Assembly (NCBI GenBank): GCA_951812335.1
Contig: OX638293.1
Span: 1,358,529-1,422,528, forward strand
Length of the DNA: 64,000 nucleotides
Reading direction: 5' to 3'
Source of the DNA: Rhodothermales bacterium
GTDB lineage: Bacteria > Bacteroidota > Rhodothermia > Rhodothermales > VXPQ01
Made by a program: the position numbers and the translations under genes. Shown piece after piece: positions 1-64,000 of this stretch. Below the pieces are notes generated by a model. It had not been told where the DNA came from, ran no database searches, and saw nothing but the letters and a program-made list of their open reading frames with translations. Positions within the stretch are counted from its first letter, which is position 1; each line of letters begins with the position of its first letter.

Positions 1-1161
1 GAAGAGCCCGTGCGCTGGTCAAGGATCGAGAACACGCATGTCTCGGTAGGCATGACGTATTTCGGCGACGGGATCGATGCCAGGGGGGGCAGCGAACTTC
101 GCACCACGAAGTTGAATAGCGCCATCGGAGGCCTGTATCAGAATCTCGAACTCCGGTATGCGAGCGTACCCCAGTGGGGCAGTTATCTGGAACTCGATGT
201 GGCGCCCGGGGGCGGGTTCAGTATTCGCCCGGGGCTGCGTCTCCAGTTTTACAAGGTCCGATTCGAACCGTATATCGAACCCCGGCTGCGCGCGGTGTGG
301 CAGCGCGGGATACATGAGGTAAGCGCTGCCTGGGGTGTCTATCACCAGGAGATTCTGGGCATCAACGACCGCCGGGACGCCGCCAGCGTTTTTACGGTCT
401 GGGCGAATGTCCCCAAAGACAACCCCAATTTGCTGGATGTCTTGCAGGGACGGCCGCAACGGGCTTCCCATGCCCTGCTGGGATACCGTACCCAACCCTT
501 GCGCCAGCTGGAGTTGTCCGTGGAAGGGTATTATCGCAACCTGTCGAATCTTTTCATTCCCGAATGGACGAGTTATCCCCGGCTCACGTCGAAATTGCAA
601 CCGGCTACAGGCCGTTCGGTGGGGGTAGACATTCGCCTGGAGGTGCGCGGGCGGAGATCCTACGGATATATAAACTATGGCCTTTCCTCGACCCAGTATA
701 AGGCGGAAGATGCGTCCATTTTACTCTGGTACGGCGAGGAGACGTTGGATTTTCGCCCGGCTCATGATCGTCGCCACCAGCTTAATATTGTGGCGGTCAC
801 CGAAGTGCTGGGATTCGATGTGAGCGCGCGATGGGATTTCGGATCGGGGCTTCCGTTCAGCCAGGCTATCGGGTTCGACGGTTTTCTTCTCGTGGACGAT
901 GTGGAAAAGGCCGTGGACGCGCCGGCCACGCGCCGGGTCATTTACGAACGGCCGTTCAATGCGTTGTTGCCGAAGTACCACCGCCTGGACCTGTCGGTGG
1001 AGCGGGCTTTCTCTGTCGGACCGATGGAGGTTGCGCTGCTTGCAAGCGCCATCAACACCTACGGTCGTCGCAACATCTTCTACCTCGATATTTTTACGCT
1101 CAAACGTGTCGACCAGCTTCCTTTTGTGCCTTCTCTGGGCATGAAAGTATCCTTCGAATGA
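1..1161 (+). CDS. TonB-dependent receptor, C-terminal part (5' truncated by window edge)
   Basis: Beta-barrel motifs EPRLR, HDRRHQ, GSGLPF, YHRLD and terminal KVSFE; clear paralog of 13567-15855. Confidence 0.85.
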   Translation, partial: EEPVRWSRIENTHVSVGMTYFGDGIDARGGSELRTTKLNSAIGGLYQNLELRYASVPQWGSYLELDVAPGGGFSIRPGLRLQFYKVRFEPYIEPRLRAVWQRGIHEVSAAWGVYHQEILGINDRRDAASVFTVWANVPKDNPNLLDVLQGRPQRASHALLGYRTQPLRQLELSVEGYYRNLSNLFIPEWTSYPRLTSKLQPATGRSVGVDIRLEVRGRRSYGYINYGLSSTQYKAEDASILLWYGEETLDFRPAHDRRHQLNIVAVTEVLGFDVSARWDFGSGLPFSQAIGFDGFLLVDDVEKAVDAPATRRVIYERPFNALLPKYHRLDLSVERAFSVGPMEVALLASAINTYGRRNIFYLDIFTLKRVDQLPFVPSLGMKVSFE

Positions 1162-2117
1162 GCATGTCGCGCAGCATACCGTTCCGTTTCCGGATGATCC
1201 GGCGTTTTGCGCAATCCGCTGCGCCCGTTGCGCTTGCCATGATGGCGTTCCTTGGCCTGAGCGCCTGCGAGGAGGATGTGGTAGCGGTTACGGGGACGGG
1301 TGTGCCGTATTCGATCTATGGCGTGTTGTCGCCGCAACTCGATTCGCAGTGGGTACGGGTTTTTCCGGTGGAGGAGATCCTTGCCCCCGCTGCGCCGGAG
1401 CCGTTGGATGCGCAGGTTGTTTCCATAGATCGTATGACCGGTGAGCGATACGATTGGCGGGATTCCGTCATCATCGATTTTGCAAACCAGTACGCGCACG
1501 TGTACTATGCCCCGTTCCAGGCTCGTTTCGGGCATACCTACGAGATTGCAGTGAGCCGTTCGGACGGCGCGAAATCCTCGGTCGAGGTGACGGTGCCGTC
1601 CGAAGCGGAAATACTTCCGCAGGAGCCGGTTATTCGCCTTGCTTCCGTGGTGCAGCCGGTATTAGTCCGGGGAGATGTGCCCGGTCTCGTACAGGTAGAG
1701 GTTAATTATGCCATAGCGTACAAAGTTGCCAACGAGACGGATATTGAATCGGACCACATCGTCATCCCTTATATCCTTAGACATGAAAAAACGGACGGCG
1801 GCTGGATCGTTCCGATTGACTTGCGCCAGGATTTTCTGGAGGTCGTTTCGAACCTCGCGGACCTGGTCGACATCGGTATCGACCAGCGCGTGGGCGTCAT
1901 TCTGCTGAATGTTACGTTGCGGTTTATCGCCGCCAGCGAAGCTTGGGATCCGCCCGGGGGGGTATTCGATGAGGAAGTGCTGATACAGCCGAACGTGATG
2001 CGGAACGTCCGCAACGGGTTCGGGTTCGTCGGAGCGGGATATCGTCTTCGCAAGCAGTGGCTTCCGCCGGTCGAGGCGGTCGAAGAAGCGGGTTTCCGTT
2101 CACCGGAAGAAAACTGA
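1158..2117 (+). CDS. DUF4249-like outer-membrane lipoprotein partner of the TonB receptor
   Basis: ATG at 1158 overlaps upstream stop (ATGA); lipobox LSA-C; C-terminal NVRNGFGFVGAG motif; paralog of 15865-16968. Confidence 0.7.
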   Translation: MSMSRSIPFRFRMIRRFAQSAAPVALAMMAFLGLSACEEDVVAVTGTGVPYSIYGVLSPQLDSQWVRVFPVEEILAPAAPEPLDAQVVSIDRMTGERYDWRDSVIIDFANQYAHVYYAPFQARFGHTYEIAVSRSDGAKSSVEVTVPSEAEILPQEPVIRLASVVQPVLVRGDVPGLVQVEVNYAIAYKVANETDIESDHIVIPYILRHEKTDGGWIVPIDLRQDFLEVVSNLADLVDIGIDQRVGVILLNVTLRFIAASEAWDPPGGVFDEEVLIQPNVMRNVRNGFGFVGAGYRLRKQWLPPVEAVEEAGFRSPEEN

Positions 2118-2333
2118 ACATTCCCCATCCATACAGCCATCACAGCGTATTGCGGATTGTGAAGTTTTTTGACCGCAAAGCGAAAAAATAAAAATTTCTT
2201 GTTTTTTTCATACAAGAAGTTTAATATCCATACTCTACAGGTGCATGACACGCATTGCATACGTCTGTGCCACTTGCCTGAAACTCCTTCTTTCACGGAT
2301 TTCCACCTAAACCATATCCGGAGGATCCTGCAC

Positions 2334-5300
2334 ATGAGATTCGCAAAGCTACTGTTTGCGCTCGCTCTTTTCCTTCCAGCCTCTGCCTGGGCTCAAACGG
2401 GTAAAATAGCCGGTCAGGTTACGGAGGCCTCTACCGGTGAGGCGTTGCCCGGCGTAAACGTGGCCATTGTGGGTACCACGCAGGGCGCCATAACCGATGG
2501 AGACGGCTACTACTTTATCGTGAACGTGCGTCCCGGATCGTATGATATTCGGGCATCGTTCATCGGATTCGCCCCCGAGGTGTATGAAGCCGTCCGCGTC
2601 AATATCGGCCTGACGACCGAGCTCGACTTCGTTCTGCAGGAAGAAGCAGTAGGCCTCGATGAGGTGGTTGTTACGGATGTGCGGCCTGTCGTGCAACGCG
2701 ACGTGTCGGCCAGTGTGGCGAACATTACGGCCGAAGAAATCGAGAACCTTCCGGTTACCGACATCGAACGGGTCATCGGACTGCAGGCCGGCTTCGAGCG
2801 CGGTCTTACCGTGCGCGGTTTCGGCGGCGATCAGATCCAGTTCATGGTGGACGGCCTGTCGATGTCCAGCGGGCGCGACAACACGCCGTATACGGGCGTG
2901 AGTTACACCTCTGTCCAGGAAGTGCAGGTGCAGACAGGCGGTTTCAATGCGGAATACGGCAATGTGCGTTCGGGGCTTGTTAATGTCGTTACGAAAGAGC
3001 CGGAGCGGAATACGTATTTCGCGGACGCCATTGTGCGCTACAGCCCGATATCGCAAAGAAACTTCCCGGGCGTCGATGTCGAGGGCAATGACGTTGACAT
3101 GTTGAGTTCCGACAACAGTTTCTACCTCCGTCCGCTTTTGGATCCGGATGTGGCGCTTGATGGAACAGGAGCGTGGCCGTCCTGGATGCAGACGGAATAC
3201 TACACGTTTGCGGGATGGAACGCGATAGCGGAGGGCTATAATGGTCGGGAGGGAACCAGTTTTACGGGTCAGCAACTGCGGTCGGTCTTTTTCGATCACT
3301 ACCTGCGGAACGACATATCGGTGTCCGCGCCCGACTACGAAATCGACGCCACCATTGGAGGACCGGTACCGGCGCTGAGTAATCTGCTCGGCGACCTGCG
3401 GTTCACGGCCTCGTTCCGGCAGACCCAGACGGCCTATGCGTTCGGTGGGCATGCGCGGGACGCGTTCAACGAACGCACCAGCCAGGCCAAACTGATCTCG
3501 AACGTTGCCCCCGGCATGAAACTCACGCTCTCCGGCCTGTATGGACAGCAAATGGGGCTCAATCGTAATGAATCAGGGTGGCCCGATCTCACGACGGGCG
3601 ACAGGCTGTATTACCCCTGGCAAAGCTCGGGTCTCCACCAATCGATGTACGGTTGGCAGGACAACGAAGAGATCGATCAATTCGGGGGATACTTCTCGCC
3701 TATGCTGTACAACCTGATGGATATTGATCGCCTGATGCTCGGTGTGCAGTTCACGCACGCGCTGAACGCGAACACCTTCTATGAGATGCAGCTCCAGAAC
3801 GTCACCACCGACTATTATACGCGCACGATCAGAGATCGGAACCTTGAGCCTGATCCGCAGAATTACTCCTATTTGAATGGCGGGATCGTACTCAATGAAG
3901 AGCCTTTCGGCTTCAGCATCAAGGACCAGTTCGATAAAGTGCTGGGCATCCGCACGTCGGGCCACTGGGGCAGCGGGTACGATAATTCGAGCGTAAACCG
4001 CTTCACGGGCCGGTTCGACGTCACCAGTCAGCGCAACCGTTTCCTGTTGGCCAAGGCGGGTGTCGAGTACATCTACTCCGATTACGACACCGATTTCGGC
4101 GAAAACGATCCGGAGCATCCGCACCACACGAATCCCAAGAGGGATTGGCGCCGCAAGCCGCAACAGGCGGCGGCCTATGCCCAGTCCAAGCTTGAATTCC
4201 GGGGCATGATCGCCAACGTGGGCCTGCGGTTGGATTACTTTCACGCGGGCGGAGACTGGTACACATACGACACATACGAGCGTACGTTTTCAGCGGCCAT
4301 CGGGCGGCACCAGATCGACGAACTGCTTGAACAGGAACCTACGGAGCGTCAGCTTGCTCTGAGTCCCCGCCTCGGCATTTCCTTTCCGGTCACGGACGAC
4401 AGCAAGTTGTATTTCAACTACGGCCATTTCCGGAATGCGCTCAACCCCATGAGGCTCTTCAACATCGAGGAAGGATCCGCCGGTGCGCTCGTGAACATCG
4501 GCAATCCCGACCACCCGATGCCGAGAACGGTGGCCTACGAACTGGGTTTCGACCAGAGCCTTTTCGACCAGTACCTGCTGCGCCTGGCCGGGTACTACCG
4601 GGATCTGGGTAACCAGCCGCGCAATGTCCGGTACATCAGCCTCGACGACCTGGTCAGCTATACCACCGCCTTGCCCTGGAATTACGGCGATGTGCGAGGC
4701 TTCGAGTTTACGATCTCAAGGAACCGGGGCGATTGGGTGCGCGGATTCATCAATTACACGTACATGGTGCGCAAGACGGGTAATTTCGGGTTCAGCCAGT
4801 TCGACGAGAACCGCACGGCGCAACAGAACTACGTCACGACCACGTCCGAGCACTACACGAGCAAGCCGATCCCCGAGCCCTTTGCCCGGTTCAATCTCGA
4901 GTTTCTCATGCCGAAACAACTGGGCCCCGAAGTCGGAGGCGCCCACCCGCTTGGCGACTGGCGCGTGAACTTCCTCGGCGAATGGAGGCGGGGAGTGTCC
5001 ATGACCTGGGACGGTCTGAATCTGACCGGTGCTACGGGCAGCGGCCCCCGCGAATTGCAAGGGAATGTTCGCTGGAGAGATTTCTACACGCTCGACATGC
5101 GTTTCAGCAAGAGCTTCAACACCAGTATCGGCTCCGCCCAGCTATTCGTGGATATCACGAACGTGCTCAACCTTCGCCACCTGTACTTTGCGGGCGGCGC
5201 ACTTTTCGGCGCCGGCGACCAGGATCTGACGCGGTATATGGAGTCGCTGCATCTTCCGGAGGACACGATTCCTCTTCCCGATGGTGCTGATCCTGATCCT

Positions 5301-5582
5301 TCCGCCCTCTACGGAGACGACCGGCCGGGTAATTTCCGTGGTCCTGATGTAGCCTATGTGCCCATCATTCAAGGCGCATTGCCTGAGGCCGGCGAAGCGG
5401 GTCCGCTCTATTATGCAGAGGGTAGGTATTACGAGTGGAGGGGCGGTTCCTTTGCGGCTGCGGACCAGGGCAGAGTGGACCAGGTGCTGGACGACAAGGC
5501 ATACATCAACATGCCGAACCGGATGTCCAGCCAGTTCCTGAACCCGCGCAACGTATTCTTCGGCTTGCGGATATCCTTCTGA
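2334..5582 (+). CDS. TonB-dependent receptor with N-terminal carboxypeptidase-regulatory-like domain
   Basis: GGAGG RBS before ATG 2334; signal peptide AWA-Q; GKIAGQV..LPGVNV; plug GGFNAEYGNVRSG; terminal GLRISF. Confidence 0.9.
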   Translation: MRFAKLLFALALFLPASAWAQTGKIAGQVTEASTGEALPGVNVAIVGTTQGAITDGDGYYFIVNVRPGSYDIRASFIGFAPEVYEAVRVNIGLTTELDFVLQEEAVGLDEVVVTDVRPVVQRDVSASVANITAEEIENLPVTDIERVIGLQAGFERGLTVRGFGGDQIQFMVDGLSMSSGRDNTPYTGVSYTSVQEVQVQTGGFNAEYGNVRSGLVNVVTKEPERNTYFADAIVRYSPISQRNFPGVDVEGNDVDMLSSDNSFYLRPLLDPDVALDGTGAWPSWMQTEYYTFAGWNAIAEGYNGREGTSFTGQQLRSVFFDHYLRNDISVSAPDYEIDATIGGPVPALSNLLGDLRFTASFRQTQTAYAFGGHARDAFNERTSQAKLISNVAPGMKLTLSGLYGQQMGLNRNESGWPDLTTGDRLYYPWQSSGLHQSMYGWQDNEEIDQFGGYFSPMLYNLMDIDRLMLGVQFTHALNANTFYEMQLQNVTTDYYTRTIRDRNLEPDPQNYSYLNGGIVLNEEPFGFSIKDQFDKVLGIRTSGHWGSGYDNSSVNRFTGRFDVTSQRNRFLLAKAGVEYIYSDYDTDFGENDPEHPHHTNPKRDWRRKPQQAAAYAQSKLEFRGMIANVGLRLDYFHAGGDWYTYDTYERTFSAAIGRHQIDELLEQEPTERQLALSPRLGISFPVTDDSKLYFNYGHFRNALNPMRLFNIEEGSAGALVNIGNPDHPMPRTVAYELGFDQSLFDQYLLRLAGYYRDLGNQPRNVRYISLDDLVSYTTALPWNYGDVRGFEFTISRNRGDWVRGFINYTYMVRKTGNFGFSQFDENRTAQQNYVTTTSEHYTSKPIPEPFARFNLEFLMPKQLGPEVGGAHPLGDWRVNFLGEWRRGVSMTWDGLNLTGATGSGPRELQGNVRWRDFYTLDMRFSKSFNTSIGSAQLFVDITNVLNLRHLYFAGGALFGAGDQDLTRYMESLHLPEDTIPLPDGADPDPSALYGDDRPGNFRGPDVAYVPIIQGALPEAGEAGPLYYAEGRYYEWRGGSFAAADQGRVDQVLDDKAYINMPNRMSSQFLNPRNVFFGLRISF

Positions 5583-5628
5583 ACATAGCCGGCAACCATT
5601 CCTGACATCCTGAAGACCGAGAGACATT

Positions 5629-7854
5629 ATGCGAATCCTTCAATCCATCCGCACATGGGGATGCATGGCAGCCGGTTTGGCGCTGGTGTTTTCGCTGGCC
5701 GGCCCCATTGAAGAGGCGAAAGCTCAGTGGATCCCCAAATGGCTCAATGTTGGCGATTTCCAGAGTTGGTACCTTTCCGGAGGAGCCAATCCGGAAAGAA
5801 GCAATGTGGTCTGGAATTATCCGGCCATCCGGCCTAATGCGGGCTATAGCCGCTGGAAGGGATTCTGGGTCGGCGCAAAAAACGTGCAGGATGTGGAAGG
5901 TGGGAGGACGTTCCCCATTCGCATTTCGCACACGGGGCCCCGCGCGCCCGGTATCGGTGAGGTGTTCAGTATTTCACATGTCCTGTATTCCCGATACGAA
6001 CCGACGACGGTGCAGGTGGACGGGAACGACACGTTCCTGCAGCCCGTGATCCCCGACCAGATCGATCCCGGCCTGGCGGCCGACCGCATGGTAGTCTCGG
6101 AGATCAATACCTCCATCGGCTTGACGGTGAACCGATCAGCGATGCAGTGGAGCCATCCGGACCACGAAAACTATCACCTTATCGAGTATACGTTTGTCAA
6201 CACGGGCAACCAGGATGGCGACCCCGATATAGAGGCGGAGAATGACCTGGAGGGCGTTTACGTCATGTTCCTCGAACGCCCGACGGGTACCGGCTTTGCG
6301 GGCGCCTGGGGCAACAGCGCCGGTGGAGTAGCCTGGGGGCAGTACACCATGAACGACGCCGTCGGGGACGGCCTCAGCGATTACGGCGTCGATCTTCGCG
6401 CGTCGTTCGCATGGCTGGGCAATGTCAAAGAAGCTACCGGATACCCGGTGAACACGCTCGGCAACCCCTTCTGGGCCAACCACAATTGGAATCCGATACC
6501 TGACGACACATTGGGCCGCCTTGGCAGTCCCTACTTCTCGGGCGTCGTGACCGTTCATGCGGATACGGAGGCGCATGTCGAAGGACAATCTTCGCCCGAT
6601 GACCGGGGGCAACCGAGCATGGTATCGTATTTGAACTCGGATTTCGGTTCTCTCACCAGTACCTCGGATCATAACAACGAGACGAACATGGCCCTGGAGT
6701 ACCAGTGGTTCGAGTGCGGCTCCGCGCCGGTACCCACCGGGGCGGTTGCCGAGCCGGGCACGCCGGAATGCGTTCCACGCAGTTGGCCGACACAGGCACG
6801 ACTCGTTCAAGGTCACACGGCGAGCACCCCCTATGACGAGGATCCCGATTTTGCCAACCAGACAGCTGATCCCACCTTTGGCGGCGGCGCAGGTGGCTTC
6901 GGGTTTGTACAGGCCTTCGGACCCTACGACATCGCCTTTGGCGAGGAGGTGAAGGTCGTCATCGCGGAAGGCATTGCAGGGCTGAGCGACGAAGCGGCGT
7001 GGGACATCGGTCGGGCCTACAAATTGTCCGGCTGGGACGACGCCATGGTGCACGAGTTCGACGCCAACGGTAACGGGATGATCGATCCCGACGAGGCGAT
7101 GACGAAGAACGAGTGGTTTATGACGGCGCGCGATTCGATGTTTCAGACCTTCCAGCGCGCCATCGATAACTACCGGGGAGGGTTAAATGCACCGCACCCG
7201 CCTGCGCCGCCCTCCTCGTTCATCGTGACGTCCGGAACGGATAAAATCAACATCTCGTGGAACGCCTCGCAGTCACCGGCCACGTGGGAACTCTACCGGG
7301 CCCAGAAGCACTACTCCGGGGTCGTGACGGCTCTTGAAGTGGGGTCTGATGGCTTGGCCGTGCCGGATCAGGCGCGTGCGTATGAACTGGTCCAGACCCT
7401 GCCGGGCGGTACGACGAGTTATGACGACACGGATGTGGTGCGGGGTGGCTCCTACTACTACTACCTGCAAGGCGTCGGCAGCGACGGTTCGAGGACCAAT
7501 CGCTACTATGCACAGACCTACAACCCTGCGTTCCTGCGGCGTCCGCCCGGGCAATCGCTGAGCGAGGTGCGCATCGTTCCGAATCCCTATCATATCGGGG
7601 CCGATCCGGCCGTGCGTCTCGATGTGCAGGACCGTATGGCTTTTTACGAGATTCCCGGAGAGTCTCGTATCGAGATATACTCCGAACTGGGCGAGTTGAT
7701 CAGGACCATCGATCACCTTGACGGGAGTGGTGACGAGTTCTGGGATATGACGACCTCTTCGCGGCAGGTGGTTGCGAGCGGCATTTACATTGCCGTCATC
7801 ACTGACCTCGAGACGAACGAGCAAGCTATCCAGAAATTCATCGTCATTCGATAG
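5629..7854 (+). CDS. Secreted protein with FN3-like domain and T9SS type-A-like C-terminal sorting domain
   Basis: Signal peptide AKA-Q; ISW...SYDDTDV..YYYYL FN3 pattern; C-terminal VPNPY...IYSELGELIR...WD...VASGIY...KFIVIR. Confidence 0.75.
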   Translation: MRILQSIRTWGCMAAGLALVFSLAGPIEEAKAQWIPKWLNVGDFQSWYLSGGANPERSNVVWNYPAIRPNAGYSRWKGFWVGAKNVQDVEGGRTFPIRISHTGPRAPGIGEVFSISHVLYSRYEPTTVQVDGNDTFLQPVIPDQIDPGLAADRMVVSEINTSIGLTVNRSAMQWSHPDHENYHLIEYTFVNTGNQDGDPDIEAENDLEGVYVMFLERPTGTGFAGAWGNSAGGVAWGQYTMNDAVGDGLSDYGVDLRASFAWLGNVKEATGYPVNTLGNPFWANHNWNPIPDDTLGRLGSPYFSGVVTVHADTEAHVEGQSSPDDRGQPSMVSYLNSDFGSLTSTSDHNNETNMALEYQWFECGSAPVPTGAVAEPGTPECVPRSWPTQARLVQGHTASTPYDEDPDFANQTADPTFGGGAGGFGFVQAFGPYDIAFGEEVKVVIAEGIAGLSDEAAWDIGRAYKLSGWDDAMVHEFDANGNGMIDPDEAMTKNEWFMTARDSMFQTFQRAIDNYRGGLNAPHPPAPPSSFIVTSGTDKINISWNASQSPATWELYRAQKHYSGVVTALEVGSDGLAVPDQARAYELVQTLPGGTTSYDDTDVVRGGSYYYYLQGVGSDGSRTNRYYAQTYNPAFLRRPPGQSLSEVRIVPNPYHIGADPAVRLDVQDRMAFYEIPGESRIEIYSELGELIRTIDHLDGSGDEFWDMTTSSRQVVASGIYIAVITDLETNEQAIQKFIVIR

Positions 7855-7919
7855 ATATGCGGTCACAGCGGTTTGTACCCGTTGCTTGCCAAACCGAAGC
7901 CTCAAATCGAGGAAATTCA

Positions 7920-8957
7920 ATGACACATTGCAACCATATGAAACGGATCGGCATTCTGGCGCTTCTTCTTTTCCTTGTGCCGGGCGCATTTGCTCAGATT
8001 TCCACGGAGGATGTCGGTACGGACAAACTCGCGCAAACGAGTTTCAAGTTCCTGGAAGTATCCCTCAGTCCCCGTGCTGCGGCCTTGAGCGACGCCATGA
8101 CCGCCGCCGATTTTAATTCGTCGGCCGCCATGTTCTACAATCCGGCGAGTATGGCCCGGCTCGATCATCGGTTCAGCGCGGGTTTAGGGGTCACGAACTG
8201 GATTGCAGACATTACGTACAATGCTGCAAGCGCTGCGGTGAACACGAGTTACGGGGTGTTCGGGGCGTCGCTGATGTTTTCCGACTACGGGAGCGACATC
8301 ATCGGCACGGTGGTCGCGCCCAACGAGAGGGGATATCAGGAGTATAGTGATTTGAAAGTATCCAACCCGAGTCCGTCATCCATGGCGATCGGCTTGGGGT
8401 ACGCTCTGGCGGTGACGGATCGCTTTTCCGTCGGGGGCAATGCGAAGTACGTTTCTCAGGATCTCAGTGCGGCGGTGGTGTCGGCGGACGGAATGACCGA
8501 AGACAACAAGGTTTCCACGACCGCATTCGACTTCGGGATGCTCTACAAGACGGGTTTTCGCAGCCTGAATCTTGCCATGAGCGTACGGAATTTCTCCAGG
8601 GAGCTCCGGTATGTGGACGAGAATTTCGAGTTGCCGCTCACTTTCAATGTGGGCGTATCGATGAATATGCTCGATCTGACTAACATGGATCAGAATATGC
8701 ACGCTTTCCGGTTTTCGCTGGAGGCGGAGCGCCCGCGCGACTTTTCCGAACAGCTTAAGGCGGGCGGTGAGTACACGCTTAGGAACATACTGTCGCTGCG
8801 GGCTGGATATACGTATCCGACCGACGAGCAGAGCATCAGTTTCGGAGGGGGGGTGCAGTACGGCGCCTCGGTTGTCGGTTTCTCGGCGGATTACGCCTAC
8901 ACAGAGTTCGGCGTCTTCGGCGCTGTTCACCGCGTGGGCGTCAGTTTGACCTTCTGA
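7920..8957 (+). CDS. PorV/PorQ family (UPF0164) outer-membrane beta-barrel
   Basis: FLEVSLSPRAAAL...AMFYNPASMA, LRAGY, DYAY...HRVGVSLTF; RBS GAGG before 7920 (alternative start 7938). Confidence 0.8.
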   Translation: MTHCNHMKRIGILALLLFLVPGAFAQISTEDVGTDKLAQTSFKFLEVSLSPRAAALSDAMTAADFNSSAAMFYNPASMARLDHRFSAGLGVTNWIADITYNAASAAVNTSYGVFGASLMFSDYGSDIIGTVVAPNERGYQEYSDLKVSNPSPSSMAIGLGYALAVTDRFSVGGNAKYVSQDLSAAVVSADGMTEDNKVSTTAFDFGMLYKTGFRSLNLAMSVRNFSRELRYVDENFELPLTFNVGVSMNMLDLTNMDQNMHAFRFSLEAERPRDFSEQLKAGGEYTLRNILSLRAGYTYPTDEQSISFGGGVQYGASVVGFSADYAYTEFGVFGAVHRVGVSLTF

Positions 8958-9017
8958 ATGACAACGCACCGGTCTTTGTAACCGCCCCGGGTCTTTTTCG
9001 ATGTTTCTTTTTTCTCG

Positions 9018-10778
9018 ATGACCTTCCCGGCGGTGCGTCTGTGTGAGGACATCCGGGTAGCGATTTTCATCGTGACAGGGGGAGCGATTATCGGTGGATG
9101 CGGAGGAAATGAACAGGGAAATCCGCCCGAGGAGCTTCTGCCCATTGCATTTCATAACGTAGCTCCAGACGCCGGTCTCGGCGATTTCCGGCACGAAAAC
9201 GGAAGCGAAGGCCGTTTCTGGTTTCCCGAACAGATGGGCGCCGGGGGAGGCTTTGTGGATTACGACGGGGACGGCTGGGAAGACATCGCCTTGGTGGGTG
9301 GGGGAAGTCTGTCGCCGACGGGGCCTCCGGACGTACGCGCCCTACGCCTTTTTCGAAACAACCGGGACGGGACGTTTACGGACGTTACCCGCGAAGCAGG
9401 GCTGGACGATGCCCGCGCCTGGGGCACCGGGGTAACCGCTGCCGACTACGACAACGACGGCGATCAGGATATTTTTCTTGCGACCTTCGGAGAAAATCTG
9501 CTTTTCCGCAATGATTCCGGGTCGTCGGGCGCGCGTTTTTTTACAGAGACAGGACGTGCCGCAGGCGTGGCAGGTCCCGCCGGATGGAGCAGTTCACCGC
9601 TGTTTTTCGACGCCGACCGGGACGGACATCTCGACCTCTACGTGCCCGGGTATGCCTTGTGGTCGCTTTCCACCGACATGGAGTGTTTTCGAGCGGACGG
9701 TCGACCGGACTATTGCCGTCCTGCCATGTACCCGGGCGCCCGGAGTTATTTCTACCGTAACAACGGAGACGGTACGTTCACCGAGCGTACGCACGCAAGC
9801 GGTTTTTCGGATACGCCCGGCAAGTCGCTGGCTGTTGCCGAATGGGATTTTAACCAGGACGGCTGGTCCGACCTGGTGGTGGTGAACGATGGGGAGCCGG
9901 ACCTGTTGTACATCAACGACGGACGCGGCGCTTTCACCGAGCAAGGGGTTTCCAGAGGCATTGCCTATGGAGAGCACGGGGAAGCCCGTGCCGGAATGGG
10001 CGTGGATATCGGGATCGTGGATACGACGGGGATGCCGTCTGTTTTCGTGGGTAATTTTTCCAGTGAAATGATCGGGGTATACCGGCGTACGGAGAGCGGA
10101 TGGTTTACGGATCGTGCGGCGGCGTCTCGCATCGGGAGACCCAGTCTGACCACGCTGGCTTTCGGGGTGTTGCTCTTTGATGCCGAACTGGATGGCGATC
10201 TTGACCTGTATGTGGCTAACGGACATGTGTATCTCGATCCCATCGATGGCTCGGCATACAGGCAGCCGCCGCACCTGTTTGTAAACGAGGGGGGCGGAAC
10301 GTGGGTGGATCTGGCCGATTCCATTGGCGGCGTATTCAGGGAGGCTATGGTGGCCCGGGCTGTGGCGAAGGCCGACTACGACCGCGATGGAGATGTGGAC
10401 TTGCTGGTGACCGAAAACAATGGGCCGGCTCGCCTGTTGCGCAACGATTCGTCCGGCGGGGGCAATGTGCTGCGCGTACGCCTCGAAGGGCGTCCGGAGG
10501 ATGGGACGAGCAGCCGCGATGCGCTGGGGGCGCAGGTGACCATCACAGCGGGCGGCGTACGGCAGGTGCGCCGGGTGCGAACAGGTTCCGGGTATCTCTC
10601 GCATTCGGAAAAGACGCTGACATTCGGCTTGGGGTCGGCGGACCGGGTGGATACGCTCACCGTGCGTTGGCCGAACGGCCAGATAGAGAGTCATGCCGGA
10701 TTGGCGGCCAGTCATGAGGTATATTTGCTTGAGGGGCAGGGTATCGTGTCCCGCACTGCATTACCTGTCGTTCCGTAG
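9018..10778 (+). CDS. CRTAC1-like FG-GAP repeat / ASPIC-UnbV lipoprotein
   Basis: Repeated DYDGDGWED, DYDNDGDQD, DADRDGHLD motifs; C-terminal GSGYLSHS...FGLG...VRWPNG. Confidence 0.9.
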   Translation: MTFPAVRLCEDIRVAIFIVTGGAIIGGCGGNEQGNPPEELLPIAFHNVAPDAGLGDFRHENGSEGRFWFPEQMGAGGGFVDYDGDGWEDIALVGGGSLSPTGPPDVRALRLFRNNRDGTFTDVTREAGLDDARAWGTGVTAADYDNDGDQDIFLATFGENLLFRNDSGSSGARFFTETGRAAGVAGPAGWSSSPLFFDADRDGHLDLYVPGYALWSLSTDMECFRADGRPDYCRPAMYPGARSYFYRNNGDGTFTERTHASGFSDTPGKSLAVAEWDFNQDGWSDLVVVNDGEPDLLYINDGRGAFTEQGVSRGIAYGEHGEARAGMGVDIGIVDTTGMPSVFVGNFSSEMIGVYRRTESGWFTDRAAASRIGRPSLTTLAFGVLLFDAELDGDLDLYVANGHVYLDPIDGSAYRQPPHLFVNEGGGTWVDLADSIGGVFREAMVARAVAKADYDRDGDVDLLVTENNGPARLLRNDSSGGGNVLRVRLEGRPEDGTSSRDALGAQVTITAGGVRQVRRVRTGSGYLSHSEKTLTFGLGSADRVDTLTVRWPNGQIESHAGLAASHEVYLLEGQGIVSRTALPVVP

Positions 10779-10854
10779 CGAATCGTCTCCGTACCGCTTG
10801 CGTTTGCATACGCGGCGACCGGGATGCGGCAAAACGATCTTCTGAAGGAGCCTC

Positions 10855-12093
10855 ATGCGTAACGCAAGTACATGGATAGCCCCGGGGATCTTTATTGTTT
10901 TGATGACAGGGGGATGCGGCCCCGAGGCGGACGCCCCGTCCCGGACGGAACTGGTGCGCCGCAACACCGACCCGAAAGCCGTGCAATTCCTGCTCGAAGC
11001 CCAGCAGGCATTCGAAACAGGGTATTACAGCGCGGCGCTTGTGTTGGCGGATAGTGCGGGCCATTATGCGCCCGACCTTGCCGATATCCCCTTCATGCGC
11101 GGCCGAATCTTCACGGCGCTCCGGCAGCTCGATCTGGCTACCGAAGCCTACGAAAAGACGCTGGAACTGGATCCGGAGTATCCGGGCGTGTGGTTCAATA
11201 TGGGCAATAATGCCTATATGCATGGCGAGTCGGCAGGGGCTCTTGCACTCTACCGAAGGGAGCGCGGCGTAGCGGAAACGACGGATTACCTGACGCAGCT
11301 CGGGCGAGCCTATGCCGACACGGGTAAGCCCGACAGCGCCCGCTGGGCGTACGAGCGGGCCATTGCAGCGGATTCCTCCAACTCCACGGCGTACATGTGG
11401 CTTGGGCAACTCTATGAAGACGCAGGAGATTTTGCAGAGGCCCTTTCGTACTCCGAACAAGGTATTGCACTGGACCCGGATAACCTGAACTATGCGTATG
11501 TGTACGGGGTGCAACGATTACGCAACGGCGATCTGGAAGCCGCCGCAGAGATACTGACCCGCGTGGCCGATGGAATTCCGTGGCACTATCCGGCGAATTA
11601 CAATCTCGGGCAGGCGTTGAACGGCCTCGGACAGGTGGAGCAGGGCGCGCAATACCTTGCCCGTGCCGATACACTGCTTGCCATGCAGCAGGAGGTCGAG
11701 GAGTGGGTGGAACGTATCAAAACCAATAGCACGGAACCCCTGCTCTGGATAGAGTACGGCGAGGCGCTGCGCCGGTCCGGACGTATGGAGGAGGCCATCG
11801 AGGCCCTTACGGTAGCCTTTTCGCTTCGTCCGCAGTGGCTGGAACTGCAGAACAATATTGCTAATCTGTATCTCTCCGCGGGGGATACGACCCTGGCGCT
11901 CGGGCGGTACGAAGCGTTGCTTGAGGTGGCCCCGGACCAGCCGGACGTATGGCTGAATCTGGGTACGCTCCATGCGCTGACCGGCGACTACATGGAAGCC
12001 CGGACCGCATGGGAAACGGTGCTCCGGCACGCTCCCGATCATGCGGAAGCAAGGTATTACTTGTCCCAACTGCCCCGGTCGTCTGCGCCCTGA
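10855..12093 (+). CDS. Tetratricopeptide-repeat lipoprotein
   Basis: RBS AAGGAG; lipobox-like TGG-C; many TPR units (AYEKTLELDPEYPGVWFNMG). Confidence 0.85.
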   Translation: MRNASTWIAPGIFIVLMTGGCGPEADAPSRTELVRRNTDPKAVQFLLEAQQAFETGYYSAALVLADSAGHYAPDLADIPFMRGRIFTALRQLDLATEAYEKTLELDPEYPGVWFNMGNNAYMHGESAGALALYRRERGVAETTDYLTQLGRAYADTGKPDSARWAYERAIAADSSNSTAYMWLGQLYEDAGDFAEALSYSEQGIALDPDNLNYAYVYGVQRLRNGDLEAAAEILTRVADGIPWHYPANYNLGQALNGLGQVEQGAQYLARADTLLAMQQEVEEWVERIKTNSTEPLLWIEYGEALRRSGRMEEAIEALTVAFSLRPQWLELQNNIANLYLSAGDTTLALGRYEALLEVAPDQPDVWLNLGTLHALTGDYMEARTAWETVLRHAPDHAEARYYLSQLPRSSAP

Positions 12094-12265
12094 AGGTACT
12101 ATCCGTTATCGTACCTTGTCTTTACGTTTTTTGTATGCCCGGCGCTTGCCGTAGCCCGGGTTGCCTCCCGGGCCGCTGCTGCCCGGAAACGTGCGGAAGA
12201 AGTAGCGGCGGAAGACATTCCGTCCCCTGAGTCACCCGTACCTGACACCATGAAAAGATAACGCC

Positions 12266-13555
12266 ATGCGAGGCATCTTGTCCTGTAGCGCTTTGTGCGG
12301 CCGGTGGATGGCGCTGTGTATCTCCGTGGTATGCTGTCTGCTTTGGGCGGCAGGATGCGCGAACGAACCGCGCCCGGAGGAGCCCCTGAATAGGCAGCAG
12401 GCGAATGACAACCAGCCCATGTCTCCTGCTGCCCAGCGTTTTATCCGGCTGAGCAGTGAAGCGCTCGACCGGAACGATTTTTCGCAGGCCTTTGCCTTTA
12501 CGGACAGTGTGGCTGCTCTGGCGCCGGAGCTTGCGGATATCCCGTTCCTGCGCGGCCGTATTTATGCCGGATTATACCGACTCGACAAGGCGGATTCGGC
12601 GTACAGGGCGGCGCTTGCGATCCGCCCAGCCTATCCTGGCGTATGGAATAATCTGGGCAACATGGCGTGGCTCCGGCAAGAGTATGGGATATCTGTGGGA
12701 TACTACCGTCGCGAGCTGGAGATTGACTCCGATCCCCGTCCCTGGCTGGGCATTGCCCGCGCATACATCGAACTGGGCAAGACGGACAGTGCCCGCTATG
12801 CTTTCGGGCAGGCGCTTGCTCTCGACAGCACCTTTGCCCAGGCGCATTTCGGAATGGCCCTTTTAATGGACGATCTTGGAGACTTCGAAGGGGCGCTCCG
12901 CAGCGCCCGGCGTGCGCTCCGTCATGCGCCCGATAACCACGAATATCGTTATCATGCAGCTTCCTTTCTTGTCAAGGTCGGGCGGTGGGAGGAGGCGCTG
13001 GCTCCGTTGGAAGCCGTTGCACAGGAATGGCCCTGGCATCAGGGCGCGCATTACAACATGGCTCAGGTGCTGATGCGCCTGGGCTATGCGGAAGAGGCAC
13101 AGGCGGTTCAGGAGTACGCCGAGGAACTCCGTGCGCTCCAGGCGGAAATTACGAACCTGACCACGGCCTCCCGAACGTATGCCGAAGACCCCTATACGCA
13201 TGCCAGACTGGGTGCGTCATTGCGGAAGGCCCGCCGGTACGACGAAGCCATGCAGGCCTACAACGTGGCGCTTTATCTGTCCCCCGGCAATCCCGATTTC
13301 CGGAACAATGTGGCCGTGCTGCATTTGTTGCAGGGCGATACTCTTTCCGCGATTCGATCGTTTCGGACCATGGTGCGGGCGGATACCACGAATGCCCATG
13401 CCTTGATCAATCTGGGAAGTTTGTACGCGTTGTCCGGGGATCCGGAGAATGCGCGCCGGGCATGGGAAGCCGTCTTGCGTATCGAGCCGGACAATCGCAT
13501 AGCGCGCAGCTCGCTGGCAACACTCTCTTCCTCCGGACGATCCTTCCAACCGTAG
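12266..13555 (+). CDS. Tetratricopeptide-repeat lipoprotein, paralog of upstream gene
   Basis: Lipobox AAG-C; shares APxLADIPFxRGRI and PWHxxAxYN with 10855-12093; start may be 12308. Confidence 0.85.
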   Translation: MRGILSCSALCGRWMALCISVVCCLLWAAGCANEPRPEEPLNRQQANDNQPMSPAAQRFIRLSSEALDRNDFSQAFAFTDSVAALAPELADIPFLRGRIYAGLYRLDKADSAYRAALAIRPAYPGVWNNLGNMAWLRQEYGISVGYYRRELEIDSDPRPWLGIARAYIELGKTDSARYAFGQALALDSTFAQAHFGMALLMDDLGDFEGALRSARRALRHAPDNHEYRYHAASFLVKVGRWEEALAPLEAVAQEWPWHQGAHYNMAQVLMRLGYAEEAQAVQEYAEELRALQAEITNLTTASRTYAEDPYTHARLGASLRKARRYDEAMQAYNVALYLSPGNPDFRNNVAVLHLLQGDTLSAIRSFRTMVRADTTNAHALINLGSLYALSGDPENARRAWEAVLRIEPDNRIARSSLATLSSSGRSFQP

Positions 13556-13566
13556 AACCTTCGACC

Positions 13567-15855
13567 ATGATATTACGGGGCATGAACAGAGGGTACATTC
13601 GCGGGTGGATACTGGTGGCTGCGGCGTATGTAATCATGGCGGCGGCTCCGGGTCTGTTGTTTGAAGCGAGCGCGCAATCCGCTTCTGTCCGCGGTTTCAT
13701 TACGGCGGATCCGGGTGGAGAATCTCTTCAGGGCGTCAATGTGTCGGTCGATAATATGACCGGTGGGCTGAAAGGAGCGGTTTCCAACGGGGACGGCTTT
13801 TTTCTTATAGGCCGCATCTCGCCCGGGCAATACATTCTCCGTGCTTCCTTTATCGGATTCGTTACGTATGTCGATACGCTGGATATCGAAGCCGACGATC
13901 GCCTGCTGGTCAATATTGTGCTTCGGGAGGATGCGCTGGAGATGGAAGGCATTTCCGTGGAGGCGGAGCGTGACGACGGCGCGGCGCGCGTGACCGCCGG
14001 ACAGCAAACCATCCGCCCCGAGGATATCGACCTCATTCCCTCGCCGGACATTTCGGGCGATCTGGTTTCCTACCTTTCCACGATCCCCAGCGTGGTGTTG
14101 ATGGGCGACCGGGGCGGACAGGTATTTATCCGGGGCGGGGAGCCTACGCAAAACCTGACATTGCTCGATGGGATCGAGATTTATCAGCCCTTCCACGTGC
14201 TGGGCTTTTATTCGGCCTTTTCTTCTGAAATCGTCAGCCGGGCCGATGTGTATGCAGGGGGGTTCGGCAGTGAATTTTCGGGAAGAATATCCTCGGTCAT
14301 CGATGTGCATTCGCGGAACGGAAACAAGCGTGGATTCCATGCTTCCGGGGCATTGTCGCCGTTCACGAGTGCGGGGCATCTCGAAGGGCCTATCCTTCCC
14401 GGCCGTATATCTTTTCTGGGGGCCGCCCGGTATTCGATGCTGGACCAGTTGGCTTCCCGGTACATGTCTGCCCCGCTTCCCTATGTGTTCAATGACGTAT
14501 TCGGAAAAATACATGTGCGCATAGGACCGAATCGTCAGCTTTCCGTGACAGGATTGAAGACGTTCGACCGGGGCACGCTTACTCCCACCGACGATGTGTT
14601 CCGTCGGGACGACGAGGTCAGTTGGCGCAACACGGCGCTCGGCGTACGCTACCTTGTAGCGCCTCGAATTCTTCCCATTCTGAGCGAAGTGCTCGTGTCC
14701 GTTTCGCGTCTGGAAAGTTCCTTCGGTCCTCGTGGAGAACCGACTCGGATCTCCGATCTCGAGCTGTTCAATCTCGCTCTAAATATGACGAATTTCGGCC
14801 AGCGCTCGGAGATAAAATGGGGATTTTTCCTGCGTACGCCTCTTACGGAGACCGTGCTGGGGGGATTGTTTCAGAATCTCACGGTAGGCCGTGGCGCCCC
14901 CACAAATGTGGGCGCGTATATCGAGCCGGAGATATACGTGGGCGGCGGGATGTACGTGCGGCCTGGACTCACCGTCCAAACGATGGGGAGTACGGGCGAT
15001 TATTTCGAACCCCGGTTACGGCTACGCCTCCAACGCGGCGTCCAGCAGTGGAGTGCAGCGGCGGGCGTCTATCGGCAGGTGACCGTAGGTCTGAGCGATC
15101 GTCGCGACGCGACCAATATTTTCACCGCCTGGGTCCAAACGCCAGCCAGCGAGGCTATGCGCTCCATGCATGCGCTGCTCGGGTACCGGGTAGAACCGAC
15201 TCCCTGGCTGGAATGCTCCATCGAGGGGTTTTACAAGAACATGGGCAACATCTTCATTGGGGAGTGGACCGCGTTTCCGGGTTTCACCACTCGCCTTCAG
15301 GAGGCCCATGGCGATGCATACGGATTCGATCTGCGCATGGAAGTACGGCGCTCCCGTTTTTACGGATTCGTAAACTACGGGTTGTCTTCCACCCGGTACG
15401 AGATCGATCCGGCAAGCCCGGCGGTGACGAACCCCGGGCGGTTTCGTCCGCCCCACGACCGGCGCCACCAGGTCAATGTTTTGGGGAAGGTTGTGGTATA
15501 CGGTTTCGATATCAGCGCCCGGTGGCAATTCGGCTCCGGATTGCCGTACACGCCGGTCGAGGGATTCGATGGGTTCGTGCTGATGGACGGTCCTGTTGAT
15601 GTCAAAAACGTGCGCGGATTTCCCCGCGTCATCTACGAAAGCATTCCCTATCGGGGGGTGCTCCCGACCTATCACAGGCTGGACATTACCGTGGAGCGGG
15701 CGTTCGATATATCCCTCGGAGCGGAAATGACGGTGCAGGCGGGCGTGATGAATGCCTACGACCGGGCGAATCTTTTTTCCCTGGACCTGCTCACTGCCCA
15801 GCGCACCGATCAATTGCCCATCGTGCCCATCGTCGGCCTGAAGGTCGAATTTTAG
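13567..15855 (+). CDS. TonB-dependent receptor
   Basis: Signal peptide ASA-Q; plug IRGGEPTQNLTLLDG, GGFGSEFSGRISSV; terminal GLKVEF. Confidence 0.9.
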   Translation: MILRGMNRGYIRGWILVAAAYVIMAAAPGLLFEASAQSASVRGFITADPGGESLQGVNVSVDNMTGGLKGAVSNGDGFFLIGRISPGQYILRASFIGFVTYVDTLDIEADDRLLVNIVLREDALEMEGISVEAERDDGAARVTAGQQTIRPEDIDLIPSPDISGDLVSYLSTIPSVVLMGDRGGQVFIRGGEPTQNLTLLDGIEIYQPFHVLGFYSAFSSEIVSRADVYAGGFGSEFSGRISSVIDVHSRNGNKRGFHASGALSPFTSAGHLEGPILPGRISFLGAARYSMLDQLASRYMSAPLPYVFNDVFGKIHVRIGPNRQLSVTGLKTFDRGTLTPTDDVFRRDDEVSWRNTALGVRYLVAPRILPILSEVLVSVSRLESSFGPRGEPTRISDLELFNLALNMTNFGQRSEIKWGFFLRTPLTETVLGGLFQNLTVGRGAPTNVGAYIEPEIYVGGGMYVRPGLTVQTMGSTGDYFEPRLRLRLQRGVQQWSAAAGVYRQVTVGLSDRRDATNIFTAWVQTPASEAMRSMHALLGYRVEPTPWLECSIEGFYKNMGNIFIGEWTAFPGFTTRLQEAHGDAYGFDLRMEVRRSRFYGFVNYGLSSTRYEIDPASPAVTNPGRFRPPHDRRHQVNVLGKVVVYGFDISARWQFGSGLPYTPVEGFDGFVLMDGPVDVKNVRGFPRVIYESIPYRGVLPTYHRLDITVERAFDISLGAEMTVQAGVMNAYDRANLFSLDLLTAQRTDQLPIVPIVGLKVEF

Positions 15856-15864
15856 GGTGTTTGC

Positions 15865-16968
15865 ATGAAAGACATGAAAAACAGGGTGTTTGTCCGGCTT
15901 TTTGCGGTGGTGTTATTGCCGGGCTTGCTGCTGACGACTGCCGGTTGCGAGGAGAGTGTGGACGCGATTATCGGGACCGACATTCCCTTCACGATCTGGG
16001 GCTTTCTGGACGCTGCCGCCGATACGCAGTATGTACGGGTCTTTGAAGTCACGGATCAACTGATTCCCGACCGGGACGTACAAATCGATGCACGCGTCTT
16101 TTCCACGAATCTCGCGACGAGTCAGCGCATCGAATGGACGTATCAGCGCGTACATTTCGACAGTCTGATCACCGGGCATTTTTTCATGGCTCCGTTCCGC
16201 CCGGAGCATGAGGAGCGTTATCTGCTCGAAGTGGTACGCTCGGACGGAGAAACGGCCAGTGCCGAGGCGACCGTGCCGCCCGCCGCACAATTTACCCTCG
16301 AAACCGGTGAGTCAAGCGTCCATATCCCTGTCTTTATCGAAGGAAACGTACCGAATCTCATCGGGCTGCGCGTGACGTACCACGCGATCAATGTTCCGCC
16401 TCCCCAGGCCTGGCCGCAGGGTACGCCGGTGGCCCCGGCCGTGCAATTGCCGGTGATTGTTTCGTACGACGATCGGGTCGAGCGCATCGCGGGAGGGTGG
16501 CGTTTCACGATAAATATGGAGCGGGATTTCGAGATCGTTCGGGCGGCCTATCAAATCAACTGCCTGATTACCGATCCTGAAGAAAGCGCCCCGTACGTAT
16601 GGCTCCGGAAGATGGAATTCTCTGGCCTGCTTGCGGATTCGTCCTGGGCGCCGCCCGGCGGGGTTTTCGACGCCAACCTGCTTGCGGTGCCGGGGACGTT
16701 TTCCAATGTGATAAACGGCTACGGTTTTTTCGGGGCCGGAGAGGGGATAGGCAGGGAGTGGACCCCCGCCACGGAAACGAGTCTTGATGCGGGCTATAAT
16801 TTTCAACCCAGATGCACGGGCCTGTTTGCCACGGATACGCCGGAGTGCTACAATCCTCCCATGCCCTGCGTGAGCGAGATATTCCAGGGGATCGAGGGAT
16901 TTGCCCGGGGAAAAACCGGAAACGTATTGCATCCCGGAGACAAACGTCGTGAAGGATACGCTGATTAA
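15865..16968 (+). CDS. DUF4249-like lipoprotein; last codons and stop supplied by repeat element
   Basis: Lipobox TAG-C; WAPPGGVFD...NVINGYGFFGAG shared with 1158-2117. Confidence 0.7.
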   Translation: MKDMKNRVFVRLFAVVLLPGLLLTTAGCEESVDAIIGTDIPFTIWGFLDAAADTQYVRVFEVTDQLIPDRDVQIDARVFSTNLATSQRIEWTYQRVHFDSLITGHFFMAPFRPEHEERYLLEVVRSDGETASAEATVPPAAQFTLETGESSVHIPVFIEGNVPNLIGLRVTYHAINVPPPQAWPQGTPVAPAVQLPVIVSYDDRVERIAGGWRFTINMERDFEIVRAAYQINCLITDPEESAPYVWLRKMEFSGLLADSSWAPPGGVFDANLLAVPGTFSNVINGYGFFGAGEGIGREWTPATETSLDAGYNFQPRCTGLFATDTPECYNPPMPCVSEIFQGIEGFARGKTGNVLHPGDKRREGYAD

Positions 16969-17265
16969 GGATACTCTGATTAAGTCCGCAAAGCTCAGAG
17001 ACTGCAAGAAGTGCGCTGGCAAGGAATGACGAAGAAGCGTGGCAGGCCCCACGTAATGAGGAATGACACAGCCAGCGTGCTTCTCGTAGCCTCCCGAAGG
17101 GCGCTTCACGTCCTTGGTGCCCCAAATCCGCAGTGTTTCCCGCTGATTCTGATGATGGAATCATAACGTCGTTTACGCGCGAAAGTGAAGTGCTGAGCGA
17201 AGCGGTTTTGGTCAGAGTATCCTTAAGTTCGCTCCTCGCGGCCTCCCGAAGGGCGCTTCGCGTCC
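16954..17265 (+). mobile_element. Outer, internally deleted MITE copy interrupted by a nested full copy
   Basis: GGATACGCTGA-TTAA at 16954-16968 resumes as TTAA-GTTCGC plus internal segment CCTCCCGAAGGGCGCTTC at 17223-17265. Confidence 0.7.
16969..17222 (+). mobile_element. 254-bp MITE-like element, full copy
   Basis: Terminal inverted repeats GGATACTCTGA / TCAGAGTATCC, TTAA on both sides; homologous to 26319-26572 and 49292-49545. Confidence 0.85.
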
Positions 17266-17395
17266 GGGACGACAGCGCATTGGCGGCGTTCGCCGGGTCC
17301 CAATGATTCTTGTTTTATCTCTTTTTGAGTAATTTCTATACCTTTTCTGTATAATTTTTATCCTTTTAAGGAAATTTTTTACTCAAAAAAGCATA

Positions 17396-17481
17396 AAATA
17401 CGCTGATTAAGTCCGCGAAGCTCAGAGGCTGAAAGGGGCGAGCTGGCAAGGAGTGACGAAGCGGTTTTGATCAGAGTATCC
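17396..17481 (+). mobile_element. MITE deletion derivative (86 bp)
   Basis: ATACGCTGATTAAGTCCGC...GACGAAGCGGTTTTGATCAGAGTATCC followed by TTAA. Confidence 0.8.
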
Positions 17482-17524
17482 TTAACAATATCTTTCCCAC
17501 ATATTCTGTCAATACCTGATTGCT

Positions 17525-19243
17525 ATGCGACACATCATCAGCCCCAATGTATACGACGTTGCTGTGGTCGGCTCCGGCGCCGGAGGGGGCATGGCGGCGT
17601 ATGTGCTTGCCGAGGCGGGCGCGAATGTGGTCATGCTGGAAGCCGGTCCGATGTGGGACGCGGCCACGGACGGCGACATGTTTACCTGGAACTATACTTC
17701 GCCCAGACGCGGCGCCAGTTCGAAAGAGAGGCCGTTCGGGGAATTCGACGGGTGCATCGGCGGCTGGGAAATCGAGGGCGAGCCGTACACCCACGCACCC
17801 GGCACGGAGTGGGATTGGTTCCGGGCGCGCATGCTGGGCGGTCGTACGAACCACTGGGGGCGCATTTCATTGCGGTTCGGCCCGGACGATTTTCGCGGGT
17901 ACAGCCTCGACGGCGTTGGGGACGACTGGCCCATAGGGTACGAAGACGTGGCGCCGTGGTACGACAAAGTCGATCGGCTTGTCGGGATTTTCGGCAACCG
18001 GGACGGTTTTTACAACGAGCCTGACGGCGACTTTTTGCTGCCTCCGGCGCCGCGTTTGCACGAACTGCTTGTGATGCAGGGGGCTGCAAAGATGGGTATT
18101 CCTGTGTTGGCGAACCGCCTTTCTATCCTGACGAAGGCGCACAATGGCCGGCCGGCTTGTCACTTCTGTGGCCAATGCGGGCGCGGCTGCGCCACGGGTT
18201 CGAATTTTTCCTCGCCGTCGGTGCTGTTGCCTCCGGCCCTGAGCACAGGGCGGTTGACTATTGTGGACCATGCCATGGCGCGGGAGGTGACCACGGACCG
18301 GGAGGGACTGGCCACCGGCGTGTCGTACGTTAACAGGAACGACATGCAGGAGTACACGGTGCGTGCCCGTACCGTGGTGCTGGCGGCCAGCGCGTGCGAA
18401 ACGGCGCGGTTGCTTCTGAATTCGACATCGCCGCAGCATCCGGCGGGTCTCGCCAATTCGAGTGGTGCGGTAGGGCGGTATCTCATGGATTCCACGGGCG
18501 CCAGCGTCGCCGGCATTTTTCCGCAGCTTGTCGGGCGCACGCCGCACAATGAAGACGGCGTCGGCGGGGCGCACATCTACATTCCCTGGTTCGGGTATGA
18601 CCAGAAGCGCGATTTCGCCCGCGGATACCATCTCGAAATATGGGGAGGTCGCCAGCAGCCCGGCTATGGCTTTGTGGACGGCATTCACACGGTCAATAAC
18701 CTGTTCGAGGATCGTCCACGGGGCGGGGGCGGCTACGGCATGCGGCTCAAGCAGGATTACCGGGATTTGTACGGGTCCGTTGTGGGCTTTTCCGCCCGCG
18801 GCGAGATGGTCGCGCGGTACGATAACTATTGCGAAATCGACCCTGATGTGGTGGACAAGTACGGCATCCCCGTGCTTCGTTTCCATGTGCGCTGGAGCGA
18901 CGAAGAGTATCTCCAGATTAAACATGCGCAGGAGGCGAGCCGTGGCCTTGTCGAAGCGATGGGGGGCGAGGTGCTTACGCCTGTGCCATCGAAGGAAGAC
19001 GGGTACGGTATTTTGGCGCCGGGGAGGATCATCCATGAAGTAGGCACGGTGCGTATGGGAGACGATCCGGCAAAGGCCCCGCTCAATGTATGGTGTCAGG
19101 CGCACGATGCAAGCAACGTCTTCGTGACGGATGGGGCGCCGTTCGTGTCGCAAGCGCACAAAAACACGACATGGACCATTCTGGCGATGGCATGGCGCAC
19201 GGCGGATCACATTGTCGAACTCCGTAACGCAGGCGCCTTGTAG
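17525..19243 (+). CDS. GMC-family FAD oxidoreductase (glucoside 3-dehydrogenase-like large subunit)
   Basis: GSGAGG FAD motif, LGGRTNHWG, Cys cluster CHFCGQCGRGC, HEVGTVRMG, KNTTWTILAMAWR. Confidence 0.9.
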   Translation: MRHIISPNVYDVAVVGSGAGGGMAAYVLAEAGANVVMLEAGPMWDAATDGDMFTWNYTSPRRGASSKERPFGEFDGCIGGWEIEGEPYTHAPGTEWDWFRARMLGGRTNHWGRISLRFGPDDFRGYSLDGVGDDWPIGYEDVAPWYDKVDRLVGIFGNRDGFYNEPDGDFLLPPAPRLHELLVMQGAAKMGIPVLANRLSILTKAHNGRPACHFCGQCGRGCATGSNFSSPSVLLPPALSTGRLTIVDHAMAREVTTDREGLATGVSYVNRNDMQEYTVRARTVVLAASACETARLLLNSTSPQHPAGLANSSGAVGRYLMDSTGASVAGIFPQLVGRTPHNEDGVGGAHIYIPWFGYDQKRDFARGYHLEIWGGRQQPGYGFVDGIHTVNNLFEDRPRGGGGYGMRLKQDYRDLYGSVVGFSARGEMVARYDNYCEIDPDVVDKYGIPVLRFHVRWSDEEYLQIKHAQEASRGLVEAMGGEVLTPVPSKEDGYGILAPGRIIHEVGTVRMGDDPAKAPLNVWCQAHDASNVFVTDGAPFVSQAHKNTTWTILAMAWRTADHIVELRNAGAL

Positions 19244-19293
19244 CTCGGAAACATACCGAATGTATTGCTATTGACCCGATAGAACATTGACCT

Positions 19294-19917
19294 ATGGATC
19301 GCCGCGAATCCCTTAAATTGCTGGCCCTGGCCCTTTCGGCCACCGCGCCGGGCGTACTGACGGCAGTCGGATGCCAGTGGACGGCTTCCGATGCCGAGCG
19401 TGCTGCCCGGGAGGCCGAGGAGGCCCGTTCCCGCGGGGATTTTTCCCCGCAGTTCTTTACGGACGAGAAGTACGAGACGGTGCGTATTCTTGCGGACCTG
19501 ATTATTCCGGCGGATGACCGTTCAGGCAGTGCGACGGATGCGGGCGTGCCGGAATTCATGGACTTTATTGTGACGGATATGCCCGATATGCAGGAGCCCA
19601 TGCGTCAGGGATTAGCCTGGCTGGATGCCTGGTCCGGGGAACGGTTCGGGGCGTCGTTTGCGGCGTGCTCCGATGCCGAGCGCGTTGATCTGGTCGATGC
19701 GATCGCCTGGCCTGAGGACGCCGATCCGGCGCTGGCGGATGGCGTGATGTTTTTCAACTTCTTCCGCGATTTGACGGCTTCGGGATTCTGGACGACGGAA
19801 GCGGGCATGGCCGATCTGGGCTATATGGGGAACGTGTTTGTGGCCGAATGGACGGGCGCCCGGAAATCCGAGATTGAACGGTTGGGGTTGTCGGAAGCGC
19901 CCTGGAAGACACTGTGA
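19294..19917 (+). CDS. Gluconate 2-dehydrogenase subunit 3 family, Tat-exported small subunit
   Basis: MDRRESLK Tat motif; IIPADDRSGSATDAGVPEFMD; GFWTTEAG..DLGYMGN. Confidence 0.85.
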   Translation: MDRRESLKLLALALSATAPGVLTAVGCQWTASDAERAAREAEEARSRGDFSPQFFTDEKYETVRILADLIIPADDRSGSATDAGVPEFMDFIVTDMPDMQEPMRQGLAWLDAWSGERFGASFAACSDAERVDLVDAIAWPEDADPALADGVMFFNFFRDLTASGFWTTEAGMADLGYMGNVFVAEWTGARKSEIERLGLSEAPWKTL

Positions 19918-19985
19918 CGAGACCGGCAGGAGAGGGGATAAGGCACGCTGGCTGATTACATTTTTTGAACCAAATCCGTACAACC

Positions 19986-20924
19986 ATGCAACGACGTCGT
20001 TTTCTGCGTTCCTTTGCGGCTGCCTCAGCAGCGCTTCCCCTGGCCCATGCGGGTCTTGCAGCCGGTTTATCCGAGGGGGGAGAATCTTCCGGTTTTTCCG
20101 GAAACCGCCCTGAATTCACGCTCGACTATGCGCCTCATTTCGGCATGTTCGCGAACCATGCAGGGGACGATCTGCTCGACCAGCTTCGTTTTATGGCGGA
20201 GATGGGGTTCCGGTCGATGGAAGACAACGGCATGGGGGGGCGCACCCCTGAGATGCAGGAGGCTATTGCGCAGGAAATGACCCGTCTCGATATGCGGATG
20301 GGCGTGTTCGTTGCGCACAGGATCGACTGGCAGCAGGCCAATCTGGCGAGCGGCGATCCGACCAGACGGGAGGAATTTCTGGATGACATTCGCGGGGCGG
20401 TGGACGTGGCGAAGCGCGTCAACGCTACGTGGATGACGGTGGTGCCCGGGCGAGTCGACCAGCGCCAGGAAATGGAGTACCAGACGGTGCATGTGGTGGA
20501 ATCGCTGAAGCGCGCAGCGGAGATTCTGGAACCGCATGGCATGGTTATGGTCCTGGAACCCCTGAACTGGTGGTCGAATCACCCCGGCATGTTTCTAAGC
20601 CGGGCGCCCCAGGCCTACATGATTTGCAAGCATGTGGACAGCCCTGCCTGCAAGATTCTCTTCGATATCTACCATCAGCAGATTAGCGAGGGGAATCTGA
20701 TTCCGAACATCGAGAAATCATGGGATGAGATCGGCTACTTCCAGATCGGCGACAATCCAGGCCGGAAGGAACCGACTACGGGCGAAATCAACTACCGCAA
20801 CGTGTTCAAATACATCCACGAGCGGGGGTATACGGACATCCTCGGGATGGAGCACGGGAATGCCCAGCCCGGCAAGGAAGGGGAGCAGGCGCTGATCGAT
20901 GCGTATGCTTCGGTGGATCCGTAA
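19986..20924 (+). CDS. Tat-exported xylose-isomerase-like TIM barrel (hydroxypyruvate isomerase/AP_endonuc_2 family)
   Basis: MQRRRFLR; VLEPLN, LFDIYHQQ, DNPGRKEPTTGEINY, GMEH. Confidence 0.85.
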   Translation: MQRRRFLRSFAAASAALPLAHAGLAAGLSEGGESSGFSGNRPEFTLDYAPHFGMFANHAGDDLLDQLRFMAEMGFRSMEDNGMGGRTPEMQEAIAQEMTRLDMRMGVFVAHRIDWQQANLASGDPTRREEFLDDIRGAVDVAKRVNATWMTVVPGRVDQRQEMEYQTVHVVESLKRAAEILEPHGMVMVLEPLNWWSNHPGMFLSRAPQAYMICKHVDSPACKILFDIYHQQISEGNLIPNIEKSWDEIGYFQIGDNPGRKEPTTGEINYRNVFKYIHERGYTDILGMEHGNAQPGKEGEQALIDAYASVDP

Positions 20925-21135
20925 GAAGGAGGGCAATGCATCACAAAGGTGCGCCGGCTGGTCGTATCCCGTTGCCCCCGATAGCGGCATGCCTGGCTTT
21001 CAGTACACGTTACGATCATTTCCTGTTTCGGGGTTTCGATCGAATCCGGCAATGCCGGGCCCGGCGTCACCGAAGTATTCCCGGACGTGCGCTCTGGCGC
21101 CTCTTCTCCGATCATGAAATAGCGGGGCATCGTAT

Positions 21136-21246
21136 TTACAACGTTGGTTTGATGGTTACGAGACCCACGCGATTCGTACTGCTCTGGTGGATCAGCAAAT
21201 TACCGTCCCGGGTTACCCACACGTTACGTATGATCCCCACCCCGTT
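21136..21246 (-). pseudogene. Remnant C-terminus of a Vgb (virginiamycin B lyase)-like beta-propeller gene
   Basis: Reads GVGIIRNVWVTRDGNLLIHQSSTNRVGLVTIKPTL* with no start of its own; family recognised by eye. Confidence 0.5.
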
Positions 21247-21248
21247 CC

Positions 21249-22388
21249 TTACACCTCCACCCATCTCCCGCCGCGGTCGATCGAGCGGTAGATCGCCTCG
21301 ATAACTTTCATGTCTTTCAGCCCTTCTTCGCCGGAGACCCTGCTCGTTTCGTCTTCCGTGATGCACCGGGCGAAGTCGTCCATTTGCAGCGCTTGCTGTG
21401 TTACGTGCGCGAAATCCATCGGTCCCTCGTTCGTTTGTCCGGATTGCCCGTCGTACATGAAGGACGGCTCGATTCTTGCCCAACCCCGAGGGGCCATCAT
21501 GTACAGGCGATTCGAATTGGCCGAATAGGATGTGCTGTGCGTGGATACGGCGCCGCCGGGAAATTCCATGTCCCACAGGATGGTCTCGTAAATCTCCGTA
21601 AAGATGTCCGGGCGCGTGTTGTGGCCTGACGCCCGGACGCGGACCGGCTCCTGGCCGATCGTATACCGAGCGCCCTGGATCGCATAGACGCCTACGTCCA
21701 GCAAGGCGCCTCCTCCCGCCATTTCCTTGCTGAATCGCCAGGCGTCGGTGTTGCGCGAGGTAAAACTGAAATTGGCCTCGACGAGAGTAACCGGCCCGAA
21801 GACCTGCTCCTGACCCAGGCGCATCATCTCCTGGTGATGCGGTTCGAAGTGGAGGCGGTATCCCACCGAAAGTTTCACGCCGGCCTTGTCGCACGCCTCG
21901 ATCATGCGCTCGCAGTCGCGCACGGAGGTCGCCATAGGCTTCTCCGTAATCACCTGCTTGCCCGCCTCGGCAGCCCGGATCGCATATTCCGCATGCATGC
22001 TGTTCGGCAACACTACATACACGATATCGATATCCGGATTGTCCGCAATCTGGTCGAAGGTTTCGTAATTGTAGACGTTTTTCTCCGGGATATCGTATTC
22101 GGCCATCCATTTGTCCGCCTTGGCGGGCGTACCCGTAACGATGCCTGTGAGGCGGCAGCGCTCCGTTTCCCGGAGAGCAGGAGCCAACTGGTTCGTAGCG
22201 TAGTTGCCGAGACCCACGAGCGCCACGCCAAGAGGATCTGTGCCCCGAGGCAGAGGGGTGCGCCGTTGCATGTTTTGTCCGCCGGCAAGCGTGACGGCCG
22301 GGGTGCCCGACAAGGCAAGTCCACCCAGCAAGGCGCCGGTTTTCCGTAAAAAGGTGCGCCTCGTACGGCGAAAATGGACAGGAGCCAT
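21249..22388 (-). CDS. Gfo/Idh/MocA oxidoreductase (glucose-fructose oxidoreductase-like), Tat signal
   Basis: RRTFLR; GLGNYA; VVLPNSMHAE; EKPMA; GGGALLDVGVY. Confidence 0.9.
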   Translation of the reverse strand: MAPVHFRRTRRTFLRKTGALLGGLALSGTPAVTLAGGQNMQRRTPLPRGTDPLGVALVGLGNYATNQLAPALRETERCRLTGIVTGTPAKADKWMAEYDIPEKNVYNYETFDQIADNPDIDIVYVVLPNSMHAEYAIRAAEAGKQVITEKPMATSVRDCERMIEACDKAGVKLSVGYRLHFEPHHQEMMRLGQEQVFGPVTLVEANFSFTSRNTDAWRFSKEMAGGGALLDVGVYAIQGARYTIGQEPVRVRASGHNTRPDIFTEIYETILWDMEFPGGAVSTHSTSYSANSNRLYMMAPRGWARIEPSFMYDGQSGQTNEGPMDFAHVTQQALQMDDFARCITEDETSRVSGEEGLKDMKVIEAIYRSIDRGGRWVEV

Positions 22389-22418
22389 AACCGATTCGGC
22401 GAGATGGAATGATTCGGT

Positions 22419-23687
22419 TTAGATTTCAAACAAGGCGTTGTCGTAGTCGATGCGCGTTCCTTGAAGAATAGCTTCGTTGGCCTTTATAGTGATGACGGCC
22501 ATCTCGAAACCGACTTCGTAAGACGCAGCCGGCGGATACGGTCCAAAGGCGTGGTTGTCGATGAAGTCACGTAGCGCGTACCACAACGGCGTCTCGAGGT
22601 TGGGGTCGTCTTCGGTCGGCGAGATATCCTGGGCATCCAGCTGGGTAGCATTCGCCACCAGCGCGATCCCGGTTTCCTTGTAGAACTTGTCTTTTCTGGC
22701 GTACACTTCCCACCCCAGCAACGGGGCATCGACTTCCTTGAACATCCAGGCCCGGTGGTCGCGGAACATGATGGTGCTGTCGCGTCCGGAATAGGTGTCG
22801 TAGGCGGCGTCGAAAGAGCTCGTCAGCGTAGCGTCATACAGCATAGGCACGCCATCCTCCAGCTCGAAGACGGCCTGGATCGTGTCGGGCACCAGGCGGC
22901 CGTCATTCCATAACATGATCTGTCCCAGACCGGTGACCGCTACTGGACGTTTGCCCAGAAACCACAGGGTGGGGTCGAGCTGATGCGTACCGACTTCGCC
23001 GATAAGTCCGGTGGAGACCTCTGCATCAAGTCGCCAGTTTTGTGCGATCTCACGCTCCCGATTGGGAGAGGCCCTTCGCCAGCTCTCCTTTGTATGCCAC
23101 TGGGACCGGGTCATCGTGGCCTTTCCAAGGGCGCCGCTGCGGATGAACTGGAAGACGGAACGGTAATTCGGATGCGACCGGGCGTACAGTCCCACCTGAA
23201 AGATCAGGTTGGGATTGTCGCGGGCGGCCTGCGCCATGGCTCGTGCATCGTCGATGGTCGAGGCCATCGGCGCTTCTACGTACACATGCTTGCCGGCAGA
23301 CAGGGCGTCGAGCGCGATTTGCTTGTGCAGGTGCGTGGGCGTGGCGATAAAGACCGTGGAAATATCCGGATTATCCAGTACCTCGCGGTAGTTTTCGAAC
23401 GTGGCCACTCCCGGCGCCGAGCGCTGTGCTCTCTGCAGCATGACGTTGTAGGTATCCACTACAGCGGCAAGATCCACCTCGGGGATACGTGTCAGTGTGG
23501 CAGCTATGTCCCGCCCCTGCGGGCCGAAACCGATCACGGCGGCCTGGACTTGTTCCCGAAAGGTTGCCCGGCGCGCATCTGCGCCGATTGCAGGAGCCTG
23601 TGCAAGCAGGCCTGAAAGAGGTATCAGGGAGCTCCGTTTCAGAAAATTCCGACGACTCAGGAGGTCGCCGTACGTACGATCTTTCAT
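22419..23687 (-). CDS. Gfo/Idh/MocA oxidoreductase, Tat signal
   Basis: SRRNFLK; GFGPQG; ATPTHLH; GKHVYVEAPMA. Confidence 0.85.
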   Translation of the reverse strand: MKDRTYGDLLSRRNFLKRSSLIPLSGLLAQAPAIGADARRATFREQVQAAVIGFGPQGRDIAATLTRIPEVDLAAVVDTYNVMLQRAQRSAPGVATFENYREVLDNPDISTVFIATPTHLHKQIALDALSAGKHVYVEAPMASTIDDARAMAQAARDNPNLIFQVGLYARSHPNYRSVFQFIRSGALGKATMTRSQWHTKESWRRASPNREREIAQNWRLDAEVSTGLIGEVGTHQLDPTLWFLGKRPVAVTGLGQIMLWNDGRLVPDTIQAVFELEDGVPMLYDATLTSSFDAAYDTYSGRDSTIMFRDHRAWMFKEVDAPLLGWEVYARKDKFYKETGIALVANATQLDAQDISPTEDDPNLETPLWYALRDFIDNHAFGPYPPAASYEVGFEMAVITIKANEAILQGTRIDYDNALFEI

Positions 23688-24694
23688 AGAGTGGCGTTCA
23701 GGTTGGGATGTTGTTGCAAGGTTGTAATATGGCCGTTCAACATGGATGCAGAAAACGGAGTCGAGCCGTTTTTCGGTGTACGGTACAGGGGTATTCCGTG
23801 ATGCAGAATGCGGGAGGGAAGAGGACCTTTCTCGTCCGATCGAATGACCAGGGACCGATATCCGGCAAGCGGGCGAGCATGCACGAGGAGGGCGGTCGAA
23901 ACGGCGTCGGCGATGGCGGCGGATGAGGTAACGGTTGCTGCCAGCAGCGCTCCGCGAACAGGTTTCCCAAGGAGAGGGTCCAGCACATGTCCGTAACAGG
24001 TCCCCTCGACCTCGAAAGATTTACCCGAAACAGCCGAAACCGACAGGGCTTCGTCCCGGATTGCTACGAGGGCGACCGGTTCGTCCGGCGACCGGGGATC
24101 CACAACGGCCACGTTCCAGGAGTCGGCGTCGAGCGGCTTTCCGATTCCGTACATCGTGCTGGTTCCACCGTGCAGAAAGGCCCGCTCCACGCCGGCCTCT
24201 CTCAATACGTGCATGGCTTCGTCCACGGCGTATCCCTTGCCGATGGCTCCGAAATCCAGAGCAACCCCTTCGTGCGCAAAACGCACCGTACGGTGCGCCT
24301 CGTCCAGTTCAACGAGGTGCATGCCTGTGCGAAGGCGGGCTTTGGCCAACTCGTCCGCACCGGGTACGCGCGCCCCGTCGCCGTAAAATCCCCACGCCTT
24401 CATGAGCGGGCCGACCGTCAGATCGAAAGCCCCGTTCGTGCAACGGTGCAGGTACAGAGACTGCTTCAACAAATCGAGCAACCACGGCTCGACCGGCACG
24501 GCTTCCTGCGAAGCGTGCGTATTGATCCGGGATACATCGGAGGCGGGAAGGAATCTGGAAAGCCGTGTTTCCAGGCGTTCGATTTCCCGGAGCGCTTCCT
24601 CGCCGGCGGCCCGTAGCCACGGCTCGTCCTCGCCCTGGAGGACGAGCTCGAAGCGACAGGCCATCGCCATGCGCGCCAATCGAACCGTACCCAT
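23684..24694 (-). CDS. apbE: FAD:protein FMN transferase (ApbE family), no signal peptide visible
   Basis: LSRFLPASDVSRIN, GAFDLTVGPL, LDFGAIGKGYAVD, GHVLDP, ADAVSTA. Confidence 0.85.
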   Translation of the reverse strand: MGTVRLARMAMACRFELVLQGEDEPWLRAAGEEALREIERLETRLSRFLPASDVSRINTHASQEAVPVEPWLLDLLKQSLYLHRCTNGAFDLTVGPLMKAWGFYGDGARVPGADELAKARLRTGMHLVELDEAHRTVRFAHEGVALDFGAIGKGYAVDEAMHVLREAGVERAFLHGGTSTMYGIGKPLDADSWNVAVVDPRSPDEPVALVAIRDEALSVSAVSGKSFEVEGTCYGHVLDPLLGKPVRGALLAATVTSSAAIADAVSTALLVHARPLAGYRSLVIRSDEKGPLPSRILHHGIPLYRTPKNGSTPFSASMLNGHITTLQQHPNLNATL

Positions 24695-24716
24695 CCCCGC
24701 CTCCGCCGTTTGGCTG

Positions 24717-26075
24717 TTACGACAGTTCGAGCGTGCCGTAGGTGATCGGTTCGATCTCGCGTCCGCCGCCTGTGGTCATCTTGCGCGTTTTTTCGTCGAA
24801 GTAGAGCATTTCGCCGAGGCGGTCCGACATCTCGGCCATGCAAATCATCGTTTGCGCCTTGATCGACAGGTCGATGTTTCCGTTGGGTTGCGTGTTCTCG
24901 CGGATCGAGGTCAGCCAGTTTTCGATATGTGCCGGCACGCTTACGCCAGGCTCGATGTTCTCTTCCATCTGCTGGTCAACCAGATCGGCAAAGGGTCGTT
25001 CCGGACGCAGTTCGATGGAGTTGCCGGCGAAGTACAGCGTACCTTCGTGACCCCGGATTACCTGCCCGAGTCCTTGCTCGTTGACGGTGCTGCCGATAAC
25101 GAGGAGGGTCAGGCCACTGGGGAATTCCGCCAGAACCTGCGTGTTGTCGGGCACATCGCGGTCGGGGGTGACCTTGCGAGTGCCGAGCGATGCAACCCGC
25201 ATCGGAAATTCGGGAGATCCTGTTGCAATCATCAACGGGTGGATACGGTGGGCGAGCAGGTCGCCGAGGATGCCTGCACAGTACGGGTAGTACTTGCGCC
25301 AGCGGTGATACTCGTCGGCGCTGAACGGACGGTCGGAAACAGGTCCAAGCCAAGTGTTCCAGTCGATGTTTTCCGGGGAGGAATCTTCGTCGATACCGTA
25401 ATTCCACTCGCCGTCGGGATTGTTGCGGCAGTAGGAATCCTGTCCCAGCACGAGAGGACCGATCATGCCTGCCTGGATCATCTCTGCAGCGCGGTGCCAC
25501 TTGCCTTCCGTGCAGTACTGGGAACCGATCTGGAAAATCATCCCGGTTTCCATGGTTTTATCGTAGATATCGAAGGCTTCGTGCAGGTAGCGCGTCATCG
25601 GCTTTTCGCAGTAGACGTGCTTGCCGGCATCCATGGCTTCAATGGCGATGGTCGAGTGCCAGTGGTCTACGGCGCCGATAAAGATAGCATCCACATCGTC
25701 TCGTTCGAGCAGGTTGCGGTAGTCGTGGTACGCATCCGCATCGGTGAGGCCGAGTTTTTCGACTGCGCGATCCCTGCGCTTGTTAAATACGTCGGAGACA
25801 GCCACGCCGACCGCATTGAATTCCGCGCTATTATTGGCGATACCGCCTACATGGGCATTGAAACCCTGGCCGCCAACGCCTACGAATCCGATGTTCAGGC
25901 GGTCGTTTGCACCGAGGACCGTTGCAGGGGCCGTTTTATGAGCGATGGTTTTGCGCTGCGGGGTCTTGGCCATTGTCGGGGCATACCCTGCCAACATAGC
26001 GGCAGCTCCGAGCGCGCTCTTCTTGACGAATTCGCGCCGGGATGCACTATCTTTGGGAGTCTTTTTACTGGTCAT
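24717..26075 (-). CDS. Gfo/Idh/MocA oxidoreductase, Tat signal
   Basis: SRREFVK; GANDRLNIGFVGVGGQG; DHWH; GKHVYCEKPM; WNTWLGP. Confidence 0.9.
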   Translation of the reverse strand: MTSKKTPKDSASRREFVKKSALGAAAMLAGYAPTMAKTPQRKTIAHKTAPATVLGANDRLNIGFVGVGGQGFNAHVGGIANNSAEFNAVGVAVSDVFNKRRDRAVEKLGLTDADAYHDYRNLLERDDVDAIFIGAVDHWHSTIAIEAMDAGKHVYCEKPMTRYLHEAFDIYDKTMETGMIFQIGSQYCTEGKWHRAAEMIQAGMIGPLVLGQDSYCRNNPDGEWNYGIDEDSSPENIDWNTWLGPVSDRPFSADEYHRWRKYYPYCAGILGDLLAHRIHPLMIATGSPEFPMRVASLGTRKVTPDRDVPDNTQVLAEFPSGLTLLVIGSTVNEQGLGQVIRGHEGTLYFAGNSIELRPERPFADLVDQQMEENIEPGVSVPAHIENWLTSIRENTQPNGNIDLSIKAQTMICMAEMSDRLGEMLYFDEKTRKMTTGGGREIEPITYGTLELS

Positions 26076-26318
26076 GATTCAGGATGGTTTGATAGGGATG
26101 TTGTTTCGATACGGGTATTGTGGCGAAACGATGATATGGAGTAGAGCCGGAAGCCCTTTCAGCGGCAAGGCTTTCTGCGGAGCCTTGTTCTGTATCCGGG
26201 CCAGATACCGACCCGTGTGCGTAATCCGGTTCGGGAACGTACTATCTTTGCAAAGTTACTAAATAGTTACATATGTTGCGTACCGTAATTTCAGGTTCGA
26301 CCATCGGGATATATTAAG

Positions 26319-26572
26319 GGATACTCCGATCGAAACCGCTTCGCCCGGCACTTTACTTTCGCGCGTAAAGGATATCATGATTTCATCGTCGGAATCAGCT
26401 GGAAACCCTGCGGATTTGGGGAGTCGCGGTCGTGAAGCGCCCTTCGGGAGGCAGACAGGCGTGCGCTGGCCGCGTCCTTCCTCATTGTGTGGGGCCTGCC
26501 ACACTGCTTCGTCATTCCTTGCCGGCGCATCCCTTGCAGCCTCTGAATTTCGCGGACTTAATCAGAGTATCT
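26319..26572 (-). mobile_element. 254-bp MITE-like element, full copy (reverse orientation)
   Basis: GGATACTCCGATC...CTTAATCAGAGTATCT; colinear with the other full copies. Confidence 0.85.
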
Positions 26573-26666
26573 TGTACAGCCAGCCAGGGGCGTTTTGTAT
26601 GACTTTGCGGCGTCTCGCAACAACCTCTGGCGGAAGGCGTCTCATTGAAAAAACCGGAAGCGATCC

Positions 26667-27242
26667 ATGAAACACACGATAATCTGGATAGCCGCCTTCT
26701 TTGCGATGGCGGCTTTCGTACCGGCGGAGATCGCCCAAGCGCAAACGCTGGCCTTGTCGCCGGAAAGTTCAATCTGGATTGACGGCACGTCGAACCGGAG
26801 CGACTGGACCGTATATGCGAAAGACATGACCGGAGAAGTTCGGATGGGAGAAGGGGAGATGCCGGACAGTCTGGCGTTCACTGTGGTTTCCGGACAGATA
26901 AAGAGCGACAAGAGCACGATCATGGACCGTAAGATCGCGGATGCGCTGAAGGCCCGCGAACATGCGAACATCGCATACCGGTTGACGGGCGCCACCGTTT
27001 CGGAGGACGATTCGGGCATGCTTTTGGCCCAGGGGCTCCTCACCATTGCGGGCGTAACGAAGGACATCGAGATGGAGGTAACCGCAGAACAACTCGAAGA
27101 TGGGTCGGTGCGCTATACCGGCATGACCCCGATCCAGTTTACGGAGTACGGGATGACGCCCCCCACGGCTTTGTACGGAGCGCTTCGCACCGGCAATGAC
27201 GTGACCGTGCATTTCGACGTAACGTTCGTGTCGGGCGAGTAG
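26667..27242 (+). CDS. YceI family periplasmic protein
   Basis: Signal peptide AQA-Q; IDGTSN..DW, GLLTIAGVTKDI, YGMTPPTA. Confidence 0.85.
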   Translation: MKHTIIWIAAFFAMAAFVPAEIAQAQTLALSPESSIWIDGTSNRSDWTVYAKDMTGEVRMGEGEMPDSLAFTVVSGQIKSDKSTIMDRKIADALKAREHANIAYRLTGATVSEDDSGMLLAQGLLTIAGVTKDIEMEVTAEQLEDGSVRYTGMTPIQFTEYGMTPPTALYGALRTGNDVTVHFDVTFVSGE

Positions 27243-27284
27243 GCGAGAATATTCCCGGGACGGCTCAGGAAGAGTTGCGCCGGT

Positions 27285-28178
27285 TTACGCGCCGGCTTGT
27301 TTGCCCACTTCGATGCCCGATAGTCGCTCGAGCGCTTTCACAAGGGCATGGTTGCCCTCGCTCCCAAGGCCGTTGCGCTGGAGCGAACGGTACAGGTGAA
27401 AACATGCGCCCGCGCCAACGAGCGGTACCCCCAGTTCGTCCGCGGCGTCGAGGACGAGGCGCAGATCTTTCAGTTGCAGGTCGATCGTGAACCCCGGGCG
27501 CCAATCCCTTTGCGTGCATTGCGGGCCCCTGTTGGCGAGCATCCAGCTGCCTGCCGCACCGCCGGTTACCGCCTCTAATGTTTTTTCGAGGTCCAGTCCA
27601 CCGGCCTCGGCGAACGTGAGCGCCTCCGATACGGCAAGCATGTTCACGACGACCAGTATCTGGTTGACCAGCTTGACGGTTTGGCCGGCCCCGTGCCCGC
27701 CGACATGCGTAATCGTCGTGCCCATGGCTTCGAAACAGGGCATGGCCCGCGCCACTTGATCCTCCTCGCCTCCGATCATAATGCTGAGCGTGCCGTTTGC
27801 GGCTCCTTCGCTGCCTCCGCTGATGGGGGCGTCCAGCATATGCATATTCCGGGCCCCCAGTTGCGCCGCCAGTGTTTTTGTTACGGACGGGCTGATCGTG
27901 CTCGTGTCGATGAAGAGGGCGCCGGGCCGCGCTGACGGGATTGCTTCTTCGATGACGGCGACTACATCCGGGGTGTCGCTAACGCACAGAATAACGATCG
28001 TGCAATGCTCAGCCAATGCACGAATCGACGAAGCTACCCGGGCCCCGGCTTTCTCAAGAGGTTTCGTTCCGGAGGCGGTACGATTCCAGACGGTCAGGTC
28101 GACGCCGTGCCTGACGAGGTTGTGCGCCATGCCCCGACCCATTACGCCAAGGCCGATGAATCCGACAGGTTCGTTCAT
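27285..28178 (-). CDS. NAD(P)-dependent beta-hydroxyacid dehydrogenase (GarR/GlxR/MmsB family)
   Basis: GFIGLGVMG, DAPISGG, GAGQTVKLVNQ, LQLKDL. Confidence 0.9.
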   Translation of the reverse strand: MNEPVGFIGLGVMGRGMAHNLVRHGVDLTVWNRTASGTKPLEKAGARVASSIRALAEHCTIVILCVSDTPDVVAVIEEAIPSARPGALFIDTSTISPSVTKTLAAQLGARNMHMLDAPISGGSEGAANGTLSIMIGGEEDQVARAMPCFEAMGTTITHVGGHGAGQTVKLVNQILVVVNMLAVSEALTFAEAGGLDLEKTLEAVTGGAAGSWMLANRGPQCTQRDWRPGFTIDLQLKDLRLVLDAADELGVPLVGAGACFHLYRSLQRNGLGSEGNHALVKALERLSGIEVGKQAGA

Positions 28179-28900
28179 GGATATTTTTCTTCTGCTGCTT
28201 CGAGTTGCACCCGAGTGCGATGTACGCGCGCGCGGGATGCTGCCCGACCGATTTTTGCATTTGCCACCACTTCCTGGCCAGCGAGAGCGATCAGGCGCTG
28301 CACGGCGTCCTCGGTCCGTTCTTCCTTGAGTAATTCCAGCACATCGCTATCGACAATAGCGTACCAGATACCCTTTCTTACGTCGAAATCCGGATATCGG
28401 ATGGACATCGGTTTGCGCATGGCCGCCATCCAATCGAGAAATGTCTCGTAATGGGTCCCGAATTCCGTTTCCAGGCGTTGACGCAGCCGCACGGAGAGCG
28501 CCGGCGCTGCGCCGCTGGTGGAAATGGACAAGGCCAGTTTGCCGCGCCGTACGACCGATCCGGCCACGAACGTGCAATGGGGGATGTCGTCCATGGCGTT
28601 TATCAATACGTTTTTCTGCTGCGCTTCTTCCCAGATAGGTCTCGTTTGCGAAGGATTGGTCTCGCAGACGATGACGAGGAAAGCGCCATCGAGGTCACCG
28701 CAGCGGTATGCCCGAGGAATCCATTCGACCCGGTCCTGTGCGGCGAGCCTTTTCGAAAAAGAGGGGCTGACCACTTTTATGTGGGCGCCGCACGCCAGAA
28801 GTTCCTGGACCTTGCGTTCGGTTTCTCCGTCGTGCCCTCCTCCGAAGACGACGCATTGTCTTCGCCCAAGGTCGCTAAGCCATACCGGGTACATGTTCAT
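28175..28900 (-). CDS. Precorrin-2 dehydrogenase / sirohydrochlorin ferrochelatase (CysG N-terminal / SirC-like)
   Basis: MYPVWL..CVVFGGG, INAMDDIPHCTF, ISTSGAAPALS; ATGA overlap with cysH. Confidence 0.85.
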   Translation of the reverse strand: MNMYPVWLSDLGRRQCVVFGGGHDGETERKVQELLACGAHIKVVSPSFSKRLAAQDRVEWIPRAYRCGDLDGAFLVIVCETNPSQTRPIWEEAQQKNVLINAMDDIPHCTFVAGSVVRRGKLALSISTSGAAPALSVRLRQRLETEFGTHYETFLDWMAAMRKPMSIRYPDFDVRKGIWYAIVDSDVLELLKEERTEDAVQRLIALAGQEVVANAKIGRAASRARVHRTRVQLEAAEEKYP

Positions 28901-29619
28901 CGGCCGCCGAGCGTTTTTTCCTCGATGCCATACGAATGAATTCCGCATTCCATTTTCTCGTGCTCCTGCCAGCGGCCCGAACGAATATTCTGGCCATTCT
29001 TGACAGGTTTTGTGCAGGGAATGCAACCGATACTCGGGTAGCCCCAGTCATGCATTGGGTTGTAGGGCAGTTCGTGCAGGGTTATGTATTGTCGGACATC
29101 CCGGTCTGTCCAGGATGCCATTGGATTGATCTTGACAAGATTATGGATGGGCTCCCATTCCACGACCGCAGTATTTCTACGCGTGGGGGATTGGTCGCGC
29201 CGGACAGCAGTGACCCAGGCGTCTTTCGAGGCCAGAAATTGCCTGAGCGGTTGCACCTTGCGAAGAAAACAGCAACGATCCGGATTGATTCGCCATAGAT
29301 TGTCGCCTTCCCGGGCCGCCTGATCTCGCAGGGATAGTTCCGAATGAAGACGAAGAATTTTAATTCCCAAGCGCTTTTCGAGCTGGATTTTCAGGTCGTA
29401 TGCTTCGGGGAAGAGCAGGTCCGTGTCCAGATAGAATACGATAGCGGTTGGCCGGACGCGCGAAAGTATATGCATCAACGCCACGCCGGACAGGCCGAAG
29501 CCGGTACCCGTGGCCACGTTCGAACCAAAGGTTTCGAAGGTCCATGCGAGTACGTCTTCCGGCCAGGCATGCTCCAACCGCATGTTCGCTTCACGGATTT
29601 CGTTTTGTGTCAAAATCAT
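28897..29619 (-). CDS. cysH: APS/PAPS reductase with Fe-S ligands (APS reductase type)
   Basis: LDTDLLFPE, CC-xx-RK, YPSIGCIPCT, RSGRW, ECGIH. Confidence 0.9.
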   Translation of the reverse strand: MILTQNEIREANMRLEHAWPEDVLAWTFETFGSNVATGTGFGLSGVALMHILSRVRPTAIVFYLDTDLLFPEAYDLKIQLEKRLGIKILRLHSELSLRDQAAREGDNLWRINPDRCCFLRKVQPLRQFLASKDAWVTAVRRDQSPTRRNTAVVEWEPIHNLVKINPMASWTDRDVRQYITLHELPYNPMHDWGYPSIGCIPCTKPVKNGQNIRSGRWQEHEKMECGIHSYGIEEKTLGGR

Positions 29620-30434
29620 AATACGGAAGCAGTTGGGGGTTGATTGTGAACGAACGAATCATGCAATGCTCCACCTGAAAATACGAGTTCTTTGTTAAAC
29701 CATGTTGTTCGGGAATGAAGCGATACCACTTCGCCTATAACGATGGTTGCGGGTGCGGAGCATCCGAGACTTAGCAGACCGATGGTCCTGAGCGTTCCGG
29801 ACACAGTTCTCTGGTTTTGGGTTGCAGCGGATTCGACGATTGCGGCCGGAGTTTCAGGATCGAGCCCTGCCCCGATCAATTGTCCGGCAATCCAGTCGAG
29901 GCGGCCAAGGCCCATCAAAATGACCAGGGTACCCACGCGCGCCAGCGCATTCCAGTCCGGTGAACGGCTGGCCGTGCACGAATGACCCGTTACGACAGTG
30001 AATGCGGGGGATATGTTGCGGTGCGTGACGGGAATACCGCTGAAAGCTGGTGCAGCGATCGCGCTCGAAACGCCGGGGATCACCTGAAACGGGATGTTCG
30101 CCTCGGCAAGTGCAAGGCATTCTTCGCCGCCGCGTCCAAATACGAAAGGATCGCCTCCTTTCAGGCGAACCACGCTTCGGTATCGCCGAGCCCGGTCGAT
30201 GAGTATACGATTAATCGCTTCCTGGGGCATGGAATGCTCCCCGGGTGCTTTTCCGGCATAGATGCGTTCGGCGTCCATGCGGATGCAATCCAGAAGATCG
30301 GGATGGACGAGTCTGTCGAATACCACTACCTCCGCATGGCGGAGAAGGCGGAGCCCGCCTGCGGTGATTAAATCAGGATCTCCGGGTCCCGCGCCTACAA
30401 GATAGACGGTTCCATGTTCAGGTCGGTTGTGCAT
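29616..30434 (-). CDS. cobA: Uroporphyrinogen-III C-methyltransferase
   Basis: VYLVGAGPGDPDLIT, VRLKGGDPFVFGRGGEE. Confidence 0.92.
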   Translation of the reverse strand: MHNRPEHGTVYLVGAGPGDPDLITAGGLRLLRHAEVVVFDRLVHPDLLDCIRMDAERIYAGKAPGEHSMPQEAINRILIDRARRYRSVVRLKGGDPFVFGRGGEECLALAEANIPFQVIPGVSSAIAAPAFSGIPVTHRNISPAFTVVTGHSCTASRSPDWNALARVGTLVILMGLGRLDWIAGQLIGAGLDPETPAAIVESAATQNQRTVSGTLRTIGLLSLGCSAPATIVIGEVVSLHSRTTWFNKELVFSGGALHDSFVHNQPPTASVL

Positions 30435-32289
30435 GGTTTCGATATTTTTCGGCGATCCGGTCAAGTTCTTCGTTTCCGATTCGTGCGCAGTAGTTGCCGA
30501 ATTGCTCTCCGGCCTGCTTTTCTTTTAGAAACGCATACAAAACAGGGCGGAGTACGGGGACAATCTCGTCGAGCGGCACAAGGTCTTTGAAAAGTTTGTT
30601 CAGGCGTGTACCGTCGGATCGCCCTCCGAGGAACAGTGCGTATCGATCGCGAGATCGCCCCACAAGTCCGATATCGGCTACGTAAGGGCGGGCGCACCCG
30701 TTGGGGCAACCGGTCATGCGGATCGACAGGAGTTCGTCCTGCAAGCCCAGCTTTTCCAGTTCTTTCTCGACGAGGTCGATCACCCTGGGCAGGACCCGCT
30801 CGGACTCGCTCAGCGCAAGACCGCAGGTCGGCAGCGCCGGACAGGCCATGGAATATTTCCGGGCATTCGACAGTTTGGCAGGGCGGACAATACCGTACTT
30901 GTCGAGCAGATCGTTCAATTCCGTGCGTACGGCTCCGTCCAGGTCGGTGAGCAGGATGTCATGATTGGGGGTGAGTCGTACTCCGGGTCGAAACCGCTCG
31001 ACAATCGCTTTCAATCCTGATTTGAGCCGGATCCTGTCCGTATCCATGATGCGCCCGTTTTCTACGGAAAGGCCGAAAAACCAGCGTCCGTTCAGTTGTT
31101 TTCGCCAGCCAAGGTACAGATTGTTCTCCAGCGGTCCGGTGTTCCGCGGCGGTTCGAGAGAATAGCCAAGCCGCCTTTCCAATTCGCGAACGAACCGGTC
31201 GAGTCCCCAATCGTCGATCAGATATTTCATGCGGGCATGACGTCGGTTCGTTCGATCTCCATGATCTCGCTGTATCGTAACGATGGCGCTTGCGACCTCG
31301 ATCAGTTTCGAGGTGGGCACGAAACCGACCGGGCTTCCCAGACGAGGGTACGTTTGCGGCTTCTTGTGGGTCATACCCAGTCCGCCCCCGGCGAGCAGGT
31401 TAAATCCGGCGAGCGTTTCGTTTTCGACGATGGCGATAAGACCCACATCCTGCGTATAAACATCGATGCTATTGTCGCCGGGATAGGCTGCGCCTATTTT
31501 AAATTTTCGCGGCAGATACGCTTGGCCGTACAGCGGCTCTTCGTTTGTTATTTCCCGGCGATCGTTCACGGGGCGTTCCCGGATCGTTTCGGAGAGGCTG
31601 TTATACACTTTATCGCCTTCGAGCCACACTTCGTGATAGGCGCGCGTCCGGGGTAGCAAAGCTTCCGCCAAGCGATTTACTTCGAGTTCGATCGCTTCGT
31701 GCACGGGATGGGTGGCCGGGGCGGGCGACAACATCGTATTTCGCACTACATCGCCGCATGCGGCGAGGGTTGTCAGCAGGATATCGTTGATCGCGCGCAG
31801 CGTACCCTTCAGATTTGTCTTGATTACGCCGTGCAACTGAATTCCCTGGCGGGTTGTGATGCGAAGCGTTCCGTTGCCATAGCGATCGGCAAGCATATCG
31901 TGCACCAGATACTGGTCTGCCGTGAGGCGCCCGGAAGGGATTCGCGAACGCACCATGAACATATATTGCTTGCCCCCCTTTTTATTGTCCCGATCTCGTT
32001 GCTGGTAGATTCCGTGGAATTTCAGGAGCTGTTTTCCCGTTTCGTCGAAGTGTTCGGCGGAATCGCGGAGGTTTTCCAGCAGGTTTCCGCGCAGGTTCCG
32101 TCCGGCGGTTTTTATATGCTCCAACCCCAACGACCGCGGCGCCCTGACCTGATCCCCTGAATCCGGACCGCCTTTTCTCTTGTCGGGCAACAGGGAGGAC
32201 TTTTTCTGCCCGCCTCCTTGCGCGTCGGTTTGTTGCGGGATCGGGGTCGGAAGGACAGGTTTTCCTGTTTTTATTTTTTTGGAAGACAT
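30418..32289 (-). CDS. cysI: Assimilatory sulfite reductase hemoprotein (siroheme, 4Fe-4S)
   Basis: LKFHGIYQQ, TTRQGIQLHG, ACGDVVRN, YLPRKFK, ACPALPTCGLA, MTGCPNGCARPY. Confidence 0.9.
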   Translation of the reverse strand: MSSKKIKTGKPVLPTPIPQQTDAQGGGQKKSSLLPDKRKGGPDSGDQVRAPRSLGLEHIKTAGRNLRGNLLENLRDSAEHFDETGKQLLKFHGIYQQRDRDNKKGGKQYMFMVRSRIPSGRLTADQYLVHDMLADRYGNGTLRITTRQGIQLHGVIKTNLKGTLRAINDILLTTLAACGDVVRNTMLSPAPATHPVHEAIELEVNRLAEALLPRTRAYHEVWLEGDKVYNSLSETIRERPVNDRREITNEEPLYGQAYLPRKFKIGAAYPGDNSIDVYTQDVGLIAIVENETLAGFNLLAGGGLGMTHKKPQTYPRLGSPVGFVPTSKLIEVASAIVTIQRDHGDRTNRRHARMKYLIDDWGLDRFVRELERRLGYSLEPPRNTGPLENNLYLGWRKQLNGRWFFGLSVENGRIMDTDRIRLKSGLKAIVERFRPGVRLTPNHDILLTDLDGAVRTELNDLLDKYGIVRPAKLSNARKYSMACPALPTCGLALSESERVLPRVIDLVEKELEKLGLQDELLSIRMTGCPNGCARPYVADIGLVGRSRDRYALFLGGRSDGTRLNKLFKDLVPLDEIVPVLRPVLYAFLKEKQAGEQFGNYCARIGNEELDRIAEKYRNHAQPT

Positions 32290-32347
32290 ATATCAAGGGG
32301 TGTGGGTATAAACACTCGAAGCGTGCGAGAAGCCGAAAAACGGTCAC

Positions 32348-32382
32348 AAAAAAACCCGCTTACCTTTGAGGGGAAGCGGGTT
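32348..32382 (-). terminator. Intrinsic terminator in the leader of the cys operon
   Basis: Minus strand AACCCGCTT-CCCCTCAAAGGT-AAGCGGGTT with U7 tract, about 60 nt upstream of the cysI start. Confidence 0.8.
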
Positions 32383-32444
32383 GGTATCTTGGGCGACCGT
32401 CAAGTGCGCGCATCGACTGCGCATTCTCAGGTAGTACAGGATCG

Positions 32445-32528
32445 TCAGGTTTGTCCTGATCCCTCCAGAGGTTTCGTAGTGCGGGTCATGCCCTGCATAC
32501 ACATACATAAAGATATACGCATTAGCAT
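32445..32528 (-). CDS. Putative Met/Cys-rich leader peptide MLMRISLCMCMQGMTRTTKPLEGSGQT
   Basis: 5 Met + 2 Cys in the first 14 codons; lies directly upstream of terminator and sulfur assimilation operon. Confidence 0.55.
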   Translation of the reverse strand: MLMRISLCMCMQGMTRTTKPLEGSGQT

Positions 32529-32905
32529 ATTCACCGGCAGGCGATCCTTGTACGCACAGGGCGCAAAGGAGGTAGAAGGATCCGCCGTATGAATGAAACC
32601 ATGCATGGGCACGGGAACGCGTATGGTTTTGGTTGTACTGCGCCGGGCTCGGGAATTCAAGTCGTTGAATAAGCGCCCTTGCACAAGTAAGGCGCAATTA
32701 TACTGCACGGAATGTTGTAAGGCAAATTTTTTTTATACAGGAAGCGCTTTCATTCCTGTTGTAATAGATTAAAGCGAAAAAAATTTTTGTTTTCACGAAA
32801 ATTGCAAAAAAGGATGCGCCCTCCGGGGCCATCCGGTTCGGATGCGGACCCCCTCGGACCGCATTATGAGCGCCGTCTTTAGCCACTCCATCGCTCATAA
32901 ACGGC

Positions 32906-32941
32906 AAGGGTCCCCGCCGCCGTACGGCAACGGGAACCCTT
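32906..32941 (-). terminator. 16-bp stem-loop downstream of the giant adhesin gene
   Basis: AAGGGUUCCCGUUGCC-GUAC-GGCGGCGGGGACCCUU pairs fully only on the minus strand (three G-U pairs); U-tract weak. Confidence 0.6.
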
Positions 32942-32981
32942 TGTTGAGCATAAGCCGAGAGACAACTTCGGCTGCCGTTTT

Positions 32982-35900
32982 TTACTTGACAAGAACCATC
33001 GTGCGCACGATCGTCTTCTCGCCCGCCGCCAGGCGATACACGTAGACGCCGTTCGGCAAGTCGTTCGCACCGAAACGCACCGTGTGACGACCTGCCGTCT
33101 TCGGACCGTCGACGAGCACCTCCACCTCGCGCCCCAGCATGTCGTATACGATCAGGCTCACGTCGCCCGCCTGCGGCAAAGCGTAGTCTATGGTCGTCTG
33201 CGGGTTGAACGGGTTCGGGTAGTTCCGAGAGAGTTCAACCTCCGTCGGCAGTTCCTCGTCTTCCGTGCCGGTAACCGAAATCACGTCGACCGTAAAGGTC
33301 TGCGAAACCTCCTCCTTCTCGCGATCAGTCGCCGTAAGCGTGACCTGGGCCGAGTTGTGCCCGAGCGGCAAGATCGTCAGCGTGGCCTCGGATGGATCCA
33401 GCGTCAACTCCATGGCCGAGGTGATCACATAGGTCGCGGTGCTCGACGGCGATATGTGATCGGCCGACACATCCATCTCGTAGAGCAACCCTCCGGGAAG
33501 CGCGTCGCCCGCTCTCGCATTCGGATCCAGGAAAGCGGGATCGGCCTCTTTTCCGCCCGACAGATTCCGCAAATCCAGAACCGTCGCAGGATCGCCCGTA
33601 TTCAGCGTAATATCCTCGATGACGGTCCGCACGACCGGGAACGTGGCGCCGTGGACCGTCACGTCGAAGCTTTGCGAGATGGCTTCTTCGCTGGCGTTCG
33701 TGGCCACCACCGTAACGTCGGTAGATGCCTCGTCCGTACGCCACACGGGCGTAAGCGTTATGACGGAGCCCTGCACGGCTACCTCCACCACGGTGCTGTC
33801 CGCACTGCTCGCCGTATACGTGAGGCCGCTCATCGCAGGATCTCCAAACGCAGCCGGCTCGCCGTCTTCGTCGCCGTTCAAATCCGCCAGATCCACCGTT
33901 GCGGCGTCGCCGTCGGCATCCAGTTCCTGGTCAGGAATAGCCTGCGCTACGGCCGGCGTAGTCTCGCTCACGATCGTCACCGTGAAGGAATCCGATATGG
34001 ATTGGGCGTCCGGATACCCCGCTTTGGCGATCTCGTCCGGTTCGCCGTCCTTCGTACAGTCAGAGGTTGCCGTTACAGGATTGTCGTTTGTCGCATACCC
34101 GGCAGGACAGACGTACGTCGGCTCTCCCTTGTCCGTGGCGGTCACCGTAAAGGTGCTCGTGCCCGATCCACGCGGAAGGATAGTGAGGGTCTCCGCAGCC
34201 AGATCGACCGCCGCCCTCATGGACGACGTAACCCACGTAAAGCGGTCGCCGTCGCCCACTTTTATGGCCGTATCGTCATCGATGTCGATCGTCAACTCCA
34301 GCGAACGCCCGCCCAGGTCGTCATCCGCGAATCCGTCGCCCAGATCGCCGATCGTGGTGTCCGTATCGTCGTCTTCCCGCAATGTCCAATCCGCAAGCGG
34401 CGCTACGACATACGGTCCGGTTGTCCCGGACACGGCCACAACAACTTGCAACCGGGCATATTCGCCGGCGCCGTCCGTCGCAGTCACCCAAACGTTGGTC
34501 GATTCGCCACCTTGCGCCTGGTCCGTAAGTGCGATCGTCAGCTTGGAACCCGATACCGTCGCCGTTACGATATCGACCGCATCGTCGCCTGCGCCCACTT
34601 TATCGGCGCTGGCTTCGTAGGTCAGGGAGACATGGTTCGGATCGTAGAAGTAATCGCGAAGCTCCAGTGTCTTCGACATTTTCTCTACCTCTCTTGTCGT
34701 CAGCATTACCGGATCCGTATAGCTCTGGACTTGATCATTGTACTCTTCTCCCACGGCAATATCCTCTCCTATCAGCACGGGCGCATCGGCGGACATCACT
34801 TCCACAAGCATGAGCTTCTCGTCGTCCTCTGCGCTCGCATCCGGATCCACAGCGAGTTCGAATGCGCCTACCGAAATCGGATCCAAGGTGAGCTCATTGC
34901 CGGTAAGGACGACGTTGGCGTACGAATCGACCGTAAACGAATGGCCGGGATTGTTCACCGGGTCGTCGTCCCCCACGCGGTAGTGACGTATACTCCAGTC
35001 TGCCCCCAAATCGTAAGGATACTCTTTATCCAGGTCAATGGTAACGGGCCCTCCGCCCACGCGGAGAATCCTGGATCGAACCGCCGGCACGGCGACAATG
35101 CAGATGTTATCGCTGTCGCCTGAGAATTCCACGAGATCGCCAAGCCATTCCTGGAATGCGGTATCTCCCGGCACGCACAGCCCGTTGTCGACATCCAAGT
35201 GCGTGAGATTGCTCAAGTTGCTAAGCGCCGCCGGGATCGATCCCGTCAGGTCGTTGTTGTGGAGCCACAGTCTCTGGAGGTTGGTCAAGTAGCCCAACTC
35301 CGCCGGGATCGAGCCCGTCAGGGAGTTATCCTCGAGACGCAGTCTCTCGAGGTTGGTCAGTTTGCCCAACTCCGCCGGGATCGGCCCCGTCAGGTCGTTG
35401 CTGTGGAGATCCAGGTGCGTGAGGTTGGTCAAGTCGCCCAACGCCGCCGGGATCGAACCCGTCAGGGAGTTATCCTCGATACGCAGTCTCTCGAGGTTGG
35501 TCAGTTTGCCCAACTCCGCCGGGATCGAACCCGACAGGGAGTTGAGCCTGAGAATCAGATATTTTAGGCTGGTCAAGTCGCCCAGATCCGCCGGGATCGA
35601 ACCCGACAGGGAGTTTTCGTGGAGATACAGTTCTTCAAGGTTGGTCAAGTCGCCCAGATCCGCTGGGATCGAACCCGTCAGTCTGTTGTCTTGGAGATCC
35701 AGTATCTCGAGATTGGTCAAGTCGCCCAGCATCGCCGGGATCGCCCCCTCCAGGGAGTTTTCATGGAGGCTCAGAGAATCCACCCGTCCGGCGTCGTCGG
35801 TGGAGACGCCGAACCACGTATCGAGGGCGGCGTTAGTGCCCCAGTTGTCACTTCTTTCCCAATCGCCCCCGTTGGTCGAATCGTAGAGCGCAAGCAGCAC

Positions 35901-38900
35901 CGCTTTGTCCTTCGACACCGTCACCAGCACTATGTCCGCCTCGGAGTCGTTCACCCCGTCGTTCACTGTCAGCGTGAACGTCAGCACCGAGTCCTTCAAA
36001 AGCCCCGTCGGCGCCTCGAACGTCGGCATCGCCACCGTATTACCCGGAATGAGCGTGATACCCTCCGGAAAATCCCAGTCGAAGGCCACCAACGCATCGC
36101 TCAGGTTGTTCATGCTGTTACTCCCGTCCAGCGTCACCGTCGCCCCCTCCGCCACCGTCTGGTCGGGGCCTGCGTCGGCCCCAGGAGCCGGCTTGACTGT
36201 CACCAGCACCGTGTCCGCCGCGGATTCGTTCACCCCGTCGCTCACCGTCAGCCAGACCGTCACCACCGAGTCCTCCTGAAGCCCCGTCGGTGCCGTGAAC
36301 GTCGTCGTCGTCGTCGTCGTGGAATCCAACAGCGTACTCCGGGAGTCCCAGGTGTATTCAAGCGGATCGCTATTCAGGTTGTTTGTGCTGGCACCCCCGT
36401 CCAGCGTCACCGTCGCCCCCTCCGCCACCGCCGTCTGGTCTGGGCCTGCGTCGGCCACAGGAGCCGGCTTGACCGTCACCAGCACTATGTCCTCCTCGGA
36501 GGCGTTCACCCCGTCGTTCACTGTCAGCGTGAACGTCAGCTCCAAGTCCTCTTCAAGCCCCGTCGGCGCCGTGAACGTCGTCGTCATCGTCGTCGTGGAA
36601 TCCAGCGAGATATTATTATCCGAGGACTCCCAGGTGTATTCAAGCGGATCGCTATTCAGGTTGTTCGTGCTTCCACTCCCGTCCAGCGTCACCGTCGCCC
36701 CCTCCGCCACCGCCGTCTGGTCTGGGCCTGCGTCGGCCACAGGAGCCGGCTTGACCGTTACCACCACTATGTCCTCCTCGGAGTCTTGCCGCCCGTCGTT
36801 CACCGTCAGACTGAACACCAGCGTCATCAAGTCCTCTTCAAACTCATCCGGCGCCGTGAACGTCGGATTCTGCGCCGCGGCGTTCGACAGCGTGATACCG
36901 TCGCGGGAGATCCAGGCGTAGGTCAACGCATCCTCGGGGACGCTGTTGTCGTAGCTTTGACTCCCGTTCAGCGTCACCGTCGATCCCTCCGCCACCGTCG
37001 TGTCGACGCCTGCGTTGGCCACAGGAGCCACATTGACCGTCACCACCGCCGAGTCCGCCGCGGAGTTTTGCAGCCCGTCGTTCACCGTCAGCCAGAACGT
37101 CAGCACCGAGTCCGACATAGTAAACCCAGCCGGCGCGTCGAACGTCGGCTCCGCCGCCGTAGTACTCGACAGCGTGATACCCGTCGGAGCCGTCCATGCG
37201 TAGGTCACCGTCGCATTGGCAGCCGTGTTGGCCGTACGCTTACTACCCAAACCCCTCAGCGTCACCGCCGTCGCCCCCTCCGCCACCGTCGTGTCGCGGC
37301 CTGCTTCGGCCAAAGGAGCCGCACTGACCGTCACCACCGCCGAGTCCGCCGCGGAGTTTTGCACCCCGTCGTTCACCGTCAGCCAGAACTTCAGCTCCAA
37401 GTCCTGTTCAAGCCCCGTCGGCGCCGTGAACGTCGGCTCCGCCGCCGTAGTACTCGACAGATCGATACCCTCCGGAGCCGTCCAGGTGTAGGTCGGGATG
37501 CTCAGCGGAGTAGTGCCATCACTTTCCGTACCCGAACCCCTCAGCGTCACCATAGTCGCCCCCTCCAGCACCGTCGTGTCGCGGCCTGCTTCGGCCACAG
37601 GAGCCGCATAGACCGTCACATTGACCGTGTCCTCCGCGGAGTCTTGCAGCTCGTCGTTCACCGTCAGCCGGAACACCATCACCGAGTCCTCTTGAAGCCC
37701 CGCCGGCGCCATGAACGTCGGCTGCACCTGCGAGGTACTTGACAACAACAACAGCGCGCTAGCATCGTCGGAGTTCCAGGTGTAGGTCAACGCATCCTCG
37801 GGGACGCTGTTGTCGTAGCTTTGACTCCCGTTCAGCGTCACCGCTGCCCCCTCCACAACGGTCTGGTCGTTGCCTGCGTTGGCCACCGGAGCCACATTGA
37901 CCGTCACCACCGCCGAGTCCGCCGCGGAGTCTTGCAGCCCGTCGTTCACCGTCAGCCAGAACGTCAGCACCGAGTCCGACATAGTAAACCCAGCCGGCGC
38001 GTCGAACGTCGGCTCCGCCGCCGTAGTACTCGACAGCGTGATACCCGTCGGAGCCGTCCATGCGTAGGTCACCACCGTCGCATTGGCAGCCGTGTTGGCC
38101 GTACGCTTACTACCCAAACCCCTCAGCGTCACCGCCGTCGCCCCCTCCGCCACCGTCGTGTCGCGGCCTGCTTCGGCCAAAGGAGCCGCACTGACCGTCA
38201 CCACCGCCGAGTCCGCCGCGGAGTTTTGCACCCCGTCGTTCACCGTCAGCCAGAACTTCAGCTCCAAGTCCTGTTCAAGCCCCGTCGGCGCGTCGAACGT
38301 CGGCTCCGCCGCCGTAGTACTCGACAGATCAATACCCTCCGGAGCCGTCCAGGTGTAGGTCGGGCTGCTCAGCGCAGTAATGCCATCACTTTCCGTACCC
38401 GAACCCCTCAGCGTCACCATAGTCGCCCCCTCCAGCACCGTCGTGTCGCGGCCTGCTTCGGCCACAGGAGCCGCCAAGACCGTTACATTCACCGTGTCCG
38501 GCGAGGAATCCGTGCTCGCCGTGTTTTGCACAGTCAGCTTGAACTGGAGCACCGAGTCCTCTGCGAGCCCAACCGGCGCTATGAAATACGGACTACTCAC
38601 CGTGGAATCCGTCGCCATACCCGTGCTCGGATTCAACAGCGTGCCACTGTCGAGGGCGACCCAGTAGTATTCCAACGCACCGGTCAGGTCGCTCGTGCTT
38701 CCACTCCCGTCCAGGTCCACACGAACCCCCTCGTTCACCGTCTGGTCGTTGCCTGCGTTGGCCTCAAGCGTCTGGGCTTGCGCCGATGTCGTGAAGCCGA
38801 GCAATAAGGCGGCGGCGATCAGTGCGCCAATGCCTTGTCGCGCAGAGCGGATTCTCATTGAAGAACCGTTCCCTTCTGCGTCCGTTGCGGATGCGACCAG

Positions 38901-39044
38901 CGAAGCGACCGCCACCGGTCGAAGGAGAAGGGCGAACGTGCGGCGCAAGCGGTGGCCTACGATGCGACGGTCGATATGGAGCACGTCGAAAGACGCATCG
39001 TTATGATTTGCAAAACGGGTTGCTCGATGCTTATTTATAGTCAT
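32982..39044 (-). CDS. Giant T9SS-secreted protein: about 10 PKD/REJ-like Ig repeats, 24-aa LRR block, cadherin-like acidic domains, T9SS CTD
   Basis: APVA(N/D/E)AGxDxTVxEG repeats; IPAELGxLTNLxxLxLxxNxLTG repeats; NYPNPFNPQTTIDY...YVYRL CTD; alternative start 38858. Confidence 0.9.
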   Translation of the reverse strand: MTINKHRATRFANHNDASFDVLHIDRRIVGHRLRRTFALLLRPVAVASLVASATDAEGNGSSMRIRSARQGIGALIAAALLLGFTTSAQAQTLEANAGNDQTVNEGVRVDLDGSGSTSDLTGALEYYWVALDSGTLLNPSTGMATDSTVSSPYFIAPVGLAEDSVLQFKLTVQNTASTDSSPDTVNVTVLAAPVAEAGRDTTVLEGATMVTLRGSGTESDGITALSSPTYTWTAPEGIDLSSTTAAEPTFDAPTGLEQDLELKFWLTVNDGVQNSAADSAVVTVSAAPLAEAGRDTTVAEGATAVTLRGLGSKRTANTAANATVVTYAWTAPTGITLSSTTAAEPTFDAPAGFTMSDSVLTFWLTVNDGLQDSAADSAVVTVNVAPVANAGNDQTVVEGAAVTLNGSQSYDNSVPEDALTYTWNSDDASALLLLSSTSQVQPTFMAPAGLQEDSVMVFRLTVNDELQDSAEDTVNVTVYAAPVAEAGRDTTVLEGATMVTLRGSGTESDGTTPLSIPTYTWTAPEGIDLSSTTAAEPTFTAPTGLEQDLELKFWLTVNDGVQNSAADSAVVTVSAAPLAEAGRDTTVAEGATAVTLRGLGSKRTANTAANATVTYAWTAPTGITLSSTTAAEPTFDAPAGFTMSDSVLTFWLTVNDGLQNSAADSAVVTVNVAPVANAGVDTTVAEGSTVTLNGSQSYDNSVPEDALTYAWISRDGITLSNAAAQNPTFTAPDEFEEDLMTLVFSLTVNDGRQDSEEDIVVVTVKPAPVADAGPDQTAVAEGATVTLDGSGSTNNLNSDPLEYTWESSDNNISLDSTTTMTTTFTAPTGLEEDLELTFTLTVNDGVNASEEDIVLVTVKPAPVADAGPDQTAVAEGATVTLDGGASTNNLNSDPLEYTWDSRSTLLDSTTTTTTTFTAPTGLQEDSVVTVWLTVSDGVNESAADTVLVTVKPAPGADAGPDQTVAEGATVTLDGSNSMNNLSDALVAFDWDFPEGITLIPGNTVAMPTFEAPTGLLKDSVLTFTLTVNDGVNDSEADIVLVTVSKDKAVLLALYDSTNGGDWERSDNWGTNAALDTWFGVSTDDAGRVDSLSLHENSLEGAIPAMLGDLTNLEILDLQDNRLTGSIPADLGDLTNLEELYLHENSLSGSIPADLGDLTSLKYLILRLNSLSGSIPAELGKLTNLERLRIEDNSLTGSIPAALGDLTNLTHLDLHSNDLTGPIPAELGKLTNLERLRLEDNSLTGSIPAELGYLTNLQRLWLHNNDLTGSIPAALSNLSNLTHLDVDNGLCVPGDTAFQEWLGDLVEFSGDSDNICIVAVPAVRSRILRVGGGPVTIDLDKEYPYDLGADWSIRHYRVGDDDPVNNPGHSFTVDSYANVVLTGNELTLDPISVGAFELAVDPDASAEDDEKLMLVEVMSADAPVLIGEDIAVGEEYNDQVQSYTDPVMLTTREVEKMSKTLELRDYFYDPNHVSLTYEASADKVGAGDDAVDIVTATVSGSKLTIALTDQAQGGESTNVWVTATDGAGEYARLQVVVAVSGTTGPYVVAPLADWTLREDDDTDTTIGDLGDGFADDDLGGRSLELTIDIDDDTAIKVGDGDRFTWVTSSMRAAVDLAAETLTILPRGSGTSTFTVTATDKGEPTYVCPAGYATNDNPVTATSDCTKDGEPDEIAKAGYPDAQSISDSFTVTIVSETTPAVAQAIPDQELDADGDAATVDLADLNGDEDGEPAAFGDPAMSGLTYTASSADSTVVEVAVQGSVITLTPVWRTDEASTDVTVVATNASEEAISQSFDVTVHGATFPVVRTVIEDITLNTGDPATVLDLRNLSGGKEADPAFLDPNARAGDALPGGLLYEMDVSADHISPSSTATYVITSAMELTLDPSEATLTILPLGHNSAQVTLTATDREKEEVSQTFTVDVISVTGTEDEELPTEVELSRNYPNPFNPQTTIDYALPQAGDVSLIVYDMLGREVEVLVDGPKTAGRHTVRFGANDLPNGVYVYRLAAGEKTIVRTMVLVK
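35190..35780 (-). repeat. 72-bp tandem repeats encoding LRRs
   Basis: Recurring ggttggtcaagtcgccca..ccgccgggatcga units at 72-bp spacing. Confidence 0.85.
36917..38473 (-). repeat. Near-identical intragenic duplication (two ~690-bp blocks offset by 864-867 bp)
   Basis: tcctcggggacgctgttgtcgtagc at 36931 and 37795; protein segments almost identical. Confidence 0.85.
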
Positions 39045-39161
39045 GGTTCGGGAGTGGGTACGTGTGTACCATCTTTTTAGAAGATGAAAGCCTGGAAACT
39101 CACAGCGCGCTTGCGCTCAGGCCGCTTTATAGTGACGGCTCTAGTTAAATTACGTTGCCGG

Positions 39162-39400
39162 ATGTCGGTTGTCAAGTTGCTGACGAAAATTTTCCATGTC
39201 GAGGTTGACGAGGCCTATGTGAGCGGTAGGAGAGCGAACAAGCGCGCATCGAAAACTCCATGTCGGAAGGGGTGTCGCAAGCGTCGCCAAGGCCTAAGAA
39301 ATCTGGATACGCCGGAGCGAATAGGCCGTGTGGCGGAAGCAATGGCAGGGAAATTCCCGCCATACAGAACGTTGGCGGCAGGCAACCGACAAGGCATCCG
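39162..39400 (+). pseudogene. IS1595-family (ISXO2-like) transposase remnant with internal deletions
   Basis: VEVDEAYVSGRRANK (first catalytic Asp motif) joined almost directly to C-terminal-like RNLDT...MAGK..PYRTL. Confidence 0.65.
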
Positions 39401-39578
39401 TCAATCTTTTCGGATAATTCCCTAAAAAAGATGCGTCGCTGCGTTCCATTTCTTACGTTTACCATGCCGGAGTGGGTCAGAGGCGGAGGCAGGAGCAGAG
39501 ATGGTCGTTTCGAAGTTCCGGCGCATTGGCCGCATTGCCTGAATCGCGGGCTTTACTAACGCACATTGTGAGGACATC

Positions 39579-40913
39579 ATGAAAAAGGGGAATTTTTCTC
39601 GCCGCACCTTTCTTCGGAACGCCTCGTTGTCGGCGGCAGGCGTAGCTATCGTGCCCAGGCACGTTCTGGGCGGCGTGGGATATCGCGCTCCCAGCGACCT
39701 GCTGAACATTGCAAGCATAGGCGCCGGCGGCATTGCAAATCAAAATCTCGGGAATGTGGAATCCGAGAATATCGTGGCGCTGGCCGATCCCGACTGGGAC
39801 CGGGCTTCGAGGGCCTTCGATAAGTTTTCGCAAGCGGTTAAATACAAGGATTTCCGACGGATGTTGGACGAAAGTGGCGATGACATCGACGCCGTGGTCG
39901 TGGCGACGCCGGATCACACGCATGCCGTGGCTGCCAGCATGGCCATGCAACTCGGCAAGCATGTCTACGTGCAGAAGCCGCTCACGAGGACGATCGGAGA
40001 GGCCCGGCGGTTGCTTGAATTATCCGAGCAGTACGGTGTCGTCACGCAGATGGGTAATCAGGGGCATTCCCACGACGATGGACGGCGCCTTATCGAATGG
40101 GTGCATGCCGGCGCGATCGGGACGGTTCGGGAAGCGCATATCTGGACAAATCGTCCTATCTGGCCGCAAGGCATACCGATCCCCCAGGGCAGCATGACAC
40201 CCCCGGAGCATATGGACTGGGATGTCTGGCTTGGACCTGCTCCAGAGGTGCCGTACCATGATTCGTATGCGCCGTTCACGTGGCGGGGCTGGGTGGATTG
40301 GGGCACCAGCGCATTGGGAGACATGGGCGCTCATCTCATCGACCATGCCTACTGGGCTTTGGATCTCGATTATCCCGAGTCGGTCTGGACCAGTTCCACG
40401 CCGTTTGAACATGTAGACCATGCTGCGTGGCCGCAGTCCCAGATGACGCAGTACGAATTTACCGGCAAGGACGGCAAGGCTGTCCGGATGATGTGGTATG
40501 ACGGGGGTCTCATAGCCCCGAGACCGACGGCGTTGCCCGACGATGTAACGCTCATACCGGGGGGCGGCGCGCTTCTGGTTGGCGACAAGGGCGTACTGCT
40601 GTACGATACGTACGGCCACAATCCGCGTATGTATCCGGAAAGCCTGATGGAAGAATATGCAGATGTTCCGCAGACGCTTCCCCGGATTTCGGATAGCCAC
40701 GAGATGAATTGGGTGAATGCATGTAAGGGGCTTGCCGAAGCCACTTGCCCGTTTTCCTATGCCGTACCGCTTACCGAGGTTATGTTGCTTGGTGTCGTTG
40801 CCATGCAGCATAACGGGTTGATCAAGTACGATGGGGAAACGATGACCATCCCCAATGCTCCGGAGGCTGAGGAGTATCTGCATCGTCCGTATCGCGAGGG
40901 CTGGGAGATATAG
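39579..40913 (+). CDS. Gfo/Idh/MocA oxidoreductase, Tat signal
   Basis: SRRTFLR; APSDLLNIASIGAGG; ATPDHTHA; KHVYVQKPL; TQMGNQG; GDMGAH. Confidence 0.9.
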   Translation: MKKGNFSRRTFLRNASLSAAGVAIVPRHVLGGVGYRAPSDLLNIASIGAGGIANQNLGNVESENIVALADPDWDRASRAFDKFSQAVKYKDFRRMLDESGDDIDAVVVATPDHTHAVAASMAMQLGKHVYVQKPLTRTIGEARRLLELSEQYGVVTQMGNQGHSHDDGRRLIEWVHAGAIGTVREAHIWTNRPIWPQGIPIPQGSMTPPEHMDWDVWLGPAPEVPYHDSYAPFTWRGWVDWGTSALGDMGAHLIDHAYWALDLDYPESVWTSSTPFEHVDHAAWPQSQMTQYEFTGKDGKAVRMMWYDGGLIAPRPTALPDDVTLIPGGGALLVGDKGVLLYDTYGHNPRMYPESLMEEYADVPQTLPRISDSHEMNWVNACKGLAEATCPFSYAVPLTEVMLLGVVAMQHNGLIKYDGETMTIPNAPEAEEYLHRPYREGWEI

Positions 40914-40916
40914 CGG

Positions 40917-41260
40917 ATGTTTGCGGCCGTTCGCGGCTGGGAGCACAGGCTCTTCGAGCTTGTTTTGCCGGTATCGGCGCTCGCAATGTTCGCGAATGTC
41001 GGGGGCGGGGGACAGGGCGATTTCAGGGAAGGCCCCCCGTACGATTCCTTCGAGGCGCTTGCCACGCTCGAAGCGGCCGAAGGCTTCCGGGTCGAAACCT
41101 TCGCCGCAGAGCCGCCGATTGCCCCAAGGTGGTAGCGCTGTGTGCGGAGATTGAAATATTGCGGAGGCTCGATGCGTCTCCGATGCCCGTTGGCCTCGAG
41201 GAGGACATCGATATACAGGAGATGGCCGACCTCCTGGCGTTTTTGATCAGAGCATCCTAA
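40917..41260 (+). pseudogene. Collapsed remnant of a PVC-type membrane dehydrogenase / heme-binding protein
   Basis: N-terminal EALATLEAAEGFRVETFAAEP followed out of frame by C-terminal SPMPVGLEEDIDIQEMADLLAFL*. Confidence 0.6.
41237..41257 (+). mobile_element. Solo right end of the MITE
   Basis: GCGTTTTTGATCAGAGCATCC vs GCGGTTTTGATCAGAGTATCC in other copies. Confidence 0.55.
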
Positions 41261-41266
41261 GGTCGG

Positions 41267-42670
41267 CTACGCCGTGCCTTCCAGCGCCTCGCGCATGGCC
41301 TCTACACTCGTGAATTTTACCCGGGGGCGTCCGGCTTCCTTGCCCCGAGCGGTTTCCAGTTCGTCGAGGCGCATCCAGTCTTCGTAACTGAAATAATCCC
41401 GACAGCGGTTGCGTATCGTGCGCTCTGCCTCTTCGGCCGATGGGGCTTCCGGGCAAAGAAGAATCCCCTTGCGCACATCTTCCAGCATACAGGTCGCCGT
41501 TTCCAGGGAATCGGCCTTGTTTGTGCCGATGACCCCCGAAGGTCCCCGCTTGATCCATCCCCCGGCGTATTCGCCTGTCGCATGCTTGCGGGTAGCGAGG
41601 TCCACTACGCGGCCTTGCTCGTTAGGAATTACGTTCCGCTGTTCGTCAAAGGGAACGTCGGTCAGTGGGACGCCCCGGTATCCTACGGATCGAAAGATCA
41701 ATCCGGCGGGGATCGTTTCGAAACGATCGGTGGCGCGCGGGCTCAGGCGTCCGTTTTCGCTTCGATGCAATTCGTTATGTACTACCCGTATTTCCGCTAC
41801 CCGGCCTGCGTTATCCCCGACGATCTCGGTGGGTGAAACGAGGAAGCGTATGTGCAGGCGTTTTGCCTTTCCGGAGGGACTGCATTCGGCAAATCCCCGA
41901 ACGATCTGCACGTTGCGGCGAATGCCGCGGCTTGCGGATGCGAGTGCTTCCTCGCTAAGTGGGTCAAGCGTCGCTTCTTCCGGGCGCACGATGGCGTCGG
42001 CGCCCTCCAGCGTACCCAGTTCCTTTACCTCGGGAGGAGTGAATGCAGCCTGGAGCGGACCGCGTCGGCCCAGCATATGAACCTCGCGGACCTGGCTTTC
42101 GCGCAACCTTTCGAGCGCATGATCTGCAATATCCGTAGCCGCAAGTTCTTCCGGGGTGCGGCACAATATGCGCGCTACGTCGACGGCGACATTGCCGACG
42201 CCGATGACGACAACGGATTTTGCGGACAGATCGAACTCGAGATGGCGGTAGTCGGGATGTCCGTTGTACCATGCCACAAATTCTGTCGCCGAATGGCTGC
42301 CATGCAGGTCTTCGCCGGGAATACCGAGTGAGCGATCCGTTTGCGCCCCGGTGGCATAAAAAATCTGATGGTAATGGCGCTGCAGGTCGGCGCGGGTCAC
42401 GTCCGAACCGAAACACACGTTTCCAAAAAAACGGAACCCGGGCCTGGAGGCGGTTTTGTGGTAGACCCGGGTGACGTTCTTGATACTCTGATGGTCCGGC
42501 GCCACGCCGCCCCGGACCAGGCCGAATGGCGTAGGAAGCCGGTCAAACATGTCAATCTCGACATGCAGATCGGATTGCTTCAGTAAATAATCGGCTGCGT
42601 AGAAGGCGGCGGGGCCGGCGCCCACAATAGCGATGCGAAGAGGTTGGTTTTCGGCGCCCGGTGCTGACAT
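41267..42670 (-). CDS. Ferredoxin--NADP+ reductase (FprA / adrenodoxin reductase type)
   Basis: GAGPAAFY, PTPFGLVRGGVAPDH, GVGNVAVDVAR, GWIKRGPSGVIGTN. Confidence 0.9.
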   Translation of the reverse strand: MSAPGAENQPLRIAIVGAGPAAFYAADYLLKQSDLHVEIDMFDRLPTPFGLVRGGVAPDHQSIKNVTRVYHKTASRPGFRFFGNVCFGSDVTRADLQRHYHQIFYATGAQTDRSLGIPGEDLHGSHSATEFVAWYNGHPDYRHLEFDLSAKSVVVIGVGNVAVDVARILCRTPEELAATDIADHALERLRESQVREVHMLGRRGPLQAAFTPPEVKELGTLEGADAIVRPEEATLDPLSEEALASASRGIRRNVQIVRGFAECSPSGKAKRLHIRFLVSPTEIVGDNAGRVAEIRVVHNELHRSENGRLSPRATDRFETIPAGLIFRSVGYRGVPLTDVPFDEQRNVIPNEQGRVVDLATRKHATGEYAGGWIKRGPSGVIGTNKADSLETATCMLEDVRKGILLCPEAPSAEEAERTIRNRCRDYFSYEDWMRLDELETARGKEAGRPRVKFTSVEAMREALEGTA

Positions 42671-42795
42671 GGAAATTGAGGGACTAAGTGACTATTTGTC
42701 GGGTACCGTGCTGGCGTATGTATCCTGTAACCATGCGCCATCATGCGATAAAGCAGGCATTTCACCGTAAGGGGGATACCTGTTAATGCATCGCA

Positions 42796-42827
42796 TGCTG
42801 AGCGAAGCGGTTTCGATCAGAGTATAC
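42796..42827 (+). mobile_element. MITE right-end fragment
   Basis: TGCTGAGCGAAGCGGTTTCGATCAGAGTATAC. Confidence 0.7.
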
Positions 42828-42860
42828 TGAACCATATCCGCATAAAATACGAACAGTTAA

Positions 42861-42960
42861 GGATACTCTGATTAAGTTCGCAAAGATCAGAGGTTGCGAG
42901 GGGTGGGCTGGAAAGGAATGACGAAGCAGTGTATATGGCGGCCCCGCACAATGAGGAATG
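42861..42960 (+). mobile_element. MITE left-end fragment
   Basis: TTAA then GGATACTCTGATTAAGTTCGCAAAG...GCCCCGCACAATGAGGAATG. Confidence 0.8.
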
Positions 42961-43067
42961 TTGCAGGCGTCGAGTAGCGGCCGTTTGCCGGGCAATGCCG
43001 CAATGCCTATCATGCAAAACGCTTTTTTGTTTGTTCTGGAATCCCCTTGTCGGGGATATAACAGCAC

Positions 43068-44534
43068 GTGTTTGCAGCTCCCGGTTCTTCATCGACAGCA
43101 TCCGCTCTTCACTTCAGACAGTGGGTCGGTCTCGGCGCAGGCGCGCTTTTATGCGTGGTCTTGCTGCTTATGCCTCCCCCCGCGGATATGCCGCTTCCTG
43201 CTTGGAGAGTAGCGGCCGTGGGCATACTGATGGCAATCTGGTGGATGACCGAGGCCATTCCCATATCCGCTACGGCGCTTTTGCCGCTTGCGCTTTTTCC
43301 TTTACTGGGTATTGCGGATATACGCGCTACGGCAGCTCCCTACGCGAACCCGCTGATTTTTCTGTTTCTTGGCGGTTTTTTGATTGCGGCGGGTATGGAG
43401 CGGTGGAATCTTCACCGTCGCCTCGCCTTGCGTATCATCGCCATGATGGGGCCGCGTCCCTATGCGATTCTGGCCGGGTTTATGATCGCGTCTGCGTTTT
43501 TGAGCATGTGGGTGAGTAATACGGCGACCGCGCTGATGATGCTGCCGATCGGGTTGTCCGTGGCGGAACTCGTGCGCCGGACCGACTCGAAGGAGGTGCA
43601 GCATTTTACGATAGGGCTTATGCTGATTATTGCGTATTCGTGCAGCATAGGCGGTATTGCGACACTGGTTGGAACCCCTCCGAATGCGTTTTTTGCGGGA
43701 TTCATGCTGGAGACGTACGGCGTGTCCGTCGGGTTCGTGGAATGGATGCAGGTCGGCGCGCCCATGGCCCTGATCGCTCTCCCGCTTATGTATTTTGTGC
43801 TTACAAGGGTGATCTATCCGATCGAAATCCGGGAAATTCCTGGCGGAGCTGCATTCATCCGTTCCGAACTGGCTGCAATGGGGCGCATGAGCCGCCCGGA
43901 AAAGATGGTGATGGTTCTGTTTGTCATCGCTGCCGCCTTGTGGATGACGCGGCCTCTGCTCGCGCCGATGATTCCGGGTCTGTCGGATGCAGGAATCGCT
44001 ATGGGGGTCGGCTTGCTCTTTTTTCTGTTGCCGGTCGATATCCCTAAAAGGGTGTTTCTGCTCGAGTGGAACGATGCCGAACGTTTGCCATGGGGATTGC
44101 TCGTTCTGTTCGGCGGCGGGTTGAGTCTTGCAGCGGCGATCAATGACACCGGGCTGGCGGCCTGGCTTGGCGGGCAAGCCGTTCTTATCGAAGAATGGCC
44201 GGTTTTCCTGATTGTACTGGCTATAGCAACTACGATCATTTTTCTGACGGAATTGACCAGCAATATCGCAACGGTTGCCGCGTTTCTTCCGATCGTGGCT
44301 TCTATCGGGGTGGGCCTCGGCGAGTCTCCTCTGGTGTTCGCCGTGCCCGCCGTACTTGCCGCAAGCTGCGCATTCATGCTGCCCGTTGCGACGCCCCCGA
44401 ACGCCATCGTATATAGCAGCGAGTACGTAACGATTCCCCGTATGGCGCGCGCCGGTATTCTTTTGAATATTCTTTTTATTTTTCTGGTGAGCCTCATAGG
44501 GTACATCTTGCTTCCTCTGGTAAATCTCGGATAG
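43068..44534 (+). CDS. DASS/SLC13 Na+-coupled anion (dicarboxylate/sulfate) symporter
   Basis: WMTEAIP, LSMWVSNTAT, GTPPN, TELTSN, AFMLPVATPPNAIV. Confidence 0.9.
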   Translation: MFAAPGSSSTASALHFRQWVGLGAGALLCVVLLLMPPPADMPLPAWRVAAVGILMAIWWMTEAIPISATALLPLALFPLLGIADIRATAAPYANPLIFLFLGGFLIAAGMERWNLHRRLALRIIAMMGPRPYAILAGFMIASAFLSMWVSNTATALMMLPIGLSVAELVRRTDSKEVQHFTIGLMLIIAYSCSIGGIATLVGTPPNAFFAGFMLETYGVSVGFVEWMQVGAPMALIALPLMYFVLTRVIYPIEIREIPGGAAFIRSELAAMGRMSRPEKMVMVLFVIAAALWMTRPLLAPMIPGLSDAGIAMGVGLLFFLLPVDIPKRVFLLEWNDAERLPWGLLVLFGGGLSLAAAINDTGLAAWLGGQAVLIEEWPVFLIVLAIATTIIFLTELTSNIATVAAFLPIVASIGVGLGESPLVFAVPAVLAASCAFMLPVATPPNAIVYSSEYVTIPRMARAGILLNILFIFLVSLIGYILLPLVNLG

Positions 44535-44634
44535 CGCCACATGCTGCGGCAGCTGCTTGCTTTGGGCATCGTTCCGATCCGTTGCCTTGCAGGATGCGAA
44601 TCGCTACATTGATTTCCTAATGAACACAATCCGT

Positions 44635-44682
44635 GCGCGCCCCTCGCAGCTTCTGGGCTTTGCGGACTTAATCAGAGTATCC
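44635..44682 (-). mobile_element. MITE end fragment
   Basis: CTTTGCGGACTTAATCAGAGTATCC. Confidence 0.75.
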
Positions 44683-44708
44683 CGTATTCGATTCCATAAC
44701 GAACTATC

Positions 44709-45971
44709 ATGGCGATCATAGCAACCGGAAACGTTTGGTGGAAAAAATTGCACTGGCAGATACTGATCGCGATGGCGATCGGTATCGGGGCTGGTATGAT
44801 AGGAGGGGAGCCCCTCGCCGATAGGGTGGAATGGATCGGACAATTGTTCATGAAGCTGCTTCGTATGGTTATCGTTCCTCTGGTGTTCGCATCTATTGTC
44901 GCCGGGGTCTCGTCGGTGGGTAGCGGTCGCGCCGTAGGGCGGCTGTTCTCTAAAACCCTCGGGTATTATGTACTGACAAGCCTACTGGCTATCGCCACCG
45001 GCCTGATGCTTGTGAATATTTTCCGTCCGGGCGAAAAGACGGATGTCGCGAATGCTATCCAGGCCGATATGCCCGATCTCAAAACGCCCAGTTCCCCGGT
45101 GGATATTCTTATGGATATCGTACCGGCCAATGTGATCGAGGCGGCGGCGGGAACCCAGATGCTTGCGATTATTTTCTTCAGCATCATCCTGGGCCTGGCA
45201 ATTGTGAGTTTGCCGGAGAAGCCGCAGGCCACGCTTCGGAATGTATTCGATGCGTTTTTCCAGGCCATGATGAAGATTACCACCGGTGTGATCATGGTGG
45301 CGCCCATCGGCGTTTTCGGTCTGATCGCCACGCTGGTGGGCCGTACGGGCTTTGAAACGTTCGGGGCTCTGGGGCTATACATGTTCGTGTTATCGCTCGG
45401 CCTGACGATTCACCTGTTCGTTACACTGCCTCTGGTACTGTTTTTCCTCGGGCGGATAAACCCGATCGTGCATTTCCGGAATATGATCGAGCCGCTCGTT
45501 ACGGCATTCTCGACCGCTTCGTCGGGCGCCACGCTTCCCGTCACGATGCAGACCGTGGAAACCAAGGTGGGTGTGTCGAGTCGCGTATCGTCGTTTACGC
45601 TGCCGATGGGCGCCACGGTGAATATGGACGGCACGGCGCTCTACGAATGCCTCGGGGCGATTTTCATTGCTCAGGCGCTGGGCGTGTCGCTGGGTTTCAC
45701 GGAACAGGTGGTTGTCGTGCTTACGGCGTTACTGGCCTCGATAGGAGCTGCCGCCATTCCTTCCGCAGGCCTGGTGGTGATCTTTATCGTGCTGGAAGCG
45801 GTGGGGCTGACCGGAGCGGGTCCGGCATTCATCGTGGGCGCCATGCTCGCCATAGATCGTCCGCTCGATATGTTCAGAACCGCCGTGAATGTGTACAGCG
45901 ATTCGTGCGGTGCCGCGATTATCGCCCGTTCGGAGGGGGAAGAAAACGTGGACACGCACGTCGTTACGTAG
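44709..45971 (+). CDS. Dicarboxylate/amino acid:cation symporter (DAACS, GltP/DctA family)
   Basis: AFSTASSGATLP, GATVNMDGTALY, DMFRTAVNV. Confidence 0.92.
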   Translation: MAIIATGNVWWKKLHWQILIAMAIGIGAGMIGGEPLADRVEWIGQLFMKLLRMVIVPLVFASIVAGVSSVGSGRAVGRLFSKTLGYYVLTSLLAIATGLMLVNIFRPGEKTDVANAIQADMPDLKTPSSPVDILMDIVPANVIEAAAGTQMLAIIFFSIILGLAIVSLPEKPQATLRNVFDAFFQAMMKITTGVIMVAPIGVFGLIATLVGRTGFETFGALGLYMFVLSLGLTIHLFVTLPLVLFFLGRINPIVHFRNMIEPLVTAFSTASSGATLPVTMQTVETKVGVSSRVSSFTLPMGATVNMDGTALYECLGAIFIAQALGVSLGFTEQVVVVLTALLASIGAAAIPSAGLVVIFIVLEAVGLTGAGPAFIVGAMLAIDRPLDMFRTAVNVYSDSCGAAIIARSEGEENVDTHVVT

Positions 45972-45989
45972 CTTGGGCTATGCCTTTAA

Positions 45990-46052
45990 GGATATTCTGA
46001 CCCGAACCGCTTCGCTCAGCCTCTGAGCTTTGCGGACTTAATCAGAGTATCC
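45990..46052 (-). mobile_element. Minimal 63-bp MITE derivative overlapping the pckA 3' end
   Basis: Both termini GGATATTCTGA / TCAGAGTATCC joined at CTCAGC. Confidence 0.8.
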
Positions 46053-47638
46053 TTCTGCAAAACCGGTCCGCCGGCGAGCATATCCGGGGACGCCTTGTCC
46101 CTGTACCGTTCGAAATTTTCTGCGAAACGGTTCGCCAGATCGCGCGCCTGCCGGTCGTACGCTTCCTTGCTGGCCCAGGTTGTGCGCGGGGACAGGAGGG
46201 TGTCCGGCAGGCCGGGGCATGCGGTCGGCACGGCAAAGCCGAAGACCGGGTCGGTTCGCATGCGTTGTTTACGCAGCGACCTATCGTGAATCGCATCGAT
46301 TATCCGGCGCGTGCGGGCAAGGGAAATGCGCTTTCCGACGCCGTACGGCCCTCCGGTGAATCCGGTATTCACGAGCCATGAGTCGGCGTCGTGTGCACGC
46401 ATTTTTTCGGCCAGCAATTCCGCATACTTGCCGGGATGCCATACCATGAACGCTGCCCCGAGACAGGCCGAAAAGGTAGATTCGGGTTCCTTCACGCCTT
46501 CCTCGGTACCTGCTACTTTTGCCGTGTATCCACTGATAAAATGGTACATGGCCTGCCCGGGGGTCAGTTTTGCAACCGGGGGGAGAACGCCGAATGCATC
46601 ATAGGTCAGAAAGATAATATTGTGCGGGTGCCCCCCGGTACAAGGTATCTTCGCATTGGCGATATACTCGACAGGGTATGACGCTCGTGTATTGACGGTG
46701 ATGCTCGTATCGGCAAAATCTACCGCCCGGGTTACGTTGTCGTATACCACATTTTCGAGAATAGTCCCGTAGCGGATCGCCTCGTAGATCTCCGGTTCTT
46801 CTTCACGAGATAAATTGACCACCTTGGCGTAACAACCGCCCTCTATGTTGAAGATGCCGTTTCCCCCCCATCCATGTTCGTCGTCCCCGATCAAGCGACG
46901 ACGCGGATCGGCGGAAAGCGCGGTTTTACCGGTGCCGGAAAGACCGAAGAAGAGGGTAACATCTCCATCTGCGCCTTCATTGGCCGAGCAGTGCATCGAA
47001 AGTACATGCTCCTTTGGCATCAGGTAATTCATGATGGTGAAGACGCCCTTTTTCATTTCTCCTGCATACGCCGTTCCGAGGATAATCATTTCCCGATCCT
47101 CGAAACTGAGATCGACGCTGGTTTTCGAGGTCATATGCGAGGTGAGCCGGTTACAGGGAAATTCGCCGGCATTGAAGATCGTATAATCCGGTTCGCCGAA
47201 ATTCGGCAAGTCTTCCTCAGGAACGCGGATCAGCATGTTGTGCATGAAAAGGGCATGGTACGCCCGTGAACAAACGATGCGCACCTTGATCCGGTGATGC
47301 GGATCCCATCCGGCATACCCGTCCAGGACATACAAATGATCTTTTGTGTTAAAGAAATCAATAGCCCGTTCCCGGTTGACGAGGTAGGTATGATGATCCA
47401 GTTCAATATTGATGGGTCCCCACCAGATGTCGTGGATGCTGTCGGGATGCTCTACGAGTCGCTTATCGGCAGGGCTGCGTCCCGTCTTATCGCCGGATCG
47501 GATGGCGATGGCTCCACTGTCTACGATAGCGGCGGGTTCCTGTCGGATAATATGCTCGTAAAGCTGCGCAGGGGCGAGATTGCGGTATACCGGGTCCACG
47601 TGTATCCCGGCATATTCGAGCGAAATCCGGTGGTGCAT
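46016..47638 (-). CDS. pckA: Phosphoenolpyruvate carboxykinase (ATP)
   Basis: KTGRSP, YAGEMKKG, SMHCSAN, GLSGTGKT, LIGDDEHGW, NIEGGCYAK. Confidence 0.95.
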   Translation of the reverse strand: MHHRISLEYAGIHVDPVYRNLAPAQLYEHIIRQEPAAIVDSGAIAIRSGDKTGRSPADKRLVEHPDSIHDIWWGPINIELDHHTYLVNRERAIDFFNTKDHLYVLDGYAGWDPHHRIKVRIVCSRAYHALFMHNMLIRVPEEDLPNFGEPDYTIFNAGEFPCNRLTSHMTSKTSVDLSFEDREMIILGTAYAGEMKKGVFTIMNYLMPKEHVLSMHCSANEGADGDVTLFFGLSGTGKTALSADPRRRLIGDDEHGWGGNGIFNIEGGCYAKVVNLSREEEPEIYEAIRYGTILENVVYDNVTRAVDFADTSITVNTRASYPVEYIANAKIPCTGGHPHNIIFLTYDAFGVLPPVAKLTPGQAMYHFISGYTAKVAGTEEGVKEPESTFSACLGAAFMVWHPGKYAELLAEKMRAHDADSWLVNTGFTGGPYGVGKRISLARTRRIIDAIHDRSLRKQRMRTDPVFGFAVPTACPGLPDTLLSPRTTWASKEAYDRQARDLANRFAENFERYRDKASPDMLAGGPVLQKDTLIKSAKLRG

Positions 47639-47722
47639 GCTGATTTTTGCTGGTGAACGAGGCGAGTAGCCGTTGGGCAATGCAAGCGGGGGTGGGGATG
47701 GCAGGCCCATATCCCACCTCTT

Positions 47723-49219
47723 TTACAGGTCGGCTATGGTGCGAAAAGAAGCGCGCAGGGCGGGGTAGAGATCGCGGTATGCATGATAGCAGGTGCGGTA
47801 GCGCGCCGCCGTTTCCGGGTTTTGGGGGGTATTCCCGGTGACGCGGATGGCAGCGCCGCAGGCCTCGTGTACATCGCGCCAGGCTCCCACGCCTGTACCG
47901 GCGAGCAGCGCGGCGCCGAATGCGGCTCCTTCCGTGGTATTGACGGTGACCAATTCTGTTTCCAGCACGTCCGCAAGAATGTTTCTCCAGAGCATGCTGC
48001 GGGCGCCGCCGCCGGATATCCGCACCTGCTCGATGGAGGCCAGGCCCGCGCTCCGCATAATTTCAAAGCTGTCACGCAGGCCGAAGGCAACGCCTTCAAG
48101 GACGGAGCGAGTCATGTGTTTGCTTTCGTGGCGAACCGTTAATCCGACAAAGGCGCCGCGCGCCATGGGATCGGCATGGGGGGTGCGCTCTCCGGTCAAG
48201 TAGGGAAGAAAAAGGAGACCTTGCGCACCGGGCTGTACATCCTGTGCAGGATCCAGAAGATCGTCCCATGATTTGTTCGGGAAGAGCATGTCCCGGTACC
48301 ATCGCAAACTTCCCGCTGCCGAAAGCATGACACCCATCAGGTGCCAGGTATCCGGCACCGCGTGACAGAAGGCATGCAGTCGCCCATCCGGGTCAATAAA
48401 AGGGTTGTTCACGGAAGCGAATACCACCCCGGATGTTCCGAGCGTGAGCGCCACGATGCCTTCCTGCACCGCTCCGACCCCAACGGCCTGCGCACTTTGA
48501 TCGCCGCCGCCCGCGACGACGGGCGTTCCCGCAATCAAACCGGTAGCTTCCGCAGCTTCGTGTGAAACTGTTCCCGTGATGTCCGGACCTTCGTGCGTAG
48601 GGGGGAGCCATTGGGAGGGAATATCGAGCTTTGCAAGCAATTCGCTTGACCAGTCGCGCTTGCGCACATCGAGCAACAACGTGCCTGCCGCACCCGCCCG
48701 ATCCGTTGCGTACTCTCCGGTGAGTCGAAACCGCACATAATCTTTCGGGAGAAGCACTTGCCGGATTTTGTCGAAAATCGCCGGTTCGTGCCGGCGGACC
48801 CACAGGATCTTTGGGGCGGTGAATCCGGTCAGCGCATCGTTTCCCGTGCGTGCAATCAGTTCCGCGCGTCCTACCCGTTCAATAATATCATCGCATTCGG
48901 CGGAGGTGCGCTGATCGTTCCAAAGGATCGCAGGACGCAGCACGCGGCCGGCGGCATCCAGCAAAACAAGACCGTGCATCTGGCCTGTCAGTCCGATAGC
49001 GGTCACTTCCTTGCCGGGGATATCCGCTCCGGCCAGGGCCTTGCGTATGCTTTCCGTCGCGCCATGCCACCACAAGGAAGGGGCCTGTTCGCTCCATTGC
49101 GGGTGCGGCGTGTCTAAGGCATACTCCGTGGACGCCGTTTGCAGGACCGTGCCTTGTTCGTCGATCACGAGCGCCTTTGTTGCCGTGGTCGAAACGTCTA
49201 TACCAACGAAATACGACAT
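47723..49219 (-). CDS. xylB: Xylulokinase (FGGY family)
   Basis: GIDVSTTATK, GLTGQMHG, ILWNDQR, GGGDQ, PYLTGERTP. Confidence 0.9.
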   Translation of the reverse strand: MSYFVGIDVSTTATKALVIDEQGTVLQTASTEYALDTPHPQWSEQAPSLWWHGATESIRKALAGADIPGKEVTAIGLTGQMHGLVLLDAAGRVLRPAILWNDQRTSAECDDIIERVGRAELIARTGNDALTGFTAPKILWVRRHEPAIFDKIRQVLLPKDYVRFRLTGEYATDRAGAAGTLLLDVRKRDWSSELLAKLDIPSQWLPPTHEGPDITGTVSHEAAEATGLIAGTPVVAGGGDQSAQAVGVGAVQEGIVALTLGTSGVVFASVNNPFIDPDGRLHAFCHAVPDTWHLMGVMLSAAGSLRWYRDMLFPNKSWDDLLDPAQDVQPGAQGLLFLPYLTGERTPHADPMARGAFVGLTVRHESKHMTRSVLEGVAFGLRDSFEIMRSAGLASIEQVRISGGGARSMLWRNILADVLETELVTVNTTEGAAFGAALLAGTGVGAWRDVHEACGAAIRVTGNTPQNPETAARYRTCYHAYRDLYPALRASFRTIADL

Positions 49220-49291
49220 GGATTGATCGGTAGGAAGGAGATATTTGCCGGAATGTACGAGCAGGAAGCTGCATAAGCATGAAAGAATATA

Positions 49292-49545
49292 GGATACTCC
49301 GATCAAGACCGCTTCGCCCGGCGCTTCACTTTCGCAAGCACAGGACGTCATGATTCCATCTTCGGAATCAGCGGAAATCACTGCGGATTCGGGGCGTCGC
49401 GGGCGTGACGCGCCCTTCGGGAGACTGCGAGGGGCGCCCTGGCCGCGTCATTCCTCATTATGCGGGGCCTGCCACATTGCTTCGTCATTTCTTGCCGGCG
49501 CACCCCTCTCAGCCTCTGAGCTTTGCGGACTAAATCAGAGTATCC
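49292..49545 (-). mobile_element. 254-bp MITE-like element, full copy (reverse orientation)
   Basis: GGATACTCCGATC...AATCAGAGTATCC; colinear with 26319-26572. Confidence 0.85.
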
Positions 49546-49548
49546 TGC

Positions 49549-49582
49549 AAAAAGGGATGGCCCGTCCGGCGGACCATCCCTT
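49549..49582 (-). terminator. Intrinsic terminator downstream of HiPIP gene
   Basis: Minus strand AAGGGATGGTCCG-loop-CGGGCCATCCCTT followed by T run. Confidence 0.7.
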
Positions 49583-49651
49583 GATAATTCTCCTTTACAA
49601 ATTTTTCAAGCGCACCCCGGTGCGAGGGCCGGGAATATGCTTGCCGATGCG

Positions 49652-50059
49652 TCAGGCTGACGCCGTAACCCAAAGATCGCAATACCCTTTCGGGTGAATG
49701 GGGCCTTTGACGACCGTACATCCTCCGCACTGCATGCCACCCTCGGGTATCGTATATAGCTGGCAATTGGAGCACATTTTCTCCATGTCTGCCGTCATGT
49801 CCACATAGTTGGTTGCTTCCCGCTGCATGATCTCGGCATCCGTCAATCCTGACGTATCCATGCAGGAAAATCCCTCCTCCATGGGAGCCTCTTCCACGGT
49901 CATGCTTTCTTCCTGCATATCCATGGATTCCTCGCTGCCTGCTTCGCTACCACCGCCGCAAGCCGAAAGAATAAGGGGCGTGGCTACGCCGGCTGTGCCA
50001 AAAACCGAGAGTTTCCTGAGGAAATCCCGTCGGGAGGTATTTTCGTGGTTGTCGTGCAT
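49652..50059 (-). CDS. High-potential iron-sulfur protein (HiPIP), Tat lipoprotein
   Basis: SRRDFLR, lipobox LSA-C, CSNCQLY...CGGCTVVKGPIHPKGYCDLW. Confidence 0.85.
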   Translation of the reverse strand: MHDNHENTSRRDFLRKLSVFGTAGVATPLILSACGGGSEAGSEESMDMQEESMTVEEAPMEEGFSCMDTSGLTDAEIMQREATNYVDMTADMEKMCSNCQLYTIPEGGMQCGGCTVVKGPIHPKGYCDLWVTASA

Positions 50060-50290
50060 GTTCCTGTGGCTTTTGTATACTGTCGTTGCGAGAAAACCGC
50101 CCTCGTGTCAGGTACATCGACATACCGACAGCGCAAGCGATGCACATTATGCGTGCCAACGGAGATACTATTTATTGATTGATTAAAGTTCCGGTTCATG
50201 CCTTGCGGAAGCAAATTTAGAAGTGGTCTAAATTTACGTATGCATAGAACGGGGTCGGTTTGGCTGGAAAGATTTCCGGGAATACTCCCA

Positions 50291-50920
50291 ATGGATCACT
50301 TGCCCGCGGATGTCACGATGCGTTATCTCCACTCCGAAGCCGGAGGCGTGGACAGGATGCGGGCCTTGCTTTCCGGTGAGGAAATCCAGCGTGTTGAGGC
50401 ATTTGCCGATCCGAAGCGCCGCAGGGAATTCGTGTTGGGGAGGACGGCCGCCCGCTTGCTTTTGTCCGAGCGCCTCGATGTGGCGCCGTCCGAGGTGGCG
50501 CTCAAGGTGGCGGAGAGTGGCGTTGTTGAGGTCGCTTCGGGTGGATTGTATCTTTCCATTTCCCATTCCGGGGATTGGGCTGTTGCCGCCGCATCTCCAC
50601 GTCGGATCGGGGTGGATATCGAGCGGATAGCTCCGAGGTTTCCCGAACTTGAGCAATACATGTTGCATCCCGACGAACCATCCTTGACGGATGTGCTGCC
50701 TCTCGACAAGGAACGGGCGAATATTTTATGCTGGACCCTGAAAGAGGCAACGCTCAAGGCCATGCACAGAGGTCTGGCTTATTCCCCGAAGAAACTTCGC
50801 CTCGATGTGGATTTCAAGAGAGGTCGGGCAACTGTTCTGGATGCCGACGGTTGCCTTTGGGAAGCCTGGTTCGAAGAGCGGGATGGTTATTATGCGGCGG
50901 TATCGATTGCCCTGCTATAA
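50291..50920 (+). CDS. 4'-phosphopantetheinyl transferase (Sfp type)
   Basis: LSISHSG, IGVDIE, WTLKEA; start uncertain. Confidence 0.85.
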   Translation: MDHLPADVTMRYLHSEAGGVDRMRALLSGEEIQRVEAFADPKRRREFVLGRTAARLLLSERLDVAPSEVALKVAESGVVEVASGGLYLSISHSGDWAVAAASPRRIGVDIERIAPRFPELEQYMLHPDEPSLTDVLPLDKERANILCWTLKEATLKAMHRGLAYSPKKLRLDVDFKRGRATVLDADGCLWEAWFEERDGYYAAVSIALL

Positions 50921-50980
50921 AGCGGGTTTAATGAATGGATACCAAAGGGACATTCTGTAAACCTGTCTTGTGAGTGCGGT

Positions 50981-52885
50981 ATGAGCAGCGCAAAGGAATC
51001 GCTTCCATCCGGTGACAAATACGCCGAAGCAGCACCGGGGAAGGTCGTTCTGGGACCCGGATGGAACGGATGCGGAGGGGCGGTCTTGCAAGGGCTGCAG
51101 CAAACATTCGCGGCCTATGCTCTCGACGAGGTGCGTCCCATGCTGGACAAGGCCTGTCGGGCGGCGGAAGACGGGCTGCATGTGGCTGGTTTTGTGGCAT
51201 ACGAGGCGGCGCCTGCATTCGATCGGGCGATGCGATGCAAAATTCCCCGCACGCCCCTGCTCTGGATGGCCGCTTTTTCCGACCGCAGGGCATGGGCGCC
51301 CGAAAGCGCCCCGTCTGATTTGGCCTGTCTTCCGGTTCCGCTTCCTGCACGCTTTGCACACGATCCCGCGCACTACCTTTCTCTCGTCAAGACCGTCCGA
51401 AAGCATATTCGGGAAGGCGATGTCTATCAAGTCAATATCACCGGCCCGATGTTCTTTGTCCCTCCCTGCGAGCCGTGGCCCCTTTTTCAAGCCCTGCTGC
51501 GTCGTCAGCCGGTGCCGTACGCAGTCTGGCTTGACGCCGGATCCGTCCGAATACTCAGCTACTCGCCCGAATTATTCTTTGACCGCCGGGGCGATTGCGT
51601 AACGACCCGGCCGATGAAAGGCACGGCGCCCCGGGGGCGCAATGCTTCGGAAGACACGGCATTCGAGCAGTGGCTGGAACAGGACGAAAAAAATCGCGCC
51701 GAGAATGTCATGATCGTTGATTTGCTCCGCAACGATTTGTCCAAATGTTGCGAGCCGGGCTCGGTGCATACTACTGATTTGCTTAGCACGGAACGTTACG
51801 AAACGCTTATTCAGATGACCACGTCCGTCCGGGGACGTCTGTCTCCGGGTGCGGCCACCCAGGATATTTTTGCGGCATTGTTTCCATGCGGCTCCGTGAC
51901 CGGTGCGCCCAAGGTAAGGGCCATGGATATTATCCATCGCTGCGAATCGGAGCCCCGCGGCGCGTATTGCGGCGCCGTAGGGTACATGCACAGGGACCGT
52001 GCGGTTTTCAATGTCGCGATCAGAACGGCCGAGATGCTGCCCGGGGAATCTCGGCTGGGCGTCGGCAGCGGTCTCGTGTGGGATTCCGTTCCGGAAGAGG
52101 AATACGAGGAATGCTTGCTCAAGGCCGGATTTCTGACCGGTTCGAGTGCGTCTCCGCCGGTGTGCGGTTCACCCGTCGTCTCGTCTCCTTCCGTGCTGTT
52201 GCGCGAGCGGGGATCGACAGGGGATACGCCTCGCGCCCTGCTCATCGAGACCATGCGCTGTGAAGAGGGCGCCATTGCGCTCCTTGAGAGACATGTGGAT
52301 CGCGTAAGCGCCTCTGCCCGAACACTGGGGTACGCTTTCGACGAGCACATCTTTCGCCAGTGCGTGGCGGATGCCGTTTTTTTAGAGGGACTGTGCAGGA
52401 TCCGCGCCACGTTGAATGCCGCCGGGCACATTGAGGTCTCCGTGCATCCGCTTGATGGGGCGCATGCACCCGGGGCATGGCGTCTTTGTCTGGCCGATGT
52501 ACGTATCGATTCCTCCGATCCGTACCGTCGTCATAAAACGACATACCGGGAGCGCTACGATCGCCTGCACCGCGAGGCGGTACGGGAAGGGTTCGACGAG
52601 GTGATTTTTTTGAACGATCGAGGAGAAGTGGCCGAGGGTTCACGTACGAATGTCGTGGCGAAATTCGGCTCCCGGCGCATTACCCCCCCGGTGGATTCGG
52701 GGGCGCTTCCGGGGGTATACCGGCGTTTTCTTCTGGAGACGTGCAGCGATTTGGAAGAAGGCGTACTGTTTCCCGAGGATTTGCGTCGTGCGGACGCGCT
52801 CTACGTATGCAATGCCGTGGCGGGATGCGTCCGGGCCCGCTTGCACGGCGCGGACGACCGGGTCGATGAGGAATCTCCAACCTGA
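50981..52885 (+). CDS. pabB: Aminodeoxychorismate synthase component I fused to class IV aminotransferase-like lyase (PabB-PabC)
   Basis: SPELFF, RPMKGT, AENVMIVDLLRND, GSVTGAPK; C-terminal HKTT, EGSRTN, LPGVYR. Confidence 0.9.
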   Translation: MSSAKESLPSGDKYAEAAPGKVVLGPGWNGCGGAVLQGLQQTFAAYALDEVRPMLDKACRAAEDGLHVAGFVAYEAAPAFDRAMRCKIPRTPLLWMAAFSDRRAWAPESAPSDLACLPVPLPARFAHDPAHYLSLVKTVRKHIREGDVYQVNITGPMFFVPPCEPWPLFQALLRRQPVPYAVWLDAGSVRILSYSPELFFDRRGDCVTTRPMKGTAPRGRNASEDTAFEQWLEQDEKNRAENVMIVDLLRNDLSKCCEPGSVHTTDLLSTERYETLIQMTTSVRGRLSPGAATQDIFAALFPCGSVTGAPKVRAMDIIHRCESEPRGAYCGAVGYMHRDRAVFNVAIRTAEMLPGESRLGVGSGLVWDSVPEEEYEECLLKAGFLTGSSASPPVCGSPVVSSPSVLLRERGSTGDTPRALLIETMRCEEGAIALLERHVDRVSASARTLGYAFDEHIFRQCVADAVFLEGLCRIRATLNAAGHIEVSVHPLDGAHAPGAWRLCLADVRIDSSDPYRRHKTTYRERYDRLHREAVREGFDEVIFLNDRGEVAEGSRTNVVAKFGSRRITPPVDSGALPGVYRRFLLETCSDLEEGVLFPEDLRRADALYVCNAVAGCVRARLHGADDRVDEESPT

Positions 52886-52946
52886 AAAGAATCTCCAATT
52901 GCATTGCCGTGTAAGGATTTCCATGCGAAGCGGACCTGTATTTTAA

Positions 52947-53097
52947 GGATACTCCGATCAAAACCACTTCGCCCGGCACTTTCCTTTCGCGCGTAAAGGA
53001 CGTCATGATTCCATCGTCGGAATCAGCGGGAAACACTGCGGATTAGGGGCGTTGCGGATGTGACGCCCCGAGCTTTGCGGACTTAATCAGGGTATCC
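52947..53097 (-). mobile_element. MITE deletion derivative (151 bp) upstream of acs
   Basis: TTAA-GGATACTCCGATC...CTTAATCAGGGTATCC. Confidence 0.85.
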
Positions 53098-53173
53098 TTT
53101 ATGGAATGGATTGGACGAATTGCCGTACGTTTAGTACGTTACAGGGTTGTGCAACGAACCGGGTGAACGATCA

Positions 53174-55147
53174 ATGAGCGATCAGGTAACTGCTGCGTAT
53201 TCCGGACAGGCTGATTTGTATTCGCCGTCCGCCGCCTTCAGGAAAAGGGCATGGATTTCCTCCCGTGAGGCATACGATACCCTCTACCGTCGATCCATAG
53301 CCGACCCGGAAGGGTTCTGGAGAGAACAGGCCGCGCGCATCGACTGGTTTCGCCCCTTCGACGCCGTCAGGAATGTCTCCTGGGCGAGCAACGACCTGTA
53401 CATTCGCTGGTACGAGGGGGGAACCCTGAATGCGTGCTACAATTGCGTAGACCGGCATCTTGCCGAACATGGGGATCGCACGGCGTTTATTTTCGAGCCG
53501 GACGATCCGGACGAAGCTCCGCGGCATATTTCCTGGCGCGAACTGCACCACGAAGTGTGTGTATTCGCCAATGTGCTCAAGCGTGTCGGTGTGCAGAAGG
53601 GAGACCGCGTCACGATCTATTTGCCGATGATCCCGGAAGCTGCCTACGCGATGTTGGCATGCGCCCGGATCGGTGCGGTACACTCCGTGGTGTTTGCGGG
53701 TTTTTCCCCGGACTCTCTTGCAGACCGTATCCTCGATTGCGATTCGACGGTGCTTGTTACCGCCGACGAAGGGGTGCGCGGCGGCAGGAAAGTACCGCTC
53801 AAGCGGAGTGCCGACAAGGCGCTTGAACGTTGTCCGGATGTAGAAGCGGTTGTGGTTGTCCGGCGTACAGGATCGGGGGATTCGCTCGTTGAAGGACGCG
53901 ATCACTGGTATCACGAGGCGCGCGAGCATGTGGATGCCGATTGCGATCCGGAGGAGATGGATGCGGAGGATCCTCTTTTCATTTTGTATACGTCGGGTTC
54001 TACCGGCAAGCCGAAAGGCGTACTGCATACGACCGGGGGCTATCTGGTGTATGCCTCGCTTACGCACCAGTACGTGTTCGATTGCCACGAGGACGACATT
54101 TTCTGGTGCACCGCCGACGTAGGATGGATTACGGGGCATTCCTATATGGTGTACGGCCCCCTTTTGAACGGCATTTCCCAGGTTTTTTTCGAGGGTACGC
54201 CGACCTGGCCCAACCCGTCGCGGCTCTGGGAGGTGGTGGACCGGCATGACGTCACCATTTTCTACACGGCTCCGACCGCCATTCGCGCGCTGATGCGAGA
54301 AGGCGACGAGTACGTTACGCGTACGGACCGGAGCTCGCTCCGGGTGCTTGGCACCGTAGGCGAACCTATTAATCCGGAAGCATGGAAATGGTACTACGAT
54401 ACGGTGGGGCAGGGGCGTTGTCCGGTTGTCGATACCTGGTGGCAAACCGAGACCGGTGGCATCATGATTGCGCCGTTGCCTGCAGCCATCGACCAGAAAC
54501 CCGGCTCGGCAACCCTTCCTTTTTTTGGTATCCGTCCCGAATTGTTGAGTCCGGATGGGGTCGTGCAGGAAGGTCCGGGCGAAGGATTGCTGGCCATTGG
54601 GGATTCGTGGCCAGGGCAGATGCGCACCGTCTACAAGAATCACGACCGGTTTGTCCAGACGTATTTCAGCCGGTTCGAGGGCAAGTATTTCACGGGGGAT
54701 GGATGCCGCCGTGACGAGGACGGGTATTACTGGATCACAGGCCGGGTGGACGATGTACTCAATGTGTCGGGGCACCGGATGGGTACTGCGGAGATCGAGA
54801 GCGCACTCGTGTCGCATGGCCAGGTGGCGGAAGCCGCCGTAGTCGGGTTTCCCCACGACATCAAGGGACAAGGTATCTACGGATTCGTGACGCTCGTGGC
54901 GGGGATTGATTCGAGCGAGGCGCTGCGCGCCGAACTCGTGCAGCATGTTCGCAAGGAAATCGGCCCTATCGCCAGGCCCGACTGCATTCAATTTGCGCCT
55001 GCGTTGCCGAAAACCCGGTCCGGCAAGATTATGCGCCGAATTCTTCGTAAAATAGCAGCCAACGAATATCGGAACCTTGGCGACACGTCCACTCTTGCCG
55101 ATCCAGGGGTGGTCGAGGAGCTGGTTGCAAGCAGCCAAACCCGGTAA
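53174..55147 (+). CDS. acs: Acetyl-CoA synthetase
   Basis: [32 protein letters not shown]. Confidence 0.95.
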
Positions 55148-55151
55148 ACAC

Positions 55152-56024
55152 ATGGAGCGAAGAACATTTCTCAGGACAGGCGCAGCAGTTGCCGCCGGTT
55201 CCGCTCTGGCGGCGCCAACCGTTCTCGAAGCCTCGAGCGGCTCTTCCCGCATTTCATCCCGTGCGCGCAATGCGGGTCTTAAACATTCGGTATGCCGATG
55301 GTGTTATTCCGGCTTGACATTGGAGCAATTGAGCGCCGGCGCGCAGTCTATCGGGATGCACTCCGTGGAATTGCTGAGCGCCGAGGAATTTCCTGTCGTC
55401 AAGGAATATGGCCTCGTGTGTGCGATGGCGAACGGGCCAACCTCGATCCCGGATGGGTTTAACCGCACGGAATTTCACGAACGGTTCATATCCGGATTCA
55501 AGCAGCTTATTCCTCAGGTGGCCGCTGCCGGTTTTCCGAACATTATCTGCTTTTCCGGCAATCGTCGGGGTATGGATGACGAAACGGGGCTGGAGAATTG
55601 TGCCCAGGGTATTCAGCAGGTCGCAGGGGATGCGGAGCGGCACGGCGTCACGATATGCATGGAGTTGCTCAACAGCAAGGTAGACCACCCCGATTACATG
55701 TGCGACCATACGCATTGGGGTGTCGAATTGGTAAAGCGGGTTGGTTCCGAACGCTTTAAGCTATTATATGACATCTATCACATGCAGATCATGGAAGGGG
55801 ATGTTATTCGTACGATCCGCGAAAACCACGAGTACATCGGGCATTACCATACCGGGGGCAATCCGGGGCGAAACGAAATAGACGAAACCCAGGAATTGAA
55901 CTACCCTGCAATCATGCGGGCGATCCGCGAGACGGGGTACGCCGGCTATATCGGTCAGGAGTTCATCCCCTCGCGTACGCCGCTTGTCAGTTTGCGTGAA
56001 GCGGTTGCGCTTTGCGACGTGTAA
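55152..56024 (+). CDS. Tat-exported hydroxypyruvate isomerase-like TIM barrel
   Basis: MERRTFLR; MELLNSKVDH, YDIYHMQ, PGRNEID..ELNY. Confidence 0.85.
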   Translation: MERRTFLRTGAAVAAGSALAAPTVLEASSGSSRISSRARNAGLKHSVCRWCYSGLTLEQLSAGAQSIGMHSVELLSAEEFPVVKEYGLVCAMANGPTSIPDGFNRTEFHERFISGFKQLIPQVAAAGFPNIICFSGNRRGMDDETGLENCAQGIQQVAGDAERHGVTICMELLNSKVDHPDYMCDHTHWGVELVKRVGSERFKLLYDIYHMQIMEGDVIRTIRENHEYIGHYHTGGNPGRNEIDETQELNYPAIMRAIRETGYAGYIGQEFIPSRTPLVSLREAVALCDV

Positions 56025-56049
56025 CGTTTCTTTAATCTGTCCACTTGTT

Positions 56050-56967
56050 ATGACTTCCCGAAGAAAATTTCTGACCCGGATAGGCTCGGCGATAGCTGCG
56101 CCGGCTGTATTGCCTCTCGTTGGTTGCGGCGGGCAGGAAGAAGATACCGCTCCTGTTTCCGAGCCCGGCGTGAGCACCTCCGCGGGGATCGATACACCCA
56201 TCGGTGTGCAGTTGTACAGCGTTCGAAACGAGCTCGACATGGATCTTGCCGGTACGTTACGGGCCGTTCGGGAGGCGGGATTCGACCGGGTAGAGACCTA
56301 CAGCCTGCACGACATGCCAGTAGTCGATTTTCGCGCCTTACTGGATGATTCAGGTCTTTCGGCGGGAAGCATGCATGCTCCGTACGAGCGGGTCGCCGGC
56401 GATATCGGAGCGGTTACGGAAGAAGCGCATGCGTTGGGGTCTCCCTGGGTCGCTGTCGCCTGGATCCCCCACGAGGGCGATTTCGATATGGACGATATCG
56501 ACCGTGCTATCGCCGACTTTACGGCAGCCGGCGAAGCGCTCAAATCGGAGGGGCTGCGTTTTGCGTACCACTGCCATGGCTACGAATTTATCGAGGCGGA
56601 AGGAGGCGGCACGCTTTTCGACCGCTTCATGGAAAACACCGAGCCGGGCGTAGTAGACGTGGAAATGGATGTATTCTGGGTCAAGTGGCCCGGTTTTGAC
56701 CCGGTGGCGCTGATCGAAAAATATCCGGGGCGTTTTCCGCTGTATCATATGAAAGACATGCGGGAAGGTACTGCAACGGGTGATTTAAGCGGCCACGCAC
56801 CGCTTGATACGAATGTACCCGTGGGCATGGGAATGATCGATTTCCCGGCGATCGTTCAGGCGGCCGAAGCAAATGGGGTAGAGGAGTATATCATCGAGTA
56901 CGAGCATATCGATGCGCTGATTTCCATCCAGCAGAGTCTTGAGTATCTGCAATCGCTGGAGGCGTAA
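56050..56967 (+). CDS. Tat lipoprotein sugar phosphate isomerase/epimerase (AP_endonuc_2)
   Basis: SRRKFL, LVG-C; GVQLYSVR, YHCHGYEF, EMDVFW, HMKD. Confidence 0.85.
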   Translation: MTSRRKFLTRIGSAIAAPAVLPLVGCGGQEEDTAPVSEPGVSTSAGIDTPIGVQLYSVRNELDMDLAGTLRAVREAGFDRVETYSLHDMPVVDFRALLDDSGLSAGSMHAPYERVAGDIGAVTEEAHALGSPWVAVAWIPHEGDFDMDDIDRAIADFTAAGEALKSEGLRFAYHCHGYEFIEAEGGGTLFDRFMENTEPGVVDVEMDVFWVKWPGFDPVALIEKYPGRFPLYHMKDMREGTATGDLSGHAPLDTNVPVGMGMIDFPAIVQAAEANGVEEYIIEYEHIDALISIQQSLEYLQSLEA

Positions 56968-56974
56968 TATCCCC

Positions 56975-57265
56975 ATGCATGTCGCCAAGGCTTACTGGCG
57001 CCGACAGCTTCGGCGAACCGGTCTACTACTTGTTGTCTGGGCCGTCGCCGGCTTTGGATGCAGTATTCTGTTTGTCGAGCAACTCAACCGGATATCCTTC
57101 GGAGATATGCCGTTCGGTTTCTGGATGGCGCAGCAAGGGTCCATTTACGTATTTATTCTGTTGATTTTTCTGTACGCGCTGCTCAGCGGGCGCGCCGACC
57201 GCCAGGCGACCCTTGAAGCCGATACCGAAGAGGATACGGCGCCACTACCGGCAAACGAGGGATAG
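56975..57265 (+). CDS. DUF4212 small membrane partner of sodium:solute symporter
   Basis: PFGFWMAQQGSIYVF motif. Confidence 0.85.
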   Translation: MHVAKAYWRRQLRRTGLLLVVWAVAGFGCSILFVEQLNRISFGDMPFGFWMAQQGSIYVFILLIFLYALLSGRADRQATLEADTEEDTAPLPANEG

Positions 57266-57279
57266 GCTCCATTATTACT

Positions 57280-58923
57280 ATGAGTATTCAAGCCTGGACC
57301 TGGGTTACGGTCGGCGTTACCTTCGCTGCCTATTTGTATATCGGCTACCGGAGCCGGGTCAGATCCACCAAAGGTTTCTATGTAGCCGGGCAAGGCGTTC
57401 CCGCCATCGCCAACGGGGCCGCGACCGCTGCAGACTGGATGAGCGCCGCCTCGTTTATTTCCATGGCCGGCCTGATCTCGTTCATGGGTTTCGACGGGGC
57501 GGTCTATTTGATGGGATGGACGGGGGGATATGTATTGCTGGCCCTTCTTCTGGCGCCGTTCCTGCGTAAGTTCGGACAATACACCGTACCCGATTTCGTC
57601 GGCGTGCGGTACTATTCCCAGGCGGCGCGCGTTGTGGCCGCCATCGCCGCCATTTTCGTTTCCTTCACGTATGTAGCCGGGCAGATGGCGGGCGTCGGTG
57701 TGGCGTTTGGGCGTTTTCTGGAGATCCCGTTCGAACTGGGCGTTGCCATCGGCATGGTTGTCGTGGCGTTTTTTGCGGTTCTTGGCGGCATGAAAGGCAT
57801 CACGTATACGCAAGTGGCGCAGTACTGCGTGCTTATTTTCGCTTATACGGTTCCCGCTATCGCCATTGCGCTGCTGCTTACGGGAAATCCGGTGCCCCAG
57901 CTTGCCATGGAAGAGATTCTTCCCAAGCTGAACGCCATTCAGCACGACCTGGGACTGTCGAGTTATTCGAATCCGTTTACTGGTCTCTCCAAGCTGAATG
58001 TGTTTGCCATTACGCTTTGTCTGATGGCCGGGACGGCGGGGTTGCCGCACGTCATTGTCCGGTTCTATACGGTAAAGAACGTGAAGGCGGCGCGCTGGTC
58101 GGCATTCTGGGCCCTGCTTTTTATCGGGATCCTCTACACGACGGCGCCTGCGGTGGCCATGTTCGCCAAATACCACATTTTGCAGCAGTTTGCGGAACTG
58201 GGACCGGCCATCGCCGAGCAGAGCTGGATGCAGAATTGGGCGGCTACCGGGTTGGTGACGATTCCAGAAGGGGGAATACAAACGGCGGACCAACTCCTTG
58301 AAGCGATCAATCGCGATATCATTGTTCTTGCAACGCCAGAAATAGCAAGGTTGCCGGCGGTTGTCGTGGCCCTCGTGGCGGCAGGCGGACTTGCGGCGGC
58401 GCTATCCACGGCGTCCGGCCTGTTGCTCGTTATTTCCTCGGCGCTGGCGCACGACATTTACGGGTCGGTCATAAACCCCCAGGCCTCGGAAAAACGCCGC
58501 CTTTTTGTAGGCCGGGCTATGATCTTTCTCGCGGTTGTGGTGGCGGGCGTGCTCGGCGTGTATCCGCTGGGCTTCGTAGCCGAGGTAGTGGCCTTCGCCT
58601 TTGGATTGGCCGCCGCCTCGTTTTTCCCGGTCATCGTACTGGGTATTTTCTGGAAGCGCGCAAACAAGCAGGGTGCGATCGCCGGCATGAGTATCGGTTT
58701 GGTCTTTACCTTCGTGACGATTGCGCTCATGCGGGCGCAAAACGTGATTCCGGGGATGGACGAGCCAGTGCTTGACCACTTCCTTGGCGTCGGCGCGCAG
58801 GGCGTCGGCGTGATTGGCATGCTGCTTAATTTTGCGGTTATGATAGGGGTCTCTCTGTGCACCCCCGATTCTCCGCTTTCCGTCAGGGAGCTGGTCGAAC
58901 GCGTTCGGTATCCGAACGAATAG
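57280..58923 (+). CDS. actP: Cation/acetate symporter (SSS family)
   Basis: ATAADWMSAASF, GTAGLPHVIVRFYT, GGLAAALSTASGLL. Confidence 0.85.
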   Translation: MSIQAWTWVTVGVTFAAYLYIGYRSRVRSTKGFYVAGQGVPAIANGAATAADWMSAASFISMAGLISFMGFDGAVYLMGWTGGYVLLALLLAPFLRKFGQYTVPDFVGVRYYSQAARVVAAIAAIFVSFTYVAGQMAGVGVAFGRFLEIPFELGVAIGMVVVAFFAVLGGMKGITYTQVAQYCVLIFAYTVPAIAIALLLTGNPVPQLAMEEILPKLNAIQHDLGLSSYSNPFTGLSKLNVFAITLCLMAGTAGLPHVIVRFYTVKNVKAARWSAFWALLFIGILYTTAPAVAMFAKYHILQQFAELGPAIAEQSWMQNWAATGLVTIPEGGIQTADQLLEAINRDIIVLATPEIARLPAVVVALVAAGGLAAALSTASGLLLVISSALAHDIYGSVINPQASEKRRLFVGRAMIFLAVVVAGVLGVYPLGFVAEVVAFAFGLAAASFFPVIVLGIFWKRANKQGAIAGMSIGLVFTFVTIALMRAQNVIPGMDEPVLDHFLGVGAQGVGVIGMLLNFAVMIGVSLCTPDSPLSVRELVERVRYPNE

Positions 58924-58935
58924 GACTGCGATGCG

Positions 58936-59904
58936 TCAGGCGTCCGTTCCTTTTTCCGAACCTGCGACCTCTTCGTCTCGCGTCATGTTGTTTGCCATGC
59001 GCCATGCGCCGATGACGGGTCGGTTCAGCGGTTGCATGCATTCCCATCCGGTCAGACGCTCGAGCAGGGCGTCGGAGAGGCGTTGGCGGAAGAACGGATT
59101 ATTCGCCAGTCCGCCCAGCAGAGTGATCCGGGGGCGTATCGCTGAACACCGATCGACAAGCCAGCATACTTGCTCGGTGAGCAGGGCAATATGTTTCCGG
59201 ACGATCGCTTCGGCGACGGCGTCCCCGTCGCACGCTCCCTGTATCACGATACGGGCGAATTGTTGCAGGGGTGTTTTTTTCTTGTACACCACCTCGAAGA
59301 GGTCTTCCTTGCTCGTTACATCTCCGGACGCCGCGAGAAGGTTGCGTAACGCCGTATCCGGTCCACCGTCGAATGCATGCGCCACGGCGCGCAGGCCGGC
59401 GGCCCCGAGCGCATATCCGCTTCCCTCGTCGCCTATGAGGTAGCCCCATCCCCCAGCCCGCAAGAATTCGCCCGAGTTTGTGCGCGCCAGGCATACGGTG
59501 CCTGTACCGGAAACCACTATAATTCCGCTCTCGCCTTCGAAGGCGGCTTCCAGGGCGATGAGGCTGTCGTGCGTAACCTGTACCGGAATATCGCGCGCGG
59601 ATGTCGGGATACGATCCCTTAGCCGGGCCCGAATGCCTTCATGGAGAAGGCGCTGATCTTGCGGGCGCCCCGCCCCGGCTACACCGGCGCATATGGAGGC
59701 AATGGACTCTCCGTGAAGGCGTTCGATAGCCTGCACGATCAAGTCTGAAATCACATCCGCCGAATCCTTGAATCCCACACGAGCGGGGTTTCCACAGGGA
59801 CCAAACAGGTTAAGGAGTTCTTTTCCCTGCCTTTTTGCGGCCACCAATTCTGTTTTGGAGCCGCCGGCGTCTATGCCTGCATATATTCGTGCGTTGGGCG
59901 GCAT
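58936..59904 (-). CDS. BadF/BadG/BcrA/BcrD ATPase (GlcNAc/MurNAc kinase-like)
   Basis: GIDAGGSKT, SGTGT, RAGGWGYLIGDEGSG. Confidence 0.85.
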   Translation of the reverse strand: MPPNARIYAGIDAGGSKTELVAAKRQGKELLNLFGPCGNPARVGFKDSADVISDLIVQAIERLHGESIASICAGVAGAGRPQDQRLLHEGIRARLRDRIPTSARDIPVQVTHDSLIALEAAFEGESGIIVVSGTGTVCLARTNSGEFLRAGGWGYLIGDEGSGYALGAAGLRAVAHAFDGGPDTALRNLLAASGDVTSKEDLFEVVYKKKTPLQQFARIVIQGACDGDAVAEAIVRKHIALLTEQVCWLVDRCSAIRPRITLLGGLANNPFFRQRLSDALLERLTGWECMQPLNRPVIGAWRMANNMTRDEEVAGSEKGTDA

Positions 59905-59908
59905 GCCG

Positions 59909-61951
59909 TTATTCAGGAAAAAGCGTGGTGACATATCGTACCGGTTGCTCTCTTTCCTCTTGCAGCATGTCTGCACGCAAGAAAGCGAACACGGGCGCAC
60001 CCTTCGAAACGAGATATCTTCCAAAAGGGCGGTTCACAGAAAATCGGCGGGTCCGATAGCGGAGGGCGCCCCGCGCGGATGTGGAAATCCATGCTTCCCA
60101 CCGGGCTGGTGAAGGCGGTTCCCTGTCGGATAGCGACGTGCCATACTGTAACGTGGTTACATGACCGGATCCGGGAATGAGAATCGGTGCGTATCGGGTT
60201 GCAGCGGCATTTTCCGTTTTCTCGACATATAAATCGCCCGCAGACCATACCGGGAAATAATATCGATGCGGCTGTGCGTCTTCCCAGCGCCATCTTTCCT
60301 GATTCATTCCGAATTTCTCGGCGAGATGCGTCACTGTCCGCTCCATGATCCGGCGTTCAATGTCATGCTCTCTTGGACCGGATCGCCCGGAAGCAGTGCT
60401 ATCCGGCCATACGGCCGGCCACATGCCCGTACTGTCGAAATACAGGCTGGCCCATGTATCCATGATCGTCGCAGGGATGCTGGCCTTATCGAACGTGTAT
60501 TCCCAATTTCGCAGGTAGGTCAGTGCGTTTGCGACAAGCGCAGGGTGTTTATCTGCTCCGTCAGGCGAGATTGTATCGATTAGTCGAGGCGTTATGTTTG
60601 CCGCCCATGTGCTCTGGAGATCTCGTATCCCTGCCGGGTTTTCCATGGAGCCCGGTTCGCTCGTTGCACGTTCCGCAAGGCGTTTTGCCGCCATGGCGGA
60701 CCATGGGTTATTGCTTGTGGCCGTTACTCCGGCATGCCCGCTAACGAACAAGGGGGTTCCTGTTATGTACACCGAGTCGTTTCCGGATACGACCAGTCCA
60801 TCGCCGTCCTGTAGTACAAACGGCGCATCCGAACCGGACAATAACCCGAACCAGGCTGCAGCGTCGCTTACGGATTCCCAGCCCGGCCACTTTAGAAACG
60901 GCACGGTTTTCGCCGGATCCCGGGTTTCGTGCATATCCCGGGGGAAATCCGCTGCCGAAAGCAGGGAATCCGGCGCAAGAGAAAAGGCGCCCTGGTCTCG
61001 TCGGAAGCGCATAACCACTTCCTGGCCTTCGGCGATCGTCCATTTCTCATATTCGAAGGTTGGAGCCGGGTCATCATCTGTGGCGGGATGCAAGGATACA
61101 GTGCTTGCAGGCAATACCGCCCATGATCGAGTGCTTGTATGACCGGCGGGCATGAACGGTGTGCCGATCCATGTAGCCCCCATAGCGGTTTCTTCCGGAT
61201 ACGTCATCGTTACTTCCTGAAAGAGGGGCAATGCAGATGCTCCGTACACATGCCGCTGGGCCAGATGCGTTCCAAGGCTATCGGTTATCGCCCAGGCCAT
61301 GCTGCGGTCGAATCCGTGCAGGTGCAGCCACTCCTTCAGCAGACGATTTTCTTCGTGAAGCGCACGTAGCGTCGTCGGAGCATTCCGCAGCGAGTCGGGA
61401 TGCGGCAACTCTGCGGCAAGCCATGCGAAGAGACGTTCGATCGCAAGCGGAAACCAGGGTTCCCACAGATCCGGTACGCTGCGAAGCAGGAGAAATTCGT
61501 GCAATTGCGCCGGGCGACGCTGGCCGAGTGCTGCATTAACCCCGTGTACATAGGCATCGAGAATGTCCCGGTCTTCGGGGGATAGCGCTGCGTATGCCGC
61601 TTTGCTCATCGAATCGAACCGGAGGCGTTTAGTCAATCTGTCGAGTACGAGCAGTTCTTCGCCAAGCCATGCCGACAGGTTACCCCGGGCGGTTCGCTGC
61701 CGCAGGTTCATGGTCCATGCGTGTTCCTGCGCATGTAGATACCCAAGCCCTGCGTACGCGTCGCGGGCCGACTGCGCATGTACGGCCGCCGATCCGTTTT
61801 CGTAGACGACGACCTGGGTTGTTTCTCCTAATCCCGGTACATATGCTTGCGCCGGAGGGGCAGGCGCCCTGTACGACAAATAAAGTACGATACCACCGCC
61901 GATTACGAGGCAGAAGGCAACTGTCGCCGAGATGGCGATCGATTTTCTCAT
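59909..61951 (-). CDS. Divergent penicillin acylase (Ntn hydrolase) family protein
   Basis: N-terminal TM; GLGYLHAQEH..MNLRQRTARGNLS; AYVHGVN; LRNW; WRWEDA. Confidence 0.65.
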   Translation of the reverse strand: MRKSIAISATVAFCLVIGGGIVLYLSYRAPAPPAQAYVPGLGETTQVVVYENGSAAVHAQSARDAYAGLGYLHAQEHAWTMNLRQRTARGNLSAWLGEELLVLDRLTKRLRFDSMSKAAYAALSPEDRDILDAYVHGVNAALGQRRPAQLHEFLLLRSVPDLWEPWFPLAIERLFAWLAAELPHPDSLRNAPTTLRALHEENRLLKEWLHLHGFDRSMAWAITDSLGTHLAQRHVYGASALPLFQEVTMTYPEETAMGATWIGTPFMPAGHTSTRSWAVLPASTVSLHPATDDDPAPTFEYEKWTIAEGQEVVMRFRRDQGAFSLAPDSLLSAADFPRDMHETRDPAKTVPFLKWPGWESVSDAAAWFGLLSGSDAPFVLQDGDGLVVSGNDSVYITGTPLFVSGHAGVTATSNNPWSAMAAKRLAERATSEPGSMENPAGIRDLQSTWAANITPRLIDTISPDGADKHPALVANALTYLRNWEYTFDKASIPATIMDTWASLYFDSTGMWPAVWPDSTASGRSGPREHDIERRIMERTVTHLAEKFGMNQERWRWEDAQPHRYYFPVWSAGDLYVEKTENAAATRYAPILIPGSGHVTTLQYGTSLSDREPPSPARWEAWISTSARGALRYRTRRFSVNRPFGRYLVSKGAPVFAFLRADMLQEEREQPVRYVTTLFPE

Positions 61952-61952
61952 G

Positions 61953-63653
61953 TCAAATGGTTTCGTAGCTGTGCCGGGATCGTTTCCTGTCGAGCCAGGA
62001 TGAAAATTCGTCCAGGCTTTTCGCATTGAGGCACTGTTCGGGGGTAAGCCATCCCTTGCGAGCGATTGAGACGCCCGGTTTCATGTAATCCAGCTGGTCA
62101 ATAGCATGCGCATCGGGGTTGATGGAGATAGGAACGCCGCGATCCGTTGCATGCCGTATCCAACGCCAGTCGAGATCGAGCCGGAACGGATTGGCGTTCA
62201 GTTCGAGAGCTACCCCGTTCGCTGCACAAGCGTCGATGATTTTTTCGTGATGGATGGGATATCCTTTTCGCCTCAGCAACAAACGGCCGGTCGGATGTGC
62301 AAGGATCATAGTGTACGGGTTTTCGATCGCCCGGATCAGTCGTTCGGTTGCTTCCTTTTCGGACATTTCGAAGCGGGTATGGATAGCCGCTACGATCAGA
62401 TCGAACGTGGCCAGCACGTCATTGGGATAATCGAGCGATCCGTCCGCGAGTATGTCGCATTCGGTACCGCTGAATACCCGAAGGTCATTTCCGTATACCT
62501 TATTCAGTTCGCGAATTTCTTTCTGTTGTTCGTACACCCGCTCGATGCCTAGCCCGTTTGCAATGACCAGAGATCGGCTGTGATCGCATACGCCGTAGTA
62601 CGCATATCCTCTCGCGTATGCTGCGTCGGTCATCTGGCGCAGGGTGTGCATCCCGTCGCTCCAGGTAGAGTGGTTGTGCAGCGTGCCGCGAATGTCTTCG
62701 TACTTGATCAGGTCCGGCAGTTCGTTCTTTGCAGCAGCCTCAATCTCTCCCATATTTTCCCGAATAGCCGGATCTATGAACGGCATACCGGCGGCTTCGA
62801 ACAATGCATGTTCGGAGGGCGCACCGCCGGGAAGGTCACATCGGGTCCGGACAGCGGCTACGTGCGCCGGCGATCCGGTTGCTTTCCATAATGTCGCTCC
62901 GTATTGCGCTGGAGTCGTTACATGAATACGCAGAGGGAGCCCATCGGGAAGTGTGGCGAGGAGAATACGTTCTTCGCCTGCATCCTCCTTTAGGGTTTTC
63001 CACCAACCGGCCAGTGCGCGGCAAGCTTGTTCGGGGACGGCAGCCACTGCTACAATGACTATATCTTCCACGGTGTCGAGACTTCGCCGGAGCCCTCCCG
63101 CCAGATGGGCTTCGAGGACCTCGTCTATTCCCTGGATCGCTTCGAGGCAATGCAGGGCTTCCGCCATCGCCTGATCGTATCGCCGCCGCCCCTCATATTG
63201 TTTAAGGAGGCGAATATTTTCGAGAATGGCTTCCTGCATTTTCGACCCGAAACCGCTCAGGTCGGCGAGGCGCCCGCTGGCGGCGACTTCTTCCAGTTCT
63301 TCTACGGAGGTAACTTCCAGTTCCTGCCAGAGCCGCCTTACCTTTTTGGCCCCAAGTCCCTTGATACGCAAGATGCCGGGAAGCCCGGGCGGGATGGCGC
63401 CGAGCAGATCCTCATACAGATCGAAGGAGCCGCGTTCGAGAATTTCTCCTATTTGCGCGGCCAGGCCAGGGCCGATGCCAGGCAATTCCTCAAGAGAGTC
63501 ATTGGCGGTGAGCGTTGCCGCCTCTTTTTCCAGGCGTCCGATCGCCCGGCTCGCGCTTGCAAAAGCACGGGCCCGGAATACGTTGCCGCCGGTAATTTCG
63601 ATGAGTGCGGCGGTTTCTTTCAGAAGGCGGGCAATCTCTTTGTTGGCGGTCAT
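61953..63653 (-). CDS. polX: DNA polymerase X / PHP exonuclease
   Basis: ANKEIA..NVFRARAF, HhH motifs, LRR, TGS, PHP motifs HNHSTWSDG, DHS, AHPTGR, NPDAH. Confidence 0.92.
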   Translation of the reverse strand: MTANKEIARLLKETAALIEITGGNVFRARAFASASRAIGRLEKEAATLTANDSLEELPGIGPGLAAQIGEILERGSFDLYEDLLGAIPPGLPGILRIKGLGAKKVRRLWQELEVTSVEELEEVAASGRLADLSGFGSKMQEAILENIRLLKQYEGRRRYDQAMAEALHCLEAIQGIDEVLEAHLAGGLRRSLDTVEDIVIVAVAAVPEQACRALAGWWKTLKEDAGEERILLATLPDGLPLRIHVTTPAQYGATLWKATGSPAHVAAVRTRCDLPGGAPSEHALFEAAGMPFIDPAIRENMGEIEAAAKNELPDLIKYEDIRGTLHNHSTWSDGMHTLRQMTDAAYARGYAYYGVCDHSRSLVIANGLGIERVYEQQKEIRELNKVYGNDLRVFSGTECDILADGSLDYPNDVLATFDLIVAAIHTRFEMSEKEATERLIRAIENPYTMILAHPTGRLLLRRKGYPIHHEKIIDACAANGVALELNANPFRLDLDWRWIRHATDRGVPISINPDAHAIDQLDYMKPGVSIARKGWLTPEQCLNAKSLDEFSSWLDRKRSRHSYETI

Positions 63654-63862
63654 AAAACATTCACGAACGAACTGTGCACGGGATCCTGTGTAACCGCTTC
63701 CTGTACCACAATTGCTGTCTTTTTTAGTGTATTATGCAGTTGGCGGCAAGCGGTGCGCTGGCGTTCCTGCTTTTATGCAGGAGTGTCCCGCGCAGGTTAA
63801 AAAAAACCTGTTCGCGCTTTTCCGTATCGGAGGTTTTCTCCGCCTGAACGAAGGGATCGATA

Positions 63863-64000
63863 ATGAAGAAGTATCGGAAGGTGTTTACCTTCGGCTCAGT
63901 CGTTCTGGCCGTGGGTATAGTGCTTGGTTTCGAGCTGGGTTCCAGTATCTCCTGGGATAATACGGCCGAGTCGCTCAGAAAACTCGAGAACGCGTACCTC
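63863..64000 (+). CDS. 5' end of an exported protein, possibly S41 carboxy-terminal protease
   Basis: MKKYRKVFTFGSVVLAVGIVLG...LRKLENAYL runs off the window; only 46 codons visible. Confidence 0.45.
   Translation, partial: MKKYRKVFTFGSVVLAVGIVLGFELGSSISWDNTAESLRKLENAYL

Follow-up and report, generated by a model that had tools for sequence, protein, structure and literature searches.

The approximately 400 nt that precede cysI on the minus strand of the 64,000-nt stretch of Rhodothermales DNA analysed here (hereafter called the window) very likely contain an attenuator of some kind, as judged from the sequence and its conservation. We favour, with slightly better than even confidence, a leader-peptide transcription attenuator of the cysI operon that would include Met sensing. 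This leader would read the charging level of Cys-tRNA, and probably also that of Met-tRNA. An original prediction had proposed that a ribosome-read short ORF with sulfur amino acid codons, followed by a terminator, controls cysI-cobA-cysH-sirC. This core reading is supported by the order-wide conservation of the layout, by the fixed spacing between the stop codon and the terminator, by the lack of Rfam elements in the window and by a conserved promoter-like site. All elements of that prediction were found in place when the minus strand was reread (Table 1).

Along the minus strand, the promoter-like site is followed by the leader, cysI and the downstream sulfur genes. A consensus scan of positions 32000-33100 revealed a single promoter-like site (32725-32697), located 5' of the leader ORF, and both of its hexamer positions are kept in the six aligned sequences of the clade, i.e. 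the window and five relatives. The scan found none in the 58-nt gap between the terminator and cysI. The gene adjoining the leader on its 5' side (39044-32982, minus strand) codes for an unrelated protein of 2020 residues, which combines approximately ten PKD-like repeats with leucine-rich repeats and carries a C-terminal sorting domain for type IX secretion.

Table 1. Features of the cysI leader and operon in the window
Feature	Coordinates	Strand	Description
Promoter-like site	32697..32725	-	Sigma-70 type, 17-nt spacer, 10 of 12 consensus positions; prediction
Long leader ORF	32445..32606	-	53 codons + stop; first in-frame ATG kept in 6/6 clade members
Short leader ORF of the original prediction	32445..32528	-	ATG at 32528, 27 codons, TGA at 32447-32445
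Putative regulatory codons, Cys-Met-Cys-Met	32496..32507	-	6-nt Cys-Met unit, two copies in the window
Candidate antiterminator, 5' strand	32460..32471	-	Leader codons 20-23; pairs with 32374-32362
Hairpin over the leader stop	32439..32462	-	Spans TGA 32447-32445
Structured spacer ('M domain')	32386..32442	-	From stop to terminator; includes the small GC hairpin
Intrinsic terminator	32348..32382	-	Hairpin 32382-32353, 12-nt loop, seven T (32354-32348)
cysI	32289-30418	-	Pfam NIR_SIR + NIR_SIR_ferr, E 7.5e-51
Uroporphyrinogen-III methyltransferase (cobA)	30464-29616	-	Pfam TP_methylase
PAPS/APS reductase (cysH)	29619-28897	-	Pfam PAPS_reduct
Siroheme synthase-like gene (sirC)	29026-28175	-	Pfam NAD_binding_7 + CysG_dimeriser
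Dehydrogenase gene	28178-27285	-	Pfam NAD_binding_2; 4-nt overlap with the siroheme synthase-like gene
Putatively controlled operon cysI-cobA-cysH-sirC	28175..32289	-	ORFs + Pfam

The reading frame of the leader

The Cys/Met-rich character ascribed to the short ORF was confirmed. Its first 14 codons, counted from the ATG at 32528, comprise five Met and two Cys codons, hence seven sulfur-containing residues, including the Cys-Met-Cys-Met series at 32507-32496, and a further Met codon is present at 32489-32487. The Cys-Met unit of 6 nt is found in two, three or four copies among close relatives, and the third position of the Cys codon varies synonymously among relatives.

The choice of 32528 as the start codon did not withstand comparison with the relatives, as this ATG is specific to the window and is replaced by ACG in the other five of the six aligned clade sequences. 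Two in-frame ATGs, at 32522 and 32606, are each conserved in all six. No Shine-Dalgarno-like sequence was seen by eye before either of these candidate starts. The frame is open upstream to 32708, and its in-frame openness amounts to 87-95 codons. In the six-sequence alignment, the indels between 32606 and the stop codon (3, 12, 6 and 6-18 nt) are all multiples of three, and those located 3' of the leader stop are of 1, 1, 2, 1, 1 and 6 nt. This pattern weakly favours a frame read from 32606, which would comprise 53 codons; the case is weak because only two in-phase indels lie upstream of 32522. A codon-position test on the clade alignment revealed no excess of third-position substitutions anywhere in the frame, and therefore this test cannot settle which start codon is used. 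The lack of such an excess would be expected for a leader peptide whose sequence is unimportant, and it argues against a functional small protein. Searches of Pfam and NCBIfam with the translations of the leader ORF yielded no match. The window also lacks a 12-nt segment at about 32531 (between 32532 and 32530) that is present in the other five clade members, in which it completes an 8-bp hairpin just 5' of the conserved ATG at 32522.

Leader types upstream of cysI

We used CysI as a query in three collections, namely 41 relatives, 285 genomes of the order and a wider set of genomes and metagenomes. In the search among the 41 relatives, all 15 loci first examined harbour a Cys- or Cys/Met-rich frame followed by a terminator and cysI. 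Of 17 Rhodothermales leaders scanned, 15 contain a GC-rich hairpin and an adjoining T run, the remaining two being of the riboswitch type described below. At an E value of 1e-100 or better, this cysI is present in 26 of the 285 Rhodothermales genomes. By our own tally, which relies on visual inspection for the terminators of L193 and L194, 17 of these 26 genomes have the ORF followed by a terminator, eight have a leader of the SAM-I type and one has different contexts devoid of such a leader. This recurrence shows that the arrangement is not due to chance. Within the genus of the window, cysI is missing from four of 11 other species. Together with its presence in 26 of 285 genomes, these absences indicate that assimilatory sulfite reduction is patchy in the order.

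The stop codon is separated from the terminator by 60-63 nt in the six clade members and by 30-38 nt in nine other lineages. A stop at such a fixed position relative to the terminator is difficult to account for if the frame is not read. Conservation across the order extends to the Cys-rich frame, the position of its stop and the terminator, but not to the peptide outside of the Cys/Met codons.

A search of the whole window with the Rfam covariance models yielded no family at gathering score, and a permissive scan of 32150-33050 gave only noise (E>0.2), in line with the original prediction that neither a SAM riboswitch nor a T-box consensus is evident. In eight other Rhodothermales genomes (loci L191, L192 (=L033), L195, L196, L197, L198, L199 and L200 (=L037)), the SAM-I model (RF00162) scores 67-92 bits 5' of cysI. 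In these riboswitch-type loci, the SAM-I element with its own terminator is followed by a short ORF, which is clearly Cys-rich in seven of the eight, then by about 150-250 nt and cysI; no second terminator was seen between the short ORF and cysI. It is unusual for a riboswitch to precede a codon-based sensor. Since SAM-I and a Cys-rich ORF both precede cysI in these sister lineages, both the methionine branch and cysteine would be sensed there. The genome of the window has a single SAM-I riboswitch (C1:1635377-1635530, i.e. L203:1501-1654; 75.5 bits), with a terminator, and the gene behind it codes for a PLP enzyme of Cys/Met metabolism of the O-acetylhomoserine sulfhydrylase kind (metY-like). 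With such an enzyme, sulfide would be a direct source not only of cysteine but also of methionine.

We also looked for comparable leaders farther away. Among the 152 wider cysI loci from genomes and metagenomes with enough upstream sequence, a density of at least five Cys per 12 residues is reached in 19 loci on the sense strand versus two on the antisense strand. At least four Cys per 12 residues are found in 32 loci; in 18 of these, a terminator-like site closely follows the stop, and several of them are labelled as Anaerolineae or other Chloroflexota. Short polycysteine ORFs, in many cases interspersed with Met and followed by a terminator-like hairpin, were observed 5' of cysI in ten loci (L044, L047, L049, L050, L057, L069, L074, L159, L173 and L183), on contigs labelled as Anaerolineae or other Chloroflexota or on unlabelled metagenome contigs. 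Given the Chloroflexota-labelled examples, the design is not confined to Rhodothermota. No such leader was found at the five Balneolaceae cysI loci (L034, L035, L036, L039 and L042).

Within the genome itself, a genome-wide scan retrieved seven Cys/Met-rich frames with a terminator behind them, and the cysI leader is the only one among them that looks genuine. The cysD/cysN genes and a cysK-like gene, located elsewhere in the genome, have no such leader and no Rfam hit, and a Pfam search for ATP sulfurylase gave no match. Upstream of cysD/cysN, within a region of roughly 480 nt, lies a direct repeat (about 137143-137232 in the genome; L207:1377-1466) made of two 40-nt copies that are 80% alike, 50 nt apart and identical over their last 20 nt, which may be a binding site for a regulator. 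Another Cys-rich frame, a 27-codon ORF with twelve Cys, is located outside of the window at 1892096-1892179 (plus strand) of contig C1. No terminator follows it and no sulfur gene is found nearby; it may code for a small metal-binding peptide.

Terminator, candidate antiterminator and codons putatively read

The original prediction had placed a strong U-tailed terminator before cysI, and this element is conserved in the clade. Its 8-bp stem (32381-32374 with 32361-32354) is worth about -15 kcal/mol in the window, with values from -15 to -19 kcal/mol across the six clade members, and its T run ends 58 nt before cysI. RNAalifold applied to the six leaders gives a terminator of 12 pairs, including one compensatory stem pair, with C-G changed to U-A in two of six sequences. 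The small GC hairpin that had been noticed upstream of the terminator was found at about 32422-32405. The hairpin over the leader stop, also part of the original prediction, is present in the window, but its inner part is not kept in the relatives, in which only the outer 4 bp remain.

The same spacer helices were obtained in three RNAalifold runs, with compensatory changes at one pair (GC in three sequences, AU in two, GU in one). The 5' strand of the spacer starts 3 nt past the stop codon, at a place that would be occupied by a ribosome terminating translation. The consensus fold also contains a hairpin between the Cys/Met codons and the region around 32522. Two other pairings were considered and discarded. 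A long-range helix (32553-32542 with 32444-32434) of the single-sequence fold is absent from the six-sequence consensus. A conserved six-base leader motif identical to the start of the terminator 5' arm was considered as a rival partner of the 3' arm; it was rejected, since in the consensus fold it is engaged in local pairs, and the long-range match is not shared by L007 and L008.

The original prediction had further proposed that the last leader codons pair with the 5' side of the terminator. Folding recovers this pairing, both in the window and in the six-sequence alignment, when the transcript is truncated before the terminator 3' arm; in the truncated alignment it forms an 8-bp helix (32467-32460 with 32374-32367) that closes the spacer domain and occupies the loop of the terminator as well as the upper part of its stem. 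The same helix is obtained when the window is folded with a mask that mimics a stalled ribosome. As read from the aligned sequences, the strand 32471-32460 has 10 of its 12 positions paired in the window and all 12, including one G-U, in L004 and L005. However, no compensatory change affects the helix in the six-sequence alignment, in which the window carries an A.C mismatch, and the energy of the duplex between the leader and the terminator 5' side is better than in dinucleotide shuffles only for L004 and L015 (p 0.02 each), not for the other 13 of 15 leaders, including that of the window (z +0.37). The terminator 5' arm is more paired under the stalled-ribosome mask than under the stop-codon mask in 14 of 15 leaders, a trend subject to a transcript-length bias. 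The exception is the window itself, in whose stalled-ribosome fold the 5' arm proper is unpaired (paired probability of 0.03-0.17). In the more distant leaders L009, L013 and L015, a near-copy of the terminator 3' arm is found in the distal part of the ORF and can pair with the 5' arm. This would be the textbook arrangement, with weak statistics there too. The metagenome scan with CysI yielded just two close relatives (L111 and L113), too few for covariation of the antiterminator to be testable from them.

From the helix obtained in the truncated and masked folds, we propose a mechanism based on the position of the ribosome. Transcription would start at the promoter-like site near 32697, and we infer that a ribosome translates the leader ORF from 32606 or 32522. 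At high charging levels of Cys-tRNA, and probably of Met-tRNA, the ribosome would reach the stop codon at 32447, where it would cover the 3' end of the putative antiterminator strand and the beginning of the spacer with its 5' strand. This would allow the terminator hairpin (32382-32353) to form, and RNA polymerase would stop at the T run. At low charging levels, the ribosome would stall on the alternating Cys/Met codons (32507-32496) and leave both the spacer and the putative antiterminator strand free. The spacer would fold, and codons 20-23 would engage the terminator through its upper stem and loop and prevent it from closing, so that transcription would continue into cysI.

Whether Met codons are sensed in addition to Cys codons was addressed by the composition of the leaders. 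In 13 terminator-type leaders, each counted to its stop from a point three codons ahead of the first Cys in the Cys-rich stretch, Met represents 40 of the 305 non-Cys residues (13.1%), compared with 1.9% in the long ORFs of the genome, the p-values of this test being overstated since the ORF picker gave Met half weight and the lineages are related. In the same leaders, Met is the most common residue in the middle of Cys-x-Cys triplets (16 of 36). In the eight riboswitch-type leaders, Met represents 14 of 154 residues, start codons included, and none of seven Cys-x-Cys middles. As Met codons are thus also found in riboswitch-type leaders, the contrast by which they would replace the riboswitch is not clean. 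The leaders prefer the rarer Cys codon, with a TGT:TGC ratio of 56:31 versus 1740:4473 genome-wide, and that of the window has just two Cys codons. Mixed Cys and Met sensing, as originally predicted, is favoured by the strong Met enrichment and by the presence of SAM-I at the same place in sister lineages. A SAM-I element before the metY-like gene and a SAM sensor at cysI in sister lineages fit dual sensing. We tentatively suggest, as a possibility that we hold with rather low confidence, that a two-input ribosomal Cys/Met sensor is interchangeable in Rhodothermales with a tandem of SAM-I and a Cys-codon ORF at cysI. If so, Met codons and the SAM aptamer replaced one another in evolution as the input from the methionine branch.

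The same attenuator might read cysteine only, a reading that we regard as somewhat unlikely. The Met codons would then be by-products of hexamer slippage, elements of RNA pairing or spare start codons, and indeed a Cys-Met hexamer that is prone to slippage and pairs with the start region could explain them without sensing. The variation of the hexamer from two to four copies among near-identical relatives and the pairing of the Cys/Met codons with the region around the 32522 start in the consensus fold are consistent with this explanation, as are the pure Cys runs of other lineages, such as five in a row in L009, the pure polycysteine leaders of mycobacteria described in the available text of 10.1101/834739, and the Met codons of the riboswitch-type leaders. 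Arguing for Met sensing instead, Met is about sevenfold more abundant than in the proteome over 13 leaders of several families, not just those with hexamer repeats, it is the commonest residue between Cys codons, and the sister SAM sensor at the same locus shows selection for a methionine-branch input to cysI.

Two further explanations dispense with reading of the ORF as the regulatory event. It appears improbable that the ORF is incidental and that regulation lies with an undescribed riboswitch, or with an antitermination site bound by a protein, in the spacer (32442-32386) or elsewhere in the leader. Such an element would account for the identity of 21 nt around the stop codon and of much of the spacer in all six clade sequences, for the compensatory spacer pair and for the fold of the whole leader, which is better than all 200 shuffles (z -3.95). 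Nevertheless, the spacer is limited to the clade of the window, whereas nine lineages keep the ORF and the terminator 30-38 nt apart, conservation across the order bears on the Cys-rich frame, its stop position and the terminator, and no Rfam family matches. Very improbable in our opinion is an independent gene for a small Cys-rich protein with its own terminator, cysI being separately promoted, or else a chance ORF. The frame is indeed open over 87-95 codons, and another small Cys-rich ORF exists elsewhere in the genome. Yet the 58-nt gap that separates the terminator from cysI yielded no promoter-like site, the variable columns do not cluster at third positions and give no sign of protein-level constraint, and the translations match no family. 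Moreover, the peptide is not conserved across the order outside of the Cys/Met codons, and a same-strand ORF is found 5' of cysI in 17 genomes. The leader-peptide attenuator with putative Cys and Met reading remains our favoured interpretation.

Comparison with known regulatory leaders

Leader-peptide attenuators of the classical type control the trp, his, leu, thr and ilv operons of Proteobacteria, and in the thr and ilv cases one leader reads more than one amino acid. Like those of the trpL/hisL type, the cysI leader has a short ORF enriched in codons for the end products of the pathway, an intrinsic terminator between this ORF and the first structural gene and, according to the folding models, a candidate alternative pairing that would depend on the position of the ribosome.

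If the proposed reading holds true, the attenuation logic of trp and his extends to sulfur amino acids and to Rhodothermota. Sulfate reduction is an expensive process, and the sulfide that it yields is used for cysteine as well as methionine. The occurrence of codon-based and SAM-riboswitch leaders at the same gene in sister families represents a natural experiment on the exchange of RNA sensors. These short ORFs are unannotated and could enter genome annotation, and the similar design found 5' of cysI in Chloroflexota contigs suggests that they may form a widespread, overlooked class.

The classical attenuators of amino acid operons are summarized in the available parts of 10.1101/834739 and PMC4007540. 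According to the former (Canestrari et al.), polycysteine leaderless ORFs control translation in mycobacteria by unmasking a ribosome-binding site, and its authors state in that text that upstream-ORF attenuation for cysteine was, to their knowledge, undescribed. Candidate Cys leader peptides devoid of intrinsic terminators are reported for Actinobacteria in the accessible portion of Seliverstov et al. 2005 (PMC1262725). For Deinococcus deserti, a predicted leader of ten codons, two of them Cys, precedes cysS, and transcription attenuation was proposed, as given in the available part of PMC4007540. The accessible portions of PMC2965389 and PMC13236596 contain nothing on whether such Cys leaders are known. 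Our full-text searches, which covered the openly accessible literature, returned no terminator-type Cys or Cys/Met leader; within the same scope, Cys leaders were found for Actinobacteria and Deinococcus only, and none for Rhodothermota or Chloroflexota.

In the mycobacterial and actinobacterial leaders, as far as the accessible texts describe them, the ribosome likewise reads cysteine through Cys codons of an upstream ORF in sulfur assimilation operons. Those ORFs are leaderless, their Cys codons follow one another at the 3' end, where those of mycobacteria pair with the ribosome-binding site of the next gene, and no terminator is present. In the window, there are two non-adjacent Cys codons, Cys and Met alternate at a distance of 16 codons from the stop, and a canonical terminator is located downstream; the ORF is predicted not to be leaderless, as the -10 element ends at 32697 and the conserved ATGs are at 32606 and 32522. 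The D. deserti cysS leader resembles the one described here as a Cys-codon leader peptide, both being predictions, but in the available description it is leaderless, lacks Met codons and lies 5' of a gene for a tRNA synthetase. The SAM-I (S-box, RF00162) leaders share with it the terminator-based control of sulfur amino acid genes and the position at orthologous cysI genes. The cysI leader of the window has no SAM aptamer, and its signal would be tRNA charging read by the ribosome.

The differences from the classical attenuators lie in the specificity for Cys, and probably Met, in the phylum, Rhodothermota, in a possibly long leader ORF (53 codons) with no visible Shine-Dalgarno sequence, and in a candidate antiterminator that reaches over a 57-nt structured spacer and engages the terminator by its upper stem and loop rather than by the whole 5' arm. 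Altogether, the cysI leader would represent classical attenuation with a new amino acid specificity and an unusual antiterminator geometry, an interpretation supported by comparative genomics.
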